From contig JBMFVE010000005.1 in NCBI GenBank assembly GCA_049966155.1, positions 36,330-100,329 of the forward strand: a DNA stretch of 64,000 nt, written 5' to 3'. Below are positions 1 to 64,000 of the stretch, piece by piece (position 1 is the first letter of the stretch; each line of letters opens with the position of its first letter). This stretch comes from Candidatus Kryptoniota bacterium (GTDB lineage Bacteria; Bacteroidota; Ignavibacteria; Kryptoniales; JAKASW01). The notes beneath the pieces are model-generated. The model made no database searches. It was not told where the DNA came from and saw nothing but the letters and a program-made list of their open reading frames with translations. Both the position numbers and the translations under genes were made by a program.

Positions 1-450
<450 letters not shown>

Positions 451-606
451 TTATATTTGAGAGAATTTATCACGAGAAAGAAAGACATTCAATGCTGCAT
501 TTGCACACATGCTACGGATTGACACTGGCATTTCGCTCAAATAATTTGAGATTGTCATTGTCTTTGACAGCTCACGAAAATAAATTTAAAAAACAAGGAA
601 AAATCC

Positions 607-3057
607 ATGAGTAAGACTACATTTAAGGAACTCTCACCTGAAGAGCTGCAGTGGCGTTGCCCTGACGAGTATTTAAATTTTGATTCTACTGAGCAGCTTG
701 AACCGATTGATGCAATCATTGGACAGGAAAGAGCGGTAAAGGCACTTCAGTTTGGGGTTGAAATCAAAAGTCCGGGATACAATATATTTGTCAGCGGACT
801 ATCCGGGACAGGGCGACTGACGACAATCAAACGTTTGCTCGAGGAAATTTCGGTGGAGTGCATTTCATCTCCAGATAGGTGTTATGTTTATAATTTTAAG
901 ACACCGGATAATCCCAAATTGCTTGAGTTCGATCCGGGGAGCGGTGTAAAATTTAAGGAGGACATGGAAGCCATTGTCAGGTATCTCAGGAGGAAGATTC
1001 CTGAAATTCTTACAGGGGATGCCTATACGGAGGCACGCAACAGAATAATTGAAACATATGAAAAGAAAGAAAAAGCATTATTACAGGATTTTCAAAGGAA
1101 GATTGAGGAACAGGGATTTGCGCTGGTACCTGTTCAGGTAGGTACTGTGACTCAACCTCAGATTTTTCCTGCTTACAAGGGAAAACCAATTATGCCTGAG
1201 GAACTCGACCGACTTGCAGGAGAGGGGAAGTTGACAAAGGAAGAATATGAGCAAACTGTAAAAAAACTCCAGGAGCTCAGGAAGGAACTTGCTCAGGTGG
1301 CCAAGAAAGGTTCTATGTTTGCACAGGAAATGATGCAAAAAGTAGAGGAGATGGAGAGGCAGTCGGTAGCTGTTGTCGTTGAATCCATCTTTGAGGAAAT
1401 GAAGAGTCGCTATAAAAACAATGCAAAAGTCACGATGTATATCGCTGATGTGCAGCGATTCACGCTCGACAATATTCAAATATTCAAGCAACAAGAGGAA
1501 CAGGGCCCCGAAACTCCCTTGATCCCGGCTGTCAAGCCGGACATAGATCCATTCATAGTATACAAAGTTAATTTGCTGCAAGAAAACACTGAAATAGGGA
1601 AATGCCCTGTAATAATTGAGACAAATCCAACCTACACAAATATCTTTGGCACAATTGAAAGAAATATCGATGCTCGGGGTTTTTTTCAGACAGATCATAC
1701 GAAAATAAAAGCAGGCTCCCTCCTCAAGGCCGACGGCGGATTTCTTGTTATGAATGCTCTGGATGCTTTACTGGAACCAGGAGTCTGGAAAGCTCTCAAG
1801 CGGACATTGATGTATAAAAAATTAGAAATTCAGCCCCTTGACAGCTTTTATCAAATCAGCCCAATTGCCCTTAAGCCTGAAGCAATTAACATAAGAGTAA
1901 AGGTGATTCTCATTGGAGATCCATATATTTATGACATTCTATACACCTCAGAGGAGGATTTCAAAAAGATCTTTAAAGTCAAGGCAGACTTCGATAGCGA
2001 GGTTAAACTGGATTCTTCAAGAATAATGGAATACGCTCGGTTTGTTTCACGCATTTGCCGCTCTGAGAAATTGAAGCATTTTGACAAGAGCGGAGTAGCA
2101 GCAGTAATTGAGCAGGCGGCACGCTTTGCTGAAAACCAGGGAAAGTTGTGGACAAGATTCAGCGATATAGCCGATCTGATAAGGGAAGCAGACTACTGGG
2201 CATCAAAAAATCAGCATAATCTTGTCACGAGAGAAGACGTAGAGTGTGCAATTGACGCATTTAATGAGCGGAACAAACTCATAGAAGAAAAAATCGAAGA
2301 TTTGATTGAGCGCGAAATTCTATTGGTGTCTACCACAGGAGAAAGGGTAGGTCAGGTCAACGGCCTCTCTATTTACGATATAGGTTACTACTCTTTCGGA
2401 AAGCCGACACGTATAACAGCAACCGTGGGTGCAGGTAAGTCAGGTATCACAAGCATTGAACGCGAAGTAAACCTATCGGGAAAAACTCACGATAAAGGGG
2501 TTCTTACCTTGGCCGGCTTTTTAAGGGAAAGGTTTGCTCGCGAGAAACCACTTTCTCTAACGGCAAGCGTGGCTTTTGAGCAGTCATATTCCGGCGTGGA
2601 TGGCGACAGTGCATCATCAACCGAGCTTTACGCAATTCTTTCAGCGATCAGTAACTTGCCTGTTAAACAGGGCATTGCCGTAACAGGAAGCGTTAACCAG
2701 AAGGGCGACATTCAACCTATCGGTGGTGTTAATCAAAAAATCGAAGGATTTTTCAGGGTTTGTAAAGCAAGGGGACTGACAGGGGATCAGGGGGTAATCA
2801 TCCCGTCAAAGAATACTAAGGATCTTATGCTTAGCAAAGAAGTGGTCGAGGCTGTGAGCGATGGAAAGTTTCACATTTATCCGATCAATAGGATCGAGGA
2901 GGGAATTGAAATACTTACCGGCGTCAGCGCTGGTGAACCAACAAAATCCGGCAAGTACAAGGAAGGTACAGTTTTTAGCTTGGTGGAAAAGCGGCTGAGA
3001 GAATTGGCCAGTGAAGAGAAACAGGTGTCAGGAAAGAAAAAGCGTCGCTCAAGGTGA
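607..3057 (+). CDS. Lon-family S16 protease, LonC/COG1067 type
   Basis: IIGQERA, coiled-coil insert, GQVNGLS, catalytic Ser in DGDSAS and Lys in GGVNQKIEG. Confidence 0.9.
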   Translation: MSKTTFKELSPEELQWRCPDEYLNFDSTEQLEPIDAIIGQERAVKALQFGVEIKSPGYNIFVSGLSGTGRLTTIKRLLEEISVECISSPDRCYVYNFKTPDNPKLLEFDPGSGVKFKEDMEAIVRYLRRKIPEILTGDAYTEARNRIIETYEKKEKALLQDFQRKIEEQGFALVPVQVGTVTQPQIFPAYKGKPIMPEELDRLAGEGKLTKEEYEQTVKKLQELRKELAQVAKKGSMFAQEMMQKVEEMERQSVAVVVESIFEEMKSRYKNNAKVTMYIADVQRFTLDNIQIFKQQEEQGPETPLIPAVKPDIDPFIVYKVNLLQENTEIGKCPVIIETNPTYTNIFGTIERNIDARGFFQTDHTKIKAGSLLKADGGFLVMNALDALLEPGVWKALKRTLMYKKLEIQPLDSFYQISPIALKPEAINIRVKVILIGDPYIYDILYTSEEDFKKIFKVKADFDSEVKLDSSRIMEYARFVSRICRSEKLKHFDKSGVAAVIEQAARFAENQGKLWTRFSDIADLIREADYWASKNQHNLVTREDVECAIDAFNERNKLIEEKIEDLIEREILLVSTTGERVGQVNGLSIYDIGYYSFGKPTRITATVGAGKSGITSIEREVNLSGKTHDKGVLTLAGFLRERFAREKPLSLTASVAFEQSYSGVDGDSASSTELYAILSAISNLPVKQGIAVTGSVNQKGDIQPIGGVNQKIEGFFRVCKARGLTGDQGVIIPSKNTKDLMLSKEVVEAVSDGKFHIYPINRIEEGIEILTGVSAGEPTKSGKYKEGTVFSLVEKRLRELASEEKQVSGKKKRRSR

Positions 3058-3837
3058 TGTTTCGCTACGAGGTTTCTCTTCCAGGTCTTTTTTAATTTGT
3101 CTATAAGCTACTTCTGCAGCTGCCTGTTCCGCTGACTTTTTTGTTTTCCCAACTCCAGTTCCGCGAGGAATGTCGTTAACAATAACCTGGACAGTGAAAG
3201 TTCGGTCATGGTCTGGCCCCTCTTCTTTCAACAAATTGTATTTAGGAATCCCCAATCCGTTTGCCTGCGTCAATTCAAGAAGTGCGCTCTTAAAGTTCCT
3301 GTCCATTTCCATAAAAAGTTCTGTCTCACTCGAAATATCTCGCGGAAAAATTTCTGTGTAAAGGAATTTCATTACTTTGTTGAAGCCCGAATCAAGGTAC
3401 ATTGCAGCCAGAAGCGACTCAAAGGCATCTGCAAGAAGTGACTCGTAACCTTTCTCAACAGCTTGTTGAGCACTTGCTGTCATCCTCAGTAACGGAAGTA
3501 AGTTTATCTTCCGGGCATAATCTGCAAGCGAATGTTGATTTACCAAAAAACTCCTGAGACGGGTCATTTCTCCCTCCTCGAGGGTAGGAAATTTTCTATA
3601 AAGGAACTCGGCAGCAGCAAGATTCAGTACTGCATCTCCCAGGAACTCTAAGCGTTCATTGGACCGATTCTCCCCATCACGTAAGAGTGGAACATACGAG
3701 CGATGTGTTAATGCTTCTTCAAAAATTTTTTTATTTCGGATTCTTATTCCAAGTATAGACTCCAGCCTGGCGATATCATCTGAAATATAAGAAGGGCGAT
3801 TTATCCCCGATATTAACCTCTTCAGAGAAAAGGGCAT
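3049..3837 (-). CDS. rnc: ribonuclease III
   Basis: NERLEFLGDAVL signature and C-terminal dsRBD. Confidence 0.97.
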   Translation of the reverse strand: MPFSLKRLISGINRPSYISDDIARLESILGIRIRNKKIFEEALTHRSYVPLLRDGENRSNERLEFLGDAVLNLAAAEFLYRKFPTLEEGEMTRLRSFLVNQHSLADYARKINLLPLLRMTASAQQAVEKGYESLLADAFESLLAAMYLDSGFNKVMKFLYTEIFPRDISSETELFMEMDRNFKSALLELTQANGLGIPKYNLLKEEGPDHDRTFTVQVIVNDIPRGTGVGKTKKSAEQAAAEVAYRQIKKDLEEKPRSETSP

Positions 3838-3875
3838 TGATTACTTAAAAATTATATTGCCTTAAGTAAGGTTTA

Positions 3876-5126
3876 TTACTCTAAAAATTTTCTGAAAAGG
3901 AGCGCTGCATTATGTCCACCAAATCCAAATGTGTTACTGATTGCTGCATTGATCGTACGTTGAACGGGTTTGTTAGGAACATAATTTAAATCGCACTCAG
4001 GGTCAGGAACCTGATAATTAATTGTCGGCGGAGCAGTATCCCTGGCAATGGCCAGCACTGTGGCAACTGCTTCAACCCCACCTGCTGCACCAAGTAAATG
4101 TCCCGTCATTGACTTTGTGGAAGAGACCAGTAGCTTATAAGCATGTTCGCCAAAAACTCTCTTTATAGCCTCTGTTTCAGTTTTATCGTTGAAAGGCGTA
4201 GAAGTACCATGAGCATTTATGTAGTCGACGTCTGTCGGCTTTAAATTAGCGTCTTCAAGACAGGCAAGCATTGCTCGCACTGCTCCCTCGCCGCCCGGAG
4301 CCGGTTGAGTAATATGATAGGCATCCGCTGTTAGGCCAATCCCGGAAAGTTCAGCGTAAATTCTGGCACCTCGCTTCACAGCATGTTCAAGATTTTCCAG
4401 AACCAGTATTCCTGCACCTTCACCAATGACAAAACCATCTCGGTTAGCATCAAAGGGGCGACTCGCGTGTTGGGGATCATCGTTACGTGTGGACAATGCT
4501 TTCATTGCATTAAATCCACCAACACCCATTGGACAAATTGCCGCCTCCGCACCGCCCGTAATCATGACATCTGCTGAACCGCGCTCGATTAAAATTGCAG
4601 CATCAGCAATTGCATGACTTGAAGTAGCACAGGCAGATGTGGTGGCATAATTTGGACCTTTGAACTGATACCGCATTGAAATATATCCTGCAGCAATGTC
4701 TGATATCATCATCGGAACAAAAAAGGGACTAATTCTATGCGGACCACCTGTTTGATAAACAGTTTCCTGCTGTCTGTGATATGTCCACATTCCGCCTATC
4801 CCACTGCCTACAATGACCCCGACGCGATTGCGATCAACCTTCTCCACCTCAATTTTCGCATCTTCGACAGCTTGAGCTGCAGCGGCCATTGCAAACTGTG
4901 TGAACAAATCCATGCGCTGCACAGTCTTTCTGTCTATATACTTCAGCGGATCAAAACCCTTCACTTCACATGCAAATTTGGTATCGTACTGGGAAGCATC
5001 AAAATAGGTAATTGGGCCGGCGCCACTCTTTCCTTCCATCATGCCCTGCCAGAATTCCTCTGCAGTCAAGCCAATGGGTGTTATGACACCAACCCCGGTT
5101 ACTACGACCCGCTTTCCATTCCTCAT
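3876..5126 (-). CDS. fabF: 3-oxoacyl-ACP synthase II
   Basis: TSACAT, NAHGTST, GHLLGAAG, NTFGFGGHN. Confidence 0.97.
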   Translation of the reverse strand: MRNGKRVVVTGVGVITPIGLTAEEFWQGMMEGKSGAGPITYFDASQYDTKFACEVKGFDPLKYIDRKTVQRMDLFTQFAMAAAAQAVEDAKIEVEKVDRNRVGVIVGSGIGGMWTYHRQQETVYQTGGPHRISPFFVPMMISDIAAGYISMRYQFKGPNYATTSACATSSHAIADAAILIERGSADVMITGGAEAAICPMGVGGFNAMKALSTRNDDPQHASRPFDANRDGFVIGEGAGILVLENLEHAVKRGARIYAELSGIGLTADAYHITQPAPGGEGAVRAMLACLEDANLKPTDVDYINAHGTSTPFNDKTETEAIKRVFGEHAYKLLVSSTKSMTGHLLGAAGGVEAVATVLAIARDTAPPTINYQVPDPECDLNYVPNKPVQRTINAAISNTFGFGGHNAALLFRKFLE

Positions 5127-5138
5127 GGCAAATTTCCG

Positions 5139-5381
5139 TTATTGACTTACTTTTTGCTTCAAATAGCTTATTGCATCACCTACGGTCCGAATTTTCTCTG
5201 CATCCTGATCAGGAATTTGAATATTAAATGCCTTCTCAAATTCCATAACCAGTTCAACTGTGTCAAGTGAGTCAGCACCAAGGTCATTGGTGAATGATGC
5301 CTCGGGCTTAATTTGCGATTCCTCGGCACCGAGCTTGTTAATGATGATTTCTTTTACTTTTGCCTCAACGTCGATAGACAT
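5139..5381 (-). CDS. acpP: acyl carrier protein
   Basis: [11 protein letters not shown] phosphopantetheine site. Confidence 0.98.
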
Positions 5382-5407
5382 GTGTTTACCTCCTATATGT
5401 TTTGGTT

Positions 5408-6154
5408 TTAGAGAGACATTCCGCCATCTATAGAAATAACTTGTCCTGTTATATAGTCGGCATCGGGAGATGCTAGAAATCGCACAACCCTCGCCACTTC
5501 TTCTGGTTTTGCAACTCTTTTTAACGGCACCATGTTCATAACCGCATTCCGTTGATCTTCAGTCAGTGAAGCAGTCATATCTGTCTCAATATAACCTGGC
5601 GCCACCGCATTGACAAGTATGTTCCTACTCGCCAATTCACGTGCAATTGATTTGGAAAAACCAATTATTGCGGCCTTGGACGCAGCATAATTTGATTGTC
5701 CGGGGTTCCCTTTTAAACCGACAACTGAGCTAATATTGATTATTCTTCCAAATCGCTGGTTCATCATCACCTTTGCAACTGCTTTCGTGTAATTAAAGAC
5801 ACTCTTAACGTTTGTCTGCATTACCGCATCCCAATCATCTTCTGACATCCTCAGCAAAAGATTATCCCTGGTTATTCCTGCATTATTTACCAAAATGTCG
5901 ATTCGCTTGAATTCCGATACAACCTTATTTACAACCTCAACTGCCGAGCTCATTATGACAGCATCTGCTTCCAGAGCAAGTCCCCGGCGCCCCATTGACA
6001 TGATCTCCTCCAGCAAGGAATCGATAAGTTTGGCTGACGACTTATATGTAAAAGCCACATCGGCACCGCTTCTGGCAAGCTCAAGGGTAATAGCCCTTCC
6101 TATACCTCTCGCCCCACCAGTTATAAGTGCAACTCTATTTTCCAAATTTCCCAT
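5408..6154 (-). CDS. fabG: 3-oxoacyl-ACP reductase
   Basis: [21 protein letters not shown]; fab operon context. Confidence 0.96.
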
Positions 6155-6731
6155 TCTCGCTAAAGCCTTTCAATTTTAAAAGCATTTCATTGTATTTTTC
6201 TTTACCTATGGCATACTCAAACTCAGTCTGGCAAATTTCAACCATATTCCTGTCACTTTGAGAAGTTGCCGTGCAACAATCGCACTCACCTTCACACAAA
6301 TTGTCGTATTCGAACACTCCATTAGATTTTGTAATGGGAAATAACACACAATAGTAAGGCTTCAACGTGAACTTCCCCAGGCCTTCTTCTTTCTCAGTAA
6401 TCTGCAACACACATCGACCTTTTGAGTCGAGGAAGACACACTTGCCATTGTATATCATTGTACTGACACACTTCCCCGACGGAAAATCCTGGTCCTCCTC
6501 TTCCATATTATCAAACCAGCTGTCAACATTATCTGTTTGACTGGCATCGATATATTTCTTTATTAAGTTGGAATATGAAAGTATCCGGTCTCTTTCTTGA
6601 GGATCAAGGTAAACGCCATGAGCGCAGCATTTCGAAGTACATGCTATGGGGCCATCGGGGTGCACGAATCCTTCCTTAAGAAGTCGGGACTCCAATCTTA
6701 TGCCGCTAATTTCAAGAATATTGGCTTTCAT
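6135..6731 (-). CDS. Cys-rich protein, DUF3109/YkgJ-like
   Basis: CxxxCC, CVFL...C, KPYYCVLFP pattern; overlaps both neighbours. Confidence 0.65.
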   Translation of the reverse strand: MKANILEISGIRLESRLLKEGFVHPDGPIACTSKCCAHGVYLDPQERDRILSYSNLIKKYIDASQTDNVDSWFDNMEEEDQDFPSGKCVSTMIYNGKCVFLDSKGRCVLQITEKEEGLGKFTLKPYYCVLFPITKSNGVFEYDNLCEGECDCCTATSQSDRNMVEICQTEFEYAIGKEKYNEMLLKLKGFSENGKFGK

Positions 6732-7657
6732 AATGTAAATGATTCCAAATCCGATAGCTTGTCCACACCATATATTTCACATTCACCACATATACGCTTT
6801 ATTAGTCCCTGGAGTACCTTTCCTGGCCCAACTTCAAGGAATCTATTAATTCCGGCAGTATGCATATTCTCAATTGATTGTTGCCACCTAACGGGCTTTG
6901 TCAATTGTTCCAGTAACAGCTTTCGAATGCTCAACGCATCCCTTACGGGTTGGGCTGTTACATTTGAATAAACTGGAAATTTAGGATTTCTTATTATTGC
7001 CCGTTCGAGAGCTTTTTCAAACTCCTTGAGTGCCGGTTCCATTAACGGTGAATGAAATGCTCCGCTGACAAAAAGCTCTTTAACCATTTTTGCGCCTTCG
7101 GATTTGCATTTCTGCATAGCCAGCTTGACCGCAGGCACATCACCGGATATCACAACCTGACCCGGTGAATTAAAGTTCGCGGGTTGAACAACTCCCACAC
7201 TTGATATTTCGCTGCAAATTGTCTCAACCCTTCTTTCGTCGAGTCCAATAATTGCTGCCATCGTGCCGGGCCGAACTTCTCCGCACCACTGCATCAGCTC
7301 ACCACGAAATCTCACCAGGCGGAGGCTCTCTGCAAAGTCAAGTGAACCAGCTGCGTATAGTGCAGTATATTCACCCAGAGAGTGACCTGCTGCTGCAGAA
7401 ATTTGCAATCTTTCTCCAAGGCGTTCCTTCGACACCTCATAAGCCACAGCGCTGTGAATAAAAATAGCGGGTTGAGTAATGGCTGTCTTCTTTATTTCAT
7501 CCTCAGGACCGTCAAATAAGGTTTTGCTGATGTTAAAACCTACCACGCTGTCGGCAGTATCGTACATCTTCCTGGCAACCTCAGAGTTATCATACCAATC
7601 TTTACCCATGCCCACATATTGAGATCCCTGTCCCGGGAATACCAGAGCCATTTTCAT
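6728..7657 (-). CDS. fabD: malonyl-CoA:ACP transacylase
   Basis: FPGQGSQ, GHSLGEY, SGAFHS. Confidence 0.97.
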   Translation of the reverse strand: MKMALVFPGQGSQYVGMGKDWYDNSEVARKMYDTADSVVGFNISKTLFDGPEDEIKKTAITQPAIFIHSAVAYEVSKERLGERLQISAAAGHSLGEYTALYAAGSLDFAESLRLVRFRGELMQWCGEVRPGTMAAIIGLDERRVETICSEISSVGVVQPANFNSPGQVVISGDVPAVKLAMQKCKSEGAKMVKELFVSGAFHSPLMEPALKEFEKALERAIIRNPKFPVYSNVTAQPVRDALSIRKLLLEQLTKPVRWQQSIENMHTAGINRFLEVGPGKVLQGLIKRICGECEIYGVDKLSDLESFTL

Positions 7658-7660
7658 ATA

Positions 7661-8671
7661 TTAGTCCTGTTGCGCGTTATCAATAGCCCACCTTATCAAG
7701 ACGGATCCCCACGTGTAGCCGGCACCAAAGGCAGACAGCACAAGTGTCTGACCTTTCTTCAGTTGCCCGCTCATGTAATATTCTGACAAGCAAAGAGGAA
7801 TTGTAGCAGCAGTTGTATTACCATACCTGTCGATATTCAGCATCACCTTTGAAGGGTCCAGCCCCATACGCTGTGCTGTGGCATCAATAATCCGCTTGTT
7901 TGCCTGATGAGGGACAAGCCAGTCTATATCATTAGAGGTCAGATTGTTTCTCTTCATTATTTCATAAGAAACTTCTGCCATTCCAACAACAGCAACTTTA
8001 AAAACAGCCTTCCCATCTTGATAAAGATAATGCATTTTCTTATCGACAGTCTCATGAGTTGCAGGGTTAAGGCTTCCCCCCCCTTTAATGTAAAGAAATT
8101 CCCCACCACTTCCATCGCAATGAACAATGTGGTCAAGGATTCCATACTCGCTATCAGCGTCGCCGGGTTCAAGAAGCACTGCCGCTCCTGCATCTCCAAA
8201 CAGTATACAGTTTGATCTGTCGCTGTAATCTGTGATTGCTGACATCTTATCGGCACCAACCACAATTACCTTTCTGTAGGAACCGTTCTCTACAAATTGA
8301 GCTGCAGTTACCAGAGAAAAAATAAATCCCGAGCATGCTGCTGATAAATCAAAGCCCCATGCTCTTTTCGCACCTATTTTCTCCTGAATCACGCATGCGG
8401 TTGAGGGGAAAAACATATCAGGTGTAATAGTGGCAACAACTATGAGATCTATTTCCTCAGGGGAAATCTTTCTTTTGTTCAAAAGGTCTCTTATTGCACC
8501 AACAGCAAGATCACTTGTTGCACCATGTTCCAGGATTCTCCGCTCACGAATTCCTGTCCGCGTTTGGATCCATTCGTCGGTGGTATCGACCATTTTTTCA
8601 AGATCAGCATTCGTTAGAATCTTATCTGGAACATAATGGCCAACGCCTGTTATTACTGCTCTTTTTGGCAT
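7661..8671 (-). CDS. fabH: 3-oxoacyl-ACP synthase III
   Basis: AACSGF, PHQAN, GNTTAA. Confidence 0.97.
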   Translation of the reverse strand: MPKRAVITGVGHYVPDKILTNADLEKMVDTTDEWIQTRTGIRERRILEHGATSDLAVGAIRDLLNKRKISPEEIDLIVVATITPDMFFPSTACVIQEKIGAKRAWGFDLSAACSGFIFSLVTAAQFVENGSYRKVIVVGADKMSAITDYSDRSNCILFGDAGAAVLLEPGDADSEYGILDHIVHCDGSGGEFLYIKGGGSLNPATHETVDKKMHYLYQDGKAVFKVAVVGMAEVSYEIMKRNNLTSNDIDWLVPHQANKRIIDATAQRMGLDPSKVMLNIDRYGNTTAATIPLCLSEYYMSGQLKKGQTLVLSAFGAGYTWGSVLIRWAIDNAQQD

Positions 8672-9681
8672 CAGTCTACCTTCAAATCTATTTTACCAAT
8701 TGAATTCTCAATCAGGGAAGCAATGCGGTGGCTCACCATTTCTTCTGCTCGAAAGACCATGTTTTTGACTGCTAAGGGTGTTGAACTCCCGTGTCCAATA
8801 ATTGCTACTCCTTTCACGCCAAGGAGCGGCGCACCACCCTGAGCTTCATAGCTAAACCCCTTCATTGCTTTTCGCAGTGTTCTGGCAGTTATTAAAGCCT
8901 GCAATTTTTGAACGACTCCTTTATCCGCATACTGGATCAGTCGTGCACGTAGAGCCGGCAAAATGCTTTCCGCAAATTTAAGGACAATGTTCCCCACAAA
9001 GCCATCTGTTACAATTACGTCAGCTTTGCCCATCAAAATGTCTCTTCCTTCTACATTTCCAATGAAATTCAGGCCGCTCTTTTCCAGCAGTGCATACGAA
9101 GCCAGTGCCAGTTCATTTCCCTTGGTCCTCTCTTCACCAATATTCAACAGCCCAATCCTTGGATTTTTTATTTGCATTATTTCAGAGGCATAAATTGAAC
9201 CCATTACTGCAAACTCGGCCAGATGCTGAGGTCTGCAGTCAGAACTCGCACCTGAATCAAGAACAAAACATGACCCACTGATTGTCGGCAGAGGCGTTCC
9301 CACGGTCGGTCTGCTGACGCCTGCTGCCCTTCCAAGAATCAGTGTAGATGCTGACATTACTGCACCTGTGTTCCCAGCGCTGACAAATGCATCTACACTC
9401 CCTTCTTTGTGAATCTTGAGGCCAACAACAACAGATGACTCTGGTTTTTGTTTGATTGCCAGATTTGGCGGATCTGACATTTCAATAACATCCGGTGCAT
9501 TAACAATCGAATAGTTTAAATTTCCTGCGCCCAGCCGCATGATTTCTTTTTTGATCTCATCCTGTCGACCAACGAGAACAAGCTCAAATCTGTTATTAGA
9601 CTCTCTGAGAGCCTGCAAACCACCTTCAACAATCTTTAGCGGCGCCTCATCGCCGCCCATTGCATCAAGTGCGATTCTCAT
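8671..9681 (-). CDS. plsX: phosphate acyltransferase PlsX (start trimmed to MRIALDAMGGD)
   Basis: DAMGGD, SAGNTGA, DGFVGN, GHGSS. Confidence 0.95.
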   Translation of the reverse strand: MRIALDAMGGDEAPLKIVEGGLQALRESNNRFELVLVGRQDEIKKEIMRLGAGNLNYSIVNAPDVIEMSDPPNLAIKQKPESSVVVGLKIHKEGSVDAFVSAGNTGAVMSASTLILGRAAGVSRPTVGTPLPTISGSCFVLDSGASSDCRPQHLAEFAVMGSIYASEIMQIKNPRIGLLNIGEERTKGNELALASYALLEKSGLNFIGNVEGRDILMGKADVIVTDGFVGNIVLKFAESILPALRARLIQYADKGVVQKLQALITARTLRKAMKGFSYEAQGGAPLLGVKGVAIIGHGSSTPLAVKNMVFRAEEMVSHRIASLIENSIGKIDLKVD

Positions 9682-9710
9682 GAATTGTTTTTTGTGTGGC
9701 TGGGAAGTCT

Positions 9711-9893
9711 TTATGAACCTTTCGGTATGAACACCACTCTGCCGCTGTAATATCCGCAATTCGGGCATGCACGATGTGGCAACTTAGGTTCATGGCAATG
9801 TGGACATTCTGAAATTGTCGGAACAGTCGCTTTGTAATGTGTTCTCCGCTTATCTCTCCTCGACTTAGAATGTCTTCGTTTAGGATTTGGCAT
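9711..9893 (-). CDS. rpmF: 50S ribosomal protein L32 (Zn-binding form)
   Basis: [10 protein letters not shown]...CPHC...CPNCGYY. Confidence 0.97.
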
Positions 9894-9928
9894 TTTTTAC
9901 TCCTTTTACGATTTGAGCTTCTTCGTTA

Positions 9929-10429
9929 TCAATTATTATTCACCACAGTTTTCAACTTTTCCCATCCTGGGTCAAAAGCCTCTTTATGACATTTGCATTC
10001 TTCATAGTTCAAATTAGCACCGCAAGTCGGACAAAGGCCTGCACATTCCTCCTTGCATAACAGCTTCAGCGGCACGGAAAGCATAACGAACTGCCTTACA
10101 TCATCTGATATGTCTAAAACGTTTGTACTTTCTTTTATCAAAGCAATTTCATCTTCGTCGTAACCTCGTGCGTCTTTTCTCGAGAAGACATAGGCCATTC
10201 TGTATTCGTTGCTCAACGACATATCAAATTCATCAGCGCAACGATCACAGGTAAATCGCCCTACTGTTTCGAGCTTTACTCGCAAAAAGAACTGGTTTCT
10301 GCGCTTTTCGAGCTCTGCCTTGACAACAACCTCTCCTCTAAAGTGTTCATCCAGGCCCAATTCAGATGCCTTTTCATGAAAGTCATATTGGTGAACACCT
10401 TCCACCAGGTTCGATATATGAATTTTCAC
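9929..10429 (-). CDS. yceD: DUF177/YceD family protein (GTG start after GGAGGA)
   Basis: CDRC and LCKEECAGLCPTCG; lies upstream of rpmF. Confidence 0.9.
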   Translation of the reverse strand: MKIHISNLVEGVHQYDFHEKASELGLDEHFRGEVVVKAELEKRRNQFFLRVKLETVGRFTCDRCADEFDMSLSNEYRMAYVFSRKDARGYDEDEIALIKESTNVLDISDDVRQFVMLSVPLKLLCKEECAGLCPTCGANLNYEECKCHKEAFDPGWEKLKTVVNNN

Positions 10430-10519
10430 TTTCAAAGATCCTCCGGAAAAACAGGGAATGAAATGAAAATACCTCAAAATTCCCCGTCTTTCCATACTCA
10501 TTCATAAAAATTGCCGATA

Positions 10520-10548
10520 AATATAAACATCATATAATTTTTAATCAA
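10520..10548 (-). promoter_or_regulatory. sigma70-like promoter of the yceD-rpmF-fab operon
   Basis: TTGATT-N17-TATATT on minus strand. Confidence 0.6.
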
Positions 10549-10704
10549 GGTTGGGGATACGTGGCACAAAGCCATAACAGAACCCTCAGGCTAAATGCAC
10601 CCAAGAAAACGTTAACTCACACGCTGAAGCACTGGAATTGTCTTCATTTGAGCCTGAATACGGCCAACAATAACTGGGTGGGACAAAGTGTTTGGTCTTG
10701 TCGC

Positions 10705-10750
10705 TTGATTTTATTTGACTGTGCATTTATATTTAGATTATGTCTAAATA
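10705..10750 (+). promoter_or_regulatory. promoter overlapped by a palindromic Fur-family operator
   Basis: TTGATT(10705)-N17-TATATT(10728); perfect inverted repeat TATTTAGA-N5-TCTAAATA at 10730-10750. Confidence 0.7.
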
Positions 10751-10764
10751 AACAAGGAGAAGCG

Positions 10765-11476
10765 ATGCTAATTAAATACATCACACCAATTACCGTAATC
10801 TTAATTATTTCCACGTCAGCACATGCTGACAGGAGATTCTATATATGGAGCTATCAATTCTCTACAGTAGCGCCAGGGGAATTGGAGCTGGAATCATATT
10901 CAACCCTTTCTTTTGTCAAGTCAGATTATACAATAAACTCTTTTCAGCAACAGTTCGAACTCGAATATGGAATTACCAGAAGACTCGATGTTAGTCTATA
11001 TCAAGTCGTTTCCAAAACTATTGCGTCTCCACTAAAATTGGAATCATCTAAGTTGAGGGGAAGATTGAAGTTATCGGAAAAAGGAAATTTGTTTGTAGAT
11101 CCTCTTATTTACCTTGAATGGGTAAGAAACTATGATTTCAAAAGGCCAAATATCATCGAAGCTAAAATAGTGCTTGCAAAAGATGTTGGCTTAATCAATT
11201 TTTCAATTAATGCAAGCGCTGAAAGAGAAATAACTAAAGGAGCTGAATTAGAAACTTCTGTAACGGCTGGAATTGGATACGAGATTTCTCCTGCGCTAAG
11301 ATTAGGAGTTGAATCCGTTAACGAAATTAATAAAGAAGGTGGCGGCAATTTTGGAGTCGGACCAACTATTTCTGCGTCGACAAAAGTAGCCTGGATAACG
11401 GGGGGGGGTTTACTACGGGATAACAAAAGATTCACCCGGCATTAACGCTCGTATAATCGTCGGGCTCGACCTATAA
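10765..11476 (+). pseudogene. putative outer-membrane beta-barrel protein, frameshifted at a G9 tract (pseudogene, phase-variable gene or assembly error)
   Basis: SD AAGGAG, signal peptide ending AHA/DRR, amphipathic beta-strands; removing one G at 11400-11408 gives ...GVYYGITKDSPGINARIIVGLDL*. Confidence 0.65.
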
Positions 11477-11544
11477 TTAAGATTTTGTCAATCCGTTATT
11501 AGCTCTTCTTAGTTCAACTAACAGGTTAATATGACTTCACTGAG

Positions 11545-11688
11545 GTGCAGAAATATACAAGTATTGAAAGAAAAGCCATCAGAATTCTCGTACAAAATTG
11601 CGGTGACTGCCATGCTGTACCAATCTTCGGCAATCGGAGTCAAAAAGATGACTTGAACCACTCAGATGGAATCATTAACGTTATTTAG
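11545..11688 (+). pseudogene. short ORF or relic with a c-type heme motif CGDCH
   Basis: Frame reads VQKYTSIERKAIRILVQNCGDCHAVPIF...; upstream in-frame stops. Confidence 0.4.
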
Positions 11689-11698
11689 ACTTTGTACA

Positions 11699-12151
11699 AT
11701 GAATAAAAGTGAAGCTGCCCGGCAAAAACTGCAAGAGTATTTAAAGGCGGCAAACTACCGAATAACTCCCGAGCGGTTCGAAGTACTTGATTACGTAATG
11801 GAAACAGACGGACATTTTGATGCTGACGAACTGTTTCTGAAGATGAAAAACTCAGGGAGTAAGGTATCGAGGGCGACTGTCTACAACACGCTGGATGTCC
11901 TTGAAGAATGCGGTCTTGTTTTCCGATCACGCTTGAAGGATCATGGTTCCCGCTTTGAAAGAGCATTCGGGAGAGTTCATCATGACCATTTGGTTTGCAT
12001 CGAATGCGGTAAAATTGTTGAATTTGTCGATGAAAGCATTGAAAATGCGCAGGAAGCGGTTGCAAAGAGCTTCAAGTTTAAGCTTATCAGTCATTCTCAT
12101 CAGATCTTTGGAATTTGCCCGGAATGCCAAAAGAAAGCTCAAAACAGTTGA
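11699..12151 (+). CDS. fur: Fur-family transcriptional regulator
   Basis: HFDADEL, SRATVYNTL, HHDHLVCIECG, CPEC. Confidence 0.9.
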   Translation: MNKSEAARQKLQEYLKAANYRITPERFEVLDYVMETDGHFDADELFLKMKNSGSKVSRATVYNTLDVLEECGLVFRSRLKDHGSRFERAFGRVHHDHLVCIECGKIVEFVDESIENAQEAVAKSFKFKLISHSHQIFGICPECQKKAQNS

Positions 12152-12223
12152 AAGCCGGAACAAAACATGCAAAACAGAAACAGGTTTAGATTTAAATTTG
12201 GTCAGGAACTTTCCACCGACACT

Positions 12224-12457
12224 GTGAAGACGCTAAATGATCTTCGGGTTGGTGAGGTCGCTCAAATCACTGGATTTTCAAACCATGGTGAAATTTATTT
12301 GAAGATTGAAGCTATGGGATTAAGACCTGGTCGAAAAATAAAAGTACTACAGCGACTCGGAAGAGGAATTCTTGTAAGCACCAGCACGTCACGAATCGTA
12401 ATAACATCTGATGTTGCTCGTAGCATAGAGGTAAAATGCGAAAGAAGATCACGGTAG
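12224..12457 (+). CDS. feoA: ferrous iron transport protein A (start uncertain: 12167 or 12224)
   Basis: SH3-like FeoA pattern LNDL..GE...AMGLRPG; precedes feoB. Confidence 0.85.
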   Translation: MKTLNDLRVGEVAQITGFSNHGEIYLKIEAMGLRPGRKIKVLQRLGRGILVSTSTSRIVITSDVARSIEVKCERRSR

Positions 12458-14508
12458 CTGTCACAGGCAACCCAAATGTTGGAAAAACAACAATACTCAA
12501 TCACGCAGCCAGAACAAATCTTTCCGTCGGCAACTGGCCCGGAGTAACTGTAGAAAGAAAGGAGGGATTTACAACTTATCGCGGGTATGAAATCCATCTT
12601 GTTGACCTACCGGGTATTTATACATTGGAACCAATATCAGAAGATGAAAAGATTGCCCATAACTTTCTCTCAGATGGTGATCCCGACGTGGTGCTGGACG
12701 TAATTGAGACAACCAACGCAGAGCGGGATTTACTGCTTACCTTAGAACTACTGGAATTCGGTAAACCAATGGTAATTGCTCTTAACATGATTGATGAGGC
12801 AGAAAGACAGGGGGTCATCGTAAATACAGCTCATATGAGTGAAGTTTTAGATATACCGGTTGTCAAAACAAATGGCAAAAATGGGGATGGGGTGGATAAA
12901 CTCCTGGATGCAATAGTGGACGTTTATCAGAATCAAAGAACCCCGAAGCTGATTAAATACAATGATAAGTTCGAGGAAGCCCTGGCGCAAATTCGTCAAC
13001 AGAGCAACAATGGAAATATTAATAGACACACGCTGATCGATATTCTTTCAAAAAGCGAAAATGGTAAGACACAGCGAGCATTGCTGGAGAAGTTTTACAA
13101 GAAGAACATCGCAACTATTATCAAAGACGAGAGATATTCTTTTGCAAATGGATTTTTTGCAGAAGTTTTCAAAAAGAAAAACTCTACTGCAAGAGATATT
13201 ACGGACAGGATCGACAGGGTTGTTTTACATCCCGTTTACGGTTTTTTTATTTTCCTTGCGGCTATGTTCCTCCTCTTTAAAATTTCCTTTGATTTCTCAA
13301 ATCCGTTAATGGACTGGATTGATGGGTTCATTAATAACTTTCTTTCGCCTGCTGTTTCAACGGTTTTGATGAAAGCGGGTGCGACCGAATGGATGCTGAG
13401 GTTTTTTTCTGAGGCTGTGGTAGGTGGAGTTGGATTCGTTATCACTTTTGTCCCGCTAATTGGCACAATTTACTTTTTACTGGCACTCCTCGAAATGTCT
13501 GGCTATATGCCGCGAATTGCATTCCTCATGGATAGATTCATGCACAAACTCGGTTTACACGGCAAAGGAATGATCCCTCTTCTTTTAGGTTTTGGCTGCA
13601 ATGTGCCCGCAATAATGGCAACACGCACCCTTGAAAACAAGCGAGACAAATTGCTGGTAATCGCAATGATCCCGTTCATGAGCTGTCCAGCACGACTTAT
13701 TGTATTTTCATTCTTTGCCGTTCTTTTCTTCAGCAATCCTGCTGTTGTCATTTTTTCCTTATATATGCTTGGAATTCTGGTCGGACTAATGACAGCATTT
13801 TTCTTGAGGAAAACCGCTTTCAAAGGACGATTGTCTCACTTTGTAATGGAACTTCCACCTTACCGTGCACCATCGCTGACAACTGTAATAAGAATTGTCT
13901 GGGCACAGATAAAAAACTTTCTATACAGGGCCGGCACATTGATATTTGCCGCATCTGTCGTCATCTGGGTGCTACTGAATACTCCACCTGGAATTAAGAA
14001 CCCATCCCAAAGCTTTGCTGCTTACATTGGTAAATCAATAACACCTGTTTTCAAACCCATTGGAATTAAAGATTGGCGAATTTCAACTTCACTGATCCCA
14101 GCTTTCCTTGCACGGGAAATTGTTCTGAGCTCCATGGGAACAATTTATTCTGTCAATGTTGATATTGAAAAGAAGAATTTCAATGTGGTCGATGAACTGG
14201 AGAGGCAGACTATAAATCTCATTGTCGCTGTCAAGGAAAGCATTCTTTCTTTAATTAAACCAGGCATCAGCACCCTAAAAACTGATACGGGCAATACCAA
14301 TCTCAGAAATGTAATCAAAGCAAGTTTCACTCGCGCATCAGCTCTCTCTTTCATGATATTTCTTCTATTATACACTTCCTGTCTGGCCACAGTCGCAGTT
14401 ATGGCCCGAGAAGCAGGGAAATGGATCGCCATGGCCTTTCTTACATATAGTTTTGTGATCGCCTGGGTAGTTGCCTTTATTGTTTACAACATAGGTATAG
14501 CATTATGA
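12436..14508 (+). CDS. feoB: ferrous iron transport protein B
   Basis: GNPNVGKT, NWPGVTVE, DLPG, NMID GTPase motifs; GFGCNVPA and PFMSC membrane motifs. Confidence 0.97.
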   Translation: MRKKITVAVTGNPNVGKTTILNHAARTNLSVGNWPGVTVERKEGFTTYRGYEIHLVDLPGIYTLEPISEDEKIAHNFLSDGDPDVVLDVIETTNAERDLLLTLELLEFGKPMVIALNMIDEAERQGVIVNTAHMSEVLDIPVVKTNGKNGDGVDKLLDAIVDVYQNQRTPKLIKYNDKFEEALAQIRQQSNNGNINRHTLIDILSKSENGKTQRALLEKFYKKNIATIIKDERYSFANGFFAEVFKKKNSTARDITDRIDRVVLHPVYGFFIFLAAMFLLFKISFDFSNPLMDWIDGFINNFLSPAVSTVLMKAGATEWMLRFFSEAVVGGVGFVITFVPLIGTIYFLLALLEMSGYMPRIAFLMDRFMHKLGLHGKGMIPLLLGFGCNVPAIMATRTLENKRDKLLVIAMIPFMSCPARLIVFSFFAVLFFSNPAVVIFSLYMLGILVGLMTAFFLRKTAFKGRLSHFVMELPPYRAPSLTTVIRIVWAQIKNFLYRAGTLIFAASVVIWVLLNTPPGIKNPSQSFAAYIGKSITPVFKPIGIKDWRISTSLIPAFLAREIVLSSMGTIYSVNVDIEKKNFNVVDELERQTINLIVAVKESILSLIKPGISTLKTDTGNTNLRNVIKASFTRASALSFMIFLLLYTSCLATVAVMAREAGKWIAMAFLTYSFVIAWVVAFIVYNIGIAL

Positions 14509-14606
14509 CAGGAGAAATTATATTTATAGCAATAATACTTCTTATTGCTGCAATCTTAATGAGAAGATCAATTAAATCCAGAAGCAAAGGAGATTGCTGC
14601 AAGTAG
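14505..14606 (+). CDS. 33-aa FeoB-associated Cys-containing membrane peptide
   Basis: ATGA overlap with feoB stop; MTGEIIFIAIILLIAAILMRRSIKSRSKGDCCK. Confidence 0.7.
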   Translation: MTGEIIFIAIILLIAAILMRRSIKSRSKGDCCK

Positions 14607-14707
14607 TTCCCCTGATATCTTCGTACAGCTTTGTTAATTGTTAAATAAATTACCATTAAGTTTCTGAATATTCATCTTATTCTCGGGTCTACTGGTTTTT
14701 CCCATCC

Positions 14708-17700
14708 TCAGTTAATCTTTATCCCCATCCCCAAAAGACATCTCATCCCTTCACGGGAATAAAACTCGCAGTGCTTACAGTGATTTGTTCTTGTTGGCAG
14801 ATCTTCCAGGCCAAATTCGAGCGACTTCAGCTCACTTATGAGCCTCTGAAGTTCACCAGCAAACGTTTCAAGCTCATCTGCTTGGTAAGTCTTACTCAGT
14901 GAAAGATTTTTCTTTCGTGTGAAGACCAGTGTTGCCTGCACCGACTTCTGATCAGGATTGACCATTCTACATAAAAGTGCATACAACTTCATCTGTATCT
15001 CATACTCTCTGTAAATTTCTTCAATATTACGGTCAATTCTATTGGTTTTGTAGTCGACAATTTGAAATCCCTTCTCACTTTTGACCATGAGATCAATTGT
15101 ACCTGTCAGGTAATCTTCCCCGAACTTTTGTGTGATTGTTTGTTCAACATAAATTTGACCCGTTAAATTAAGTCTTCCTATAGTTTCAATGGCGTTTGCT
15201 ATATTTCGTTCAATATCAATCATCAAATCAGAGGCTTTACTTTGATCCAGTCGAATAGACCTTTCTGACAAAATTGCGTTTTTCACTGATGCAGCTATCA
15301 TTTGATTATCAACTATCGACAATTCAGGTATGAGTTGTTGAAGCGCTTTATGGATTACACGCCCTTTAATTGTGGAAAGAATTTCATCGCTAAATTCAGA
15401 AGCTTCATCGGGATCCCAGACAATTTCCGGAGTTGGCAGACCAATCCGATATCTTAGAAAATATTTTGTCGGACAAATCTTATAGGTTTGCAAAACAGTC
15501 GCCGAATAAATCTCTCCACCAACGTTTGCTGAAAGGCCCTCTATCCGGATATCACCCAGTTGAATGCTTGACTTGACTTCAGGTTCTTCGCCAACTTTTG
15601 TTTCGGGGATACTACGATAAAGAATTACATTTGCACCATTGCAATTTATGAGATCCCCGTCAACAATGGAACTCAGGTCAACTTTTTCCTTAAGGATTTC
15701 AGCAAATGACATTTTTGTGGTATGTTCAGCTGTTGCCAATATTAGCTTGTCTTTTGCACGTGTACAGGCAACGTAGAATAATCTTGTCACCTCGGCTCTT
15801 TCATTTATCTCCTCGAGCTTTTTGTAAATCGCAAATTCTTTTGGAATACCTTGATCAAGAAGAGGGATAATCCCAACATCGTCGTTTACAATCACCTTCC
15901 TTTTAGTTTCCACCCCGGTATTGCAAAAAGGTAAGAAGACCACGGGGAATTCAAGTCCTTTTGCTGAATGTATGGTAAGTATTTTTACGGCATTCGACAT
16001 CTCTTCAAATGAGGCTTGCCCCTCATCGCCTTCTTCTTTAGCGTCCTTTATACGCTCTACAAAATCATACAGACTACTGAATCCACGCCCTTCAAACCCA
16101 CGTGCAATTTCTTTCAGTTTTCTTAAATTTGCCAGACGCTGCGTGTCCCCTGCCTGGTTGCCTCCCACCGAAAAGTCTGTTCCCAGCCATCCAGTACGCG
16201 CTAATATTCTATCCAGCAACTGAGGTATATTTAACCGGTAGGCAAACTGGGTCTCCTCGCGAAGAACTTCAGAAGCATACCTGACTTCCTCGGAAGCCAC
16301 ACCTGACGCTGCAAAATTCTTAAGCTTTTCAAATAAGCATTCACCTGATGCATTTGATATGCGTAAAAGCTCTTCGTCAGAGATCCCGAACATGGGAGAC
16401 CGCAAAACAGTTAACAAACTGACATCCGAGTAGGTATCCTGTAAAAAAGTCAGGTAGTTTGTCAAATCAAGAATTTCTTGGGATGAATAAAAACCTCTTC
16501 CCGATATGACAACATGTGGAATATTGTGTTTCTTTAACGCATTTTCCAGACTTGCAAGATGAGTTCTTGTCCGAAGTAAAACCGCAATATCACCATAATC
16601 AATCCTTGACGGGACTTCAACACCGTCAATATTTCTGCTAATTTCTTCTTCGTTCTCAACCATTCTTTTAATTCGTGCAGCAACAAAATTCGATTGCAGC
16701 TCGATTGGGGTGAGTTCTGAATCATCCGTCTGATTCCTCCGTCCCGCATAAAATATCTCAACAGGACTTGCGGCCGAAACGGTTCGGACGGGTTTAATTG
16801 GATTATAATCGGCTTCAAAAGTTGATTTAAATCCCAGCAGTTTGTAAAGTGGGTTCGTTTTCATAATATCCGCAAAAAGCCAATCGACAAACTTAGCTAT
16901 TTGTTCGTTCATGCGAAAACTTTCGGCCAGAGTAATTACATCGGAGTCCTGCAGTTCTCTCAGGTCTTCTTCTGTTTTTTTAAATACCTCCACCTGTGCG
17001 TTCCTAAATCTATATATAGATTGTTTCGGATCTCCAACAACAAAAAGCCTGCCACCGACAGAAAAATCTTTCATCAGCACCCTGAAAATGTCATACTGCA
17101 AAAAGTTTGTATCCTGATATTCATCTACCATTATTTGCTTAAACCTGCTACTCAGGACGTTGCTAACAGTACTGTTGAATTTCAGTAATTTCAGAACAAA
17201 AAGCTGAAGATCGTCAAAATCAAGAAAGCCGCGAGAATTTTTTCTTTCGTTATATCGCTTTTCAGCGGCAAGATACAAATCATAAATCGTATGGACATCG
17301 TCAAGATATTGTTGAACAGACATTGCTGGTGGTCCCTCAGGATCATCGTTCCCCGATAGTATTTGGTAAGTGCTCCTTAGAATTTCGTAAATCTGGCGAT
17401 CAGTAAAATTAGCATTGGGAAATATTTCCACCCCTGCTCTCAACTGATACCCCTTTGTAAGAATCGACTCCAGGATCCTTGATATCTGTGGCAACAACAG
17501 ATGATTACTCTCTGTTTTATTACAGAATTCTTCTAGGGATTCAACAGCAGAGAGAAAAACCTCTTTGCCCCTTCCGCTATGTCTGATCGAGTTCCGTGAT
17601 ATTTCTGCAATAAGTTTACCTAGCCGCCGCCAGTGGTCAATTAACATTTCTTTACGAGGTACAGGGCTGCCGGAACCGTCACCCAGGACATCATAAATGA

Positions 17701-18259
17701 TTCTCTTATGTTCAAGCTTTTCCCGATGTGAAAACAATTCACCCAGTATGTCAAGGGTTTGCCTATAACCAAATCTAACAAGAAATTGGTGAGTTTTCCT
17801 CGAAAATGAAGTTTCTTCTGACAGAGAATCAATTACCGCTTCTTCTAACGAATCCCTTTTAAGTGATGCAGCATCTAAATCCTCAAGGACTTTGAAATTT
17901 GCATCCACACCCGCCTCAACCGGAAATTCTCTTAGAATATTTAAGCAAAACGAATGAATTGTACTAATATTTGCTTCAAGCATATTTGATTTTGCCTGCC
18001 TGTACCTCGAAATAATTTCACGTGGCTCTGAACTGTTCATTCGCTCTTCCAGCGCCCCACCAATCCGTTCACGAAGCTCAAGTGCAGCCCTGTCTGTAAA
18101 TGTAAGGCAGAGTATCTCTTCGACTCCAATCCCGCTTCGAATAGCGGACAGGAACCGTTCAACTATAACGCTTGTTTTCCCGGAACCGGCATTTGCAACT
18201 ACAGATATATGCCTTGATATGTCGAGGGTCTGGATTTGCGATCCTGTTAACTGTTTCAC
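14708..18259 (-). CDS. AddA/RecB-like UvrD helicase with C-terminal PD-(D/E)XK nuclease
   Basis: ANAGSGKT, DEYQDTN, VGDPKQSIYRFR, TIHSAKGLEF, YVACTRA, GTIDL...DYKT. Confidence 0.9.
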   Translation of the reverse strand: MKQLTGSQIQTLDISRHISVVANAGSGKTSVIVERFLSAIRSGIGVEEILCLTFTDRAALELRERIGGALEERMNSSEPREIISRYRQAKSNMLEANISTIHSFCLNILREFPVEAGVDANFKVLEDLDAASLKRDSLEEAVIDSLSEETSFSRKTHQFLVRFGYRQTLDILGELFSHREKLEHKRIIYDVLGDGSGSPVPRKEMLIDHWRRLGKLIAEISRNSIRHSGRGKEVFLSAVESLEEFCNKTESNHLLLPQISRILESILTKGYQLRAGVEIFPNANFTDRQIYEILRSTYQILSGNDDPEGPPAMSVQQYLDDVHTIYDLYLAAEKRYNERKNSRGFLDFDDLQLFVLKLLKFNSTVSNVLSSRFKQIMVDEYQDTNFLQYDIFRVLMKDFSVGGRLFVVGDPKQSIYRFRNAQVEVFKKTEEDLRELQDSDVITLAESFRMNEQIAKFVDWLFADIMKTNPLYKLLGFKSTFEADYNPIKPVRTVSAASPVEIFYAGRRNQTDDSELTPIELQSNFVAARIKRMVENEEEISRNIDGVEVPSRIDYGDIAVLLRTRTHLASLENALKKHNIPHVVISGRGFYSSQEILDLTNYLTFLQDTYSDVSLLTVLRSPMFGISDEELLRISNASGECLFEKLKNFAASGVASEEVRYASEVLREETQFAYRLNIPQLLDRILARTGWLGTDFSVGGNQAGDTQRLANLRKLKEIARGFEGRGFSSLYDFVERIKDAKEEGDEGQASFEEMSNAVKILTIHSAKGLEFPVVFLPFCNTGVETKRKVIVNDDVGIIPLLDQGIPKEFAIYKKLEEINERAEVTRLFYVACTRAKDKLILATAEHTTKMSFAEILKEKVDLSSIVDGDLINCNGANVILYRSIPETKVGEEPEVKSSIQLGDIRIEGLSANVGGEIYSATVLQTYKICPTKYFLRYRIGLPTPEIVWDPDEASEFSDEILSTIKGRVIHKALQQLIPELSIVDNQMIAASVKNAILSERSIRLDQSKASDLMIDIERNIANAIETIGRLNLTGQIYVEQTITQKFGEDYLTGTIDLMVKSEKGFQIVDYKTNRIDRNIEEIYREYEIQMKLYALLCRMVNPDQKSVQATLVFTRKKNLSLSKTYQADELETFAGELQRLISELKSLEFGLEDLPTRTNHCKHCEFYSREGMRCLLGMGIKIN

Positions 18260-18960
18260 TTTAGCCCCTCATATAAGTACTTCCATTTTGCATATAGCTG
18301 AGCGGTCGCCAGAACATCACCCATACAATACTGAGCGATTTCGTTATACCTTCTTGCCCGAAAGTATTCATTGATATCATACCCGGTAATGCCGTGTGAT
18401 TTTGGGCTCTCGATTCCAAAAGCCTTACAATAAAAATCCAGATTAAACTTTCTTGTCACGCCGTGAAATGTTAGCTCTTCCAAAAGGTCAATATGATTTT
18501 TCATTGAATATCGCGAACCAGCCATTAAATTTAGCGACGGTCTAATCCCTAAAATTCCCGAGCGCAGCATGAGAAATGGACAATCGAAGCTTCTGCCATT
18601 AAATGTCACAAAGACATCAAATTTGGAAATAAATTCCCAAAATTTAGTAAGCATATTCAGCTCGTTAGTTCCGACAAACGTATAACTGTGTTCAGGGTCC
18701 TTTTTCTCAAATTTCACCTCTTCGTCAGAATAAAATAGGGAAAAACCATTCCCGGATTCAATATTTAATAGTGCAATCGCAACAACGCGAGAAGTAAGGG
18801 GCCATAGACTTAATTGCCCTAATATTTCCTCTCGCGCCTTTTGTCGTAATTCCTCATTTTCCTCCCTGTCAGCTGACTTCATTAAGTAATCCTTCTGCAT
18901 CTGGTCAAATTCATCAAAATTGAATGCCGACGTCTCAATATCGAATACCACTGTTGACAT
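18256..18960 (-). CDS. PolB-like 3'-5' exonuclease (RNase H fold)
   Basis: VFDIET, FNGRSFD, YCMGDV (DEDDy motifs). Confidence 0.85.
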   Translation of the reverse strand: MSTVVFDIETSAFNFDEFDQMQKDYLMKSADREENEELRQKAREEILGQLSLWPLTSRVVAIALLNIESGNGFSLFYSDEEVKFEKKDPEHSYTFVGTNELNMLTKFWEFISKFDVFVTFNGRSFDCPFLMLRSGILGIRPSLNLMAGSRYSMKNHIDLLEELTFHGVTRKFNLDFYCKAFGIESPKSHGITGYDINEYFRARRYNEIAQYCMGDVLATAQLYAKWKYLYEGLK

Positions 18961-19069
18961 ACCTGCCTCCCAAAGTTTATATCTCCTTTGAATAGAACAA
19001 ATGCTCCAGTCGAATAGCTAACCTGTGAAAGGAATAGAAGCCTGTGATACTTGCGGCAACTTAAACCGA

Positions 19070-19564
19070 CTACTGCTCTGCTTCTACTTCGAGTCGAACT
19101 ATTTCGTAACCCTTTTTGGATTCCAAAACACCAAAAATTACTCCAACAAAAACAGCAATCATTCCTCCAAGAAAGACCAATATGGAGAACTCCTCCCACC
19201 AGGTAAATATCCGGAACAATCCTGCGCCTATTGAGATAGAACAGAGAACAAACATCGCCGCTGCAGTAGTGTAACTCAGAACTGAATTCCTGACGAGCAG
19301 CGCACGAATGCTCAAATCACCCAGTTGACGTGTTGCGCTTTCCAAACGCAAATTTTCCTCCGGAGTAAAATCTTTTTCTGCTGCCCTATGTATAAGCCTC
19401 CTTTTCTCGTCATTAATCAGCCGAATGCGGTTCACAACATTAGAGTATTTATTGTTGGCACTAAGGAGTAATAGTCCACACGCATTGATCATTACAGCCG
19501 GGGCAAGCATGTACTGTATTACCCTGACAGCATCAAAACCTTGATTACCTGCAAACATCACCAA
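19070..19564 (-). CDS. DUF2721-like membrane protein
   Basis: APAVMI...LL...N...R.R pattern; three hydrophobic segments. Confidence 0.65.
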   Translation of the reverse strand: MVMFAGNQGFDAVRVIQYMLAPAVMINACGLLLLSANNKYSNVVNRIRLINDEKRRLIHRAAEKDFTPEENLRLESATRQLGDLSIRALLVRNSVLSYTTAAAMFVLCSISIGAGLFRIFTWWEEFSILVFLGGMIAVFVGVIFGVLESKKGYEIVRLEVEAEQ

Positions 19565-19716
19565 GCATCCATTTTGTAAATTTTATTTCAATAAATATAA
19601 TAAATCTCTATTGAAGACGAAGACATATTATGTATGTTGTTCCCTGGTTGTATAGTTATTATGGAAAAATGCTTTTTGTACAATGTATATAAAGAGTTTA
19701 TCAGTTAAATTTTTGC

Positions 19717-20496
19717 ATGAATAGTAAACCACATATTTTAGTTTCAAATGACGATGGAATAGATGCTGAAGGACTATACGTTCTCGTTAAAGCACTTAAA
19801 CAGTTTGCCAGTGTGTCAGTAGTTGCGCCCAGCATTCAACAGAGTGCAGTGGGACATGCAATAACAGTGCGGACGCCACTGAGAGTGCACAAATTCTACA
19901 GAGATGGAAAGCCTTTTGGCTATGCTGTGGATGGCACCCCTGCAGATTGCGTGAAGCTTGCTATCCGCACTCTCTTGAAAGCTAAGCCCGACCTTGTCAT
20001 CTCGGGTATTAACGATGGGCTTAATACTGCGGTAAACGTAATTTACTCAGGAACCGTAAGCGCTGCAACTGAAGGAACGATACTCGGCATTCCGTCGATC
20101 GCTGTTTCTCTTGAAAGTACACGCAAACCCAACTTTGAACCTGCAGCAAAAATTGCAATGTCAATTGCCAGATTTGTATGCAAGAAAAGGCTTCCCGGTG
20201 ACACAGTTTTGAACGTCAACGTACCTGCGCTTCCTGTTGCGAAGATAAAGGGAATAATGTTTACCAGACAGGGAAGGTCCCGATGGGACGACGAATTTTT
20301 CCAACGAAAGGATCCAAAGAACAGAGACTACTACTGGCTTGCCGGTAAGATGCAGATTCTTGACAGTGAGGGGGATGTTGACCAGGTGGCTTTGAAACAT
20401 GGATACATTTCAATTACCCCAATACATTTCGATTTAACGCATTATGATTTCTTGGAGAAAATGAGGAGAGAATGGAGCCTGGACATAAGACGTTGA
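19717..20496 (+). CDS. surE: 5'/3'-nucleotidase SurE
   Basis: SNDDGI, GTPADC, SGIN, YSGTV. Confidence 0.96.
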   Translation: MNSKPHILVSNDDGIDAEGLYVLVKALKQFASVSVVAPSIQQSAVGHAITVRTPLRVHKFYRDGKPFGYAVDGTPADCVKLAIRTLLKAKPDLVISGINDGLNTAVNVIYSGTVSAATEGTILGIPSIAVSLESTRKPNFEPAAKIAMSIARFVCKKRLPGDTVLNVNVPALPVAKIKGIMFTRQGRSRWDDEFFQRKDPKNRDYYWLAGKMQILDSEGDVDQVALKHGYISITPIHFDLTHYDFLEKMRREWSLDIRR

Positions 20497-20553
20497 ACCA
20501 GAGTGGTGTGAGTGTTCGCCCTGTCGCCCATGATCCCGGCGCCTCCTCCTTTT

Positions 20554-20964
20554 TCATGGAACAATTTGAATATCGTAAGTGATCTCAGCTGTTTTCCTCA
20601 GCATTGCAGAAGCAGAGCAATACTTTTCTTCTGACAGTGATACTGCGTGTTCAGCGTCGGCACGACTGACAGCACCATGAATGATGTAGGAAATGTGAAT
20701 TTTCGTAAACACCTTAGGGTGCTCCTCCGCTCGTTTAGCATCTAATTTCAGCTCTAATCTCCTGACAGGAGCGCGTTTCTTTTTCAAGATCAGCTCCACA
20801 TCAATTGCAGTACATCCAGCCAGCCCCATAAGGATAAGCTCCATCGGTCTGGAAGCTGCGTCACTACCTCCCTCATTTATCGATGCATCCAGCACAACCC
20901 AGTGGTTGGAATCCGCCTTTACGACAAATGTACCCCCTTCGACTTGCTTCAGCTCAACCTTCAT
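20554..20964 (-). CDS. OsmC/YhfA family protein
   Basis: RPMEL..GLAGC...SEEKYCS; start trimmed to MKVELK. Confidence 0.85.
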   Translation of the reverse strand: MKVELKQVEGGTFVVKADSNHWVVLDASINEGGSDAASRPMELILMGLAGCTAIDVELILKKKRAPVRRLELKLDAKRAEEHPKVFTKIHISYIIHGAVSRADAEHAVSLSEEKYCSASAMLRKTAEITYDIQIVP

Positions 20965-20980
20965 TAACTCTCCAGCAGTT

Positions 20981-21586
20981 TTATTTTTCCTGCGATAGTT
21001 TTTGGACAAGACTTTCGAAGACAGAAGCTGGCCTATACCCTTCAAATGCAGCGCGCACATTTCCCTTTTTATCTATAACAAATGTTGTCGGTATGCCACG
21101 GATTCCACCATATGCAGCAACAACTTCATCATTCCCAAGCATTATAGGGTAATTGATTCCATACTTTTTCATAAATGGAATAACATCGTCAAGTCCGCCC
21201 TGATCAAGAGAAATCCCGAGCATTTGAAAACCCCTGTCCCTGTAATTCGAATAAAGTTTGATGAAGTCCGGGATCTCAGCCCGACACGGCGGACACCATG
21301 TTGCCCAAAAATCAACAATAACAACCTTTCCGCGAAAGTTAGAAAGCTTAATTATTTTGCCATCAGTTGTTTTGAGAGAAAAATCTGGGGCAGGTGTCCC
21401 ATCGCCAGGCGTATTGGAGACAGCTGTTGCAGGGGGAACACTTGCATTATCAGTTGCCTGTTGCGACGAAGAGCTGTTGCTGGATTTGTTTAAGTACACT
21501 GCTCCAATAACGAGCAATACAACCACGATAACTATCAAATGCAAGTTTTTCTCAAGAAAACTTTTCTGTTTTGCCTTCTGTGACAT
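20981..21586 (-). CDS. TlpA/ResA-like membrane-anchored thiol-disulfide oxidoreductase
   Basis: N-terminal TM, FWATWCPPC, GIPTT. Confidence 0.9.
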   Translation of the reverse strand: MSQKAKQKSFLEKNLHLIVIVVVLLVIGAVYLNKSSNSSSSQQATDNASVPPATAVSNTPGDGTPAPDFSLKTTDGKIIKLSNFRGKVVIVDFWATWCPPCRAEIPDFIKLYSNYRDRGFQMLGISLDQGGLDDVIPFMKKYGINYPIMLGNDEVVAAYGGIRGIPTTFVIDKKGNVRAAFEGYRPASVFESLVQKLSQEK

Positions 21587-21616
21587 AATGCATCACCTCG
21601 TTCTTTACTTTCTTTT

Positions 21617-22006
21617 TTAGTTTAGGTATTTCCTTAGCTTATCTTCCGACTTTACACCCACAATAAATTCAACTATCGTATCCCCGTCAAGAACAACCGT
21701 TGTCGGGGTGCCCATTACACCAAATTTACGCGCCAGGGAGATATCCCTGGAAACATCAATTTTTTGAATCGCATGACCTTCAGCAGCAAGCTTATCGACA
21801 ATTGGTGTTTGAACTTTACAGGCACGACATGAAGGTGAATAAAAATACATAATTATGCGATCCCCACGAAGCATCATTTTCCCGAGTTTGCCTTCCACAG
21901 GCCTGACTTTCTTACCTTTGTTAAATTTGCTTTTTAACACAAGCGCATATTGCATTCCAACGAAAGCAATGAAGATACCAAGCAGGATATATATCACGAG
22001 TAACAT
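21617..22006 (-). CDS. membrane-anchored thioredoxin-like protein
   Basis: N-terminal TM, SPSCRAC, GTPT. Confidence 0.8.
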   Translation of the reverse strand: MLLVIYILLGIFIAFVGMQYALVLKSKFNKGKKVRPVEGKLGKMMLRGDRIIMYFYSPSCRACKVQTPIVDKLAAEGHAIQKIDVSRDISLARKFGVMGTPTTVVLDGDTIVEFIVGVKSEDKLRKYLN

Positions 22007-22007
22007 T

Positions 22008-22205
22008 TCAATCCTCTTTGATCAAGGCCAAAGTGAAGCCGAACACACCGCCATAAAGTATGCTCAGGTAAGGATTACTTGAAATAGGACATGTTCCTGA
22101 AGTGCAACCTATAAAATAATAGTATGCATACCCGACAGTTGCTCCGACCACGACATAAGCAAGCTTGACGAAATTCTTTCGTGAAAGATATTTTTTGAAA
22201 TTCAT
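22008..22205 (-). CDS. small two-TM protein, DUF6132-like
   Basis: GYAYYYFIGCTSGTCPISSNPY. Confidence 0.7.
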   Translation of the reverse strand: MNFKKYLSRKNFVKLAYVVVGATVGYAYYYFIGCTSGTCPISSNPYLSILYGGVFGFTLALIKED

Positions 22206-22213
22206 ATTGGCAC

Positions 22214-22801
22214 CTATGCCTTTTCAGACAATACAGCATAATATCGTGCATTTAGACTTCGACTGATGATCGGCCTGAACCGGTTTCTCCTTAATATCCG
22301 AACAACATCGTCCTGCTCAAGCTTTTCATATGATGGAGGACCGTATTGGGATGTTTTTTTCCACTCAATAATCAGAAGTTTTCCATGCCGCTTCATAATC
22401 CTTCTAACTTCCCTGAGAAATTGGTCGGGGTCATTCTCATGAAGAATTGCACTGGCAACGGCGAAGTCTACTTCTGAAGAGAGGACATCAAAAGAATACC
22501 CATCGGAACTATGGACAATTACAGTATTCCTGGGTAGACGCTTTTTTGAGAGTATTCGAAGCATTTCCTCAGAAACATCTATTGCATAGGCTTTGCCCTG
22601 TTGGCCTGCTATGCGTGCTGCTGGAATTAAAAAATAACCCGTTCCAGCTCCCACATCTGCAACTTTCATCCCTCTCCTTAAACCAAAGGACTTAAGAATT
22701 TTAGTTGGAGGAAGAATTCGGCGGCGGTACTGAGATTCAAGGCCTCTATGATGTTTTGCTTCAAACCGATGGGTTAATTTCTTTTTGCTTTTCATACTCA
22801 T
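22214..22801 (-). CDS. class I SAM-dependent methyltransferase
   Basis: VADVGAGTG motif I; LHE...LREVRR. Confidence 0.88.
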   Translation of the reverse strand: MSMKSKKKLTHRFEAKHHRGLESQYRRRILPPTKILKSFGLRRGMKVADVGAGTGYFLIPAARIAGQQGKAYAIDVSEEMLRILSKKRLPRNTVIVHSSDGYSFDVLSSEVDFAVASAILHENDPDQFLREVRRIMKRHGKLLIIEWKKTSQYGPPSYEKLEQDDVVRILRRNRFRPIISRSLNARYYAVLSEKA

Positions 22802-22964
22802 TAATTAAATCCTTTAGCATCTTATCAGTCAACGCTGATAACCATCCACAGTCCTCGCAGGTAAAGAAGTAGATACTGCCACAGCACGCCATTTGTGGCT
22901 TCATAATTGAACCACAGCGCTAGCACTTCTGATTTCTAATCGGGTGGTTAATGTCAAACTCCAT
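22761..22964 (-). pseudogene. zinc-ribbon small protein with an in-frame TAG at codon 15
   Basis: MEFDINHPIRNQKC*RCGSIMKPQMACCGSIYFFTCEDCGW...; overlaps both neighbours. Confidence 0.6.
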
Positions 22965-23607
22965 TTTCGCTCACAGCCTTGGCAACTTCGTCAGCAAACC
23001 ACTCTTCCGGCAAGGCACCCTCAAAGTGATGAGTTTCATTTACCACAATCCGCGGCACCCCTCGAACATTGTATTGCAGCGCAAGCTCTGGAAACTCGGA
23101 TGCCTCAATTGCATCAGCGGTGATAAGATCATTGACCATTGCAAATTGATGTGATAGAACAACAGCTGTCGGACAGTATGGGCAGGATGGGGTCACAAAC
23201 ACCTGTATATGAACAGGCGATTTGATTTGTGATAGCTTCTCAATAGTCTCACTTGAAAGCTCCGTCGACGAAGTTCCGACATTCTTTACAGCATTCATCA
23301 ATGACACGAATTCATAGCCTGCAGGAATGCCATAGTACCGTATTCCATAATCTTTGCCGTTCATCACAACAATTCCCGGAGTACGCTTGATTCCAAACCT
23401 TGCAGCAATATCGTTATTTACTCCGATATCATATTTTTCAAAGCTTATTTTATCATTCAGCTGAGATAGCTCCTCGACAATCATTGCAGTATCCGTACAG
23501 TATTGACAATCTTCGTCTTGGGTAAATACGAGAATTTTTACATCGTTTGTTAAGTCACCGATTTGTTCGCGAATCTCAGCTTTATCTTCCTCTTGAATAA
23601 AAGCCAT
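22954..23607 (-). CDS. protein disulfide oxidoreductase (PDO/AhpF N-terminal-like, two thioredoxin folds)
   Basis: CQYC and CPYC motifs; GIPAGYEF. Confidence 0.88.
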   Translation of the reverse strand: MAFIQEEDKAEIREQIGDLTNDVKILVFTQDEDCQYCTDTAMIVEELSQLNDKISFEKYDIGVNNDIAARFGIKRTPGIVVMNGKDYGIRYYGIPAGYEFVSLMNAVKNVGTSSTELSSETIEKLSQIKSPVHIQVFVTPSCPYCPTAVVLSHQFAMVNDLITADAIEASEFPELALQYNVRGVPRIVVNETHHFEGALPEEWFADEVAKAVSENGV

Positions 23608-23618
23608 GGGTCTCCTTT

Positions 23619-23951
23619 TTAATTTGGCTGAAATACCTTGTTAATTTTATCGACAATAACTTTTTTGGGAACCGCACCGATAATTCTGTCCACCATTTGT
23701 CCACCTTTAAAGAAACCCAGCGTTGGTATACTGAGTATATTATACTGGATTGCTATATCCATGTTTTCATCGGTATTTAGTTTCATCACCTTTATTTTGC
23801 CGTCATACTCTCGAGCCAGCTCTTCTACTATTGGGGAAACCATTCGGCATGGGCCACACCATGGTGCCCAGAAATCAATCAAAACTGGCGTGGGAGAATC
23901 CAAAACATCACTTTTAAACGTCACTGTTGTTGTTTCGTGGACGTTTGCCAT
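23619..23951 (-). CDS. trxA: thioredoxin
   Basis: WCGPC. Confidence 0.96.
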
Positions 23952-24099
23952 GATTTATTTTCCTTTCTTTAAAATTTTAGTCACTTAATTTGATGAAAAA
24001 AACAAACAATAGTTTCAAAGTTTATAACAAACTTACATGCTTTTTAGTTTTTGCAAACGGTTCAAATGTATATACCGGTTTCTGATGAGCACAATCACT

Positions 24100-25623
24100 T
24101 TAACTTGCAACTTGTTTAAAAAATTGTGTCAACAGCCGGACACCCACCCCAGAGCCTCCTTTAGGAGCATAATCCGTTTGCTCTTCCAACATTGCAGTGC
24201 CGGCTATGTCAAGATGCACCCAAGGAAAATTGCCTGTGAACTTTTTCAGGAAAAGCGCTGCTGTTATTGAACCGGCCCATTTGCCTCCAACATTCTTAAC
24301 ATCAGCTACGTCACTCTTGATTTGCTTTTCATATTCTTCAAAAATAGGCAACTGCCAGACACGCTCATAGGTGCGCTCCCCAGCTTCTTTAAGCTGCGCC
24401 ATGACTTCATCACTTGTACCGAACATCCCCGTCACATGATGACCCAGAGCAACGACTACTGACCCCGTAAGGGTTGCCAGATCGATTATAGCTTTCGGAT
24501 TATACCGATGTGCAAAGTGGAGAGCATCAGAAAGGACAATTCTCCCTTCTGCATCGGTATTGTCCACTTCAACTGTTAGTCCCGACATCGTGGTGATGAT
24601 GTCGCCCGGCTTATACGCAGAGCCAGATGGGAGATTCTCCGTACATGGAGCCAATCCAACCACGTTTACAGGTAGCTTAAGTGACGCTATTGCCTGAAGC
24701 GTACCCAACACCGCAGCGGCCCCCGACATATCCATTTTCATTTCTGCCATTCCAGCCGAGGGTTTAATTGAAATTCCACCACTGTCAAACGTTATACCCT
24801 TTCCGACTATAACGTAAATGCCTTTGCTGCGTGAACTCCCCCTGTACTCAAGTATAATAAACCGGGGAGGCTTTGTGCTTCCTGAACTCACTGCAAGCAA
24901 GCCGCCCATTCTGAGTGCACGAATTTTCCTCTCATCAAAAACTGTTGCCTTAATTCCATATTTCCTTGCCATTTTTACTGCGGCATTTGCAAGAGTTTCC
25001 GGATAAATTTCGTTCGCCGGGGCGTTTGATAAATCACGCGCAAAATACACTGCCTGGCATACAAGTTGAGCGTTGCGGGCCACTTTTCGCCCAATAGATG
25101 TCTGCAGTTCTCTGAATGCAACAATAAACGAGTCTATTTCTGTCCTCACTTTGTTTCCTGTCAGATACCTATCATACCTGTATTGCGAAAGCATTGCGCC
25201 TTCTACAATTGAATGAACTACCTCATACCCGGTCAGCCGCTCGATAATTGTTGAAGAAGCGGAATAAACAACCTTCAGCTTTTTTTCCCTGTTAGAATGA
25301 TTAAGGGCAGTTTGTATGGCCTTGGTCCCTGTTGCCGCTGCTCTGCGAAGCTTCTCACTTGTAACAGAATCTTTCTGACCGAGACCTACCAGAACGAGTG
25401 CCCGTGTATATGAAAGGCCATAAACTATCATCTGCTGGCCAAATTCACCTTTAAACCCACTTGCTCCAATGGCTGATTTCACAAGCTGATTTTCGCTGCC
25501 AAATGGAAGACCGGCAAACGCTTTGGCCTTACGGAAATCATCAATATCTTCCTTGCAGAAAATAACAACAGTAGCGTTAGAATTAACCTCTGTGAAGTGT
25601 TTTTCTTGAAACTCACTATTCAT
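24100..25623 (-). CDS. pepA: leucyl aminopeptidase (M17)
   Basis: GKGITFDSGG, NTDAEGR, DLATLTG. Confidence 0.95.
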   Translation of the reverse strand: MNSEFQEKHFTEVNSNATVVIFCKEDIDDFRKAKAFAGLPFGSENQLVKSAIGASGFKGEFGQQMIVYGLSYTRALVLVGLGQKDSVTSEKLRRAAATGTKAIQTALNHSNREKKLKVVYSASSTIIERLTGYEVVHSIVEGAMLSQYRYDRYLTGNKVRTEIDSFIVAFRELQTSIGRKVARNAQLVCQAVYFARDLSNAPANEIYPETLANAAVKMARKYGIKATVFDERKIRALRMGGLLAVSSGSTKPPRFIILEYRGSSRSKGIYVIVGKGITFDSGGISIKPSAGMAEMKMDMSGAAAVLGTLQAIASLKLPVNVVGLAPCTENLPSGSAYKPGDIITTMSGLTVEVDNTDAEGRIVLSDALHFAHRYNPKAIIDLATLTGSVVVALGHHVTGMFGTSDEVMAQLKEAGERTYERVWQLPIFEEYEKQIKSDVADVKNVGGKWAGSITAALFLKKFTGNFPWVHLDIAGTAMLEEQTDYAPKGGSGVGVRLLTQFFKQVAS

Positions 25624-26641
25624 CCATACTTACCTCTTCTTTAAACAAAATTTTGCCTGCAGTTGTGAGAACATCAGGAATAACATCATACAGTTTTCGT
25701 CCAAAAATCCGTGCACCTGAGGCATTCTTATGTCCTCCACCGCCATAAATCTTGGCAACTTCGTTTACAGCAAGGTTTCCTTTTGACCTGAAGCTAATTT
25801 TCACTCCATCAGGAAGTTCCATGAAAAACAAAGTCGCTGCAACTCCTTTTATAGCAGCAGCATGATTTACAAATCCATCAGTCTCATCAGGTTTTACCCC
25901 GTTGCGTATCAACTGCTCTAACGTGACAGTGAAGTACGACAATCGCCCGTTGTATGCGAGCTGCACATTTGTTAAAACTTCTCCCAGTAAATGGGTTCTG
26001 CCCAGTGAGTTTTGTTCATATAAGCTATTGTACACATATGTTGGATCAACACCTAATTCAAGAAGCTCTGCTGTAAGACGATGAAGTGCAGCATCAGTCC
26101 GTGGAAATCTAAAAGAGCCGGTATCTGTCATTATACCCGCATACAGTGGCTCAGCTATTGTTTTATCGAGTATGGCGGGATTAAAACCTTTAAGGAGGTT
26201 ATAAATTATTTCAGCGCTCGCAGCCGAGTCCAAGTCAATAAACATATAGTCAGCAAAATCCTCCGCATCAAGGTGATGATCCACTACCACCTTGACAGCT
26301 TTACTCTTTACAAAATATTCTTCCAGTGTTCTCAACCTCGATTGGTTGTTCATATCAAAGGCAATGAGTACATCTGCACCAAGTATAATGTTTGCATGCT
26401 CAGCAGGAAGGAACTTCACGATTTCACTGTCATAATCGAGAAACAGATGGTTTTCAGGGGTTTCACTGTGGTTTAAGATAATACTTTCTTTTCCGAGCTT
26501 CCTCAGAAACCTATTTACCGCAAGTTCACATCCAAGGCCGTCAGCATCCGGATTAACATGCGTTGTTAAAACAAATTTTTTGCCTGCCTCTACAATTTGG
26601 CGGAAATATTTAATAAAATCTTTCTTTTCAACGGTCTGCAT
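25616..26641 (-). CDS. nrnA: DHH/DHHA1 phosphoesterase (NrnA-like)
   Basis: HVNPDAD, DHH, TDTGSF, GGGGH. Confidence 0.88.
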   Translation of the reverse strand: MQTVEKKDFIKYFRQIVEAGKKFVLTTHVNPDADGLGCELAVNRFLRKLGKESIILNHSETPENHLFLDYDSEIVKFLPAEHANIILGADVLIAFDMNNQSRLRTLEEYFVKSKAVKVVVDHHLDAEDFADYMFIDLDSAASAEIIYNLLKGFNPAILDKTIAEPLYAGIMTDTGSFRFPRTDAALHRLTAELLELGVDPTYVYNSLYEQNSLGRTHLLGEVLTNVQLAYNGRLSYFTVTLEQLIRNGVKPDETDGFVNHAAAIKGVAATLFFMELPDGVKISFRSKGNLAVNEVAKIYGGGGHKNASGARIFGRKLYDVIPDVLTTAGKILFKEEVSMDE

Positions 26642-26693
26642 TCAACCATTTATTTTTGAATTTCAACCGAAAGGATTTTACTGGAAAATACGA

Positions 26694-26721
26694 TGGCGGC
26701 AAGTTGACAAACCTGCCGCCA
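26694..26721. other. GC-rich intergenic hairpin
   Basis: TGGCGGCA...TGCCGCCA; no adjacent U-tract. Confidence 0.6.
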
Positions 26722-26752
26722 CGATGCCAGAAAGCAACTTTACATACCTTCT

Positions 26753-27793
26753 TCAGTTTCCGGAAATTTCCCACGTATTGCCTGCACGGAGAAGGCGGTT
26801 CAAGTCGCCCTTTCCATGTTTTTGTTTTGCCACCTCGATTTGCTGAACCATCATATCCTCATAAGACGGCTTTTCAACCTCATAAAAAACGCCAACAGGG
26901 GTAGGAAAGCCGGGTCTATCACTGAATTGAGCCAGCAAAAAAGCTATGTCGAGGGAAGTCTCATCATACACAATTAAATCATTCAAGGTGTACTTTCCAT
27001 CTTTCAGAGAAACAATTTCCGGGGTAAACCCATTCATTCTAATTCCCTTATCATTTTCTTTTCCGAACACAAGAGGCTTCCCATGTTCAAGATACAGAAC
27101 ATTATCGGCTTTTGTCTCTTTTTCAGTCAAAATGAAATAAGCGCCATCGTTAAAAACATTGCAATTCTGATATATTTCAATAAATGCGGTCCCCTTATGC
27201 TTCCCTGCACGAAGTATCATTTGTTGCAGATGCTTTGGATCCCTGTCCATCGATCTCGCAACAAATGTCCCTTGAGAACCAAGTGCAAGCTGAACAGGGT
27301 TGAACGGATAATCAATGGTCCCGTAAGGGCTTGACTTGGTTTTCTTGCCGAATTCGGATGTGGGTGAGTATTGCCCTTTTGTTAGGCCGTAAATCCGGTT
27401 ATTAAACATCAATATCTTGAGTCCAATATTTCTCCTCATTGCGTGAATGATATGGTTTCCACCAATGGAAAGTGCGTCGCCGTCACCTGTTGCGACCCAA
27501 ACGGAAAGATCCGGATTTGCAGTTTTTACGCCAGTTGCGATAGCCGGTGCTCTTCCGTGGATTCCATGAATACCATATGTGTTCATATAGTAAGGAAACC
27601 GACTTGAACATCCAATCCCGGAAACGAACACGTATTTTTCAATTGGAATATCCAGCTCAGGGAGAGTGCGCTGAACCTGTGCAAGGATAGAATAGTCTCC
27701 ACAGCCCGGGCACCACCTTACGTCCTGATCGGACGCAAAATCTTTTGCCGTGTACCTTTTCCTTACCTGAACTGCTCCATTTCCATCTGCCAT
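26753..27793 (-). CDS. korB: 2-oxoacid:ferredoxin oxidoreductase beta subunit
   Basis: WCPGCG, GIGCS, GDGD TPP-binding motif. Confidence 0.92.
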   Translation of the reverse strand: MADGNGAVQVRKRYTAKDFASDQDVRWCPGCGDYSILAQVQRTLPELDIPIEKYVFVSGIGCSSRFPYYMNTYGIHGIHGRAPAIATGVKTANPDLSVWVATGDGDALSIGGNHIIHAMRRNIGLKILMFNNRIYGLTKGQYSPTSEFGKKTKSSPYGTIDYPFNPVQLALGSQGTFVARSMDRDPKHLQQMILRAGKHKGTAFIEIYQNCNVFNDGAYFILTEKETKADNVLYLEHGKPLVFGKENDKGIRMNGFTPEIVSLKDGKYTLNDLIVYDETSLDIAFLLAQFSDRPGFPTPVGVFYEVEKPSYEDMMVQQIEVAKQKHGKGDLNRLLRAGNTWEISGN

Positions 27794-29629
27794 TTACTTA
27801 ACACCTCCAATCAATTCTATGATTTCATCCTCCAACTCACTCGATTTTAAAGGAAGCCCTCTTACCTTATTAAACTGATGTACAGGTAAAAGAAATTCAG
27901 CTTTAATAAGATGAGCAAGCTGTCCGAGATTGATTTCTGGTACGAAAATCTTTTTAAACTTCTTCAATACGTCACCGAGATTGCGTGGAAAGGGATTCAG
28001 ATAGCGCAGGTGAGCATGGGAGACTGAAAATCCCTTTGCACGGACACGCTCGACAGCTGCCCTAACGGCACCAAAAGTTCCCCCCCAGCTTACTACCAGC
28101 ACTTCTCCCTCCTCTTCACCAAAGACATCCTGTAGAGGGATATCCTTGGCTATTCCCTTGACTTTTTCAGCTCTAAGATGAACCATAAAGTCATGATTGT
28201 CTGGATCATAGCTAACATTGCCTGTAATATGAGCTTTTTCAAGGCCGCCAATCCTATGCTCCAAACCAGGAGTTCCGGGAAGTGCCCATGGACGGACGTT
28301 ATTTTCGTTCCGTGCGTATGGGTGGAAGTTCTCGGGGTCTGTCCTAAATGTAACCTGAATTTTCGGAAGCTCATCCGCATCTGGTACAAGCCATGGCTCG
28401 CTGCCATTAGCAAGATAGCCGTCTGTCAGGAGGTACACAGGAGTCATGTACTTAATAGCAATTCGAGCTGCTTCGTAAGCCATATTGAAGCAGTCCACTG
28501 GCGTTGCTGCCGCAATAACAGGCGCCGGTGCTTCGCCGTGCCTTCCAAATGTAACAAACAAAAGGTCGGCTTGCTCTGTCTTTGTGGGCAACCCGGTTGA
28601 AGGTCCTCCCCGCTGAACATCTACAATAACCACTGGAAGTTCGAGCATTACAGCTAAACTTACTGTCTCTGATTTAAGGGCTGCGCCAGGGCCGCTCGTT
28701 CCAGTAACAGCAAGGGCTCCAGCATAAGCAGCTCCAACTGCAGCACCCGCAGCGGCAATTTCATCCTCTGCCTGAAATGTTTTCACATCATAGTTCTTGT
28801 AAATAGAAAGATTGTGCAGAATGTCGCTTGCCGGTGTGATTGGGTAGCTTGCATAGTACAGTTGAAGCCCGGCTCTTTGAGCTGCTGCCACCAATCCGAG
28901 CGCAGTTGCTTCATTACCGGAGATGTTTCTATAAATACCCGGCTTCAACTGTGCGGGTTTTACTTCATAGCGGGAAGTAAATTCCTCAGTAGTTTCTCCG
29001 TAATAATATCCAGCTCTAAGAGCTTTTATATTTGCTTCTGCCAGCAGTGGCTCCTTTCCAAACTTTTCTTTGACCCACTCCTCTGTGGGTTCCATTGGAC
29101 GGGAAAAGAGCCAGTACATCAGACCAAGAGCAAAGAAATTCTTGGACCTGACCATGGCTTTTTGATTCAGCCCCAATCCCTGAAGGGCATTCAATGTAAG
29201 CTTGGTAATCGGAACTGCCACAAGCTGATATTCACCCAGCGAACCGTCTGTTAGAGGATTTGATTTATAACCCGCCAGCTCGAGATCTCTGTCAACAAAA
29301 GAATCAGAGTTGGCTATTATTAAGCCCCCTTTTCTTAAATCTTTTAAATGAACCTTCAAAGCAGCCGGATTCATCGCAACCAGAACGTCAGGCTGATCAC
29401 CGGGTGTCAAAATATCTTTACTTGAGAAATGAAGCTGGAAACTGGAAACTCCAAAAAGCGTTCCTGCAGGAGCACGTATCTCCGCGGGATAATCGGGCAA
29501 AGTGCTCAGGTCATTGCCCACCAGCGCAGTGGTGTCGGTAAACCTGGCACCAGTCAACTGCATTCCGTCTCCTGAATCGCCGGCAAACCTAATCACCACG
29601 TCGTCCAGGATCTCTACTGTCTTACCCAT
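27794..29629 (-). CDS. korA: 2-oxoacid:ferredoxin oxidoreductase alpha subunit (gamma-alpha fusion)
   Basis: GDSGDG, YPAEIR, YPITP, QRGGPSTG. Confidence 0.92.
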   Translation of the reverse strand: MGKTVEILDDVVIRFAGDSGDGMQLTGARFTDTTALVGNDLSTLPDYPAEIRAPAGTLFGVSSFQLHFSSKDILTPGDQPDVLVAMNPAALKVHLKDLRKGGLIIANSDSFVDRDLELAGYKSNPLTDGSLGEYQLVAVPITKLTLNALQGLGLNQKAMVRSKNFFALGLMYWLFSRPMEPTEEWVKEKFGKEPLLAEANIKALRAGYYYGETTEEFTSRYEVKPAQLKPGIYRNISGNEATALGLVAAAQRAGLQLYYASYPITPASDILHNLSIYKNYDVKTFQAEDEIAAAGAAVGAAYAGALAVTGTSGPGAALKSETVSLAVMLELPVVIVDVQRGGPSTGLPTKTEQADLLFVTFGRHGEAPAPVIAAATPVDCFNMAYEAARIAIKYMTPVYLLTDGYLANGSEPWLVPDADELPKIQVTFRTDPENFHPYARNENNVRPWALPGTPGLEHRIGGLEKAHITGNVSYDPDNHDFMVHLRAEKVKGIAKDIPLQDVFGEEEGEVLVVSWGGTFGAVRAAVERVRAKGFSVSHAHLRYLNPFPRNLGDVLKKFKKIFVPEINLGQLAHLIKAEFLLPVHQFNKVRGLPLKSSELEDEIIELIGGVK

Positions 29630-29654
29630 AATATCACGTCCTTTGATTTTTTTT

Positions 29655-30389
29655 TCATGAAAACTCGCTTAGAAAGGGAAACCATTTTGCAAAATAACTC
29701 GATAATATTTGTAAAGAATTAGTCATAATAAGAACACCCACAATAATCAAAAGAATACCACCAACTATTTCAACCCATCTCACGTACTTGCTGAATTTTT
29801 TAAAAAAAGACAGGAATGCATTTACGCTGACACTGGTTATTAGAAATGGTATTCCAAGTCCGATAGAGTATACAGACAACAGTATTATCCCCTTCATTAC
29901 TGTATCCTGCTGTGAAGCAATAGCCAAAATTCCAGCCAGAACGGGCCCTATGCACGGTGTCCATCCGAATGCAAATGCTAATCCGGCAACAAATGATCCA
30001 AACGGCCCAATCTTCTTCTCGGAATGGAACTTCTTTTCATAGTTAAGAAATTTTATCTTGAAGATTCCAGTCATGTGAATGCCGAATAGAATTATTACAA
30101 TGCCGGCAATTTTTGCAAACAAATCAAACTTTTCCTGTAGAAATTTGCCTATAGCTGTGGCCGATGCTCCAAGAGCCACGAAGACCACAGAAAATCCTAT
30201 CACAAATAATAAGGAATTGAGAGTCACCTTCTTGAAAAGCTCAGAGCGAGAGCTGTTTAGCATCTCGTCAAAGCTATACCCACTAATAAAAGAGAGGTAG
30301 CCCGGCACTATTGGCAGGACACACGGTGAAACGAACGATAAGACACCGAACACAAAGGCAGTTAGTACTGTTACGTTCTCCAACAGCAT
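29655..30389 (-). CDS. ccdA: CcdA/DsbD-beta transmembrane disulfide reductase
   Basis: SPCVLP and WTPCIGP. Confidence 0.9.
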   Translation of the reverse strand: MLLENVTVLTAFVFGVLSFVSPCVLPIVPGYLSFISGYSFDEMLNSSRSELFKKVTLNSLLFVIGFSVVFVALGASATAIGKFLQEKFDLFAKIAGIVIILFGIHMTGIFKIKFLNYEKKFHSEKKIGPFGSFVAGLAFAFGWTPCIGPVLAGILAIASQQDTVMKGIILLSVYSIGLGIPFLITSVSVNAFLSFFKKFSKYVRWVEIVGGILLIIVGVLIMTNSLQILSSYFAKWFPFLSEFS

Positions 30390-30524
30390 CTCCTCTTAAA
30401 ATTTAACTCAGCATACAAAATTGAACAACTGCAAACCATCGTTAAGTTAGATGAAAAAACAAACGAATAGGTTCTCCTCTTCACGCCTTTTAAAACGTAC
30501 GAAGAGATGTCAAAGTTCGCAGCC

Positions 30525-30974
30525 CTATTCTGGTGTTCTAACAACCAGAACATTTATTTCTGCTACAACTTGCTGATGAAGTCTGACCTGCACTTTATAT
30601 GTTCCCAGTGCCTTTATCGGATCATCAAGCAAAATCTTCCTTCGGTCAATTTCAATACCCTTCTCAAGCAGCTTTTCAGCAATCATTTGAGATGTGACAG
30701 ATCCAAAGAGCTTATCTTCCTCACCTGCCTGGGCCTCTATTATAATCGAAGTAGATGCTATCTTTTCAGCCAGTGTCTGAGCATCTTTTATTTCTCTGTT
30801 CAATCTGGCTTCATACGCCTTTTTCTCGTTTTCAACCATTTTTAGATACCCGGGCGCATAGGGATAGGCAATTTTTTGTGGAATTAGATAGTTACGAGCA
30901 TAGCCGTCACGAACTTCTATAACCTTCCCAATTTCTCCAAGTCCTTCGTGGTTCTTCCTCAGTATTACTTTCAT
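30525..30974 (-). CDS. rplI: 50S ribosomal protein L9
   Basis: GYARNYLIP, KLFGSVT. Confidence 0.97.
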   Translation of the reverse strand: MKVILRKNHEGLGEIGKVIEVRDGYARNYLIPQKIAYPYAPGYLKMVENEKKAYEARLNREIKDAQTLAEKIASTSIIIEAQAGEEDKLFGSVTSQMIAEKLLEKGIEIDRRKILLDDPIKALGTYKVQVRLHQQVVAEINVLVVRTPE

Positions 30975-31023
30975 ATCAGCTCCTTTAATGATTAAAAGGT
31001 ATCGTTACCCAAGAGGTAAAAGC

Positions 31024-31257
31024 TTACCTGATTATGTCGGACACATATGGCAGAAGTGCCAGATGTCGTGCACGCTTGATTGCAAGCGCGAGTTGGCGTT
31101 GATGTTTGGCACAGGTTCCTGTCACACGACGGGGAATGATCTTACCCTGTTCACTGGTGAACTTTGCAAGCTTCTTCTCGTCCTTGTAGTCAATATAAAC
31201 ATCACCGGTCTCACAGAACCTGCACACTCTTTTCTTTTTGATTTCTTTAATTGGCAT
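31024..31257 (-). CDS. rpsR: 30S ribosomal protein S18
   Basis: CRFC, IDYKD, AIKRAR. Confidence 0.97.
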
Positions 31258-31267
31258 TAATCTTCAC

Positions 31268-31750
31268 CTATTTTTGTTTTTCTTCACCATTACCTTTGAG
31301 CAAATCCGATTCTTCATCGGTCAAAAATTGGTCAAAAGAATCATCTGTAAATGTGGTTTCTTCATCTTCAGTGCCACCACTGCCGGAGATTTCTGAATAT
31401 CGACCCTGTTTGTTCAGGAACTGGATGCGACGGGCTTTTATCTCCACAACAGACCTATGGTGGCCATCGTCAGTCGTCCAATTGCGGCTCTGAAGCTCAC
31501 CATCTATTAAGACAGCACTGCCCCTTTTGAGCCGATCCCTACAGCTATCTGCAAGTTTGTTCCAGGCAACCACCCCAACGTAACATACATCCTCCTGCCA
31601 TTGGTTCTGGCTGTCCCGAAACTTTCGATTAGCTGCAACTGTAAAATTAACCACAGGAGTTCCATTGGTGGTACGACGAAAAATTGGATCTTTTGTTAAA
31701 TTTCCGGCTATAATCACACAATTCATTTCAGGCATTTTCAAATCGGCCAT
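31268..31750 (-). CDS. ssb: single-stranded DNA-binding protein
   Basis: GNLTKDP OB-fold; lies between rpsF and rpsR. Confidence 0.95.
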   Translation of the reverse strand: MADLKMPEMNCVIIAGNLTKDPIFRRTTNGTPVVNFTVAANRKFRDSQNQWQEDVCYVGVVAWNKLADSCRDRLKRGSAVLIDGELQSRNWTTDDGHHRSVVEIKARRIQFLNKQGRYSEISGSGGTEDEETTFTDDSFDQFLTDEESDLLKGNGEEKQK

Positions 31751-31798
31751 GAGTCCTCCAAATCGTTTGACCTTGTGCTATTGTTAACATTGGCTATT

Positions 31799-32194
31799 TC
31801 ACTCTTTAGCTGGTTCCTCTGATTGATCTGATTGATCCGTTCTGACCATGTGCTGATGGTGAACCTCTTTGATACCAGCTCTAGCTTTTTTCATGTTCTT
31901 GTTAACTGAAACAGTCAGGTATCTAACAATTTCTTCATCCAGCTTAAATGTTGATTCCAACTTTTTCACAATATCACTTGGGGCCCTGTAATTCATCTGA
32001 ACGTAAAAACCGGCATTCTTTTTCCTGATTGGATAAGCCAGCCGCTTTCTTCCCCAGCGATCAATGGAGGTAACTTCACCACCATTGCTTGTAACCAGCT
32101 CAGTGTAACGAGTTATAATTGACTCAATCTGGCTGTCTTCAAGATTTGAATTAATAATGTAAGTTGTTTCGTATTCTTTTTGTGATGTGTTCAT
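31799..32194 (-). CDS. rpsF: 30S ribosomal protein S6
   Basis: YETTYI, WGRKRLAYPI. Confidence 0.97.
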   Translation of the reverse strand: MNTSQKEYETTYIINSNLEDSQIESIITRYTELVTSNGGEVTSIDRWGRKRLAYPIRKKNAGFYVQMNYRAPSDIVKKLESTFKLDEEIVRYLTVSVNKNMKKARAGIKEVHHQHMVRTDQSDQSEEPAKE

Positions 32195-32252
32195 TTATTT
32201 CACCTCCTTTGGTCTTTTAGGCTGCCTGCTGGTGAAGCAGGCAGCAGGTTAT
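32195..32252 (-). promoter_or_regulatory. probable S6:S18 ribosomal leader
   Basis: 10-bp hairpin GCTGCCTGCT/AGCAGGCAGC preceded by ACC and followed by SD AAAGGAGGTG, directly upstream of rpsF. Confidence 0.6.
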
Positions 32253-32274
32253 GAATTGTTATCCTGATCGATTA

Positions 32275-32844
32275 TCAATTGTATTGATTCATAGCTGCTT
32301 CTGTCCCCTCTGTTAAAAACGTTAAAACTGCATCTGTAGCGGTATTTACCATTTTTTCCACGACAGGGATTTCTTCAGGAGAAAATGTTGACAAAACGAA
32401 ACTTGCCATATCGCTGCCCGGCTTCACTTGCTCGTTTCCAATCCCACATCGCAGCCTGGGAAAACGGTTGCTGCCAAGGCTATAGATAATAGACGCGACG
32501 CCGTTATGACCACCGTCGCTGCCCATTTTTCTGATGCGAATTTTTCCAAGCGGCAAGGCAAAATCGTCATATGTTACGAGCATATCAGCAAGGTTAATTT
32601 CAAATCTCTCTATTGCATCCTTAACTGCATTGCCACTGTTGTTCATATAAGTTGTAGGCTTTAGAAGGTATACCTCATCACCGGCGATCGAAAACCTGGC
32701 AAAATAATAGTCGCCTTTTCCCGGAAGAAAATGTTTCTTGAATTTCCGCGCAAGACTGTCAACCACCATAAAACCTACATTGTGGCGCGTTGCTTCAAAC
32801 TCTTTTCCGACATTCCCCAGGCCAACAATCATCTTTCTCGCCAC
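32275..32844 (-). CDS. pth: peptidyl-tRNA hydrolase
   Basis: IVGLGN, TRHNVG, GGHNG; start trimmed. Confidence 0.95.
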   Translation of the reverse strand: MARKMIVGLGNVGKEFEATRHNVGFMVVDSLARKFKKHFLPGKGDYYFARFSIAGDEVYLLKPTTYMNNSGNAVKDAIERFEINLADMLVTYDDFALPLGKIRIRKMGSDGGHNGVASIIYSLGSNRFPRLRCGIGNEQVKPGSDMASFVLSTFSPEEIPVVEKMVNTATDAVLTFLTEGTEAAMNQYN

Positions 32845-32866
32845 AGACTCACACAGTTTAAGCGAC

Positions 32867-33538
32867 TCACTCCTGTTTCCCTTTTTCTTCCTGTTGGCCT
32901 TCAGTTTCTTCAGCCTTCTTTGCTTTTCCGATGACCTCGGGCTCAGCAGGTTGTTCAACTGCAGTCGCAGCTGCTTCAGCAGTTTCTTCTTTAAGCGAAG
33001 GCGGCGGTACAATTGTCACTATTGACGATTCAGGATTATCCAGTACCCTCACCCCCTCCAATTTCAAGTCCTTAACATGCAGGGAGTCGGCAATACCCAG
33101 CTCAGAAATGTCTACAGTAATATGTTCCGGCACATTCTCCGGCGAGCACTGTATCTTAATCCTGTGGAGCGAGTGCTGCACAATTCCGCCATCCTTGACA
33201 CCTTTCGGCGTACCCAGAAGCTGAAGTGGGACCTGAACAATAATCTTTTGTCCTTCTCGCACACCGTGAAGATCAAAATGAATTATCTTGTCGGCAACAG
33301 GATCTATTTGCAAATCATGCAAGATTGCTCGCTGTTCAGTCCCATCATTGAATTTAACTTTAATAACACGTGTCACATGCGATCTTGAAAGATTTCGGAT
33401 TGAAGCTTCATCTGCCTGAACCGCAACATTCTCATTTCCAGAGTAAAAAACCCCGGGGATCTTTTTTTCTTTAAAGAGTTGCTTAGCTTTCTTTCCAATT
33501 AACGTTCGTCTGTCAACTTTCAAAACTACTTCTTCCAT
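32867..33538 (-). CDS. rplY: 50S ribosomal protein L25/Ctc
   Basis: IPGVFY, IIHFDL, GVKDGG; long Ctc form. Confidence 0.93.
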   Translation of the reverse strand: MEEVVLKVDRRTLIGKKAKQLFKEKKIPGVFYSGNENVAVQADEASIRNLSRSHVTRVIKVKFNDGTEQRAILHDLQIDPVADKIIHFDLHGVREGQKIIVQVPLQLLGTPKGVKDGGIVQHSLHRIKIQCSPENVPEHITVDISELGIADSLHVKDLKLEGVRVLDNPESSIVTIVPPPSLKEETAEAAATAVEQPAEPEVIGKAKKAEETEGQQEEKGKQE

Positions 33539-33548
33539 TTTCTTCCTC

Positions 33549-34481
33549 TTACTTAATTTCAAACAATGAACTTATAGACTCATTTTGGTACGTTCTCCTG
33601 ATTGCCTCAGCAAAAAGTTTTGCAACAGACCTCACTTCAATTCTATCTGAGTGTTTTTTCATCGGAATTGTATCGCTAACAATGAGCTTTTTTATTGCCG
33701 ACCTATTAACCCTGTCTATCGCATCTCCACTGAAAATGGGATGGGTACACGCACCGTAAATGTCGTTTGCACCGGCAGATTTCAAAGCATTAACCGCAGC
33801 CGTAAACGTCCCAGCAGTATCAATAAGATCGTCAACAATTAATACGTTCTTACCTTTAACATCTCCAATAATGTTTACGACCTCTGCAACATTTGCCTTT
33901 GGCCTGCGCTTGTCTATCAGTACAAGCTCAGCTTCAAGCCGAGTAGCATAGGCACGTGCAAATTTAATTCCGCCGACATCAGGAGAAACTACAGCGAGAT
34001 TTGGTATCTTCATCTCTTTTATGCATTTCACAAAAACTGCCGATGAATATAAATGATCGACAGGGATATCAAAAAAGCCCTGAATTTGTGCAGCGTGGAG
34101 ATCCATTGTAAGGACACGATCTGCACCTGCATGTGTCAAAAGATTCGCAACCAGTTTTGAGGTTATGGCAACTCTTGGCTGGTCCTTCCTGTCCTGTCTT
34201 GCATAACCAAAATATGGGATGACGGCTGTAACGCGAACTGCTGATGCCCTTTTGGCAGCGTCAATCATAATTAAAAGCTCCATCAGGTTATCAGCTGGCG
34301 GGTTGGTGCTTTGAATAATGAACACATCGGCGCCACGAATATTATCAGAATATTTAACCCAAATTTCGCCATCGCTAAAATTAATTATCTCACGCTCTCC
34401 AAGCGGTTCACCTATTTCTCTCGCTATACTTTCAGCAAGAGGCAAATTACTTCTGCCAGAAAATATCTTTATGCCGTCCAT
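33549..34481 (-). CDS. prs: ribose-phosphate pyrophosphokinase
   Basis: PYFGYARQDR, DLHA, VDDLIDTAGT. Confidence 0.97.
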   Translation of the reverse strand: MDGIKIFSGRSNLPLAESIAREIGEPLGEREIINFSDGEIWVKYSDNIRGADVFIIQSTNPPADNLMELLIMIDAAKRASAVRVTAVIPYFGYARQDRKDQPRVAITSKLVANLLTHAGADRVLTMDLHAAQIQGFFDIPVDHLYSSAVFVKCIKEMKIPNLAVVSPDVGGIKFARAYATRLEAELVLIDKRRPKANVAEVVNIIGDVKGKNVLIVDDLIDTAGTFTAAVNALKSAGANDIYGACTHPIFSGDAIDRVNRSAIKKLIVSDTIPMKKHSDRIEVRSVAKLFAEAIRRTYQNESISSLFEIK

Positions 34482-34563
34482 TAAAGTTCTGTTTTAAGTA
34501 AGAATTGCATATTTCAAGCGAGAACAATTATTTATTTACTCATTTATCAAACAGATAATCTTG

Positions 34564-34635
34564 CTGGGGCGGTAGGATTCGAACCTACGGATGACGGCTC
34601 CAAAGGCCGTTGCCTTACCACTTGGCTACGCCCCA
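34564..34635 (-). tRNA. tRNA-Gln(UUG), CCA not encoded
   Basis: TGGGGCG acceptor stem, anticodon loop CT-TTG-GA, GTTCGAATC T-loop. Confidence 0.96.
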
Positions 34636-34657
34636 AGTTTTCTGGACTCTTTCCACC

Positions 34658-34782
34658 AAAAAACTCCCGATAGCCGAATTGTTTCCTACTCCCGGCAATC
34701 CCTTCACGGAAAGGAGACTTGAGGAAATTGCTCCGTTTTTCCAACCCGTTGAGAAGCCGCTGGAATTGTTCCTACAGGAATA
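34658..34782 (-). ncRNA. candidate ~120-nt structured ncRNA or leader upstream of tRNA-Gln
   Basis: Follows TTGATT-N16-TATATT; 5' and 3' ends pair; nested stems; ends in U6. Confidence 0.5.
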
Positions 34783-34863
34783 AAATATAGCTTCCTCATC
34801 CTAAAAATCAAAGCCTTACATCTCCCCGCAAAAGTAAGAGCTCTCGACATGGAGAGTGTGAAC

Positions 34864-35892
34864 TTAATCGATTTTTACTACAACTTTCCCAGTAGTCTTT
34901 CCACTCTGCAAACGGTGTATCGCCTGCAGCATTTGGTCGAATTGAAACACGTCACCAACATACGGCTTTTTTAGCCTCAGTTTGACAATTTCATCCAGCA
35001 TTGCTTTTAACATATCGACACGATCGTAAAGCCAGATAAGATTAAATCCAAGAACCGATTTGTTGGACTCTATTAGCTCAAGTGTATGGTACCTTGGGAG
35101 CAAAAAATATTGTCGTGCAAGGTTAAAGTAGTTCGGTCGGGTGTTACCAGTTGCAAACTGAGACAGTCCGTAGGCAACCAACCTGCCGGTTAGCGAAAGC
35201 ATGTCAAAGCTCTCACGCTGTATTCTCCCACCTATTGAATCGAGGACAAGGTCAAGAGGACGCCCATTGAGTGCCTTCCTCAGGTCGCCTTTAAAATTCC
35301 TGCTGCGTATTATAACAGCGTCGCATCCCTCTTTTCTTGCAAGATCCGCTTTAGAAGGACTGCCAACAGTACCAATTGTATAGGCATTAAATTTTTTTGC
35401 AATCCTATTGGCATAAACTCCAACGCCCCCCGCAACACTGTGGATTAAAACAGTTTGTCCTTCCTTCAGACCACCCATTGGTAGCAGAGCATAATATGCA
35501 GTCAACGCCTGAACAATAAACGATGCGCCTTCCTCAAAACTCCAATCGTCAGGAATGCGTGTTATGTACCTGTGATCAATATTTAAGTGGGTTGTGTACG
35601 AACCAAACCTAATTGAACCCATCACGCGATCATTAATTTCATAATTGTTAACCCTCTTACCCTTCTCAACGATAATCCCACTGAACTCAAGACCTGGAAT
35701 AAAATCCTTCTTTGGTGCAGCCTTGTATAGGCCAAGAATAGTGAACAGATCGGCAAAATTCAAACCTATAGCCTTCACCTCGATACGTACCTCGTTTTCG
35801 CCGACTTCGCTTAATTCCTCTTCTACCAGTTTAAGATTGTGGAAAGATCCAGGTTTGGTAATTCTATAAGACCATCTCCTCATAAATATCAA
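34864..35892 (-). CDS. NADPH:quinone oxidoreductase-like MDR (VAT-1-like)
   Basis: GLNFAD, PGLEFSG, HSVAGGVG, TTGKVV. Confidence 0.88.
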   Translation of the reverse strand: MIFMRRWSYRITKPGSFHNLKLVEEELSEVGENEVRIEVKAIGLNFADLFTILGLYKAAPKKDFIPGLEFSGIIVEKGKRVNNYEINDRVMGSIRFGSYTTHLNIDHRYITRIPDDWSFEEGASFIVQALTAYYALLPMGGLKEGQTVLIHSVAGGVGVYANRIAKKFNAYTIGTVGSPSKADLARKEGCDAVIIRSRNFKGDLRKALNGRPLDLVLDSIGGRIQRESFDMLSLTGRLVAYGLSQFATGNTRPNYFNLARQYFLLPRYHTLELIESNKSVLGFNLIWLYDRVDMLKAMLDEIVKLRLKKPYVGDVFQFDQMLQAIHRLQSGKTTGKVVVKID

Positions 35893-35953
35893 CCTCTAAA
35901 CAACGAAGGCATTCATATAAATTAACCAGCATTGTAAGCTTTCAATCTTCAAA

Positions 35954-37282
35954 TTAATCAGGGAACTTTTCAACCGGCACTTCACTATCGACATCCAGAT
36001 GCGTTATGGGTAATTCGTTCATCATGATCCTCAGCGTATTCTTCAATTTCATCAACTGAATGAATAGATCGTGTTCTGCAACACTTCCCGCATCGTGAAC
36101 CGGACTCTTGAAATAAAAAGAGAGCCACTCTTGAACTCCGCTCATACTGGCGCGCTGAGCTAAATCAGAAAACAATACAGAATCGAGGACAATTGGAGCA
36201 GCTAATATGGAATCCCTGCAGAGAAAATTAATTTTCAGCTGCATGGGATAACCCAACCACCCAAATATATCGATGTTATCCCAGGCCTCTTTATTATCTC
36301 CTCGTGGCGGATAATAATTTATCCTGACCTTGTGGTAATAGCTTCCATATAGCTCTGGATACAGTTTTGGCTGGAGAATCCCTTCTATTACCGAAAGCTT
36401 ACTTTCCTCCTTTGTCTTAAAGGAATCAGGATCATCAAGAACCTCACCGTCTCTGTTCCCGAGGATGTTAGAAGAAAACCAACCGCTCAAACCAAGCATT
36501 CTTGCCTTCAACATCGGGGCGATGACCGTCTTTAGCATCGTCTGGCCGGTCTTGAAATCTTTTCCCGCAACAGGCACTTTCTTAACCTTAGCAAATTCCA
36601 TTAAGGCATGAGTGTCAATGGACAAATTAGGAGCACCCATGACAAATGGGGCGCCCTCCGCAATTGCGGCATAAGCATATAACATGCTGGGAGAAATGTC
36701 AGGGTGATTGTTTTTCATTCCATCCACAAATTCTTCCACTGAAGAATGTACCTTACCCGGTTTAATATAAACTTCTGTGCTGCCAGACCATACGACAACC
36801 ACCCTCTCCAGTTCATAAATTCTCTTAAAATCTCTAATATCTTCTCTAATTTGCTCCATTAAATCGTACTTGGTCGAACCTGTTTTCACCCAATCTCCAT
36901 CGAGCCTTCTTACGTAGTTCTTATCAAAGACCGCTCTCATTGGCTTGAGACCTTCCATCTCTATCTTAACTTTATCAAGATCGGAATCACTGAGAACCTG
37001 CGCCACCTTTGCTCCTTGATAAGGAGTCTCTTCTCTTATATCCCATCCGCCGAACACGAGATCGTTTAAATCGGTAAGTGGCACAAAATCTTTTATGCGA
37101 GGAAAATTTTCATCGCTTCGCTTACCAATTCTTATCGTGCCCATTTGCGTTAACGAACCGATTGGCTTCGACAATCCCTTTCTAACAGCAAATACACCTG
37201 CCAAAAACGTTGTTGACACGGCACCATTCATGCCAACAATCAGTACTCCTAACTTTCCGCTTGGTGTTTCTACAATTGGCAT
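35954..37282 (-). CDS. ino1: myo-inositol-1-phosphate synthase
   Basis: GKDFKTGQT, NILGNRDG, DSILAAP, YFKSP. Confidence 0.93.
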   Translation of the reverse strand: MPIVETPSGKLGVLIVGMNGAVSTTFLAGVFAVRKGLSKPIGSLTQMGTIRIGKRSDENFPRIKDFVPLTDLNDLVFGGWDIREETPYQGAKVAQVLSDSDLDKVKIEMEGLKPMRAVFDKNYVRRLDGDWVKTGSTKYDLMEQIREDIRDFKRIYELERVVVVWSGSTEVYIKPGKVHSSVEEFVDGMKNNHPDISPSMLYAYAAIAEGAPFVMGAPNLSIDTHALMEFAKVKKVPVAGKDFKTGQTMLKTVIAPMLKARMLGLSGWFSSNILGNRDGEVLDDPDSFKTKEESKLSVIEGILQPKLYPELYGSYYHKVRINYYPPRGDNKEAWDNIDIFGWLGYPMQLKINFLCRDSILAAPIVLDSVLFSDLAQRASMSGVQEWLSFYFKSPVHDAGSVAEHDLFIQLMKLKNTLRIMMNELPITHLDVDSEVPVEKFPD

Positions 37283-37459
37283 GTTCACAACCTTTCTTTT
37301 ACTAATTAACTTTTTATGCACACATTACACAGGAGACTTAATACAATTTAAGAGATACTTACTCATACTTGCAAACAAAGTTCTATACCCCTGCCTTTAT
37401 ACCTGTTAATTTGTTTGAGTCGACTTGTTACATGAGGTTAGCCTACCTAAATTTAAATA

Positions 37460-38359
37460 ATGAGTGAGAATGCACTAAAAATCTTATCCCCCGGGTTCAT
37501 CTCTGAATTGTCTTCAATGGAACTTCGTGCTCGACTGATTGTTGAAGGATTTTTAGTTGGACTGCATAAAAGTCCATACCACGGTTTCAGTGTTGAATTT
37601 GCAGAACACCGTCAGTACTTCCCCGGGGATGATATAAGTAATATCGATTGGAAGGTTTACGCAAGAAGCGAACGACTTTACATAAAGCAATACGAAGAGG
37701 AAACAAATTTGAAAGCATATGTCTTGCTGGATGCCAGTAATTCAATGGGATTTAGAAAAGACGGAGAAATAAGCAAGCTCGAATATGCTGTTTACCTTGC
37801 GGCAGGGTTAATATATTTAATGATGAGGCAGCAAGACGCAACAGGCCTTGTGATATATGACGAAAAAATCCGCAAGTTTTACGAACCACATCTGACATAC
37901 TCATATACAAAATTATTACTGACTGAACTTTCTTTGGTAAAGCCCTCCTCGAAAACTTCCACTGCATCTGCTCTTTCCGTCCTTGCGGAACGAATCAAGC
38001 GTCGGGGATTAATAATTCTAATCAGCGATTTCCTCGATGACTCCGATAGTGTCCTTACGCTTTTAAAACATTTTCGTCATAAAAAAAATGAAGTAATAGC
38101 CTTTCATATTGCAGACAATGCAGAACTAAATCTTGGTTTTGCTACAGATGCGGTATTCACAGATATGGAAACAGGGGAAAAAATTGCAGCGCAACCTCTC
38201 GCACTGCGGAAGGTTTATTCAGAAACGGTCAAATCTTTTATTTCAAATCTTCGAAACACATGTCTTGAAAATAACATTGACTATAACCTCATATCTACAT
38301 CGATATCTTTCGATCGTGCACTGACTGCTTACCTTGCGAGACGAGCAAAAATGTTTTAA
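37460..38359 (+). CDS. DUF58 (VWA-like) protein
   Basis: G.H.SPYHGFSVEFAEHR.Y.PGDD...IDWK; LDASNSM. Confidence 0.92.
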   Translation: MSENALKILSPGFISELSSMELRARLIVEGFLVGLHKSPYHGFSVEFAEHRQYFPGDDISNIDWKVYARSERLYIKQYEEETNLKAYVLLDASNSMGFRKDGEISKLEYAVYLAAGLIYLMMRQQDATGLVIYDEKIRKFYEPHLTYSYTKLLLTELSLVKPSSKTSTASALSVLAERIKRRGLIILISDFLDDSDSVLTLLKHFRHKKNEVIAFHIADNAELNLGFATDAVFTDMETGEKIAAQPLALRKVYSETVKSFISNLRNTCLENNIDYNLISTSISFDRALTAYLARRAKMF

Positions 38360-38382
38360 TTAATGCTGTCGGCACAGTAAAA

Positions 38383-39585
38383 ATGGAACCCTTTCTTGCT
38401 ATCATTTTCGGACTTCTTTTCATATTATTGCTGTTTCTCATTATTCAGAACAATAATCGATCGAACCTTGAAAAATTAAGTCTTAACCAAATAGTTCAAA
38501 TGGTTTCCATGTTCAAGTCAGAAGTTGATTCCACTATCCGGTCTGTTACAGATTCAATGAGAACAAATATCGAATCATTCAATAACACCATTCGACTCGT
38601 CAGTGAAGCTATGACCAGAAGTATGGAAGAAAATCGCTCAGGTACCAATGCTCAAATCGAACAAATGTCCAAACAAATTTCTCAGTTGACAAGCATAGTG
38701 GCAAATCGTGTTGAGAGCCTCCGCGGTGCATTAGAACAGCGAATGACAAGTTTTGAAGGACAGCTGGGCGGAACGCTTTCAGATGCCAACAGGCTTTTCT
38801 CTTCTTTAAAAGAAGATTTTGGAGAACTAAAAAAATCAAGTAACAACCTCATGGAAATCGGAAAACAAATAAATCAGCTCCAGAATATTTTAAACAGCCC
38901 AAAGCTCAGGGGCAATTTCGGAGAAACTGTTCTTGAAGAGCTCATTAAACAGGTAATTCCACTAGGACTATATGAATTTCAGTATACATTTCGCGATGGA
39001 ACAAAAGTTGACGCTATAATTAAAACTTCAGATCGTATTATCTCTATCGATTCAAAATTTCCGATGGAAGATTTCAGACGTTATACCGAAGCAATAACCG
39101 ATGCTGAAAGAAGCCAAGCCCTGAATAAATTTGTTCTTTCAGTAAAAAGGCATGTTGATGCAGTTGCTGAGAAATACATTAAGCCCAGTGAAAACACTTT
39201 TGACTTTGCAATCATGTTTGTCCCATCTGAAAGTATTTACTACGAAATTCTCCTTCAGGACAAGGATAACGACGGTGTGTACATGTATGCGCTTAGAAAA
39301 CATGTTGTTCCGGCCTCCCCTAATAGCTTCTATGCTTACCTTCAGGCCATAGCAGTCGGGCTTAAGGGATTGCAAATAGAGAAAAATGCCAAGCTTGTCC
39401 GTGATCAAATTGCCCAACTTGAAAATACACTCTCAAAATTCGAAGATTTTTTTGAAACTCTCGGCAAACATATCAACAATACTGTCAACAAATACAATGA
39501 ATCTCACGAAGCACTGGCAAAGTTCAAATATAGGTTTGATGAAATAAAGCGTCTTGAGGAAAACGAACAGGGACGGGTGGAATAA
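38383..39585 (+). CDS. rmuC: DNA recombination protein RmuC
   Basis: N-terminal TM and coiled coil, RGNFGE, IDSKFP, KYI, MFVPSE. Confidence 0.92.
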   Translation: MEPFLAIIFGLLFILLLFLIIQNNNRSNLEKLSLNQIVQMVSMFKSEVDSTIRSVTDSMRTNIESFNNTIRLVSEAMTRSMEENRSGTNAQIEQMSKQISQLTSIVANRVESLRGALEQRMTSFEGQLGGTLSDANRLFSSLKEDFGELKKSSNNLMEIGKQINQLQNILNSPKLRGNFGETVLEELIKQVIPLGLYEFQYTFRDGTKVDAIIKTSDRIISIDSKFPMEDFRRYTEAITDAERSQALNKFVLSVKRHVDAVAEKYIKPSENTFDFAIMFVPSESIYYEILLQDKDNDGVYMYALRKHVVPASPNSFYAYLQAIAVGLKGLQIEKNAKLVRDQIAQLENTLSKFEDFFETLGKHINNTVNKYNESHEALAKFKYRFDEIKRLEENEQGRVE

Positions 39586-39633
39586 TGCCTAATTAATGAA
39601 CCAGTTTGTATTCGTACAAAGGAGAGGGACAAA

Positions 39634-42600
39634 GTGCCGATAATCTTTACAAAAAATTTTAAGGAAGAAGTCCCAACAGACTTCCTGAATGAGATAGCCC
39701 GACGAACTGTAGCAAAGAAGGCTTACGATTACGTATATATCGTGCCAACGCGGCGTCGAGTCAGGGAAATTCAACGAGAACTTAATCGAGAATATATCTT
39801 TGGAACTCTCCCTGTTTATACATTGGAGTTGTTTGCAGCCGCATTATTTTCACAGGTTAATTTTGCAAAAAAAATCATCTCACCACCTATCCAGGCGATG
39901 ATTGTTGATAAAATCCTGTGTGACATTAAACCACGATACTTCATCAAGGAAGGAACATCGGGGCATGTCCCACCCGGCACTTTAAAAAAAATCGTCGACC
40001 AGATTTCCTACCTCAAGGAAAACGGTATTACACCGGAAGACTACAACACCTTAATTGGAGCTGCCGACGAGACTGAGCGGGCAAAATTAAAGGACTTTCA
40101 AAGAATCTATGCAGAATACCAGAATAGGCTTGGAGAAAAACTGGTCGATGCTGCGGGTATAATAGCAACGGTGAATAAATTCATACGTAACCGCTCGCCT
40201 GAACTCGACAGGTGGTTAAATTCGCCGTTAGTTTTCTTTATCGAAGGCTTCTACAGCTTTAAGAAACCTGAACTTGAACTGATTAAAAATATTTCCCTGA
40301 ACGCCGAGGCATGTTTTGCAGTGAAGCTCGACTGTACTTCAGAAAATGAAGAATTGTTCAGAACGATGTACCAGACTGCCGAGGAGCTTAAGTCTATTGG
40401 ATTCAAGGAGCAAAATCAAAATAGAGAAGATGAGCCATCATCAACGCAAATCTCAATCTTGCTTGGAAAGAGACTGTTTAAGAAACCTATCGGCGAAGTT
40501 AACAAGATAAATCTCAGAGAAAATTTTCTGCGGGTTTGCGTGCCTGATATATACTCTGAGTTGGAATACGTCGCTAAGCGCATTAAAGACATAGTTGCGC
40601 AGAACCCTTCACAGCAGTTAAGCAGAATATGCGTTGCGTCACATTTGCCACAAAACTATTCTCAAATCTTCAGAGAGGTATTTACCGCTTACGGCATTCC
40701 GGCAAATATAACTGATCGGTACACGCTAGACAACAGTGCGCTTATAAACTCAATCCTTTCATTCATTGAGCTCAAGATTAGAGATTTTGAAAGAGATTCC
40801 TTATTTCGCGCAACCAGTAGTGACTATATCATATTCAGCGAGCAGCATGAACCAAGAAAGGCAAGAAATATTCTGTACCGAACTGCAGCATTGTGTAAAT
40901 TTGAAAGAGGCTTTTCCTATTTTTTGAAAACGATTGAATCCAAAATAGCAGTTCTAAGCAAAATCCAGGAGGACTCAGATGCCGATAGGAAAGGTTCCAT
41001 ACAAAGGGACATAGAAACTCTTCAATCTGGTACCAAACTACTTAAGGAAATTAATGACAGGCTGCAAATCCTCAAGGATAATGTTACTGCAGCCGAGCTT
41101 AGAAATGAAATTATGCAGCTTGTCAAAGAGCTCCACATTTACGAAAACATTACCTGTATCAAAACGACCAATGTGCCAACGGAAATTATCGAAAGAGACG
41201 CGCGAGCGCTCTCAAAATTCTTTAGTGTTCTTGATGAAATCGTTGACCTGGGATTTGATGACAGGAGCATGGGGCTGTCTACATGGCTTGACAACCTTAA
41301 GGCAGCGTTACCTGCAACCAGATATAACATACGACAGCGTCACGGATACGGAGTTTATGTAACCGCTCTGGATGAAATACGTGGACTAAATTTCGATTAT
41401 CTTTTTGTTGTAGGCCTGACCGAGGGAGAATTTCCTTCCAAATATGAGCCTGAGATCTTCTTGCCCGTTCAAAAACAATTCGACAATAAGGAAATCAAAC
41501 CATATATGCAAAGATACCTTTTTTATCAGGCAATCACCTCGAGCAAAAAGGTTGTATTGATTTACCCAGCTCGAAAGGATCAGGTAAAGCTACCTCGCTC
41601 ATCTTTTTTAGATGCCCTCGAGTCCATAGCTGAATTTTCACATGTTGACTACAGGCCAGAAACAGGAAGTATAAACTTATACAATGCCCAACAGGTTATT
41701 TCACTATACCCTTCTGTAAAGGATGATGATACTATTTGCGAGAAGATAAATCCCTATCTGCCTCAAAACATCCGGAGATGTCTTCTGGCAGAAAGCGCTC
41801 GAATACGTAACGACAAAGAAAGCATATTTAATGGAAGAATTACTTCCAGAGATTTAGTTAACTCATTAAACATTCAGCTGAGCGAAAGAGTTTACTCAGC
41901 TGCACAAATCGAAACTCTTGCCCAATGCGGTTTCCGATTTTTCGCCGAAAGAGTTCTGCAGGTTGAGCCGCAGCCGGATATCGATTCGCTATTTACACCG
42001 CTGGAAAAGGGAAGCGCACTTCATAAAACACTTTATAAATTCTACAATGAAATGAAGCAACGCTCAAAGCTGACAAATATTGCAAATGAAAATCAGCTGC
42101 TTAAAGCGTATGGTGCACAGGTTTTGGACGAATTTGCTATTAACCATAAGCTTTTCGACGTTGAAAGAGACACAATAATTGGAACCGATTATGCAAACGG
42201 TACACTTGACCTGTTCCTACAGAACGTACAAAAGAACTTATCAGAAGTTGGTTTTACACCAGAAATGTTTGAACTCACATTTGGAATGCCCGTGATCACT
42301 GAAGATTTGGGACACCCTGAACCGGTTCAAATAGGTAAGGTGAAACTCCGAGGCAGGATTGATCGAATAGACAGGCACGCAGAAAAGGGGTTTGTGATTT
42401 TTGATTATAAACTGAGTAGCAGCATTCCTAACTACAAAGCAGTGGTCCTGAGGAAGACATCCCCTCAACTTCTCCTTTACCTTCTTGTATTACACACGCT
42501 GTTGAAGGACAAAGAGAATGCAGGGGATTTGTATGGTATTGCATATATTACACTAAACAGAAATGCGCTTCTGAACGGAAAGAATTCCATAAAATTTATT

Positions 42601-42882
42601 GTCAGGAATGAAGCAGGAGGACTCAATTACAGTTCTTCTATCACCGCATCGAGACAAAAGGATTCAAATCAACCTCTTCCAAAAACAATGGACGAATTAC
42701 TTGAACAGGCCACTGACTTTGTTTTAAACACTATCCAGAAGGCTATTGAAGGGAGATTCAACTTAACTGAGTTTGAGTATCAGGAAGTGTGTGTGTATTG
42801 TCCATACAAAGAAGCTTGTAGAGTAGTAGTGGTTAATACGTCTGGCAAATCACTCGAGAGCGAAAGACACGATCTCAACTGA
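39634..42882 (+). CDS. AddB-like inactive helicase with Fe-S PD-(D/E)XK nuclease
   Basis: IVPT, QCGFRFF, GRIDRID...FDYK, CVYCPYKEAC. Confidence 0.85.
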   Translation: MPIIFTKNFKEEVPTDFLNEIARRTVAKKAYDYVYIVPTRRRVREIQRELNREYIFGTLPVYTLELFAAALFSQVNFAKKIISPPIQAMIVDKILCDIKPRYFIKEGTSGHVPPGTLKKIVDQISYLKENGITPEDYNTLIGAADETERAKLKDFQRIYAEYQNRLGEKLVDAAGIIATVNKFIRNRSPELDRWLNSPLVFFIEGFYSFKKPELELIKNISLNAEACFAVKLDCTSENEELFRTMYQTAEELKSIGFKEQNQNREDEPSSTQISILLGKRLFKKPIGEVNKINLRENFLRVCVPDIYSELEYVAKRIKDIVAQNPSQQLSRICVASHLPQNYSQIFREVFTAYGIPANITDRYTLDNSALINSILSFIELKIRDFERDSLFRATSSDYIIFSEQHEPRKARNILYRTAALCKFERGFSYFLKTIESKIAVLSKIQEDSDADRKGSIQRDIETLQSGTKLLKEINDRLQILKDNVTAAELRNEIMQLVKELHIYENITCIKTTNVPTEIIERDARALSKFFSVLDEIVDLGFDDRSMGLSTWLDNLKAALPATRYNIRQRHGYGVYVTALDEIRGLNFDYLFVVGLTEGEFPSKYEPEIFLPVQKQFDNKEIKPYMQRYLFYQAITSSKKVVLIYPARKDQVKLPRSSFLDALESIAEFSHVDYRPETGSINLYNAQQVISLYPSVKDDDTICEKINPYLPQNIRRCLLAESARIRNDKESIFNGRITSRDLVNSLNIQLSERVYSAAQIETLAQCGFRFFAERVLQVEPQPDIDSLFTPLEKGSALHKTLYKFYNEMKQRSKLTNIANENQLLKAYGAQVLDEFAINHKLFDVERDTIIGTDYANGTLDLFLQNVQKNLSEVGFTPEMFELTFGMPVITEDLGHPEPVQIGKVKLRGRIDRIDRHAEKGFVIFDYKLSSSIPNYKAVVLRKTSPQLLLYLLVLHTLLKDKENAGDLYGIAYITLNRNALLNGKNSIKFIVRNEAGGLNYSSSITASRQKDSNQPLPKTMDELLEQATDFVLNTIQKAIEGRFNLTEFEYQEVCVYCPYKEACRVVVVNTSGKSLESERHDLN

Positions 42883-43701
42883 CTCTTTCACATAAATTAA
42901 AAACTTTTTTTCATGGGTGGACGGGCTACCAACAACAAAATAAAAATCGTTCATAGGTATATGAACACCTTTGTCGGTGACATCATCATAAAGTACCTTT
43001 CCAACTGGATCAGTAACCCTTATATGAGAGTCGTAAAGCTGAATTCCTTTCTCGTCAAAGCCAGACTTAATGTAAAAACCGAGAATAATTTTATCCGAAA
43101 GTGAGATCAAATTTGGCATTAGCGGGCTGTGAATATCCGCAAGCAGTGACTTAATCTGAGCATTATCCTCAAGCGGCTCAGGCAGCAGATACTGCATCTC
43201 GGTTTCATCTGTAAATTCTTCAACCTGCGGATCCTTAAAAGAAAAGCGAATCATCTCTTCACCGCTCTTATAATTCATGCCGATGACCTCTGAATCTTGA
43301 AATGAGTCTCTTAGCCCATAGACGACGTCATCATTAATGGCCAGCAGCTTACAATCACTGTTTTCCCAAATTAGCTTCCCGGTAAAAAGATCAACAGCAA
43401 ATATTCCCATGGTATGGGGCATATCAGGTCTGACAAATTGGTGGATGAACAGGACATCTCTGTAAATTCTATCAAATGTGACCCACCAAGGCTCCGCAAG
43501 AGTAAACTTTTGCCACAATACGGTCCCCGAAATAATGTCTATCCCGGAAAACTCGACACGTTTCTTTGTTTCATCACGAAGCTCGGCAACCAGCACACCA
43601 CTCCCAGGGAGAAGTCTCCACACTTTCTTCCGACTCCCGTTGTCTTCTTCAGGTGCCCGAAATTTCCAGCTTGGTGCAGCGCGCTTTTTAAACCAAAGCA
43701 T
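42850..43701 (-). CDS. DUF4905-like protein (beta-propeller/PQQ-like repeats)
   Basis: VWRLL...ELRD; repeated D..SG..LW and D..TGK.IW. Confidence 0.6.
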   Translation of the reverse strand: MLWFKKRAAPSWKFRAPEEDNGSRKKVWRLLPGSGVLVAELRDETKKRVEFSGIDIISGTVLWQKFTLAEPWWVTFDRIYRDVLFIHQFVRPDMPHTMGIFAVDLFTGKLIWENSDCKLLAINDDVVYGLRDSFQDSEVIGMNYKSGEEMIRFSFKDPQVEEFTDETEMQYLLPEPLEDNAQIKSLLADIHSPLMPNLISLSDKIILGFYIKSGFDEKGIQLYDSHIRVTDPVGKVLYDDVTDKGVHIPMNDFYFVVGSPSTHEKKFLIYVKESVEIVSFALE

Positions 43702-43802
43702 TATTATAATAAAATTGTAACGTCTCCTAAGTTTATCGACTTGCAGATCATCTGGAAGAATTGGCGGTTCGAGTTAGTATTGGGCCTCTTACTCAGAATC
43801 TC

Positions 43803-46295
43803 TTACTTCAAAAGAGTCATTTTTCTCACTGCAGTGAGCGGTTGCTGATCGCCCGCTAACGGTTGAACTGATATTCTGTAAAAATAGACACCACTTGGCA
43901 AGGCTGAAGCATCAAAATTAACATTATGATCTCCTTTGTTTTGTCTCCCATTAAACAAAGTTTTTATTTCTCTGCCCAGAATGTCATAAACTCTCAGAGT
44001 GACATAGCTCTCAGAAGGTAGCCGATAGCTAATCAAGGTCGACGGATTAAATGGGTTTGGATAGTTCTGCCCTATTTCAAATTCTTCAGGTCTAACTTCA
44101 GGTGTTGCAATACCTGTTGCCAAATCTACCCGCCAAACCCCTCTACCGTGCGTCGCAATTCGCAATGAGTGAGCAGAGTATTGAATAGCTATGTCATCAA
44201 CTACAGCATTTGGAAGCCCAGTCCCGAGTCTTGACCATGTGTTCCCTGTGTCACTACTGAAATAAACTCCCTGGTATGTTCCAACATATATGTTGCCGGT
44301 TATCGAATCAATACACACAATCTTTGCCAAAGCCTGGCTACCGAATCCATTAATAGTGGTTGTCAAAGGCGTCCAGGTTTGACCATAGTCTGTGGTTTTC
44401 ATTACAAATGGAAACTTGAGCATAGCTACATACGCAACACCCATCTTTTCAGGATCGGCAGTGACTCGAGCAAAATCTGCTGAAGTATCCCCGTTGACAG
44501 TGATATCAGTCCAAGTCTTGCCGCTATCCTTAGAAACATAGAGGAAATTCGAGCCAGAACCACCGCGATATCCACTTATCCCTGCGTATATCACATTAGG
44601 CTCAACTGGGGACAAAGACATTGTTGTAACAAGTTGTCCTTTGGCCTTCAAATAGCCATTACTTCTCACAAACCAATTGTTACCACCATTTGATGTCCAG
44701 TAAATTTTATCGGTAGCTGTATAGAGAATGCCGGTATTATTCGGATCCATTACATATGGTTGTGTCCAGTAACCTTTCTCACTTATCCCGTTAGTGATTG
44801 TATTAAAGTTTTTGCCGCCGTCTGTAGACTTGGCCAACGCTCCGTTTACGTACTCGCCGTATATCACCGACGGGTTCTGAGGATCAATTGTCACGTAACC
44901 ACCATCGCCAGAATATATTTCATCCCAGCTCATGGCGGGTGATAAATTCCTCTCCGTTCCATTATCCTGCGTTCCACCATAAGTATAAAGCGGGTTGCTC
45001 GGATCTATTCCGACAGCATAAAATTGTGTTATCTGAAGATTCGAATTGCATGAGGAAAACTGAGCGCCACCATTCAGAGTTTTCCAGACACCTCCGTCAT
45101 TACCAAGATAAAAGACATTCCCATTCCCTGCCTGAAAGGACATAGAATGCTGATCGGGATGAACGGTACCGGTGGTATATGCGCGGGTGTAATTTGACCA
45201 ACTCTGGCCACCATCTGTCGATTTCCACAAATCAACCCCTCCAAGGTAGACTATGTTGGGATTTGTTGGATCGACGGCAACAAAATTGTTGTACCATCCC
45301 TGGCCTCCACCATAATCTACATTTACAGGAAGAGAATTCCAGGATTGTCCCCCATTTGTGGATTTATAGGCACGGGTGGTATCCTGACCGCTTTTCAATG
45401 GATTAGTGCCATATACGCTGGCGTAGAGGATCTGGTTATTACTTTGGGAAATGGCAATTTGTATTCTTTGAATTTGGCCCGACGGGGGGAGGCCTGTTGA
45501 TTGTTTAAACCAGCTCATTCCTCCGTCAGTCGACTTAAAAACACCAAAACTTGTATCAGAGGGAGAGGAAGAAGAGTAGTAACTACCCCTTGCAGCATAA
45601 ATTGTAAACGGGTCAGATGGATCAATGGCTACATCCTGAACAGCGCCATATCTGCCCGGGACAAGATTGAGTTCAGTCCACGTCTTGCCAAGGTCTGTTG
45701 ACCTATAAATATCATAATAGCCACAAACATAAATTACACTGTCGTTTGAGGGCGCTATTGCAATTTTCCCTGTGTAGTAAATGCCTCCAGGCAGACTTAC
45801 CTGCTGCCAATTTTGTCCACCATCTCTCGATATGTAAAGTCCTGAACCCGGATATGAGTCAATTGAATAATGCAGTTCCCCCTGACCATAGTAAACAATC
45901 TGATCATTAACCTGATCTACCGCAACACAACCAGAAGAGAGCCGCGGTAAGTTGTCTGTAAGCGGAGTCCATGTGTTTCCACCGTCAGTTGTCTTCCATA
46001 ACCCACCCCCTGCAGCAGCTGCGTACACAATGTTCGGATTCAGCGGATCAACCGCAACAGATGACACCCGTCCCGAGGAGGGATCCCGACCGTAAAGGAG
46101 ATTAACAGGTTGAGGCCCAATGGCAACCCAGTTTGCAGCTTCAACTTTCGGCAACAAAAGAGGCTCGCGGACATACTTCACTTTTGTCAGTTCAGACGGA
46201 ATAATCCTCAAGAATTTTATAGCGTCGTTGTCCTTTTGAGCCTTCAGGGGTGATACTACTGCAATCACAGCAAAAAAGATCAAAATGTGCTTCAT
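43803..46295 (-). CDS. secreted BNR/Asp-box beta-propeller protein with T9SS C-terminal sorting domain
   Basis: Signal peptide, ~12 S/T-x-D/N-x-G-x-x-W/F repeats, QNYPNPFNPST tail. Confidence 0.88.
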   Translation of the reverse strand: MKHILIFFAVIAVVSPLKAQKDNDAIKFLRIIPSELTKVKYVREPLLLPKVEAANWVAIGPQPVNLLYGRDPSSGRVSSVAVDPLNPNIVYAAAAGGGLWKTTDGGNTWTPLTDNLPRLSSGCVAVDQVNDQIVYYGQGELHYSIDSYPGSGLYISRDGGQNWQQVSLPGGIYYTGKIAIAPSNDSVIYVCGYYDIYRSTDLGKTWTELNLVPGRYGAVQDVAIDPSDPFTIYAARGSYYSSSSPSDTSFGVFKSTDGGMSWFKQSTGLPPSGQIQRIQIAISQSNNQILYASVYGTNPLKSGQDTTRAYKSTNGGQSWNSLPVNVDYGGGQGWYNNFVAVDPTNPNIVYLGGVDLWKSTDGGQSWSNYTRAYTTGTVHPDQHSMSFQAGNGNVFYLGNDGGVWKTLNGGAQFSSCNSNLQITQFYAVGIDPSNPLYTYGGTQDNGTERNLSPAMSWDEIYSGDGGYVTIDPQNPSVIYGEYVNGALAKSTDGGKNFNTITNGISEKGYWTQPYVMDPNNTGILYTATDKIYWTSNGGNNWFVRSNGYLKAKGQLVTTMSLSPVEPNVIYAGISGYRGGSGSNFLYVSKDSGKTWTDITVNGDTSADFARVTADPEKMGVAYVAMLKFPFVMKTTDYGQTWTPLTTTINGFGSQALAKIVCIDSITGNIYVGTYQGVYFSSDTGNTWSRLGTGLPNAVVDDIAIQYSAHSLRIATHGRGVWRVDLATGIATPEVRPEEFEIGQNYPNPFNPSTLISYRLPSESYVTLRVYDILGREIKTLFNGRQNKGDHNVNFDASALPSGVYFYRISVQPLAGDQQPLTAVRKMTLLK

Positions 46296-46314
46296 GATTC
46301 TCTCTCTCCATTTA

Positions 46315-46716
46315 TTAATGATTAATATGTAAATGCTCCATTCTCATTGCACCTTCAACTGCAATTAAGAACTTGTGAAGAAAAGTCTTTCCACCTACTG
46401 TTCTCACAGCAAGCACGTGCTGGGAAACACCAACGGTTAATCTGGTTTGATATAAAAGAACATACCAGCGCCCAATTAAACAAAACCTTTCCACATCGGA
46501 GCTGTCCGGTAAACAAATCCTGTTGCTTACAGAATCTATTTGTGCAGCTTCTAACTCATAAGGCGATCTTACAAAAAAACGCAAACTTGTCGAGCCAAGA
46601 TTTGGCAGCTCTATTTTCTTAAGAGCTTCAAGTTGCTTACCATTCCAGTAGTAAAATTGAGGCCCTCTTTGACCCGAAATAAGAAGTAAAAATGATATCG
46701 GAAAAAGCCAGCTCAT
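46315..46716 (-). CDS. hypothetical exported protein
   Basis: ORF with SD-like GAGGG and hydrophobic N-terminus, co-oriented with neighbours. Confidence 0.5.
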   Translation of the reverse strand: MSWLFPISFLLLISGQRGPQFYYWNGKQLEALKKIELPNLGSTSLRFFVRSPYELEAAQIDSVSNRICLPDSSDVERFCLIGRWYVLLYQTRLTVGVSQHVLAVRTVGGKTFLHKFLIAVEGAMRMEHLHINH

Positions 46717-46784
46717 TTCAATCCCTCATTCATGAATACTTTACAAATAAAGATAAGCACAGCATCTAAATTTTGCGAGATATA

Positions 46785-49025
46785 CTATCTGATCACAATC
46801 AACTTTTTGACCTCACTAAATGATTCTGTCATAAGTCGGTAAAGATACACCCCTCCTGGGAGTGCACCTGCATTGAAGTCAACTTCGTAACGTCCCGGAT
46901 CTTTCTTCTCGTTAACCAGCACCCTGATTTCTCTTCCCAGCACATCATAAACAATGAGTTTCACATGCGAATGTCTGGCAACGTCGAATGAAATTTTCGT
47001 AGATGGGTTAAAAGGATTCGGGTAATTCTGCATCAGCCGAAACTGCGATGGTTTCAATTCAACGACCTGACGTAGACCAGTTGGGGAAAAACTGACATAT
47101 GCCCTGACCAGGTAAACATAAATCGTATCAGAGTTCTTGGTGATATAATACCAGTTTGATGAACTATTCAAATAAGTATAGCTATGATAGTCCGAGCTAC
47201 CGGGATAGTAAGATACCATCACACCTGGCGTTGAAGGATCCTGCCCGATTACAAATGCCACAGCAAATGGATTGTCTGTATTAATTGAATACGCGGTAAG
47301 ATTTACATTACTCCAATTAGCATAGGGGACAGGATATGGAAATGGAGAAGTTGTCGATATGGATGCAGAAATAGGAACTGCCAGAGGTTTACCAAGTGGA
47401 GTTGGTCTTACGGTACCTGTATAAGCGTACACTCCCCCTGTGATTACTCCAGCACGTCTGAGCGCTACGCGGACAGAGTCAAGTTTTCCACCGGGCACGG
47501 GATCGAATGTTACACATATTGTGTCATTCAAGGATAGAGCACTGCTTCCAAAATAACCGACCGGTTCACTTTGATCCCACTTTAATTCTGCGATTGCGCT
47601 GTTGCCGCGAGACGAAAAAGAAATGACCTGAGGATTTAAATAATCCGTATTAATAATCACAAAATCAATCTCATTGTAAGTGGTTCCATAGCCCGGTTCA
47701 TTAAACTCCGTACCCGGAACGATGTCCACCAGGGAAACACCGCTTTTGCTTCTCCTGATTGCCTTGATTAATATTTTTGAGCTCGTGGTATTGAATGTAA
47801 TTGATAAGTTTAATCCCCCTTTGTAGATAAGGTATCGACTTCCAAGGTTGGCTATAGTATCAGTCGTGTTTATGACATTCGGATTGAAGAAATTAGGACC
47901 CGAAACCGCCGGCAAATTCGGGTAAACATAACCATATGCCTGATTTAATGATCGGTCATTTAAAATGTTTGCAATTGTCCATGTACCGAAAAGGTCATCA
48001 AATCTCAACATTGTTCCGAATTTTGAAAATGCGTCGTTGAGACCTTCAATGCCGTGAAGTGTGCTGGCAACAATTTGCTTGAACACGCCAATGCCAAGCT
48101 GATCCCTGATATAGACCGCAAATCTAGCAGCACGAGAATAATCGTTCAGCACAGCGACATTGTCATTTGATCGCCAATCAAACAAATAATGATTTGTTTC
48201 ACGACTGAAATACGACTGATTATAAATTGGGTACCCGCAATTCACTTCAGCAAGTAGGGAACATCCCTCGTTAACAAAAGAAATCTCGTTTCTATCATAA
48301 TTCCAGTGAATCATGTGCTGAAACTCATGAGCAGTTGTCGACATAGCTGATCGCAAGCCTGCTGAACTGGAGAGGTCAACAGGGTTTGCGTCAATGAAAT
48401 ATATCTCTCCCTTATTGCTCTGTGATACGTTGAGCTCGTTTCTGCTATAAAAATAACCTTCAACGTAACCACCTACCCCGTTCCATCCGTCGACTATATT
48501 TAAGACCAGGATAACTATTTTCGGATCGGAATCAACATCGGGTGGATTTCCAAATGCATCGACATCCATTTGATAAATGCCATTATGTGGGTCTGCAGGA
48601 CTACTAGAATCAAAAGCCGACAAAATCGAATCAACATTTGCTTGGCTAACCCGATTGTTCCACAGCGAATCTTCAACAAAAACATAACAGTGCGAACCAA
48701 CTCCCCTGCAGGTGGACTGAACAAGGTATTCGTTACCGGTTACAAAGTCATGTGCGTACCACTGATGCGGGGATCCAACTGAGAAGCCCCACGAGCTCTT
48801 TTTAAGCCCCGGTTTTATCATCGATTCAGGATGGTGATCAACATATTCACGGAGAGCAGCTTCTTCCTTCCAAAGAAGATGGCTGCCTGGAACTGGATAG
48901 CTTCCACTTGCTTCAGAAACCGGTCTGACGTGGAGTGATAAATATTGAGAAAAAGCATTCGGGTAAAGTAAGGCACTCCACACCAGCACAGGAAAAACGA
49001 GGGACTTAAAGCCTTTTGAAAGCAT
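46785..49025 (-). CDS. secreted zinc metallopeptidase (M30-like) with T9SS sorting domain
   Basis: AHEFQHMIH...NEG zincin motif; QNYPNPFNPST tail. Confidence 0.82.
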   Translation of the reverse strand: MLSKGFKSLVFPVLVWSALLYPNAFSQYLSLHVRPVSEASGSYPVPGSHLLWKEEAALREYVDHHPESMIKPGLKKSSWGFSVGSPHQWYAHDFVTGNEYLVQSTCRGVGSHCYVFVEDSLWNNRVSQANVDSILSAFDSSSPADPHNGIYQMDVDAFGNPPDVDSDPKIVILVLNIVDGWNGVGGYVEGYFYSRNELNVSQSNKGEIYFIDANPVDLSSSAGLRSAMSTTAHEFQHMIHWNYDRNEISFVNEGCSLLAEVNCGYPIYNQSYFSRETNHYLFDWRSNDNVAVLNDYSRAARFAVYIRDQLGIGVFKQIVASTLHGIEGLNDAFSKFGTMLRFDDLFGTWTIANILNDRSLNQAYGYVYPNLPAVSGPNFFNPNVINTTDTIANLGSRYLIYKGGLNLSITFNTTSSKILIKAIRRSKSGVSLVDIVPGTEFNEPGYGTTYNEIDFVIINTDYLNPQVISFSSRGNSAIAELKWDQSEPVGYFGSSALSLNDTICVTFDPVPGGKLDSVRVALRRAGVITGGVYAYTGTVRPTPLGKPLAVPISASISTTSPFPYPVPYANWSNVNLTAYSINTDNPFAVAFVIGQDPSTPGVMVSYYPGSSDYHSYTYLNSSSNWYYITKNSDTIYVYLVRAYVSFSPTGLRQVVELKPSQFRLMQNYPNPFNPSTKISFDVARHSHVKLIVYDVLGREIRVLVNEKKDPGRYEVDFNAGALPGGVYLYRLMTESFSEVKKLIVIR

Positions 49026-49057
49026 AATAAAATCCTTTCTACCTTTTTCTAAATGGG

Positions 49058-49405
49058 CTATTTTAACGGTTCATATCCAGTTACAAGAATCGAATTCCCA
49101 TCAGCGGAAACACGCATCTTTTTAAAAAATATCCTGGTTTTCCTCCCCTGATATTTATATAGGGCATATATGACATCCTCTTTTCCTGAGAGTATATACA
49201 TTTCCTTTTGCTTAACTACAGAGGCAAGCTCTCCTGAAGCACATATAGAGTCTGCCTCTATTGCAAGATGAGTAAATGGCTCATTTCCGATCACATAGAG
49301 TGTTCCCTCAATACAGTTATGGTCAACCGAAATCTCGCCTGTTCCAGCGCATGAGGAAAAAATTACCACGAGGAACATAGCAATTGCGGAAAAACGCGTC
49401 CTCAA
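49058..49405 (-). CDS. hypothetical lipoprotein
   Basis: Lipobox-like FSSC after a hydrophobic stretch. Confidence 0.6.
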   Translation of the reverse strand: MRTRFSAIAMFLVVIFSSCAGTGEISVDHNCIEGTLYVIGNEPFTHLAIEADSICASGELASVVKQKEMYILSGKEDVIYALYKYQGRKTRIFFKKMRVSADGNSILVTGYEPLK

Positions 49406-49586
49406 TTTTTACACTCCAGCTTTTTGGAAAATAATAATGAATCTTATAAAAACAAATTGCGATGCACACATCTCAGGTTGTAAAAAGTCTTGGCTTGCTT
49501 TTTCAAAATTTCTCTCATTACTTAATCCGCACAAAAGGAAGAAAAATAGCCAAATTTAACTGGAATAAAAACTTTATAACAAAGGT

Positions 49587-50579
49587 ATGACAAAAGCTAA
49601 GCTTCAAAGAGAGCTGGAAAAGATACGATATCTTGACACTCCAATATGTGAACTCAATCCAAAAATCAACGGCTCCCTGCAAAAACTGATAAGGCAAGTT
49701 GAACTGGAAGCCTCCAGAAAGGGGATTAAGTTCAGACCAAAATATTACCTTGGGACTGGCTGGGGATGTGTAAACAAAAGCATTTCAATTGAAATTCCAT
49801 TCTGGTTCCAGAATGAAACGCTTATGGCCATCGAGGATGAGATGGCATATGATGGAGTAGAGAACGAAGCGGAAATTAAGATGGGGCTGCGTCATGAATT
49901 GGGTCACGCTATAAATTATGCTTATAAACTATACAAAGACCCTGAATGGAAGGGTCTCTTTGGAAATTTTTACAAGAAATACCGTGACAGTTACAACTTC
50001 AATCCATGGAGCAAACGCCATGTTAAGCACCTCCCAGATCATTATGCCCAGAAGCATCCTGATGAGGATTGGGCTGAGACATTTGCTGTCTGGCTTACCC
50101 CAGGGAGCAACTGGAGAAGAATTTATGCCAAAACACCGGCGTTGAAGAAACTTCTTTACGTCGATAGAAAGATGCATGAGGTCGGCAAGCTTCCACCAGT
50201 AAATACAAAGGAAAAATTGGACGTTCCAATCGAGAACGTAAAGATAACTGTACGTGAGTTTTACGATGTGGCCTACAACGAAGTTACTTCCTTTGAACAC
50301 CTTGTTGAAGACGTGGATGCGATGAAGCGGATCTTTCCTAACGGATTTCAAACAAAGAGAAATACGCGCGACGCATGGAAACTGGTGCATAAGTACTCTG
50401 GCCTGCTCATTTCCAAACTTTCAGACGAACTGGATGTTCCATTTTACAGCGCTCGTTCAACTTTACAGATGCTGGAAAGCATATGCAAATCTTATGGACT
50501 GAAAACGCGTCAGGGTGACGAGGACGAAAAACTTATATTAATCTCACTATACCTTGCAAAAAAGTTCAGCCGGGATTGA
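49587..50579 (+). CDS. putative zinc-binding metallopeptidase (Peptidase_Mx-like)
   Basis: HELGH; YAQKHPDEDWAETFAVWL. Confidence 0.8.
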   Translation: MTKAKLQRELEKIRYLDTPICELNPKINGSLQKLIRQVELEASRKGIKFRPKYYLGTGWGCVNKSISIEIPFWFQNETLMAIEDEMAYDGVENEAEIKMGLRHELGHAINYAYKLYKDPEWKGLFGNFYKKYRDSYNFNPWSKRHVKHLPDHYAQKHPDEDWAETFAVWLTPGSNWRRIYAKTPALKKLLYVDRKMHEVGKLPPVNTKEKLDVPIENVKITVREFYDVAYNEVTSFEHLVEDVDAMKRIFPNGFQTKRNTRDAWKLVHKYSGLLISKLSDELDVPFYSARSTLQMLESICKSYGLKTRQGDEDEKLILISLYLAKKFSRD

Positions 50580-50583
50580 TCAT

Positions 50584-51297
50584 TTGTCAATAGCAGAAAA
50601 CCTCATACAAATAAGAGAGAAAATTTCAGAATCTCTGGCCAAATCAGAAGACCCTGAACGCTCAGTTAAGCTCGTCGCCGTTTCAAAAACATTCCCCCCT
50701 GAAAAAATTCTGGAGGCATTCGCCGCTGGCCAAAACATATTTGGTGAAAATTACGTGCAGGAGCTATCTCAAAAATTTAACGTATTAAAGGACAAGGAGA
50801 TAGAGTGGCACATGATTGGACATATTCAGACCAACAAGGTTAAGAAAATTCTTGAAGTTCCCACGTTTCTTATTCATACCATCGACAGAATCGATCTTGC
50901 TGTTCAACTTGACAAGGAGCTTCAAAAACTCGGTCAAAGCCGCAATGTGCTCGTCGAAGTGAACACATCTGGCGAAGTTAGCAAGAGAGGGATACGTCCA
51001 GAGGAAACAATAACTTTTCTCAGAAAACTCCAAAAATTTGAAACGCTGAAAGTCAAAGGACTGATGACTATAGGCGCTTTCACTGATGACCGGATGAAAA
51101 TCAGAGATTGCTTCAGGAAACTAAAGAAAACATATCTCGATGTTCGCAATGAGGCAATTGATAAAATAGAAATGATTGAACTATCAATGGGGATGTCTGG
51201 CGATTTTGAAATAGCAATAGAAGAAGGTGCAACAATTGTTCGAATAGGAACTGCTATCTTTGGGGAAAGAATGTCAGGGAAAATCTCAGGTAATTAA
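50584..51297 (+). CDS. yggS: PLP homeostasis protein YggS
   Basis: VAVSK, FGENYVQE, HMIGHIQTNK, LSMGMSGD, RIGTAIFG. Confidence 0.95.
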   Translation: MSIAENLIQIREKISESLAKSEDPERSVKLVAVSKTFPPEKILEAFAAGQNIFGENYVQELSQKFNVLKDKEIEWHMIGHIQTNKVKKILEVPTFLIHTIDRIDLAVQLDKELQKLGQSRNVLVEVNTSGEVSKRGIRPEETITFLRKLQKFETLKVKGLMTIGAFTDDRMKIRDCFRKLKKTYLDVRNEAIDKIEMIELSMGMSGDFEIAIEEGATIVRIGTAIFGERMSGKISGN

Positions 51298-51589
51298 CCT
51301 CATGCGGCGAAATCCTGTAATTACGGCTTGGTCATCCCGACCCTTCCTTGTTTCTTTTTTAATCTCATTCTAAATTCAAGTGCATAAGACGGGAGCAAGT
51401 ATGAATCCTGCGAAGGGCGTTTTCTATTGGTGGAACGTACTCGCAGATAAAGTGAATTCTCTTTTGTTATTTGATTGCCGTCCAGGGAAAATTTTCACGG
51501 AAGCGCATTCCCCCTTCAGCTGGTTTCAACTGATGGCAGAGGAGACATTCCACAACTTCGTTTTCAAATCATTGAAAAGGGGAAATTAG

Positions 51590-52399
51590 TTGTCAAGCGT
51601 CATACACAAAAAGAGCAGACTCGAATCAATTTTGAGGTCAAAAAACGCAACATTGATCTTTGAAGACGAAAATATCCTTGCAATAGACAAGCCCCCAAAC
51701 CTTCTCGTTTTACCTGATAGATTTGACAGGACATTCCCTAACCTGTATAACATCCTAAGAGATGCTCTTGGACAAGTTTTCATAGTTCATCGCATTGATC
51801 GTGAAACAAGTGGAGTAATTGTATTTGCAAAGACCTCAGAAGCACATGCCCTGTTAAATACTCAGTTTGAACAGAGGAGGGTTTTGAAAACTTACAAGGC
51901 AATTGTCGTTGGAACTCCAAAAGAGAAATTTGGCAGAATAAACCTCCCTCTCTCCAGAAGCCAGCGAAGTCCAGGCATAATGAAAATCGACCGGCGGCAT
52001 GGAAAACAATCAGTGACTGAGTACGAAGTTATCGAGGAATTCCACGGTTTTGCCTTTCTCTTTATCAAACCTGAAAGTGGGAGGACGCACCAAATTAGAG
52101 TTCACCTTAGTGCTGCAGGTTTCCCAATTTTGTGCGATAAGGTTTACGGAGATGGTTCTCCGTTTTACCTGAGCAGCATAAAGCCAAAATATTACTCGGA
52201 AAAAGACGAACTGGGAAATGATATCCGGGAAAAGCCTGTACTGGCGCGGACCGCTCTGCATGCTGAGTCTATAACGTTGAGCCATCCGATAAGTGGCAAC
52301 GAGGTTACATTTAGTGCACCCATTCCAAAGGACATGCGATCTGTACTTAACTACCTGAGAAAGTTTAGACAAAAAAGAGAAATGAATTTAACGAAATGA
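51590..52399 (+). CDS. RluA-family pseudouridine synthase
   Basis: IDKP, VHRIDRETSG, GRTHQIRVH. Confidence 0.93.
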   Translation: MSSVIHKKSRLESILRSKNATLIFEDENILAIDKPPNLLVLPDRFDRTFPNLYNILRDALGQVFIVHRIDRETSGVIVFAKTSEAHALLNTQFEQRRVLKTYKAIVVGTPKEKFGRINLPLSRSQRSPGIMKIDRRHGKQSVTEYEVIEEFHGFAFLFIKPESGRTHQIRVHLSAAGFPILCDKVYGDGSPFYLSSIKPKYYSEKDELGNDIREKPVLARTALHAESITLSHPISGNEVTFSAPIPKDMRSVLNYLRKFRQKREMNLTK

Positions 52400-52439
52400 A
52401 CTATATCCCTGGAATTTGTTTTAACCATCATGACCGGTT

Positions 52440-53261
52440 ATGCAGACAATAGGCGACCCAACCATCATAAATCCCTCTCACATTTCAAATACAGATCGGA
52501 GGAGGCTTACTGAGGAAAGAATCCGGACCAACACAGCTATAGAAGACCCAAACGAAATGAGCGATGATTATTACGAAACTCTGATTCGTCTGCTTCTAAA
52601 AACTGCAGAATCAGAGCTGTCTCTTGCATTTGCACGGCACCAATGGCTTTTCAAAGCATCTCTTATTGAACAAAAATTCATCCTGTCTGACATTTTAAGA
52701 GGCCACTTAAGAGTTGCCAACACTATCTTCAAGCTTACAAAATCAATTGGTTTCGACGCCAGTTCGTACACGAGTAGATACCATTTCTACCCGGATCCCG
52801 GTTTCGGCAACTCACAATTTGAAAATCCCCCTGAGTCAGGAATCGAAGATCGTATCCTATTGCCTTACCAACCTGTAAGCACTTGGTTGGAACTCTCAAT
52901 GTCACTGTTTTGCATTACGAGAGCAGTGTCAATCAAAATGGAGAACACAATATCATCATCATTTGGCCCATGGAAAAGAGAATGCCGGGTCTTTCTGTAT
53001 GAGAGAAAGAAGGATTTGATCATTGCAGAAAGCTGGATAAAAAATTTTGTATTCAATAAATCTATGAAAAAGGAGACTGAGCTCATGTTGGAAAAGTGGT
53101 TCACAGCTGCAGTTAACGAATTCGTGCGTGAGGATGAAGGGTTTGCTGAAAATCAGAAGAGGCTCGGCCTGGGGAAAAAAAGCATTCAGGAGTTAAAAAG
53201 GGATTTTCAAAATGAAATGAGAACAAAATGCAGTGAACTCGGGCTTCATATTCCTGAATAA
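52440..53261 (+). CDS. degenerate PaaA/PaaC-like ferritin-fold protein
   Basis: IE..EM.DDY..TLIR.L...AESE and SSFGPW resemble PaaA; diiron ExxH motifs absent. Confidence 0.6.
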   Translation: MQTIGDPTIINPSHISNTDRRRLTEERIRTNTAIEDPNEMSDDYYETLIRLLLKTAESELSLAFARHQWLFKASLIEQKFILSDILRGHLRVANTIFKLTKSIGFDASSYTSRYHFYPDPGFGNSQFENPPESGIEDRILLPYQPVSTWLELSMSLFCITRAVSIKMENTISSSFGPWKRECRVFLYERKKDLIIAESWIKNFVFNKSMKKETELMLEKWFTAAVNEFVREDEGFAENQKRLGLGKKSIQELKRDFQNEMRTKCSELGLHIPE

Positions 53262-53285
53262 AGGTCCAGAAATTATTTCACAAAG

Positions 53286-54491
53286 ATGAAAGCTGTAGGC
53301 ATTGCTGGCACCGGGACCATGGGTGGCGGAATAGCCATGATTTTTGCACGCAGCGGCTGGGAGGTACTGCTTTACGACATTTCAAAGGAGATAGTCATTC
53401 ATGCACTCGAGGTCATAGGGAACCAGTTCCAGAGGGAGGTACTAAAAGGACACATCCAGCCGGAAGATGCTCAGGCGGCACTTGCGCGGATTCATCCGCG
53501 CACTGATCTGGCTGATTTCGCAGAGGCTCATCTGGTCATCGAAACTGTACCCGAAATTTTAAGCCTGAAAAAAGATCTTTTTCACAAACTCGACGAAATC
53601 TGCAGCGAATCAGTCCCCTTAACATCTAACACTTCCAGCCTTTCTATAGGAGCACTTGCTTCTGTATGCAACCACAAAGAACGAATAGCCGGCTTTCACT
53701 TCTTCAATCCAGCTTATAAGATGAAGCTGGTTGAAGTAGTTAAAACGGATTTCCTGTCTAAAGAAATCCTGAATGAATTGCTCGTGACAGTACGACAAAT
53801 TGGGAAAACACCCGTTGTAGCCAGGGACACTCCTGGATTTATTGTCAATCGCTGCTCCAGGCATTTTTACCTTGAGCCACTTCGTGCTCTTTCAGAACGC
53901 ATAGCTGGAGTTGAGGAAATAGATTATGCCTTTCTTCAAGCGGGTTTTGGAATAGGACCATTTGCAACGCTTGACCTAATTGGGCTCGATGTGAACTTTG
54001 CTGTTTCGAAGTCCATATATGAACAGTACTTCTATGAACCAAGGTTCAGACCTGTGCTGATCCAGTCAAAAATGGTCGAACTTAACAGGCTTGGAAGAAA
54101 AACCGGTTCGGGATTTTATAGCTATTTAAATGAAAAACCCAGGGCCTGTTTCAAACTGGAAAGGAGAGCAGCATCAATAAGTGAAGCACTCCGTGAGCTT
54201 TCAATGAAAATAATAAATCCACTGGGAGTGAAAGCTTCTCTCAACGATCAGCAAACTTTCGTTCTTGCCAGAACTATCAGCATGATAGTGAACGAAGCGC
54301 ACTTCATGGTAGAGGAAGGCGTGGCATCTCAAGACGATATTGATCTTGCAATTAAACTTGGAACGAGTTTTCCGGGAGGCCCTTTTGAATTTACGGAATC
54401 AATGGGTCGCTATCTAATAGGCGAGTTCCTTCAAGCAATGAGAAAAGTTTACGGCGAGATTTACAGACCAAGCCTCCTTCTGATTTACTAA
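53286..54491 (+). CDS. 3-hydroxyacyl-CoA dehydrogenase (PaaH-like, duplicated C-terminal domain)
   Basis: GTGTMGGGIA, SNTSS, HFFNP, PGFIVNR. Confidence 0.9.
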   Translation: MKAVGIAGTGTMGGGIAMIFARSGWEVLLYDISKEIVIHALEVIGNQFQREVLKGHIQPEDAQAALARIHPRTDLADFAEAHLVIETVPEILSLKKDLFHKLDEICSESVPLTSNTSSLSIGALASVCNHKERIAGFHFFNPAYKMKLVEVVKTDFLSKEILNELLVTVRQIGKTPVVARDTPGFIVNRCSRHFYLEPLRALSERIAGVEEIDYAFLQAGFGIGPFATLDLIGLDVNFAVSKSIYEQYFYEPRFRPVLIQSKMVELNRLGRKTGSGFYSYLNEKPRACFKLERRAASISEALRELSMKIINPLGVKASLNDQQTFVLARTISMIVNEAHFMVEEGVASQDDIDLAIKLGTSFPGGPFEFTESMGRYLIGEFLQAMRKVYGEIYRPSLLLIY

Positions 54492-54560
54492 GACCGCGTA
54501 AAGCAAATACATATTATTTTTGTCAGTAAATTTTTGTTAACTTAAAAATGGGAGGAGTGA

Positions 54561-55100
54561 ATGAAGTTAAGAGACGCCCTGGTTTTGTCTACATTCTTGG
54601 TTGTAAACGCCGCTGCAAACGCTCAGGTGATAGATTTTCGTCAACTTGAACTATCTCTTCCTCAGGATAGCGTTATTGATGGCTATAGGCGTACAAAGGC
54701 GGGTGGCGAAACTGCTGCGATGATGGGTTTTTCTACATCCTGGGCTCAAGTTGGTTACAAAGCAGATGCTGAATCATCCTCCTCATATATATCATTCAGG
54801 GTCAGCGATATGATCCATGTGTCCTCATTTTTCATACTAGCAATGACGGGCAATGTCGATAAGGAGACAAAAACAGGCTATGAGAGAACGGTGGACTACA
54901 GGGGTTTAAAAATTCTTGAAGCTTACGATTCCCTTTCCAAATCCGCTAAACTGGAAATGCCTGTGGCGGGTCGTTTCCTTGTTCAAGTTGCCGGCAATAA
55001 TATAAGCAGCATCAAGACGCTGTATCATTTCCTGGAATTGTCAGATATCGCAAGACTGGAAAGGGTTGTGTCAAACTCAGACCAAAATAGAACAAAATGA
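54561..55100 (+). CDS. hypothetical secreted protein
   Basis: SD GGAGGAG, signal peptide ending ANA/Q. Confidence 0.7.
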   Translation: MKLRDALVLSTFLVVNAAANAQVIDFRQLELSLPQDSVIDGYRRTKAGGETAAMMGFSTSWAQVGYKADAESSSSYISFRVSDMIHVSSFFILAMTGNVDKETKTGYERTVDYRGLKILEAYDSLSKSAKLEMPVAGRFLVQVAGNNISSIKTLYHFLELSDIARLERVVSNSDQNRTK

Positions 55101-55112
55101 TGGAGAAAAAAA

Positions 55113-55613
55113 ATGAATAGCTGGTTGACAATGTCTATTGTATTTCACCTTGTTGGCGCTGGAATGATATTTACAGTTCTACTCGCCGGACCGATAGTTG
55201 AAGCAAATTTCAGGTGGGAAAACGACGTCCGAATGAAGCAACATGCCGCAAAACTTTTGCGCAGCATTGGCTTGCTGTCACCTTTCGGTGCATTAATCCT
55301 GGTCTTAAGTGGAATCACAAATATGGTCATTTTAGATATCACATTCGCCTCTCTCTTTGGAGGAAGCGCAACCTGGTTAGGGGTGAAACTCATATTGTTC
55401 GTGATCCTCTTAATTATTGGTATGACAGTCAATCCCAAAATCTCAAGACAACGTGCAGCGGTGCTCGACCAGATGACCCAGATAAACCCGCCTGAATCTG
55501 GAACCGACACTCTGGCTTCTTTAAATGCTCGACAGACAATTTCTTTCTTATTTCAGTGGATTATCGTCGTTCTGATACTGCTTCTGACCATTGTCAGACC
55601 CTGGTCTCATTAA
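55113..55613 (+). CDS. four-TM membrane protein (CopD/DUF2269-like)
   Basis: N-terminal His, SG..M motif, 'LGVKL' in third TM. Confidence 0.6.
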   Translation: MNSWLTMSIVFHLVGAGMIFTVLLAGPIVEANFRWENDVRMKQHAAKLLRSIGLLSPFGALILVLSGITNMVILDITFASLFGGSATWLGVKLILFVILLIIGMTVNPKISRQRAAVLDQMTQINPPESGTDTLASLNARQTISFLFQWIIVVLILLLTIVRPWSH

Positions 55614-55679
55614 GCAAAGATGTTTTAAGGCTTCAGAATCTCTTTCTTGCTTATCCAAAAGAATCTTTTAAGACGCTTC

Positions 55680-55709
55680 TTGCAACTATAAACATTTAAG
55701 TTTTATATT
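55680..55709 (+). promoter_or_regulatory. promoter of the sRNA/tRNA-Glu unit
   Basis: TTGCAA-N18-TATATT. Confidence 0.55.
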
Positions 55710-55714
55710 AGTTA

Positions 55715-55794
55715 GTGAAGAGAATGTTTCTCTTCTTCATGGCACCTCCTTTCTTGGTCTGTCTGTCTGCTGGCGGCGGGTGGACAGACCTTTT
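55715..55794 (+). ncRNA. candidate ~80-nt sRNA with an anti-Shine-Dalgarno linker
   Basis: Hairpin GAAGAGAA/TTCTCTTC, linker CACCTCCTTTCT, 15-bp terminator-like stem, then TTTT. Confidence 0.6.
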
Positions 55795-55798
55795 GTGT

Positions 55799-55874
55799 GT
55801 CCCCATCGTCTAGTGGCCTAGGACATCGCCCTTTCACGGCGGTAACAGGGGTTCAAATCCCCTTGGGGACGCCA
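55799..55874 (+). tRNA. tRNA-Glu(UUC), CCA encoded
   Basis: GTCCCCA/TGGGGAC acceptor stem, CT-TTC-AC anticodon loop, GTTCAAATC T-loop. Confidence 0.97.
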
Positions 55875-55943
55875 CTATTTACCAATCCTTCCAAGATTCA
55901 CCCCATCAGGTTAAATTATGTGTAAAACATAAGGAGATACCTT

Positions 55944-57023
55944 GTGCAACGTTACAATTCCTTCTCAGAATCATATCCGTTTCATCTGTCTGAACACAAC
56001 ACCATTGGATGCAGGAGAATACACTATATCGGAAACCTGCTGGCTATATTTGCTTTTATAATATTCTTTTGCAGTTTGAACGTTCAGTGGGTTTTCCCAG
56101 CCCCTGTGCCAGGTTACAGTAGCAATTGGAAAGGACAAATAATCCAGGAATACGTTGCGTGGAACACTGATTCGACCATTCAGCGGGAAAATTCAATTCC
56201 GAAAGTAGACAACACGAGAATGCACATTAGAGTACAGGACTCAGTCTTTGCAGGAATGACGTTCAGGATACACTTCAGGCACTTACAAGAACCGGAAGTT
56301 TATATTCCCCTGCATAGGATGAGAGCTCGAAAATTTGACCTCCTGATTCATTTTCATGGCGAGTCACGTGCTGTAAAGTATGCTGCAAGAGAATTCAATG
56401 CCTCGATAGTAGCTGTGTCCATAAATCTCGGCGAAATTGCCGCCACTTACGCTGACGCCTTCAGCGACACTTCCCGATTCAGTGATCTCCTCAGGGGAAC
56501 TGTCAATACCATCGAGAAAAAATTAAAGCGCCCTATTCAAATAAGGAGAATTTTTTTAAGTTGTTTCGGTGAAGGATACGCTGCAGTGCGCGAGATTATT
56601 TCGGTCAAATCCAATTTACCAAAGCTGTACGCCGTCATAATGCTCGATGGAATGCGTGCTAAGTATGTCCCAGATCGAAAAGAGCTAGAAGGGGAAGGAA
56701 TAGATTCGACAGAACTTCAACCCATCCTTGAACTGGCAAAGCAGGCTGCCAATCCGAATTTAAACATAAAGTTCCTGGCTACTCATTCTGAAATTTTTCC
56801 CGGGACGTTTGCCGGTGCTACTGAATGCTCGGATTACATTATCGGCCAACTTGGCTTGAAAAGAAACTCAACGATGAAACATGGGCCCCTTGGTATGCAA
56901 CAGTTGAGCAGGGCCCGACGTAACCACTTTGAAATTCTCGGCTTTGCGGGCAACACGCTTCCGGATCATTTTGACCATCTGGAGGCACTATATCACTTTC
57001 TTAGAGCGGTCGTTCGCCTCTGA
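55944..57023 (+). CDS. hypothetical protein: DUF962/Mpo1-like N-terminal remnant fused to an alpha/beta-hydrolase-like domain
   Basis: YPFHLSEH...CRRIHYIG...APVPGY; IHFHG, LSCFGEGYAAVR, LDG. Confidence 0.55.
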   Translation: MQRYNSFSESYPFHLSEHNTIGCRRIHYIGNLLAIFAFIIFFCSLNVQWVFPAPVPGYSSNWKGQIIQEYVAWNTDSTIQRENSIPKVDNTRMHIRVQDSVFAGMTFRIHFRHLQEPEVYIPLHRMRARKFDLLIHFHGESRAVKYAAREFNASIVAVSINLGEIAATYADAFSDTSRFSDLLRGTVNTIEKKLKRPIQIRRIFLSCFGEGYAAVREIISVKSNLPKLYAVIMLDGMRAKYVPDRKELEGEGIDSTELQPILELAKQAANPNLNIKFLATHSEIFPGTFAGATECSDYIIGQLGLKRNSTMKHGPLGMQQLSRARRNHFEILGFAGNTLPDHFDHLEALYHFLRAVVRL

Positions 57024-57092
57024 AAGAGGGATATCAGGCCTTCATTGTAATTTCTAAACGGCAAATTTAAATTGACGACAAATGAGGCTCAG

Positions 57093-57761
57093 ATGACAAA
57101 CGGTAAAGTATTCTTGTGTATAGCAGGAAACATTGGCAGTGGGAAATCATCCCTTACCCGACTGCTATCTGAACACTTCCACTGGAAAGCTTTCTATGAA
57201 GCTGTTGACAATAACCCATATCTCAGCGATTTTTACGCAGACATGAAAAGATGGGCGTTCCATCTTCAGGTCTTCCTTCTCTCGCACCGGTTCAAGAGTC
57301 ACAAAGAGATTGTTGAAATGAAGGAGTCTGTAATACAGGACAGGTCTATATATGAAGACGTTGAAATCTTTGCGCGTAATTTGCATGAGATGGGGAACAT
57401 GGACCAACGGGACTACGAGAACTACAAAGAACTCTTTTCCATTATGGTGGAGTACCTGAAGCCCCCCGACATTCTCATTTATTTAAGAGCAAATGTTGAT
57501 ACTCTCCTGCGCCAAATTAAATTGAGAGGGAGACCATTTGAACAAGGCATTAGCAGAGAATATCTCGAAAGACTTAACGGTAGCTATGAGGCCTGGATTT
57601 CCAGATACAACCTGAGCAAAATAATGATTGTAGAATCAGACGAGATAGATTTTGTAAACAATAAAGATCATCTTCTTTACATAATTAACCGGGTTGAAAC
57701 AGCTGTCAGAGGTATTCACCGGGATTCGGAAATGCTACCGAATCTCGACACCATAAGTTGA
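57093..57761 (+). CDS. deoxynucleoside kinase
   Basis: AGNIGSGKS, QDRSIYED, RGRPFE. Confidence 0.92.
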   Translation: MTNGKVFLCIAGNIGSGKSSLTRLLSEHFHWKAFYEAVDNNPYLSDFYADMKRWAFHLQVFLLSHRFKSHKEIVEMKESVIQDRSIYEDVEIFARNLHEMGNMDQRDYENYKELFSIMVEYLKPPDILIYLRANVDTLLRQIKLRGRPFEQGISREYLERLNGSYEAWISRYNLSKIMIVESDEIDFVNNKDHLLYIINRVETAVRGIHRDSEMLPNLDTIS

Positions 57762-57822
57762 ACACTTCAAATATGATCAGAAACATTCAACAGCCTTATA
57801 TTCATGCTACCGTCAGCTCAAT

Positions 57823-60015
57823 ATGATGCAGCGAAATAGTCTTGACACAATGGATGTCAAATTTCTAAAGGGTGTTGGTCCACACCGTGCTGAGGCCCTG
57901 TCATCAGTGGGGGTTCGCACTGTCAAGGATCTTCTCTTTTATTTCCCGAGGAGGTATTTAGACAGATCGAAAATCCTTCCAGCAAGCCGCGCAAAAGAGG
58001 CGGCATTGACGAATCAAGAGGTAACATTTGTTGGCAAAATCGAGTCGGTGAAAATGGTGAGGACGCGTAAAGGAGGTATTCTATCGGTACATTTAAAAGA
58101 CAGTTCAGGGACCATTGAATGCATCTGGTTTAACGGTGTAAAGTACTTTTCAAAAATTTTCAAGGAAGGAAACATCACTGCCTTTTCCGGAAGGGTCAGC
58201 CTTTACCGAGGCACACCTTGCTTGTTCCATCCCGACTATGACAGTCTCGAGGAAGAATCTGAACGGCAATTGCTCAACACAGGCGGCATCATTCCGGTAT
58301 ATCCATCCACTGAAAACCTTCGAGCTGTGGGACTGGATTCCCGTGGACTGCGAAAGACCATATTCAAGGTCATCCAGGACATTTTCAACGACAACTTTTA
58401 CAACTTCGAAGTCCTTGCCGATCCGTTACCAAGGTGGATTAGAGAGGAACACAACCTCATCGAAATTAACTCCGCCGTTAGACAAATTCACTTCCCAAAA
58501 TCAGAGAGTGAATTAGAGGCTGCCCAGAAGAGATTTAAATTTGATGAATTCTTTTATATTCAGGTCCTTCTGGCAATCAGGCGTTCAGCAATCAAGAGCT
58601 CACAATCTGTTGTAATGACAAAGCATTACAACCTGACGAGACGTTTTGTGCTTGAGGTTATCCCATTTCATTTAACAAATTCCCAAAAACGTGTTCTCAA
58701 AGAAATTGTCGACGACTTGAAATCAGGGAGGCCGATGATGCGCCTGCTGCAGGGCGACGTGGGAAGTGGAAAAACTATAGTCGCATTAATCACCATGCTA
58801 ATTGCTGTAGAAAACAACTGCCAGGCTGCTTTCATGGCACCAACGGAAATACTTGCACAGCAACATTATCGGACAATGAAGCTTTTTTTAGATAGGTTGC
58901 AAGTGAGGAGCACTCTCCTTATAGGTGGACAGAAGATAGCGGAGCGAAAGGCAATTTATCGAGAAATTGAGACTGGGATTTCAAAGATAGTTGTGGGAAC
59001 ACACGCTTTGATACAGGAAAGGGTGAAATTTCACAGGCTTGGATTGGCTGTTGTTGATGAGCAACACAGATTCGGCGTTGTGCAAAGGATGATGCTTCAG
59101 GAAAAAGGCCGTGGAAACGGTGCGCAGCAAAGAGTAGAACCGCATTTGCTGGTCATGACCGCAACGCCTATTCCACGGACACTAGCCCTAACCATTTATG
59201 GCGATTTAGATGTTTCGGTCATAAGGGAATTCCCACGAGGTAGAAGGCCTGTTATGACCGTTCTTCGCTCGGATAGCCATCGAACAAAAATATATCGGTT
59301 TATAAGGGATCAGGTTGTAGCGGGTCGACAGGCTTATATAGTATATCCGCTGATAAAAGAAACCGAAAAGTCAGATTTGAAAGCAGCATCTGAGAGTTTC
59401 ATAAGGCTTCGTGACGAGGTTTTTCCAGATCTCAAAGTTGGACTGATACACGGGCAGATGACTGAGGTGGAAAAGGATAGCGTGATGATTGCATTCAAGG
59501 AAAACAGGATCAGCATACTTGTTGCAACAACTGTCATCGAAGTCGGCATAGATGTTCAAAATGCCACAGTGATGGTAATTGAGCATGCTGAGCGATTTGG
59601 ACTGAGCCAGCTTCATCAACTCAGGGGCAGAATAGGGAGAGGCCCTCATCAGTCATATTGCATATTAATAACAAATGAAAAATACATTTCAGGTGAGAAC
59701 TTGCAGAGCCATGATGAATTCGTTGCTCACAAGAGGCTCCAGGCAATGCTTCAAACCAACGATGGATTCAAAATTTCTGAGATTGATCTGGAATTGCGCG
59801 GACCGGGGGATTTCTTCGGTCCGAAACAAAGTGGCACCCCCGACCTTCATATAGCGAATCTTATAACAGACAAAGACATTCTCTCTGCATCGCGAAAATC
59901 AGCATTTGCTCTCGTTGCCAACGATCCACATCTCAGGAATCCCGTTAATGAACAAATCAGATCAAGATTGCTGAGCGTTTACAAGGATAGCCTGGAATTT
60001 CTCAAAGCGAACTGA
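57823..60015 (+). CDS. recG: ATP-dependent DNA helicase RecG
   Basis: QGDVGSGKT, DEQHRFG, TATPIPR, QLHQLRGR. Confidence 0.97.
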   Translation: MMQRNSLDTMDVKFLKGVGPHRAEALSSVGVRTVKDLLFYFPRRYLDRSKILPASRAKEAALTNQEVTFVGKIESVKMVRTRKGGILSVHLKDSSGTIECIWFNGVKYFSKIFKEGNITAFSGRVSLYRGTPCLFHPDYDSLEEESERQLLNTGGIIPVYPSTENLRAVGLDSRGLRKTIFKVIQDIFNDNFYNFEVLADPLPRWIREEHNLIEINSAVRQIHFPKSESELEAAQKRFKFDEFFYIQVLLAIRRSAIKSSQSVVMTKHYNLTRRFVLEVIPFHLTNSQKRVLKEIVDDLKSGRPMMRLLQGDVGSGKTIVALITMLIAVENNCQAAFMAPTEILAQQHYRTMKLFLDRLQVRSTLLIGGQKIAERKAIYREIETGISKIVVGTHALIQERVKFHRLGLAVVDEQHRFGVVQRMMLQEKGRGNGAQQRVEPHLLVMTATPIPRTLALTIYGDLDVSVIREFPRGRRPVMTVLRSDSHRTKIYRFIRDQVVAGRQAYIVYPLIKETEKSDLKAASESFIRLRDEVFPDLKVGLIHGQMTEVEKDSVMIAFKENRISILVATTVIEVGIDVQNATVMVIEHAERFGLSQLHQLRGRIGRGPHQSYCILITNEKYISGENLQSHDEFVAHKRLQAMLQTNDGFKISEIDLELRGPGDFFGPKQSGTPDLHIANLITDKDILSASRKSAFALVANDPHLRNPVNEQIRSRLLSVYKDSLEFLKAN

Positions 60016-60098
60016 GATAGCCTTCTCACTTTCAAAACTGATCGTGAGCAGGGGTATTTGAAAAGGTTTAACGTACGCCGCCATACATGGTTGAAAGC

Positions 60099-61895
60099 TC
60101 AATTACGCTTCCTTCCTTTTGGCTTTTGAACAGGTCTTACAAGCACTTCTTCAACTGGCTTCTTGTTCATCACGTATTGCTGTCCAATGGAGAGAAGATT
60201 AAATACGAAATAATACAGGTTAAGCCCCGACGGGAAATTGTTGAAAAGGATCCAGAATAGAGCCGGCATAAACCAGACCATAAATTGTTGTCGGGGATCC
60301 TTCACTGTCATCTTTTGCTGAATTAGCATGGTGATAGCCATCAGAAGTGCAAGGCCGCTAATTTGGTTCATGCCAATTATCGGTAGGGTGAAAGGGAGCC
60401 TCAAGATCGTATCTGGCACGGAAAGGTCCTTTATCCACCAGAAAAAGTCAGCTTGTCGCAAGGCTATGTTACTTCTGAAAATTGCCCACAATGCATAAAG
60501 TATTGGCAATTGCAGAAGCATTGGTAGGCAACCTCCCGCAGGATTGATCTTGTATTCCTTATAAAGATTCATTACAGCCTGGTTCATCTTTTGAGGATCA
60601 TCTTTGTATTTCTCTTTAATTTCCTCCATAAGCGGTTGAAGTGCCTGCATTTTTCGCATCGACTTCATACTGGTGACTGTGAGCGGATTTAAAAGGAGTT
60701 TGATGATCAGGGAGAAGATTATTATGACAATGCCGTAGTTAGGTATGAATGAATGGAGAAATTCAAACGCGGGGAGCATAACATATTCAGCAATAGGCCT
60801 TACAACCCATTGCCAACCAAGTCCTACAGTCTTCTCAAGGCCGACGCCATACGACTTTAACAGTTTGTAGTCCAGGGGTCCTATATATACCTGAAATGTG
60901 TCAGATTGGAATGGAATTGCACGGAATCGCATCTGTAAGGCTGTAGAATAAGAACGGACCACACCGTTGTCAGGTGCGTGCATTGCTGTCCCGGCCAGGT
61001 AGGCACCATCGCCTGGAGAGCTCCTCGCGATTATTGCCGAGGTAAAGTATTTTGTCGTCTGTGATACCCAGTCGGTTCTTCCGCTTAGCTCAATCCTTTT
61101 TTCTTTGTTGAAATCATTAGCCTCAAGAGACACCGCTTCTCCACCATTGTATGCATATGCAGTTGAGAAACTTGACTCATCAACACTGTTTTCTTCAGTA
61201 TAGTTGAGTCCATTCTCCCACGTCACCTGATATTCAAAATCCGCAATAAACCTGTCCATTCGTTTGAATGTAATATCGGAGATGAAATCATATCTTCCAT
61301 TCTCAAAAACAAAAGTCTTCACGATTTGTGAGGAATCCCCGACGTTCAACATAAGCCTAACGGTGTACGACTTGCCTTTCGATAAAGTTACATGCTGTCC
61401 ATCTCTAAAATCAGCTGTAAAATAAAGGTCCTTTGTGTCGATTAGCTTGCCATCAATAGACTGGAAGAGGATGCTGTAGTCGCCCCCTTTTAGCTCATTG
61501 ATTAGTTCGACGGGCTGACCGCGCCATGTCCTGTAATTCTTGAGTGTCCATTCTTTTATTAAAGCACCCTTGGCGCTGATGACAGCGGTATATAGATCCG
61601 TAGTGATTGTAATCTGCTTTTCCTTGCCTACCGCAAGGGGGCCAAAATACCGTCCAAATGCTTTATAGGCCTCATTAGTCGTGTCCAGGGATGACTCCGC
61701 AGTCCTGTTTGACCATTTGGATCCCGGTTTGGAGGCGTAACTCCCTGTCGTTTCCTTAGGGGGAGCCGACGGCTTCACCTCCTCGTTGCCACCCTTCGTG
61801 TTTATATGCTCTATTGGTTTTGGTGTGTTAAGCCACATCCAGGTAAATAAAAGAACAGTAATAAGTATTATTCCAATCGTCTCAGTCTTCCCCAT
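60099..61895 (-). CDS. yidC: membrane protein insertase YidC
   Basis: NYGIVII, NPAGGCLP, PSGLNLY. Confidence 0.96.
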   Translation of the reverse strand: MGKTETIGIILITVLLFTWMWLNTPKPIEHINTKGGNEEVKPSAPPKETTGSYASKPGSKWSNRTAESSLDTTNEAYKAFGRYFGPLAVGKEKQITITTDLYTAVISAKGALIKEWTLKNYRTWRGQPVELINELKGGDYSILFQSIDGKLIDTKDLYFTADFRDGQHVTLSKGKSYTVRLMLNVGDSSQIVKTFVFENGRYDFISDITFKRMDRFIADFEYQVTWENGLNYTEENSVDESSFSTAYAYNGGEAVSLEANDFNKEKRIELSGRTDWVSQTTKYFTSAIIARSSPGDGAYLAGTAMHAPDNGVVRSYSTALQMRFRAIPFQSDTFQVYIGPLDYKLLKSYGVGLEKTVGLGWQWVVRPIAEYVMLPAFEFLHSFIPNYGIVIIIFSLIIKLLLNPLTVTSMKSMRKMQALQPLMEEIKEKYKDDPQKMNQAVMNLYKEYKINPAGGCLPMLLQLPILYALWAIFRSNIALRQADFFWWIKDLSVPDTILRLPFTLPIIGMNQISGLALLMAITMLIQQKMTVKDPRQQFMVWFMPALFWILFNNFPSGLNLYYFVFNLLSIGQQYVMNKKPVEEVLVRPVQKPKGRKRN

Positions 61896-62182
61896 TAAAC
61901 ATTCCTTTCCATAGAACCCTTTGCTGGTGTGACGGGATCGTATCCCCCTTTACTCAACGGATTGCACCGAAGAATCCGCCACACGCTCATTAAAAACCCC
62001 CTAAAAAAACCGTATGTCTGGAAGGCTTCGATGGTGTAGTTCGAACAGGTTGGATAAAACCGGCATGACGGAGGAAAAAGAGGTGAAATTGCTTGCTGGT
62101 AACCCCTTATTAAGGTGACAGCAATTTTAGCTAAATAGCTCGGATTTGATTTTCCCAAAAAAAACCTCAAAGTCTTTCTCAA
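61895..62182 (-). CDS. yidD: membrane protein insertion efficiency factor
   Basis: [19 protein letters not shown]. Confidence 0.95.
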
Positions 62183-62525
62183 CTTCTCTCAATTTTGTGC
62201 GAAACGGATTTATCGGTTCTGCAACCACAGCAACAATTCGTAAGACTGCCTTCTTCTGCTTAATCATCTCTCTCAGATCTCGAACTCGCAACCGGTAAGC
62301 TTCTCGCATCAACCGTTTTAACCGGTTTCGATGGACAGCCAGCCTGATCTTTCTTGAAACACTAAACGCAGCCCTCAGTTCACCATTGCCATTTTCTATA
62401 TCGTAATAAAACAAAACCACATTACCAGCGAACTTTTTTCCTCTCTTGAATACCTTCTGTACCTCTCTTGACGATCCAATTATCTCCTCCCTTGGCAGGA
62501 TGAAGCGCACGCGGTCAAAGCTCAA
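62127..62525 (-). CDS. rnpA: ribonuclease P protein component
   Basis: [16 protein letters not shown]. Confidence 0.93.
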
Positions 62526-62527
62526 AT

Positions 62528-62674
62528 TTACTTTTCGTCGCTAACCGTGAGGCGCCATCGGCCTTTTGCTCTACGCCTGGCGAGGACTTTACGCCCTGTT
62601 TTTGATTTCATTCTTGCCCTGAATCCATGGGTCCTTTTACGCCTTGTGTTATGAGGTTGATATGTCCTTTTCAT
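62528..62674 (-). CDS. rpmH: 50S ribosomal protein L34 (absent from ORF track)
   Basis: [48 protein letters not shown]. Confidence 0.97.
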
Positions 62675-62699
62675 TAAGCTGCTCCTCGTGAAAAATATT

Positions 62700-63230
62700 G
62701 TTGGTCGGTAAATTTATTTGCAGCCACGGAAAAATACAAGTCATTCTAATGTGGACTAACCATTCACAAATGCGTTAGTTGCAAAGTAATTCACCCATTC
62801 TCAACAAATTTTTCACGGTTTTCCACAAAGTTTTTCCACTTTTCCACATTCCCCAATATCGAACTTTTATTTGTAACTATCCCAATGGCTTGAAGTTAAA
62901 AAAACATCTTTCAAAAAGATACAAACAAAACGGATAACTATCTATATTAGAAAGAGTTACTTAGTTTTCCACATTCTCTAATGCTTGATTTTCCACATGG
63001 CCTTTATTATAATTTAACTCACTTGAAGTTGGAAGGTGTGTCTGTAACTTAACCAGAAGGCGATTTTGATGTCTGGATTATGAGGAAGCTAACAGGTTTC
63101 GCTGAAGAAGTTTTCCACATTAATGTTAACATATTGTCTAGTGCCTTGTAATTGCCCAATACATCGTTGGTTATGGATCACACAGTATTGTGAAAAACTT
63201 TGCAAACTATGTGGATAACATCCATTTGTG
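62700..63230. other. replication origin oriC (DnaA-box cluster)
   Basis: rpmH-dnaA intergenic; TTTTCCACA at 62819, 62840, 62965, 62989, 63111; TGTGGATAA at 63210; AT-rich stretch near 63003-63018. Confidence 0.85.
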
Positions 63231-63243
63231 ACAGGAGGGCGTA

Positions 63244-64000
63244 GTGGAAGAAAATTATGGTAATGCGGAACTCGCGTGGGAGGGGTGCTTGAAATACGTG
63301 AGGCAGCGTGTAAACAATCTAAGTTACAAGACCTGGTTTGCGCCGATAAAAGCGGTGGGCTTGCAGGGGGAGTCACTGGTATTGAGAGTTCCCAGTCAGT
63401 TTTTTCACGATTGGCTGGATGAGCATTACTCCACCATCATTTCTGAATCTGTGAGATCTGTTCTTGGTGAAAACTCAAAGGTTGAGTACGTTATCTCTGA
63501 AGACGACCTCACGGAGCCGGAACAGCAGTTCTATCGACCCCCTAAGTCCACCTTGCCATCCCAAGCGATTGAAAAAATACCTCAGAGACTGCCTAGCGCA
63601 ACACCATTTGAAACTAACCTCAACCCGCGTTACACATTTGAGAATTTCATCAAAGGTGATAGCAACCAGTTCGCGCGCGCTGCTGCCTATGCTGTGGCAA
63701 ACAATCCAGCAGGCACGGCATTTAATCCACTTGTCATATATGGTGGGGTGGGTTTGGGCAAGACGCATCTTGTACAGGCGATTGGAAATTTTGCCCGTCA
63801 ATCAAAAAAAGCAGAGCGTGTCCTATACATATCAAGTGAACGCTTCACAGTGGACTTTGTCGAAGCCATTCAAAAGGATCGTGCCAATGAATTTTCTAAT
63901 TTCTACAGAAGTATGGATATTCTAATAGTTGACGACATTCAGTTCTTTGCTGGTAAAGAAAAAACACAGGATAATTTCTTTCATACATTTAACGCCCTTC
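63244..64000 (+). CDS. dnaA: chromosomal replication initiator DnaA, 5' part (runs off window end)
   Basis: SD AGGAGG, GTG start; YKTWFAP, VPSQFF, NPLVIYGGVGLGKTHL, DDIQFF. Confidence 0.97.
   Translation, partial: MEENYGNAELAWEGCLKYVRQRVNNLSYKTWFAPIKAVGLQGESLVLRVPSQFFHDWLDEHYSTIISESVRSVLGENSKVEYVISEDDLTEPEQQFYRPPKSTLPSQAIEKIPQRLPSATPFETNLNPRYTFENFIKGDSNQFARAAAYAVANNPAGTAFNPLVIYGGVGLGKTHLVQAIGNFARQSKKAERVLYISSERFTVDFVEAIQKDRANEFSNFYRSMDILIVDDIQFFAGKEKTQDNFFHTFNAL

Follow-up and report, generated by a model that had tools for sequence, protein, structure and literature searches.

A strongly conserved 5' leader of tRNA-Glu(UUC) bearing a copy of the 16S rRNA 3' end in a Kryptoniota bacterium: a candidate leader-derived small RNA

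Introduction

Small RNAs that display an anti-SD motif are already known, and the closest described kind to the RNA element treated here is the cuckoo or alpha-r14 group of small RNAs of the Alphaproteobacteria (RSs0680/CcsR, C14 and NfeR1). As presented in the passages cited from PMC4615179, these RNAs come from free-standing genes and repeat the motif CCUCCUCCC in the loops of two to four adjacent hairpins, and the unpaired anti-SD-like motif, which is retained across genera whose stems differ, is proposed to occlude ribosome-binding sites. The leader of tRNA-Glu(UUC) that we describe here, in a bacterium of a different phylum, carries a single motif, CACCUCCUUUCU, which is identical over 12 nt to the end of 16S rRNA and lies in a linker between two hairpins of a pre-tRNA leader; its hairpin loops read UGU and GGC, and the loop arrangement of the alphaproteobacterial RNAs is thus not found. 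The leader motif is predicted to be unpaired and is invariant in four lineages, in which the stems hardly vary either.

Spacers of tRNA precursors offer a second comparison, since the 3'ETS-leuZ of E. coli, attributed to Lalaouna et al. 2015, is reportedly such a spacer that acts as a regulatory RNA. RNAs of this type derive from 3' trailers or from spacers inside the precursor and act as sponges of small RNAs, whereas the element described here is a 5' leader, far longer and more structured than usual, whose predicted partners are the SD sites of messengers. What it is predicted to share with them is to be a by-product of pre-tRNA processing that pairs in trans and is made in step with the tRNA.

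The third relevant system involves the tail of the ribosome itself. The anti-SD tail of 16S rRNA is sequestered in Bacteroidia by bS21, bS18 and bS6, and rpsU is autoregulated through an extended SD (PMC7797042, PMC9976891, PMC13000453), and the portions of these papers used here do not mention a free copy of the tail. The binding of that tail by the three proteins had been mentioned in an earlier note on the present DNA, and it is stated in the passages cited from PMC7797042 and PMC9976891. Here the same RNA sequence occurs in a related large lineage, in a genome with modest SD use and an rpsU gene that has an extended SD-like site. Kryptonia are placed in geothermal springs by PMC4737851. 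A literature search that was not aimed at small RNAs from tRNA 5' leaders found no long conserved 5' leader with a copy of the 16S tail.

In this work, we analysed a window of 64,000 nucleotides, the whole stretch of DNA under study, from contig JBMFVE010000005.1 of a Candidatus Kryptoniota bacterium. Comparison of related sequences indicates that the leader is a real, strongly conserved and uncatalogued RNA element confined to one genus-level clade of uncultured hot-spring bacteria, with an expression and a function that are predicted. We propose, with a probability of roughly 0.35, that the leader yields a small RNA whose seed is an anti-SD; an action purely in cis is nearly as likely.

Results

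Structure of the tRNA-Glu(UUC) leader

All elements of the locus lie on the plus strand. A promoter-like site at 55680–55709 is composed of a -35 box TTGCAA (55680–55685), an 18-nt spacer and a -10 box TATATT (55704–55709), and scores 9/12 in a consensus scan. Sites at this level were found 4 times in 1.5 kb, compared with 2.6 ± 1.8 in shuffled sequences, which makes the score a weak argument alone. Both hexamers are identical in the related metagenome contig L037, where variation affects the spacer as well as the 6 nt that follow the -10 box, and the promoter type TTG-N17-22-TAnAWT is common to the tRNA-Glu loci of the sister genus and to other tRNA genes of this genome. Upstream of the -35 box, where the flanking intergenic DNA has diverged, two further blocks are conserved, GTTTTAAGGCTT at 55622–55633 (one mismatch in L037) and AAGAATCT at 55659–55666 (unchanged); these may belong to the promoter as an upstream element or may be sites for a regulator.

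The 83-nt 5' leader of pre-tRNA-Glu(UUC), the candidate source of a small RNA, is defined by fold and conservation at 55716–55798 and consists of a 5' hairpin, a 19-nt unpaired linker and a 16-bp hairpin, after which come the tail UUUUGUGU and the tRNA. Hairpin 1 stands at the predicted 5' end (55717–55735, arms GAAGAGAA and UUCUCUUC) with a stem of 8 bp or 7 bp and -8.5 kcal/mol, the 8-bp form in RNAfold joining 55717–55724 to 55728–55735. The linker UCAUGGCACCUCCUUUCUU occupies 55737–55755 and contains the 12-mer at 55743–55754. The terminator-like hairpin 2 (55756–55790) has 16 bp with five G-U pairs, a 3-nt loop and a stability of -21.8 kcal/mol when folded alone, and its tail (55791–55798) is made of UUUU at 55791–55794 and GUGU at 55795–55798, which places a U at position -1 of the RNase P site. 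The tRNA-Glu(UUC) gene with encoded CCA, recognised by ARAGORN and Rfam, follows at 55799–55874. A 5' leader of a pre-tRNA is what this arrangement describes, as the promoter-like site and the tRNA share a strand and an RNase P RNA is present in the genome (259 bits), the start site of transcription being predicted.

The earlier note had placed the promoter, both hairpins, the linker, the UUUU and the tRNA at these same positions, and its 15-bp stem with four G-U pairs is extended by RNAfold, which adds a fifth G-U as the closing pair. The G-U pairs exist on the plus strand only, and on the minus strand hairpin 2 is reduced to its 8 outer pairs (-12.9 kcal/mol). On the plus strand, the region 55700–55798 folds at -33.5 kcal/mol with z = -3.59, and none of 200 shuffled sequences was equally stable (RNAfold). 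The unpaired probability of the linker is mostly 0.8–0.99 from 37 to 75 °C, and the two hairpins and the open linker also form when the whole pre-tRNA is folded and at 55, 65 and 75 °C. These results support the claim of an RNA element on the plus strand that is co-transcribed with tRNA-Glu, the transcript itself being predicted. The locus does not look like an rRNA-mimicking leader of a ribosomal-protein operon, as the neighbouring genes encode a weakly CopD-like membrane protein, an Mpo1-like protein and a deoxynucleoside kinase, and rpsU lies on another contig.

The linker repeats the 16S rRNA 3' end

The host genome (2.70 Mb, 35 contigs, 98.9% complete) is without an assembled 16S gene, and the comparison therefore rests on the five 16S genes of the sister genus. 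In 5/5 sister-genus genomes having 16S, the 12-mer equals the 16S rRNA's 3' end, and this bears out for the nearest genomes the claim that the linker matches the anti-SD tail. All five genes read CACCTCCTTTCT followed by AAGGAGCC, preceded by GGATCACC in four and by GGAACACC in one. The identity between leader and 16S is exactly 12 letters long, corresponds to the last 12 nt of the relatives' tail and stops where their precursor trailer begins; it also ends at the same position as the 16S tail of B. subtilis, which was measured to end at GAUCACCUCCUUUCU according to the passage cited from PMC6107228. The 12-mer occurs once in the 2,696,096-base genome when both strands are counted. Because chance predicts about one such occurrence in 5.4 million positions, the argument does not rest on rarity but on location and conservation, and chance does not account for the 12-mer falling within the unpaired region of a non-coding RNA that is strongly conserved.

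As a separate observation, the precursors of these five 16S rRNAs (L031–L035) carry AAGGAG directly after CACCTCCTTTCT. Judging from the letters, CUCCUU-UCU-AAGGAG could fold back on itself over 6 bp, and the resulting hairpin would mask the anti-SD up to the trimming of the 3' end.

Conservation in close relatives

Three other lineages were compared with the window, namely the contigs X1 and X2 from hot-spring metagenome runs and the metagenome contig L037, which is identical to L036 over 3036 bases and was counted with it as one lineage. L036 and L037 were found with a pattern made of the last six leader bases and the start of the tRNA, which also returned one unrelated locus (L038). In the three lineages, 80–83 of the 83 leader positions are kept, compared with 61–84% in flanking genes and 60–75% in other non-coding DNA. 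Against L037, identity amounts to 73.5% in the upstream ORF at 54561–55100 (third codon positions 101/180), 83.0% in the upstream ORF at 55113–55613 (third codon positions 112/167), 60.6% in the intergenic stretch 55614–55679 and 75.0% in the promoter region 55680–55715; it reaches 96.4% (80/83) in the leader at 55716–55798, with 19/19 in the linker at 55737–55755 and an invariant UUUUGUGU tail, and 98.7% in the tRNA, before dropping to 70.7% in the spacer after the tRNA and 60.8% in the downstream ORF. The probability of at most three changes in 83 positions at the flank rate of 21.4% is 4e-6 for this pair.

Of the three leader changes in L036, two (55725 and 55727) fall within the hairpin 1 loop, and the third is 55782 G>A, which turns a U-G pair of hairpin 2 into U-A. 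The 91-kb contig X2 has one change in 55716–55871 (55774 C>T, a loop position of hairpin 2) against 50/271 in the upstream gene, and four listed changes at 55711–55715. X1 has five changes in 55677–55827 against 43/261 upstream; the one listed is 55712, and the other four fall no more than about 33 letters from an end of the piece, so that 55716–55794 is without a listed change and 55795–55798 may carry some of them. Overall, variation in the leader is limited to four sites, three of them in loops and the fourth a change from G-U to A-U, and the linker is invariant in the four lineages. Since 55710–55715 differs among the three lineages, they are distinct from one another. The high identity begins at about 55716, which is the predicted start of transcription, and its left edge falls there in two lineages. 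As a control, pairs of sister-genus loci whose downstream genes are 75–83% identical have leaders that are 51–85% identical.

Judged by these sequence comparisons, strong purifying selection acts on the leader in this clade and equals that on the tRNA. Across the four lineages and four variable sites no compensatory double change was seen, and the stems are kept in sequence and not in pairing alone; hence, the hairpins are consistent with the variation rather than proven by covariation. Conservation of the stems at the level of sequence points to something more than a base-pairing seed.

Distribution beyond the clade

At the 22 tRNA-Glu loci of the sister genus (L002–L023), the tRNA is identical or nearly so, the promoter type is the same and the leader is long. 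A TTG-N17-22-TAAATT-type site was found at 21 of the 22 and gives leaders of 46–91 nt; at L002, where no promoter was recognised, a 100-nt stretch was scored, which sets the full range at 46–100 nt. The linker and second-hairpin sequences of these 22 leaders are unrelated to those of the window. The earlier note had made its reading depend on a conserved linker, and this holds for the genus-level clade, where the linker is invariant in four lineages, and does not hold for the sister genus, where CCTCC is present in 0/22 leaders. Most sister-genus leaders (L003–L023, first 20 nt) start with GAAG-n-GAGCA-n-TTC, a sequence that resembles or is related to hairpin 1.

Searches over wider sets gave a similar picture. 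BLAST matches among 60 relatives were confined to the tRNA part, and a BLAST search of 401 phylum-level genomes, own genome included, returned the full-length leader in the own genome only and chance pieces of 17–40 nt elsewhere. CCTCCTT at 20–50 nt before the start of tRNA-Glu was likewise found only in the own genome among 401 class-level genomes that include it, a pattern search in which many genomes may have another tRNA-Glu 5' sequence. In a collection of species-representative genomes, no stretch had the 12-mer at 25–55 nt before the start of tRNA-Glu, and a pattern of the downstream protein used to seek close relatives in metagenome contigs gave 592 matches, none of which was confirmed. 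A covariance-model search proposed in the earlier note, with Chlorobi-1 among the models, matched the leader to no Rfam family either at the gathering threshold or at E <= 10: with Rfam 15, only the tRNA reached the gathering threshold in the window and Chlorobi-1 and alpha-r14 were unmatched, and at E <= 10 the only match touching the leader within 55600–55960 was mir-4677 (13.4 bits, E = 9.3).

SD use and possible pairing targets

AAGAAAGGAGGUGCCAUGAA, to which the linker is complementary, amounts to an idealised ribosome-binding site, and the duplex of the linker with AGAAAGGAGGUG has a predicted energy of -19.5 kcal/mol at 37 °C and -11.1 kcal/mol at 65 °C. SD use was counted as ORFs of at least 80 codons that start within 4–10 nt after a motif. 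GGAGG is followed by such a start in 454 of 4287 cases (10.6%), compared with 3.1–8.3% for control motifs, and AAAGGAGG in 44 of 197 (22.3%); SD use in this genome is only modest. Complements of 10–12 nt to the linker do precede start codons, and they are ordinary strong SD sites. In a genome-wide search for a specific target, the longest complement elsewhere had 13 nt and stood before a 13-codon ORF, which is about the chance expectation. No complementary ribosome-binding site was found at hemA or at the two glutamyl/glutaminyl-tRNA synthetase genes, gltX included, and Hfq was not found in the 98.9% complete genome.

The longest complements to the linker include the ribosome-binding sites of two ORFs that begin MAAKMIDFG (contig C4 near 207051, minus strand) and MAIVRWKPE (contig C1 near 689659, plus strand), which may encode a GroEL-type chaperonin and a small heat-shock protein. 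The rpsU gene (bS21) has a match at C3 223961–224119 (L055) with a TTG start preceded by the extended SD-like AAAGGAAGGTGAT, which resembles the extended rpsU SD described for Flavobacteriales in the part of PMC9976891 cited here.

Discussion

The reading that we favour, at a probability of about one in three, is that the leader is the source of a small RNA with an anti-SD seed. In this proposal, transcription would begin at about 55716 from the TTGCAA/TATATT promoter and RNA polymerase would mostly pass hairpin 2, because the tRNA depends on such read-through; RNase P would then cleave at 55798/55799 and free an RNA of about 83 nt. Leaders removed by RNase P are usually degraded fast, and the freed leader is proposed to be protected by hairpin 1 at its 5' end and by hairpin 2 with the U-rich tail at its 3' end. 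In the folded model, a cleaved leader would have a hairpin at each end and an open middle of 19 nt, the arrangement of small RNAs that work by base pairing. The single-stranded UCAUGGCACCUCCUUUCUU could pair with extended SD sites of the AGAAAGGAGGUG type, so that the leader RNA would compete with 30S subunits at the minority of messages having strong SDs. Since every tRNA-Glu made entails at least one leader, the amount of leader RNA would rise and fall with stable-RNA synthesis. Several points weigh against this proposal, namely the usual fast decay of such leaders, stems kept in sequence and not in pairing alone, the restriction to one genus-level clade, a longest complement of about chance length, the lack of Hfq and of complementary sites at hemA and gltX in the searches above, and the modest SD use; the listed sequencing runs that contain the stretch include no RNA run.

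How the leader might be released depends on the tRNA genes of this organism. Of the 43 tRNAs that ARAGORN finds in the genome, tRNA-Glu(UUC) and tRNA-Glu(CUC) account for one each. Because the only tRNA-Glu(UUC) gene stands behind hairpin 2 and there is no room for a promoter between the two, all of its transcription passes the hairpin; and because all tRNA-Glu(UUC) synthesis reads through it, hairpin 2 is not an efficient terminator. The earlier suggestion that the RNA is produced by termination thus fails as the main route, given that the only gene for this tRNA needs the read-through. Elsewhere among the 43 tRNA upstream regions, CCTCC occurs in only one other, the spacer between tRNA-Gln(CUG) and tRNA-Glu(CUC), where C1 685967–686010 holds a UCCUCC-AGAGA-GGAGGA hairpin, an anti-SD/SD stem that the sister genus lacks.

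A leader that acts purely in cis is the nearest competitor and must be regarded as a serious possibility. It would control the output of tRNA-Glu(UUC) through partial termination or pausing, through processing by RNase P or RNase E, or through a regulatory protein, and the likeness to 16S would be incidental or a protein site. Hairpin 2 shares with intrinsic terminators and attenuators a GC-containing stem that has U residues behind it on the strand that is transcribed, has the sequence features of an intrinsic terminator, and stands 8 nt before the only tRNA-Glu(UUC). It differs from them in its place between a promoter and that single tRNA, in having only four U, where the rpsU terminator of the same genome has a 7-bp stem and seven T, and in lacking a competing anti-terminator fold, the two-hairpin fold being dominant from 37 to 75 °C. 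Control in cis agrees with the long tRNA-Glu leader being a family-wide trait (46–100 nt at the 22 sister-genus loci) while most other tRNAs have short ones: the -10 box lies 6–26 nt from the tRNA in 20 of the 35 tRNA genes in which such a box is recognisable, and the 89 nt at tRNA-Glu(UUC) is the longest distance among tRNAs that head a unit, except for one doubtful case at 148. The conservation of stem sequence also suits recognition by a protein more than a simple seed. However, the sister genus uses quite different leader sequences, which means that processing alone does not require this one, and a function in cis leaves unexplained why the 12-nt identity to the 16S end falls in the one long unpaired stretch.

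Another possibility, which we consider unlikely, is that the leader imitates the end of the ribosomal RNA for proteins and not for messages, its hairpin and tail mimicking helix 45 and the 3' tail so as to bind bS21, a nuclease of 3'-end maturation or a tail-cutting toxin. The exact agreement of the identity with the measured tail end in B. subtilis and with the start of the relatives' trailer speaks for it, as does the spacing, a hairpin lying 7 nt upstream of the 12-mer in the leader and helix 45 lying 5 nt upstream in 16S. The tail is held by bS21, bS18 and bS6 in Bacteroidia, bS21 is present here with its extended SD-like site before a TTG start, and conservation of the whole leader sequence suits protein binding. 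On the other hand, hairpin 1 does not resemble helix 45 in sequence, tRNA-Glu has no link to these factors, and the tail pocket, in the published descriptions cited above, is built by three proteins on the 30S platform and need not be reproduced by a free RNA. A broader and rather improbable version joins both kinds of target: each round of tRNA-Glu synthesis would leave a free and stable copy of the last 12 nt of the 16S tail, a decoy that titrates strong SD sites or tail-binding factors such as bS21 and thereby sets the level of SD-led translation.

It is quite improbable that the leader has no function of its own, with its likeness to 16S due to chance and its identity among lineages to recent recombination that spread the tRNA together with its leader. 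One occurrence of the 12-mer is about what chance predicts, the tRNA is identical across the family and could anchor such exchange, and only four lineages were available. Yet the edge of identity at the predicted start in two lineages, the promoter with hexamers kept and with varied spacer and 55710–55715, as expected of selection, and leader changes that differ by lineage and all spare the pairing argue against it, as does the divergence of sister-genus leaders at the flank rate.

Masking in cis has very little to recommend it. Here the CCUCC of the leader would pair, in the unprocessed transcript, with the AAGGAG (55931–55936) of the Mpo1-like gene that starts at 55944. No terminator-like site occurs within 600 nt past the tRNA, the order tRNA-Glu then Mpo1-like gene is found at 10 of the 22 sister-genus loci, and the centroid fold of 55716–55975 joins CUCC to the downstream GGAG, but this pairing is absent from the MFE fold of the same stretch and RNase P would part the partners. 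CCUCC is also missing from the sister-genus leaders despite the kept gene order, and the Mpo1-like gene has its own conserved promoter-like TTAAATTA at 55911–55918. In the window, this box and the AAGGAG SD lie within 55911–55946, and the start codon of the gene is GTG here and ATG in L037. Least credible of all is a minus-strand micro-ORF antisense to the leader, MKKRNILFTN*, with the ribosome-binding site AGAAAGGAGGTGCC-ATG, since the near-ideal SD formed by the linker complement, with the ATG 4 nt after GGAGG, is outweighed by an ORF of 10 codons here and 14 with a different end in L036, by minus-strand promoter candidates that lie only inside or beyond the tRNA gene, by five hairpin 2 G-U pairs that turn into mismatches on that strand, and by conservation that spans the whole leader and not the ORF.

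Even read conservatively, as acting in cis, the leader marks a control element under unusual constraint whose tRNA is essential and encoded by a single gene, and tRNA-Glu(UUC) also feeds haem synthesis via the glutamyl-tRNA reductase found in the genome. If it yields a working small RNA, as we tentatively favour, it would rank among the rare tRNA 5' leaders that have their own function, and as an anti-SD regulator it would be supplied in step with stable-RNA synthesis. The host lineage is related to bacteria in which the ribosome hides its anti-SD tail, and a free copy of the tail would bear on how SD recognition is tuned or lost. Should the leader indeed serve as a free tail copy that sets SD-led translation, it would do so in a lineage placed between SD-using bacteria and the SD-blind Bacteroidia.
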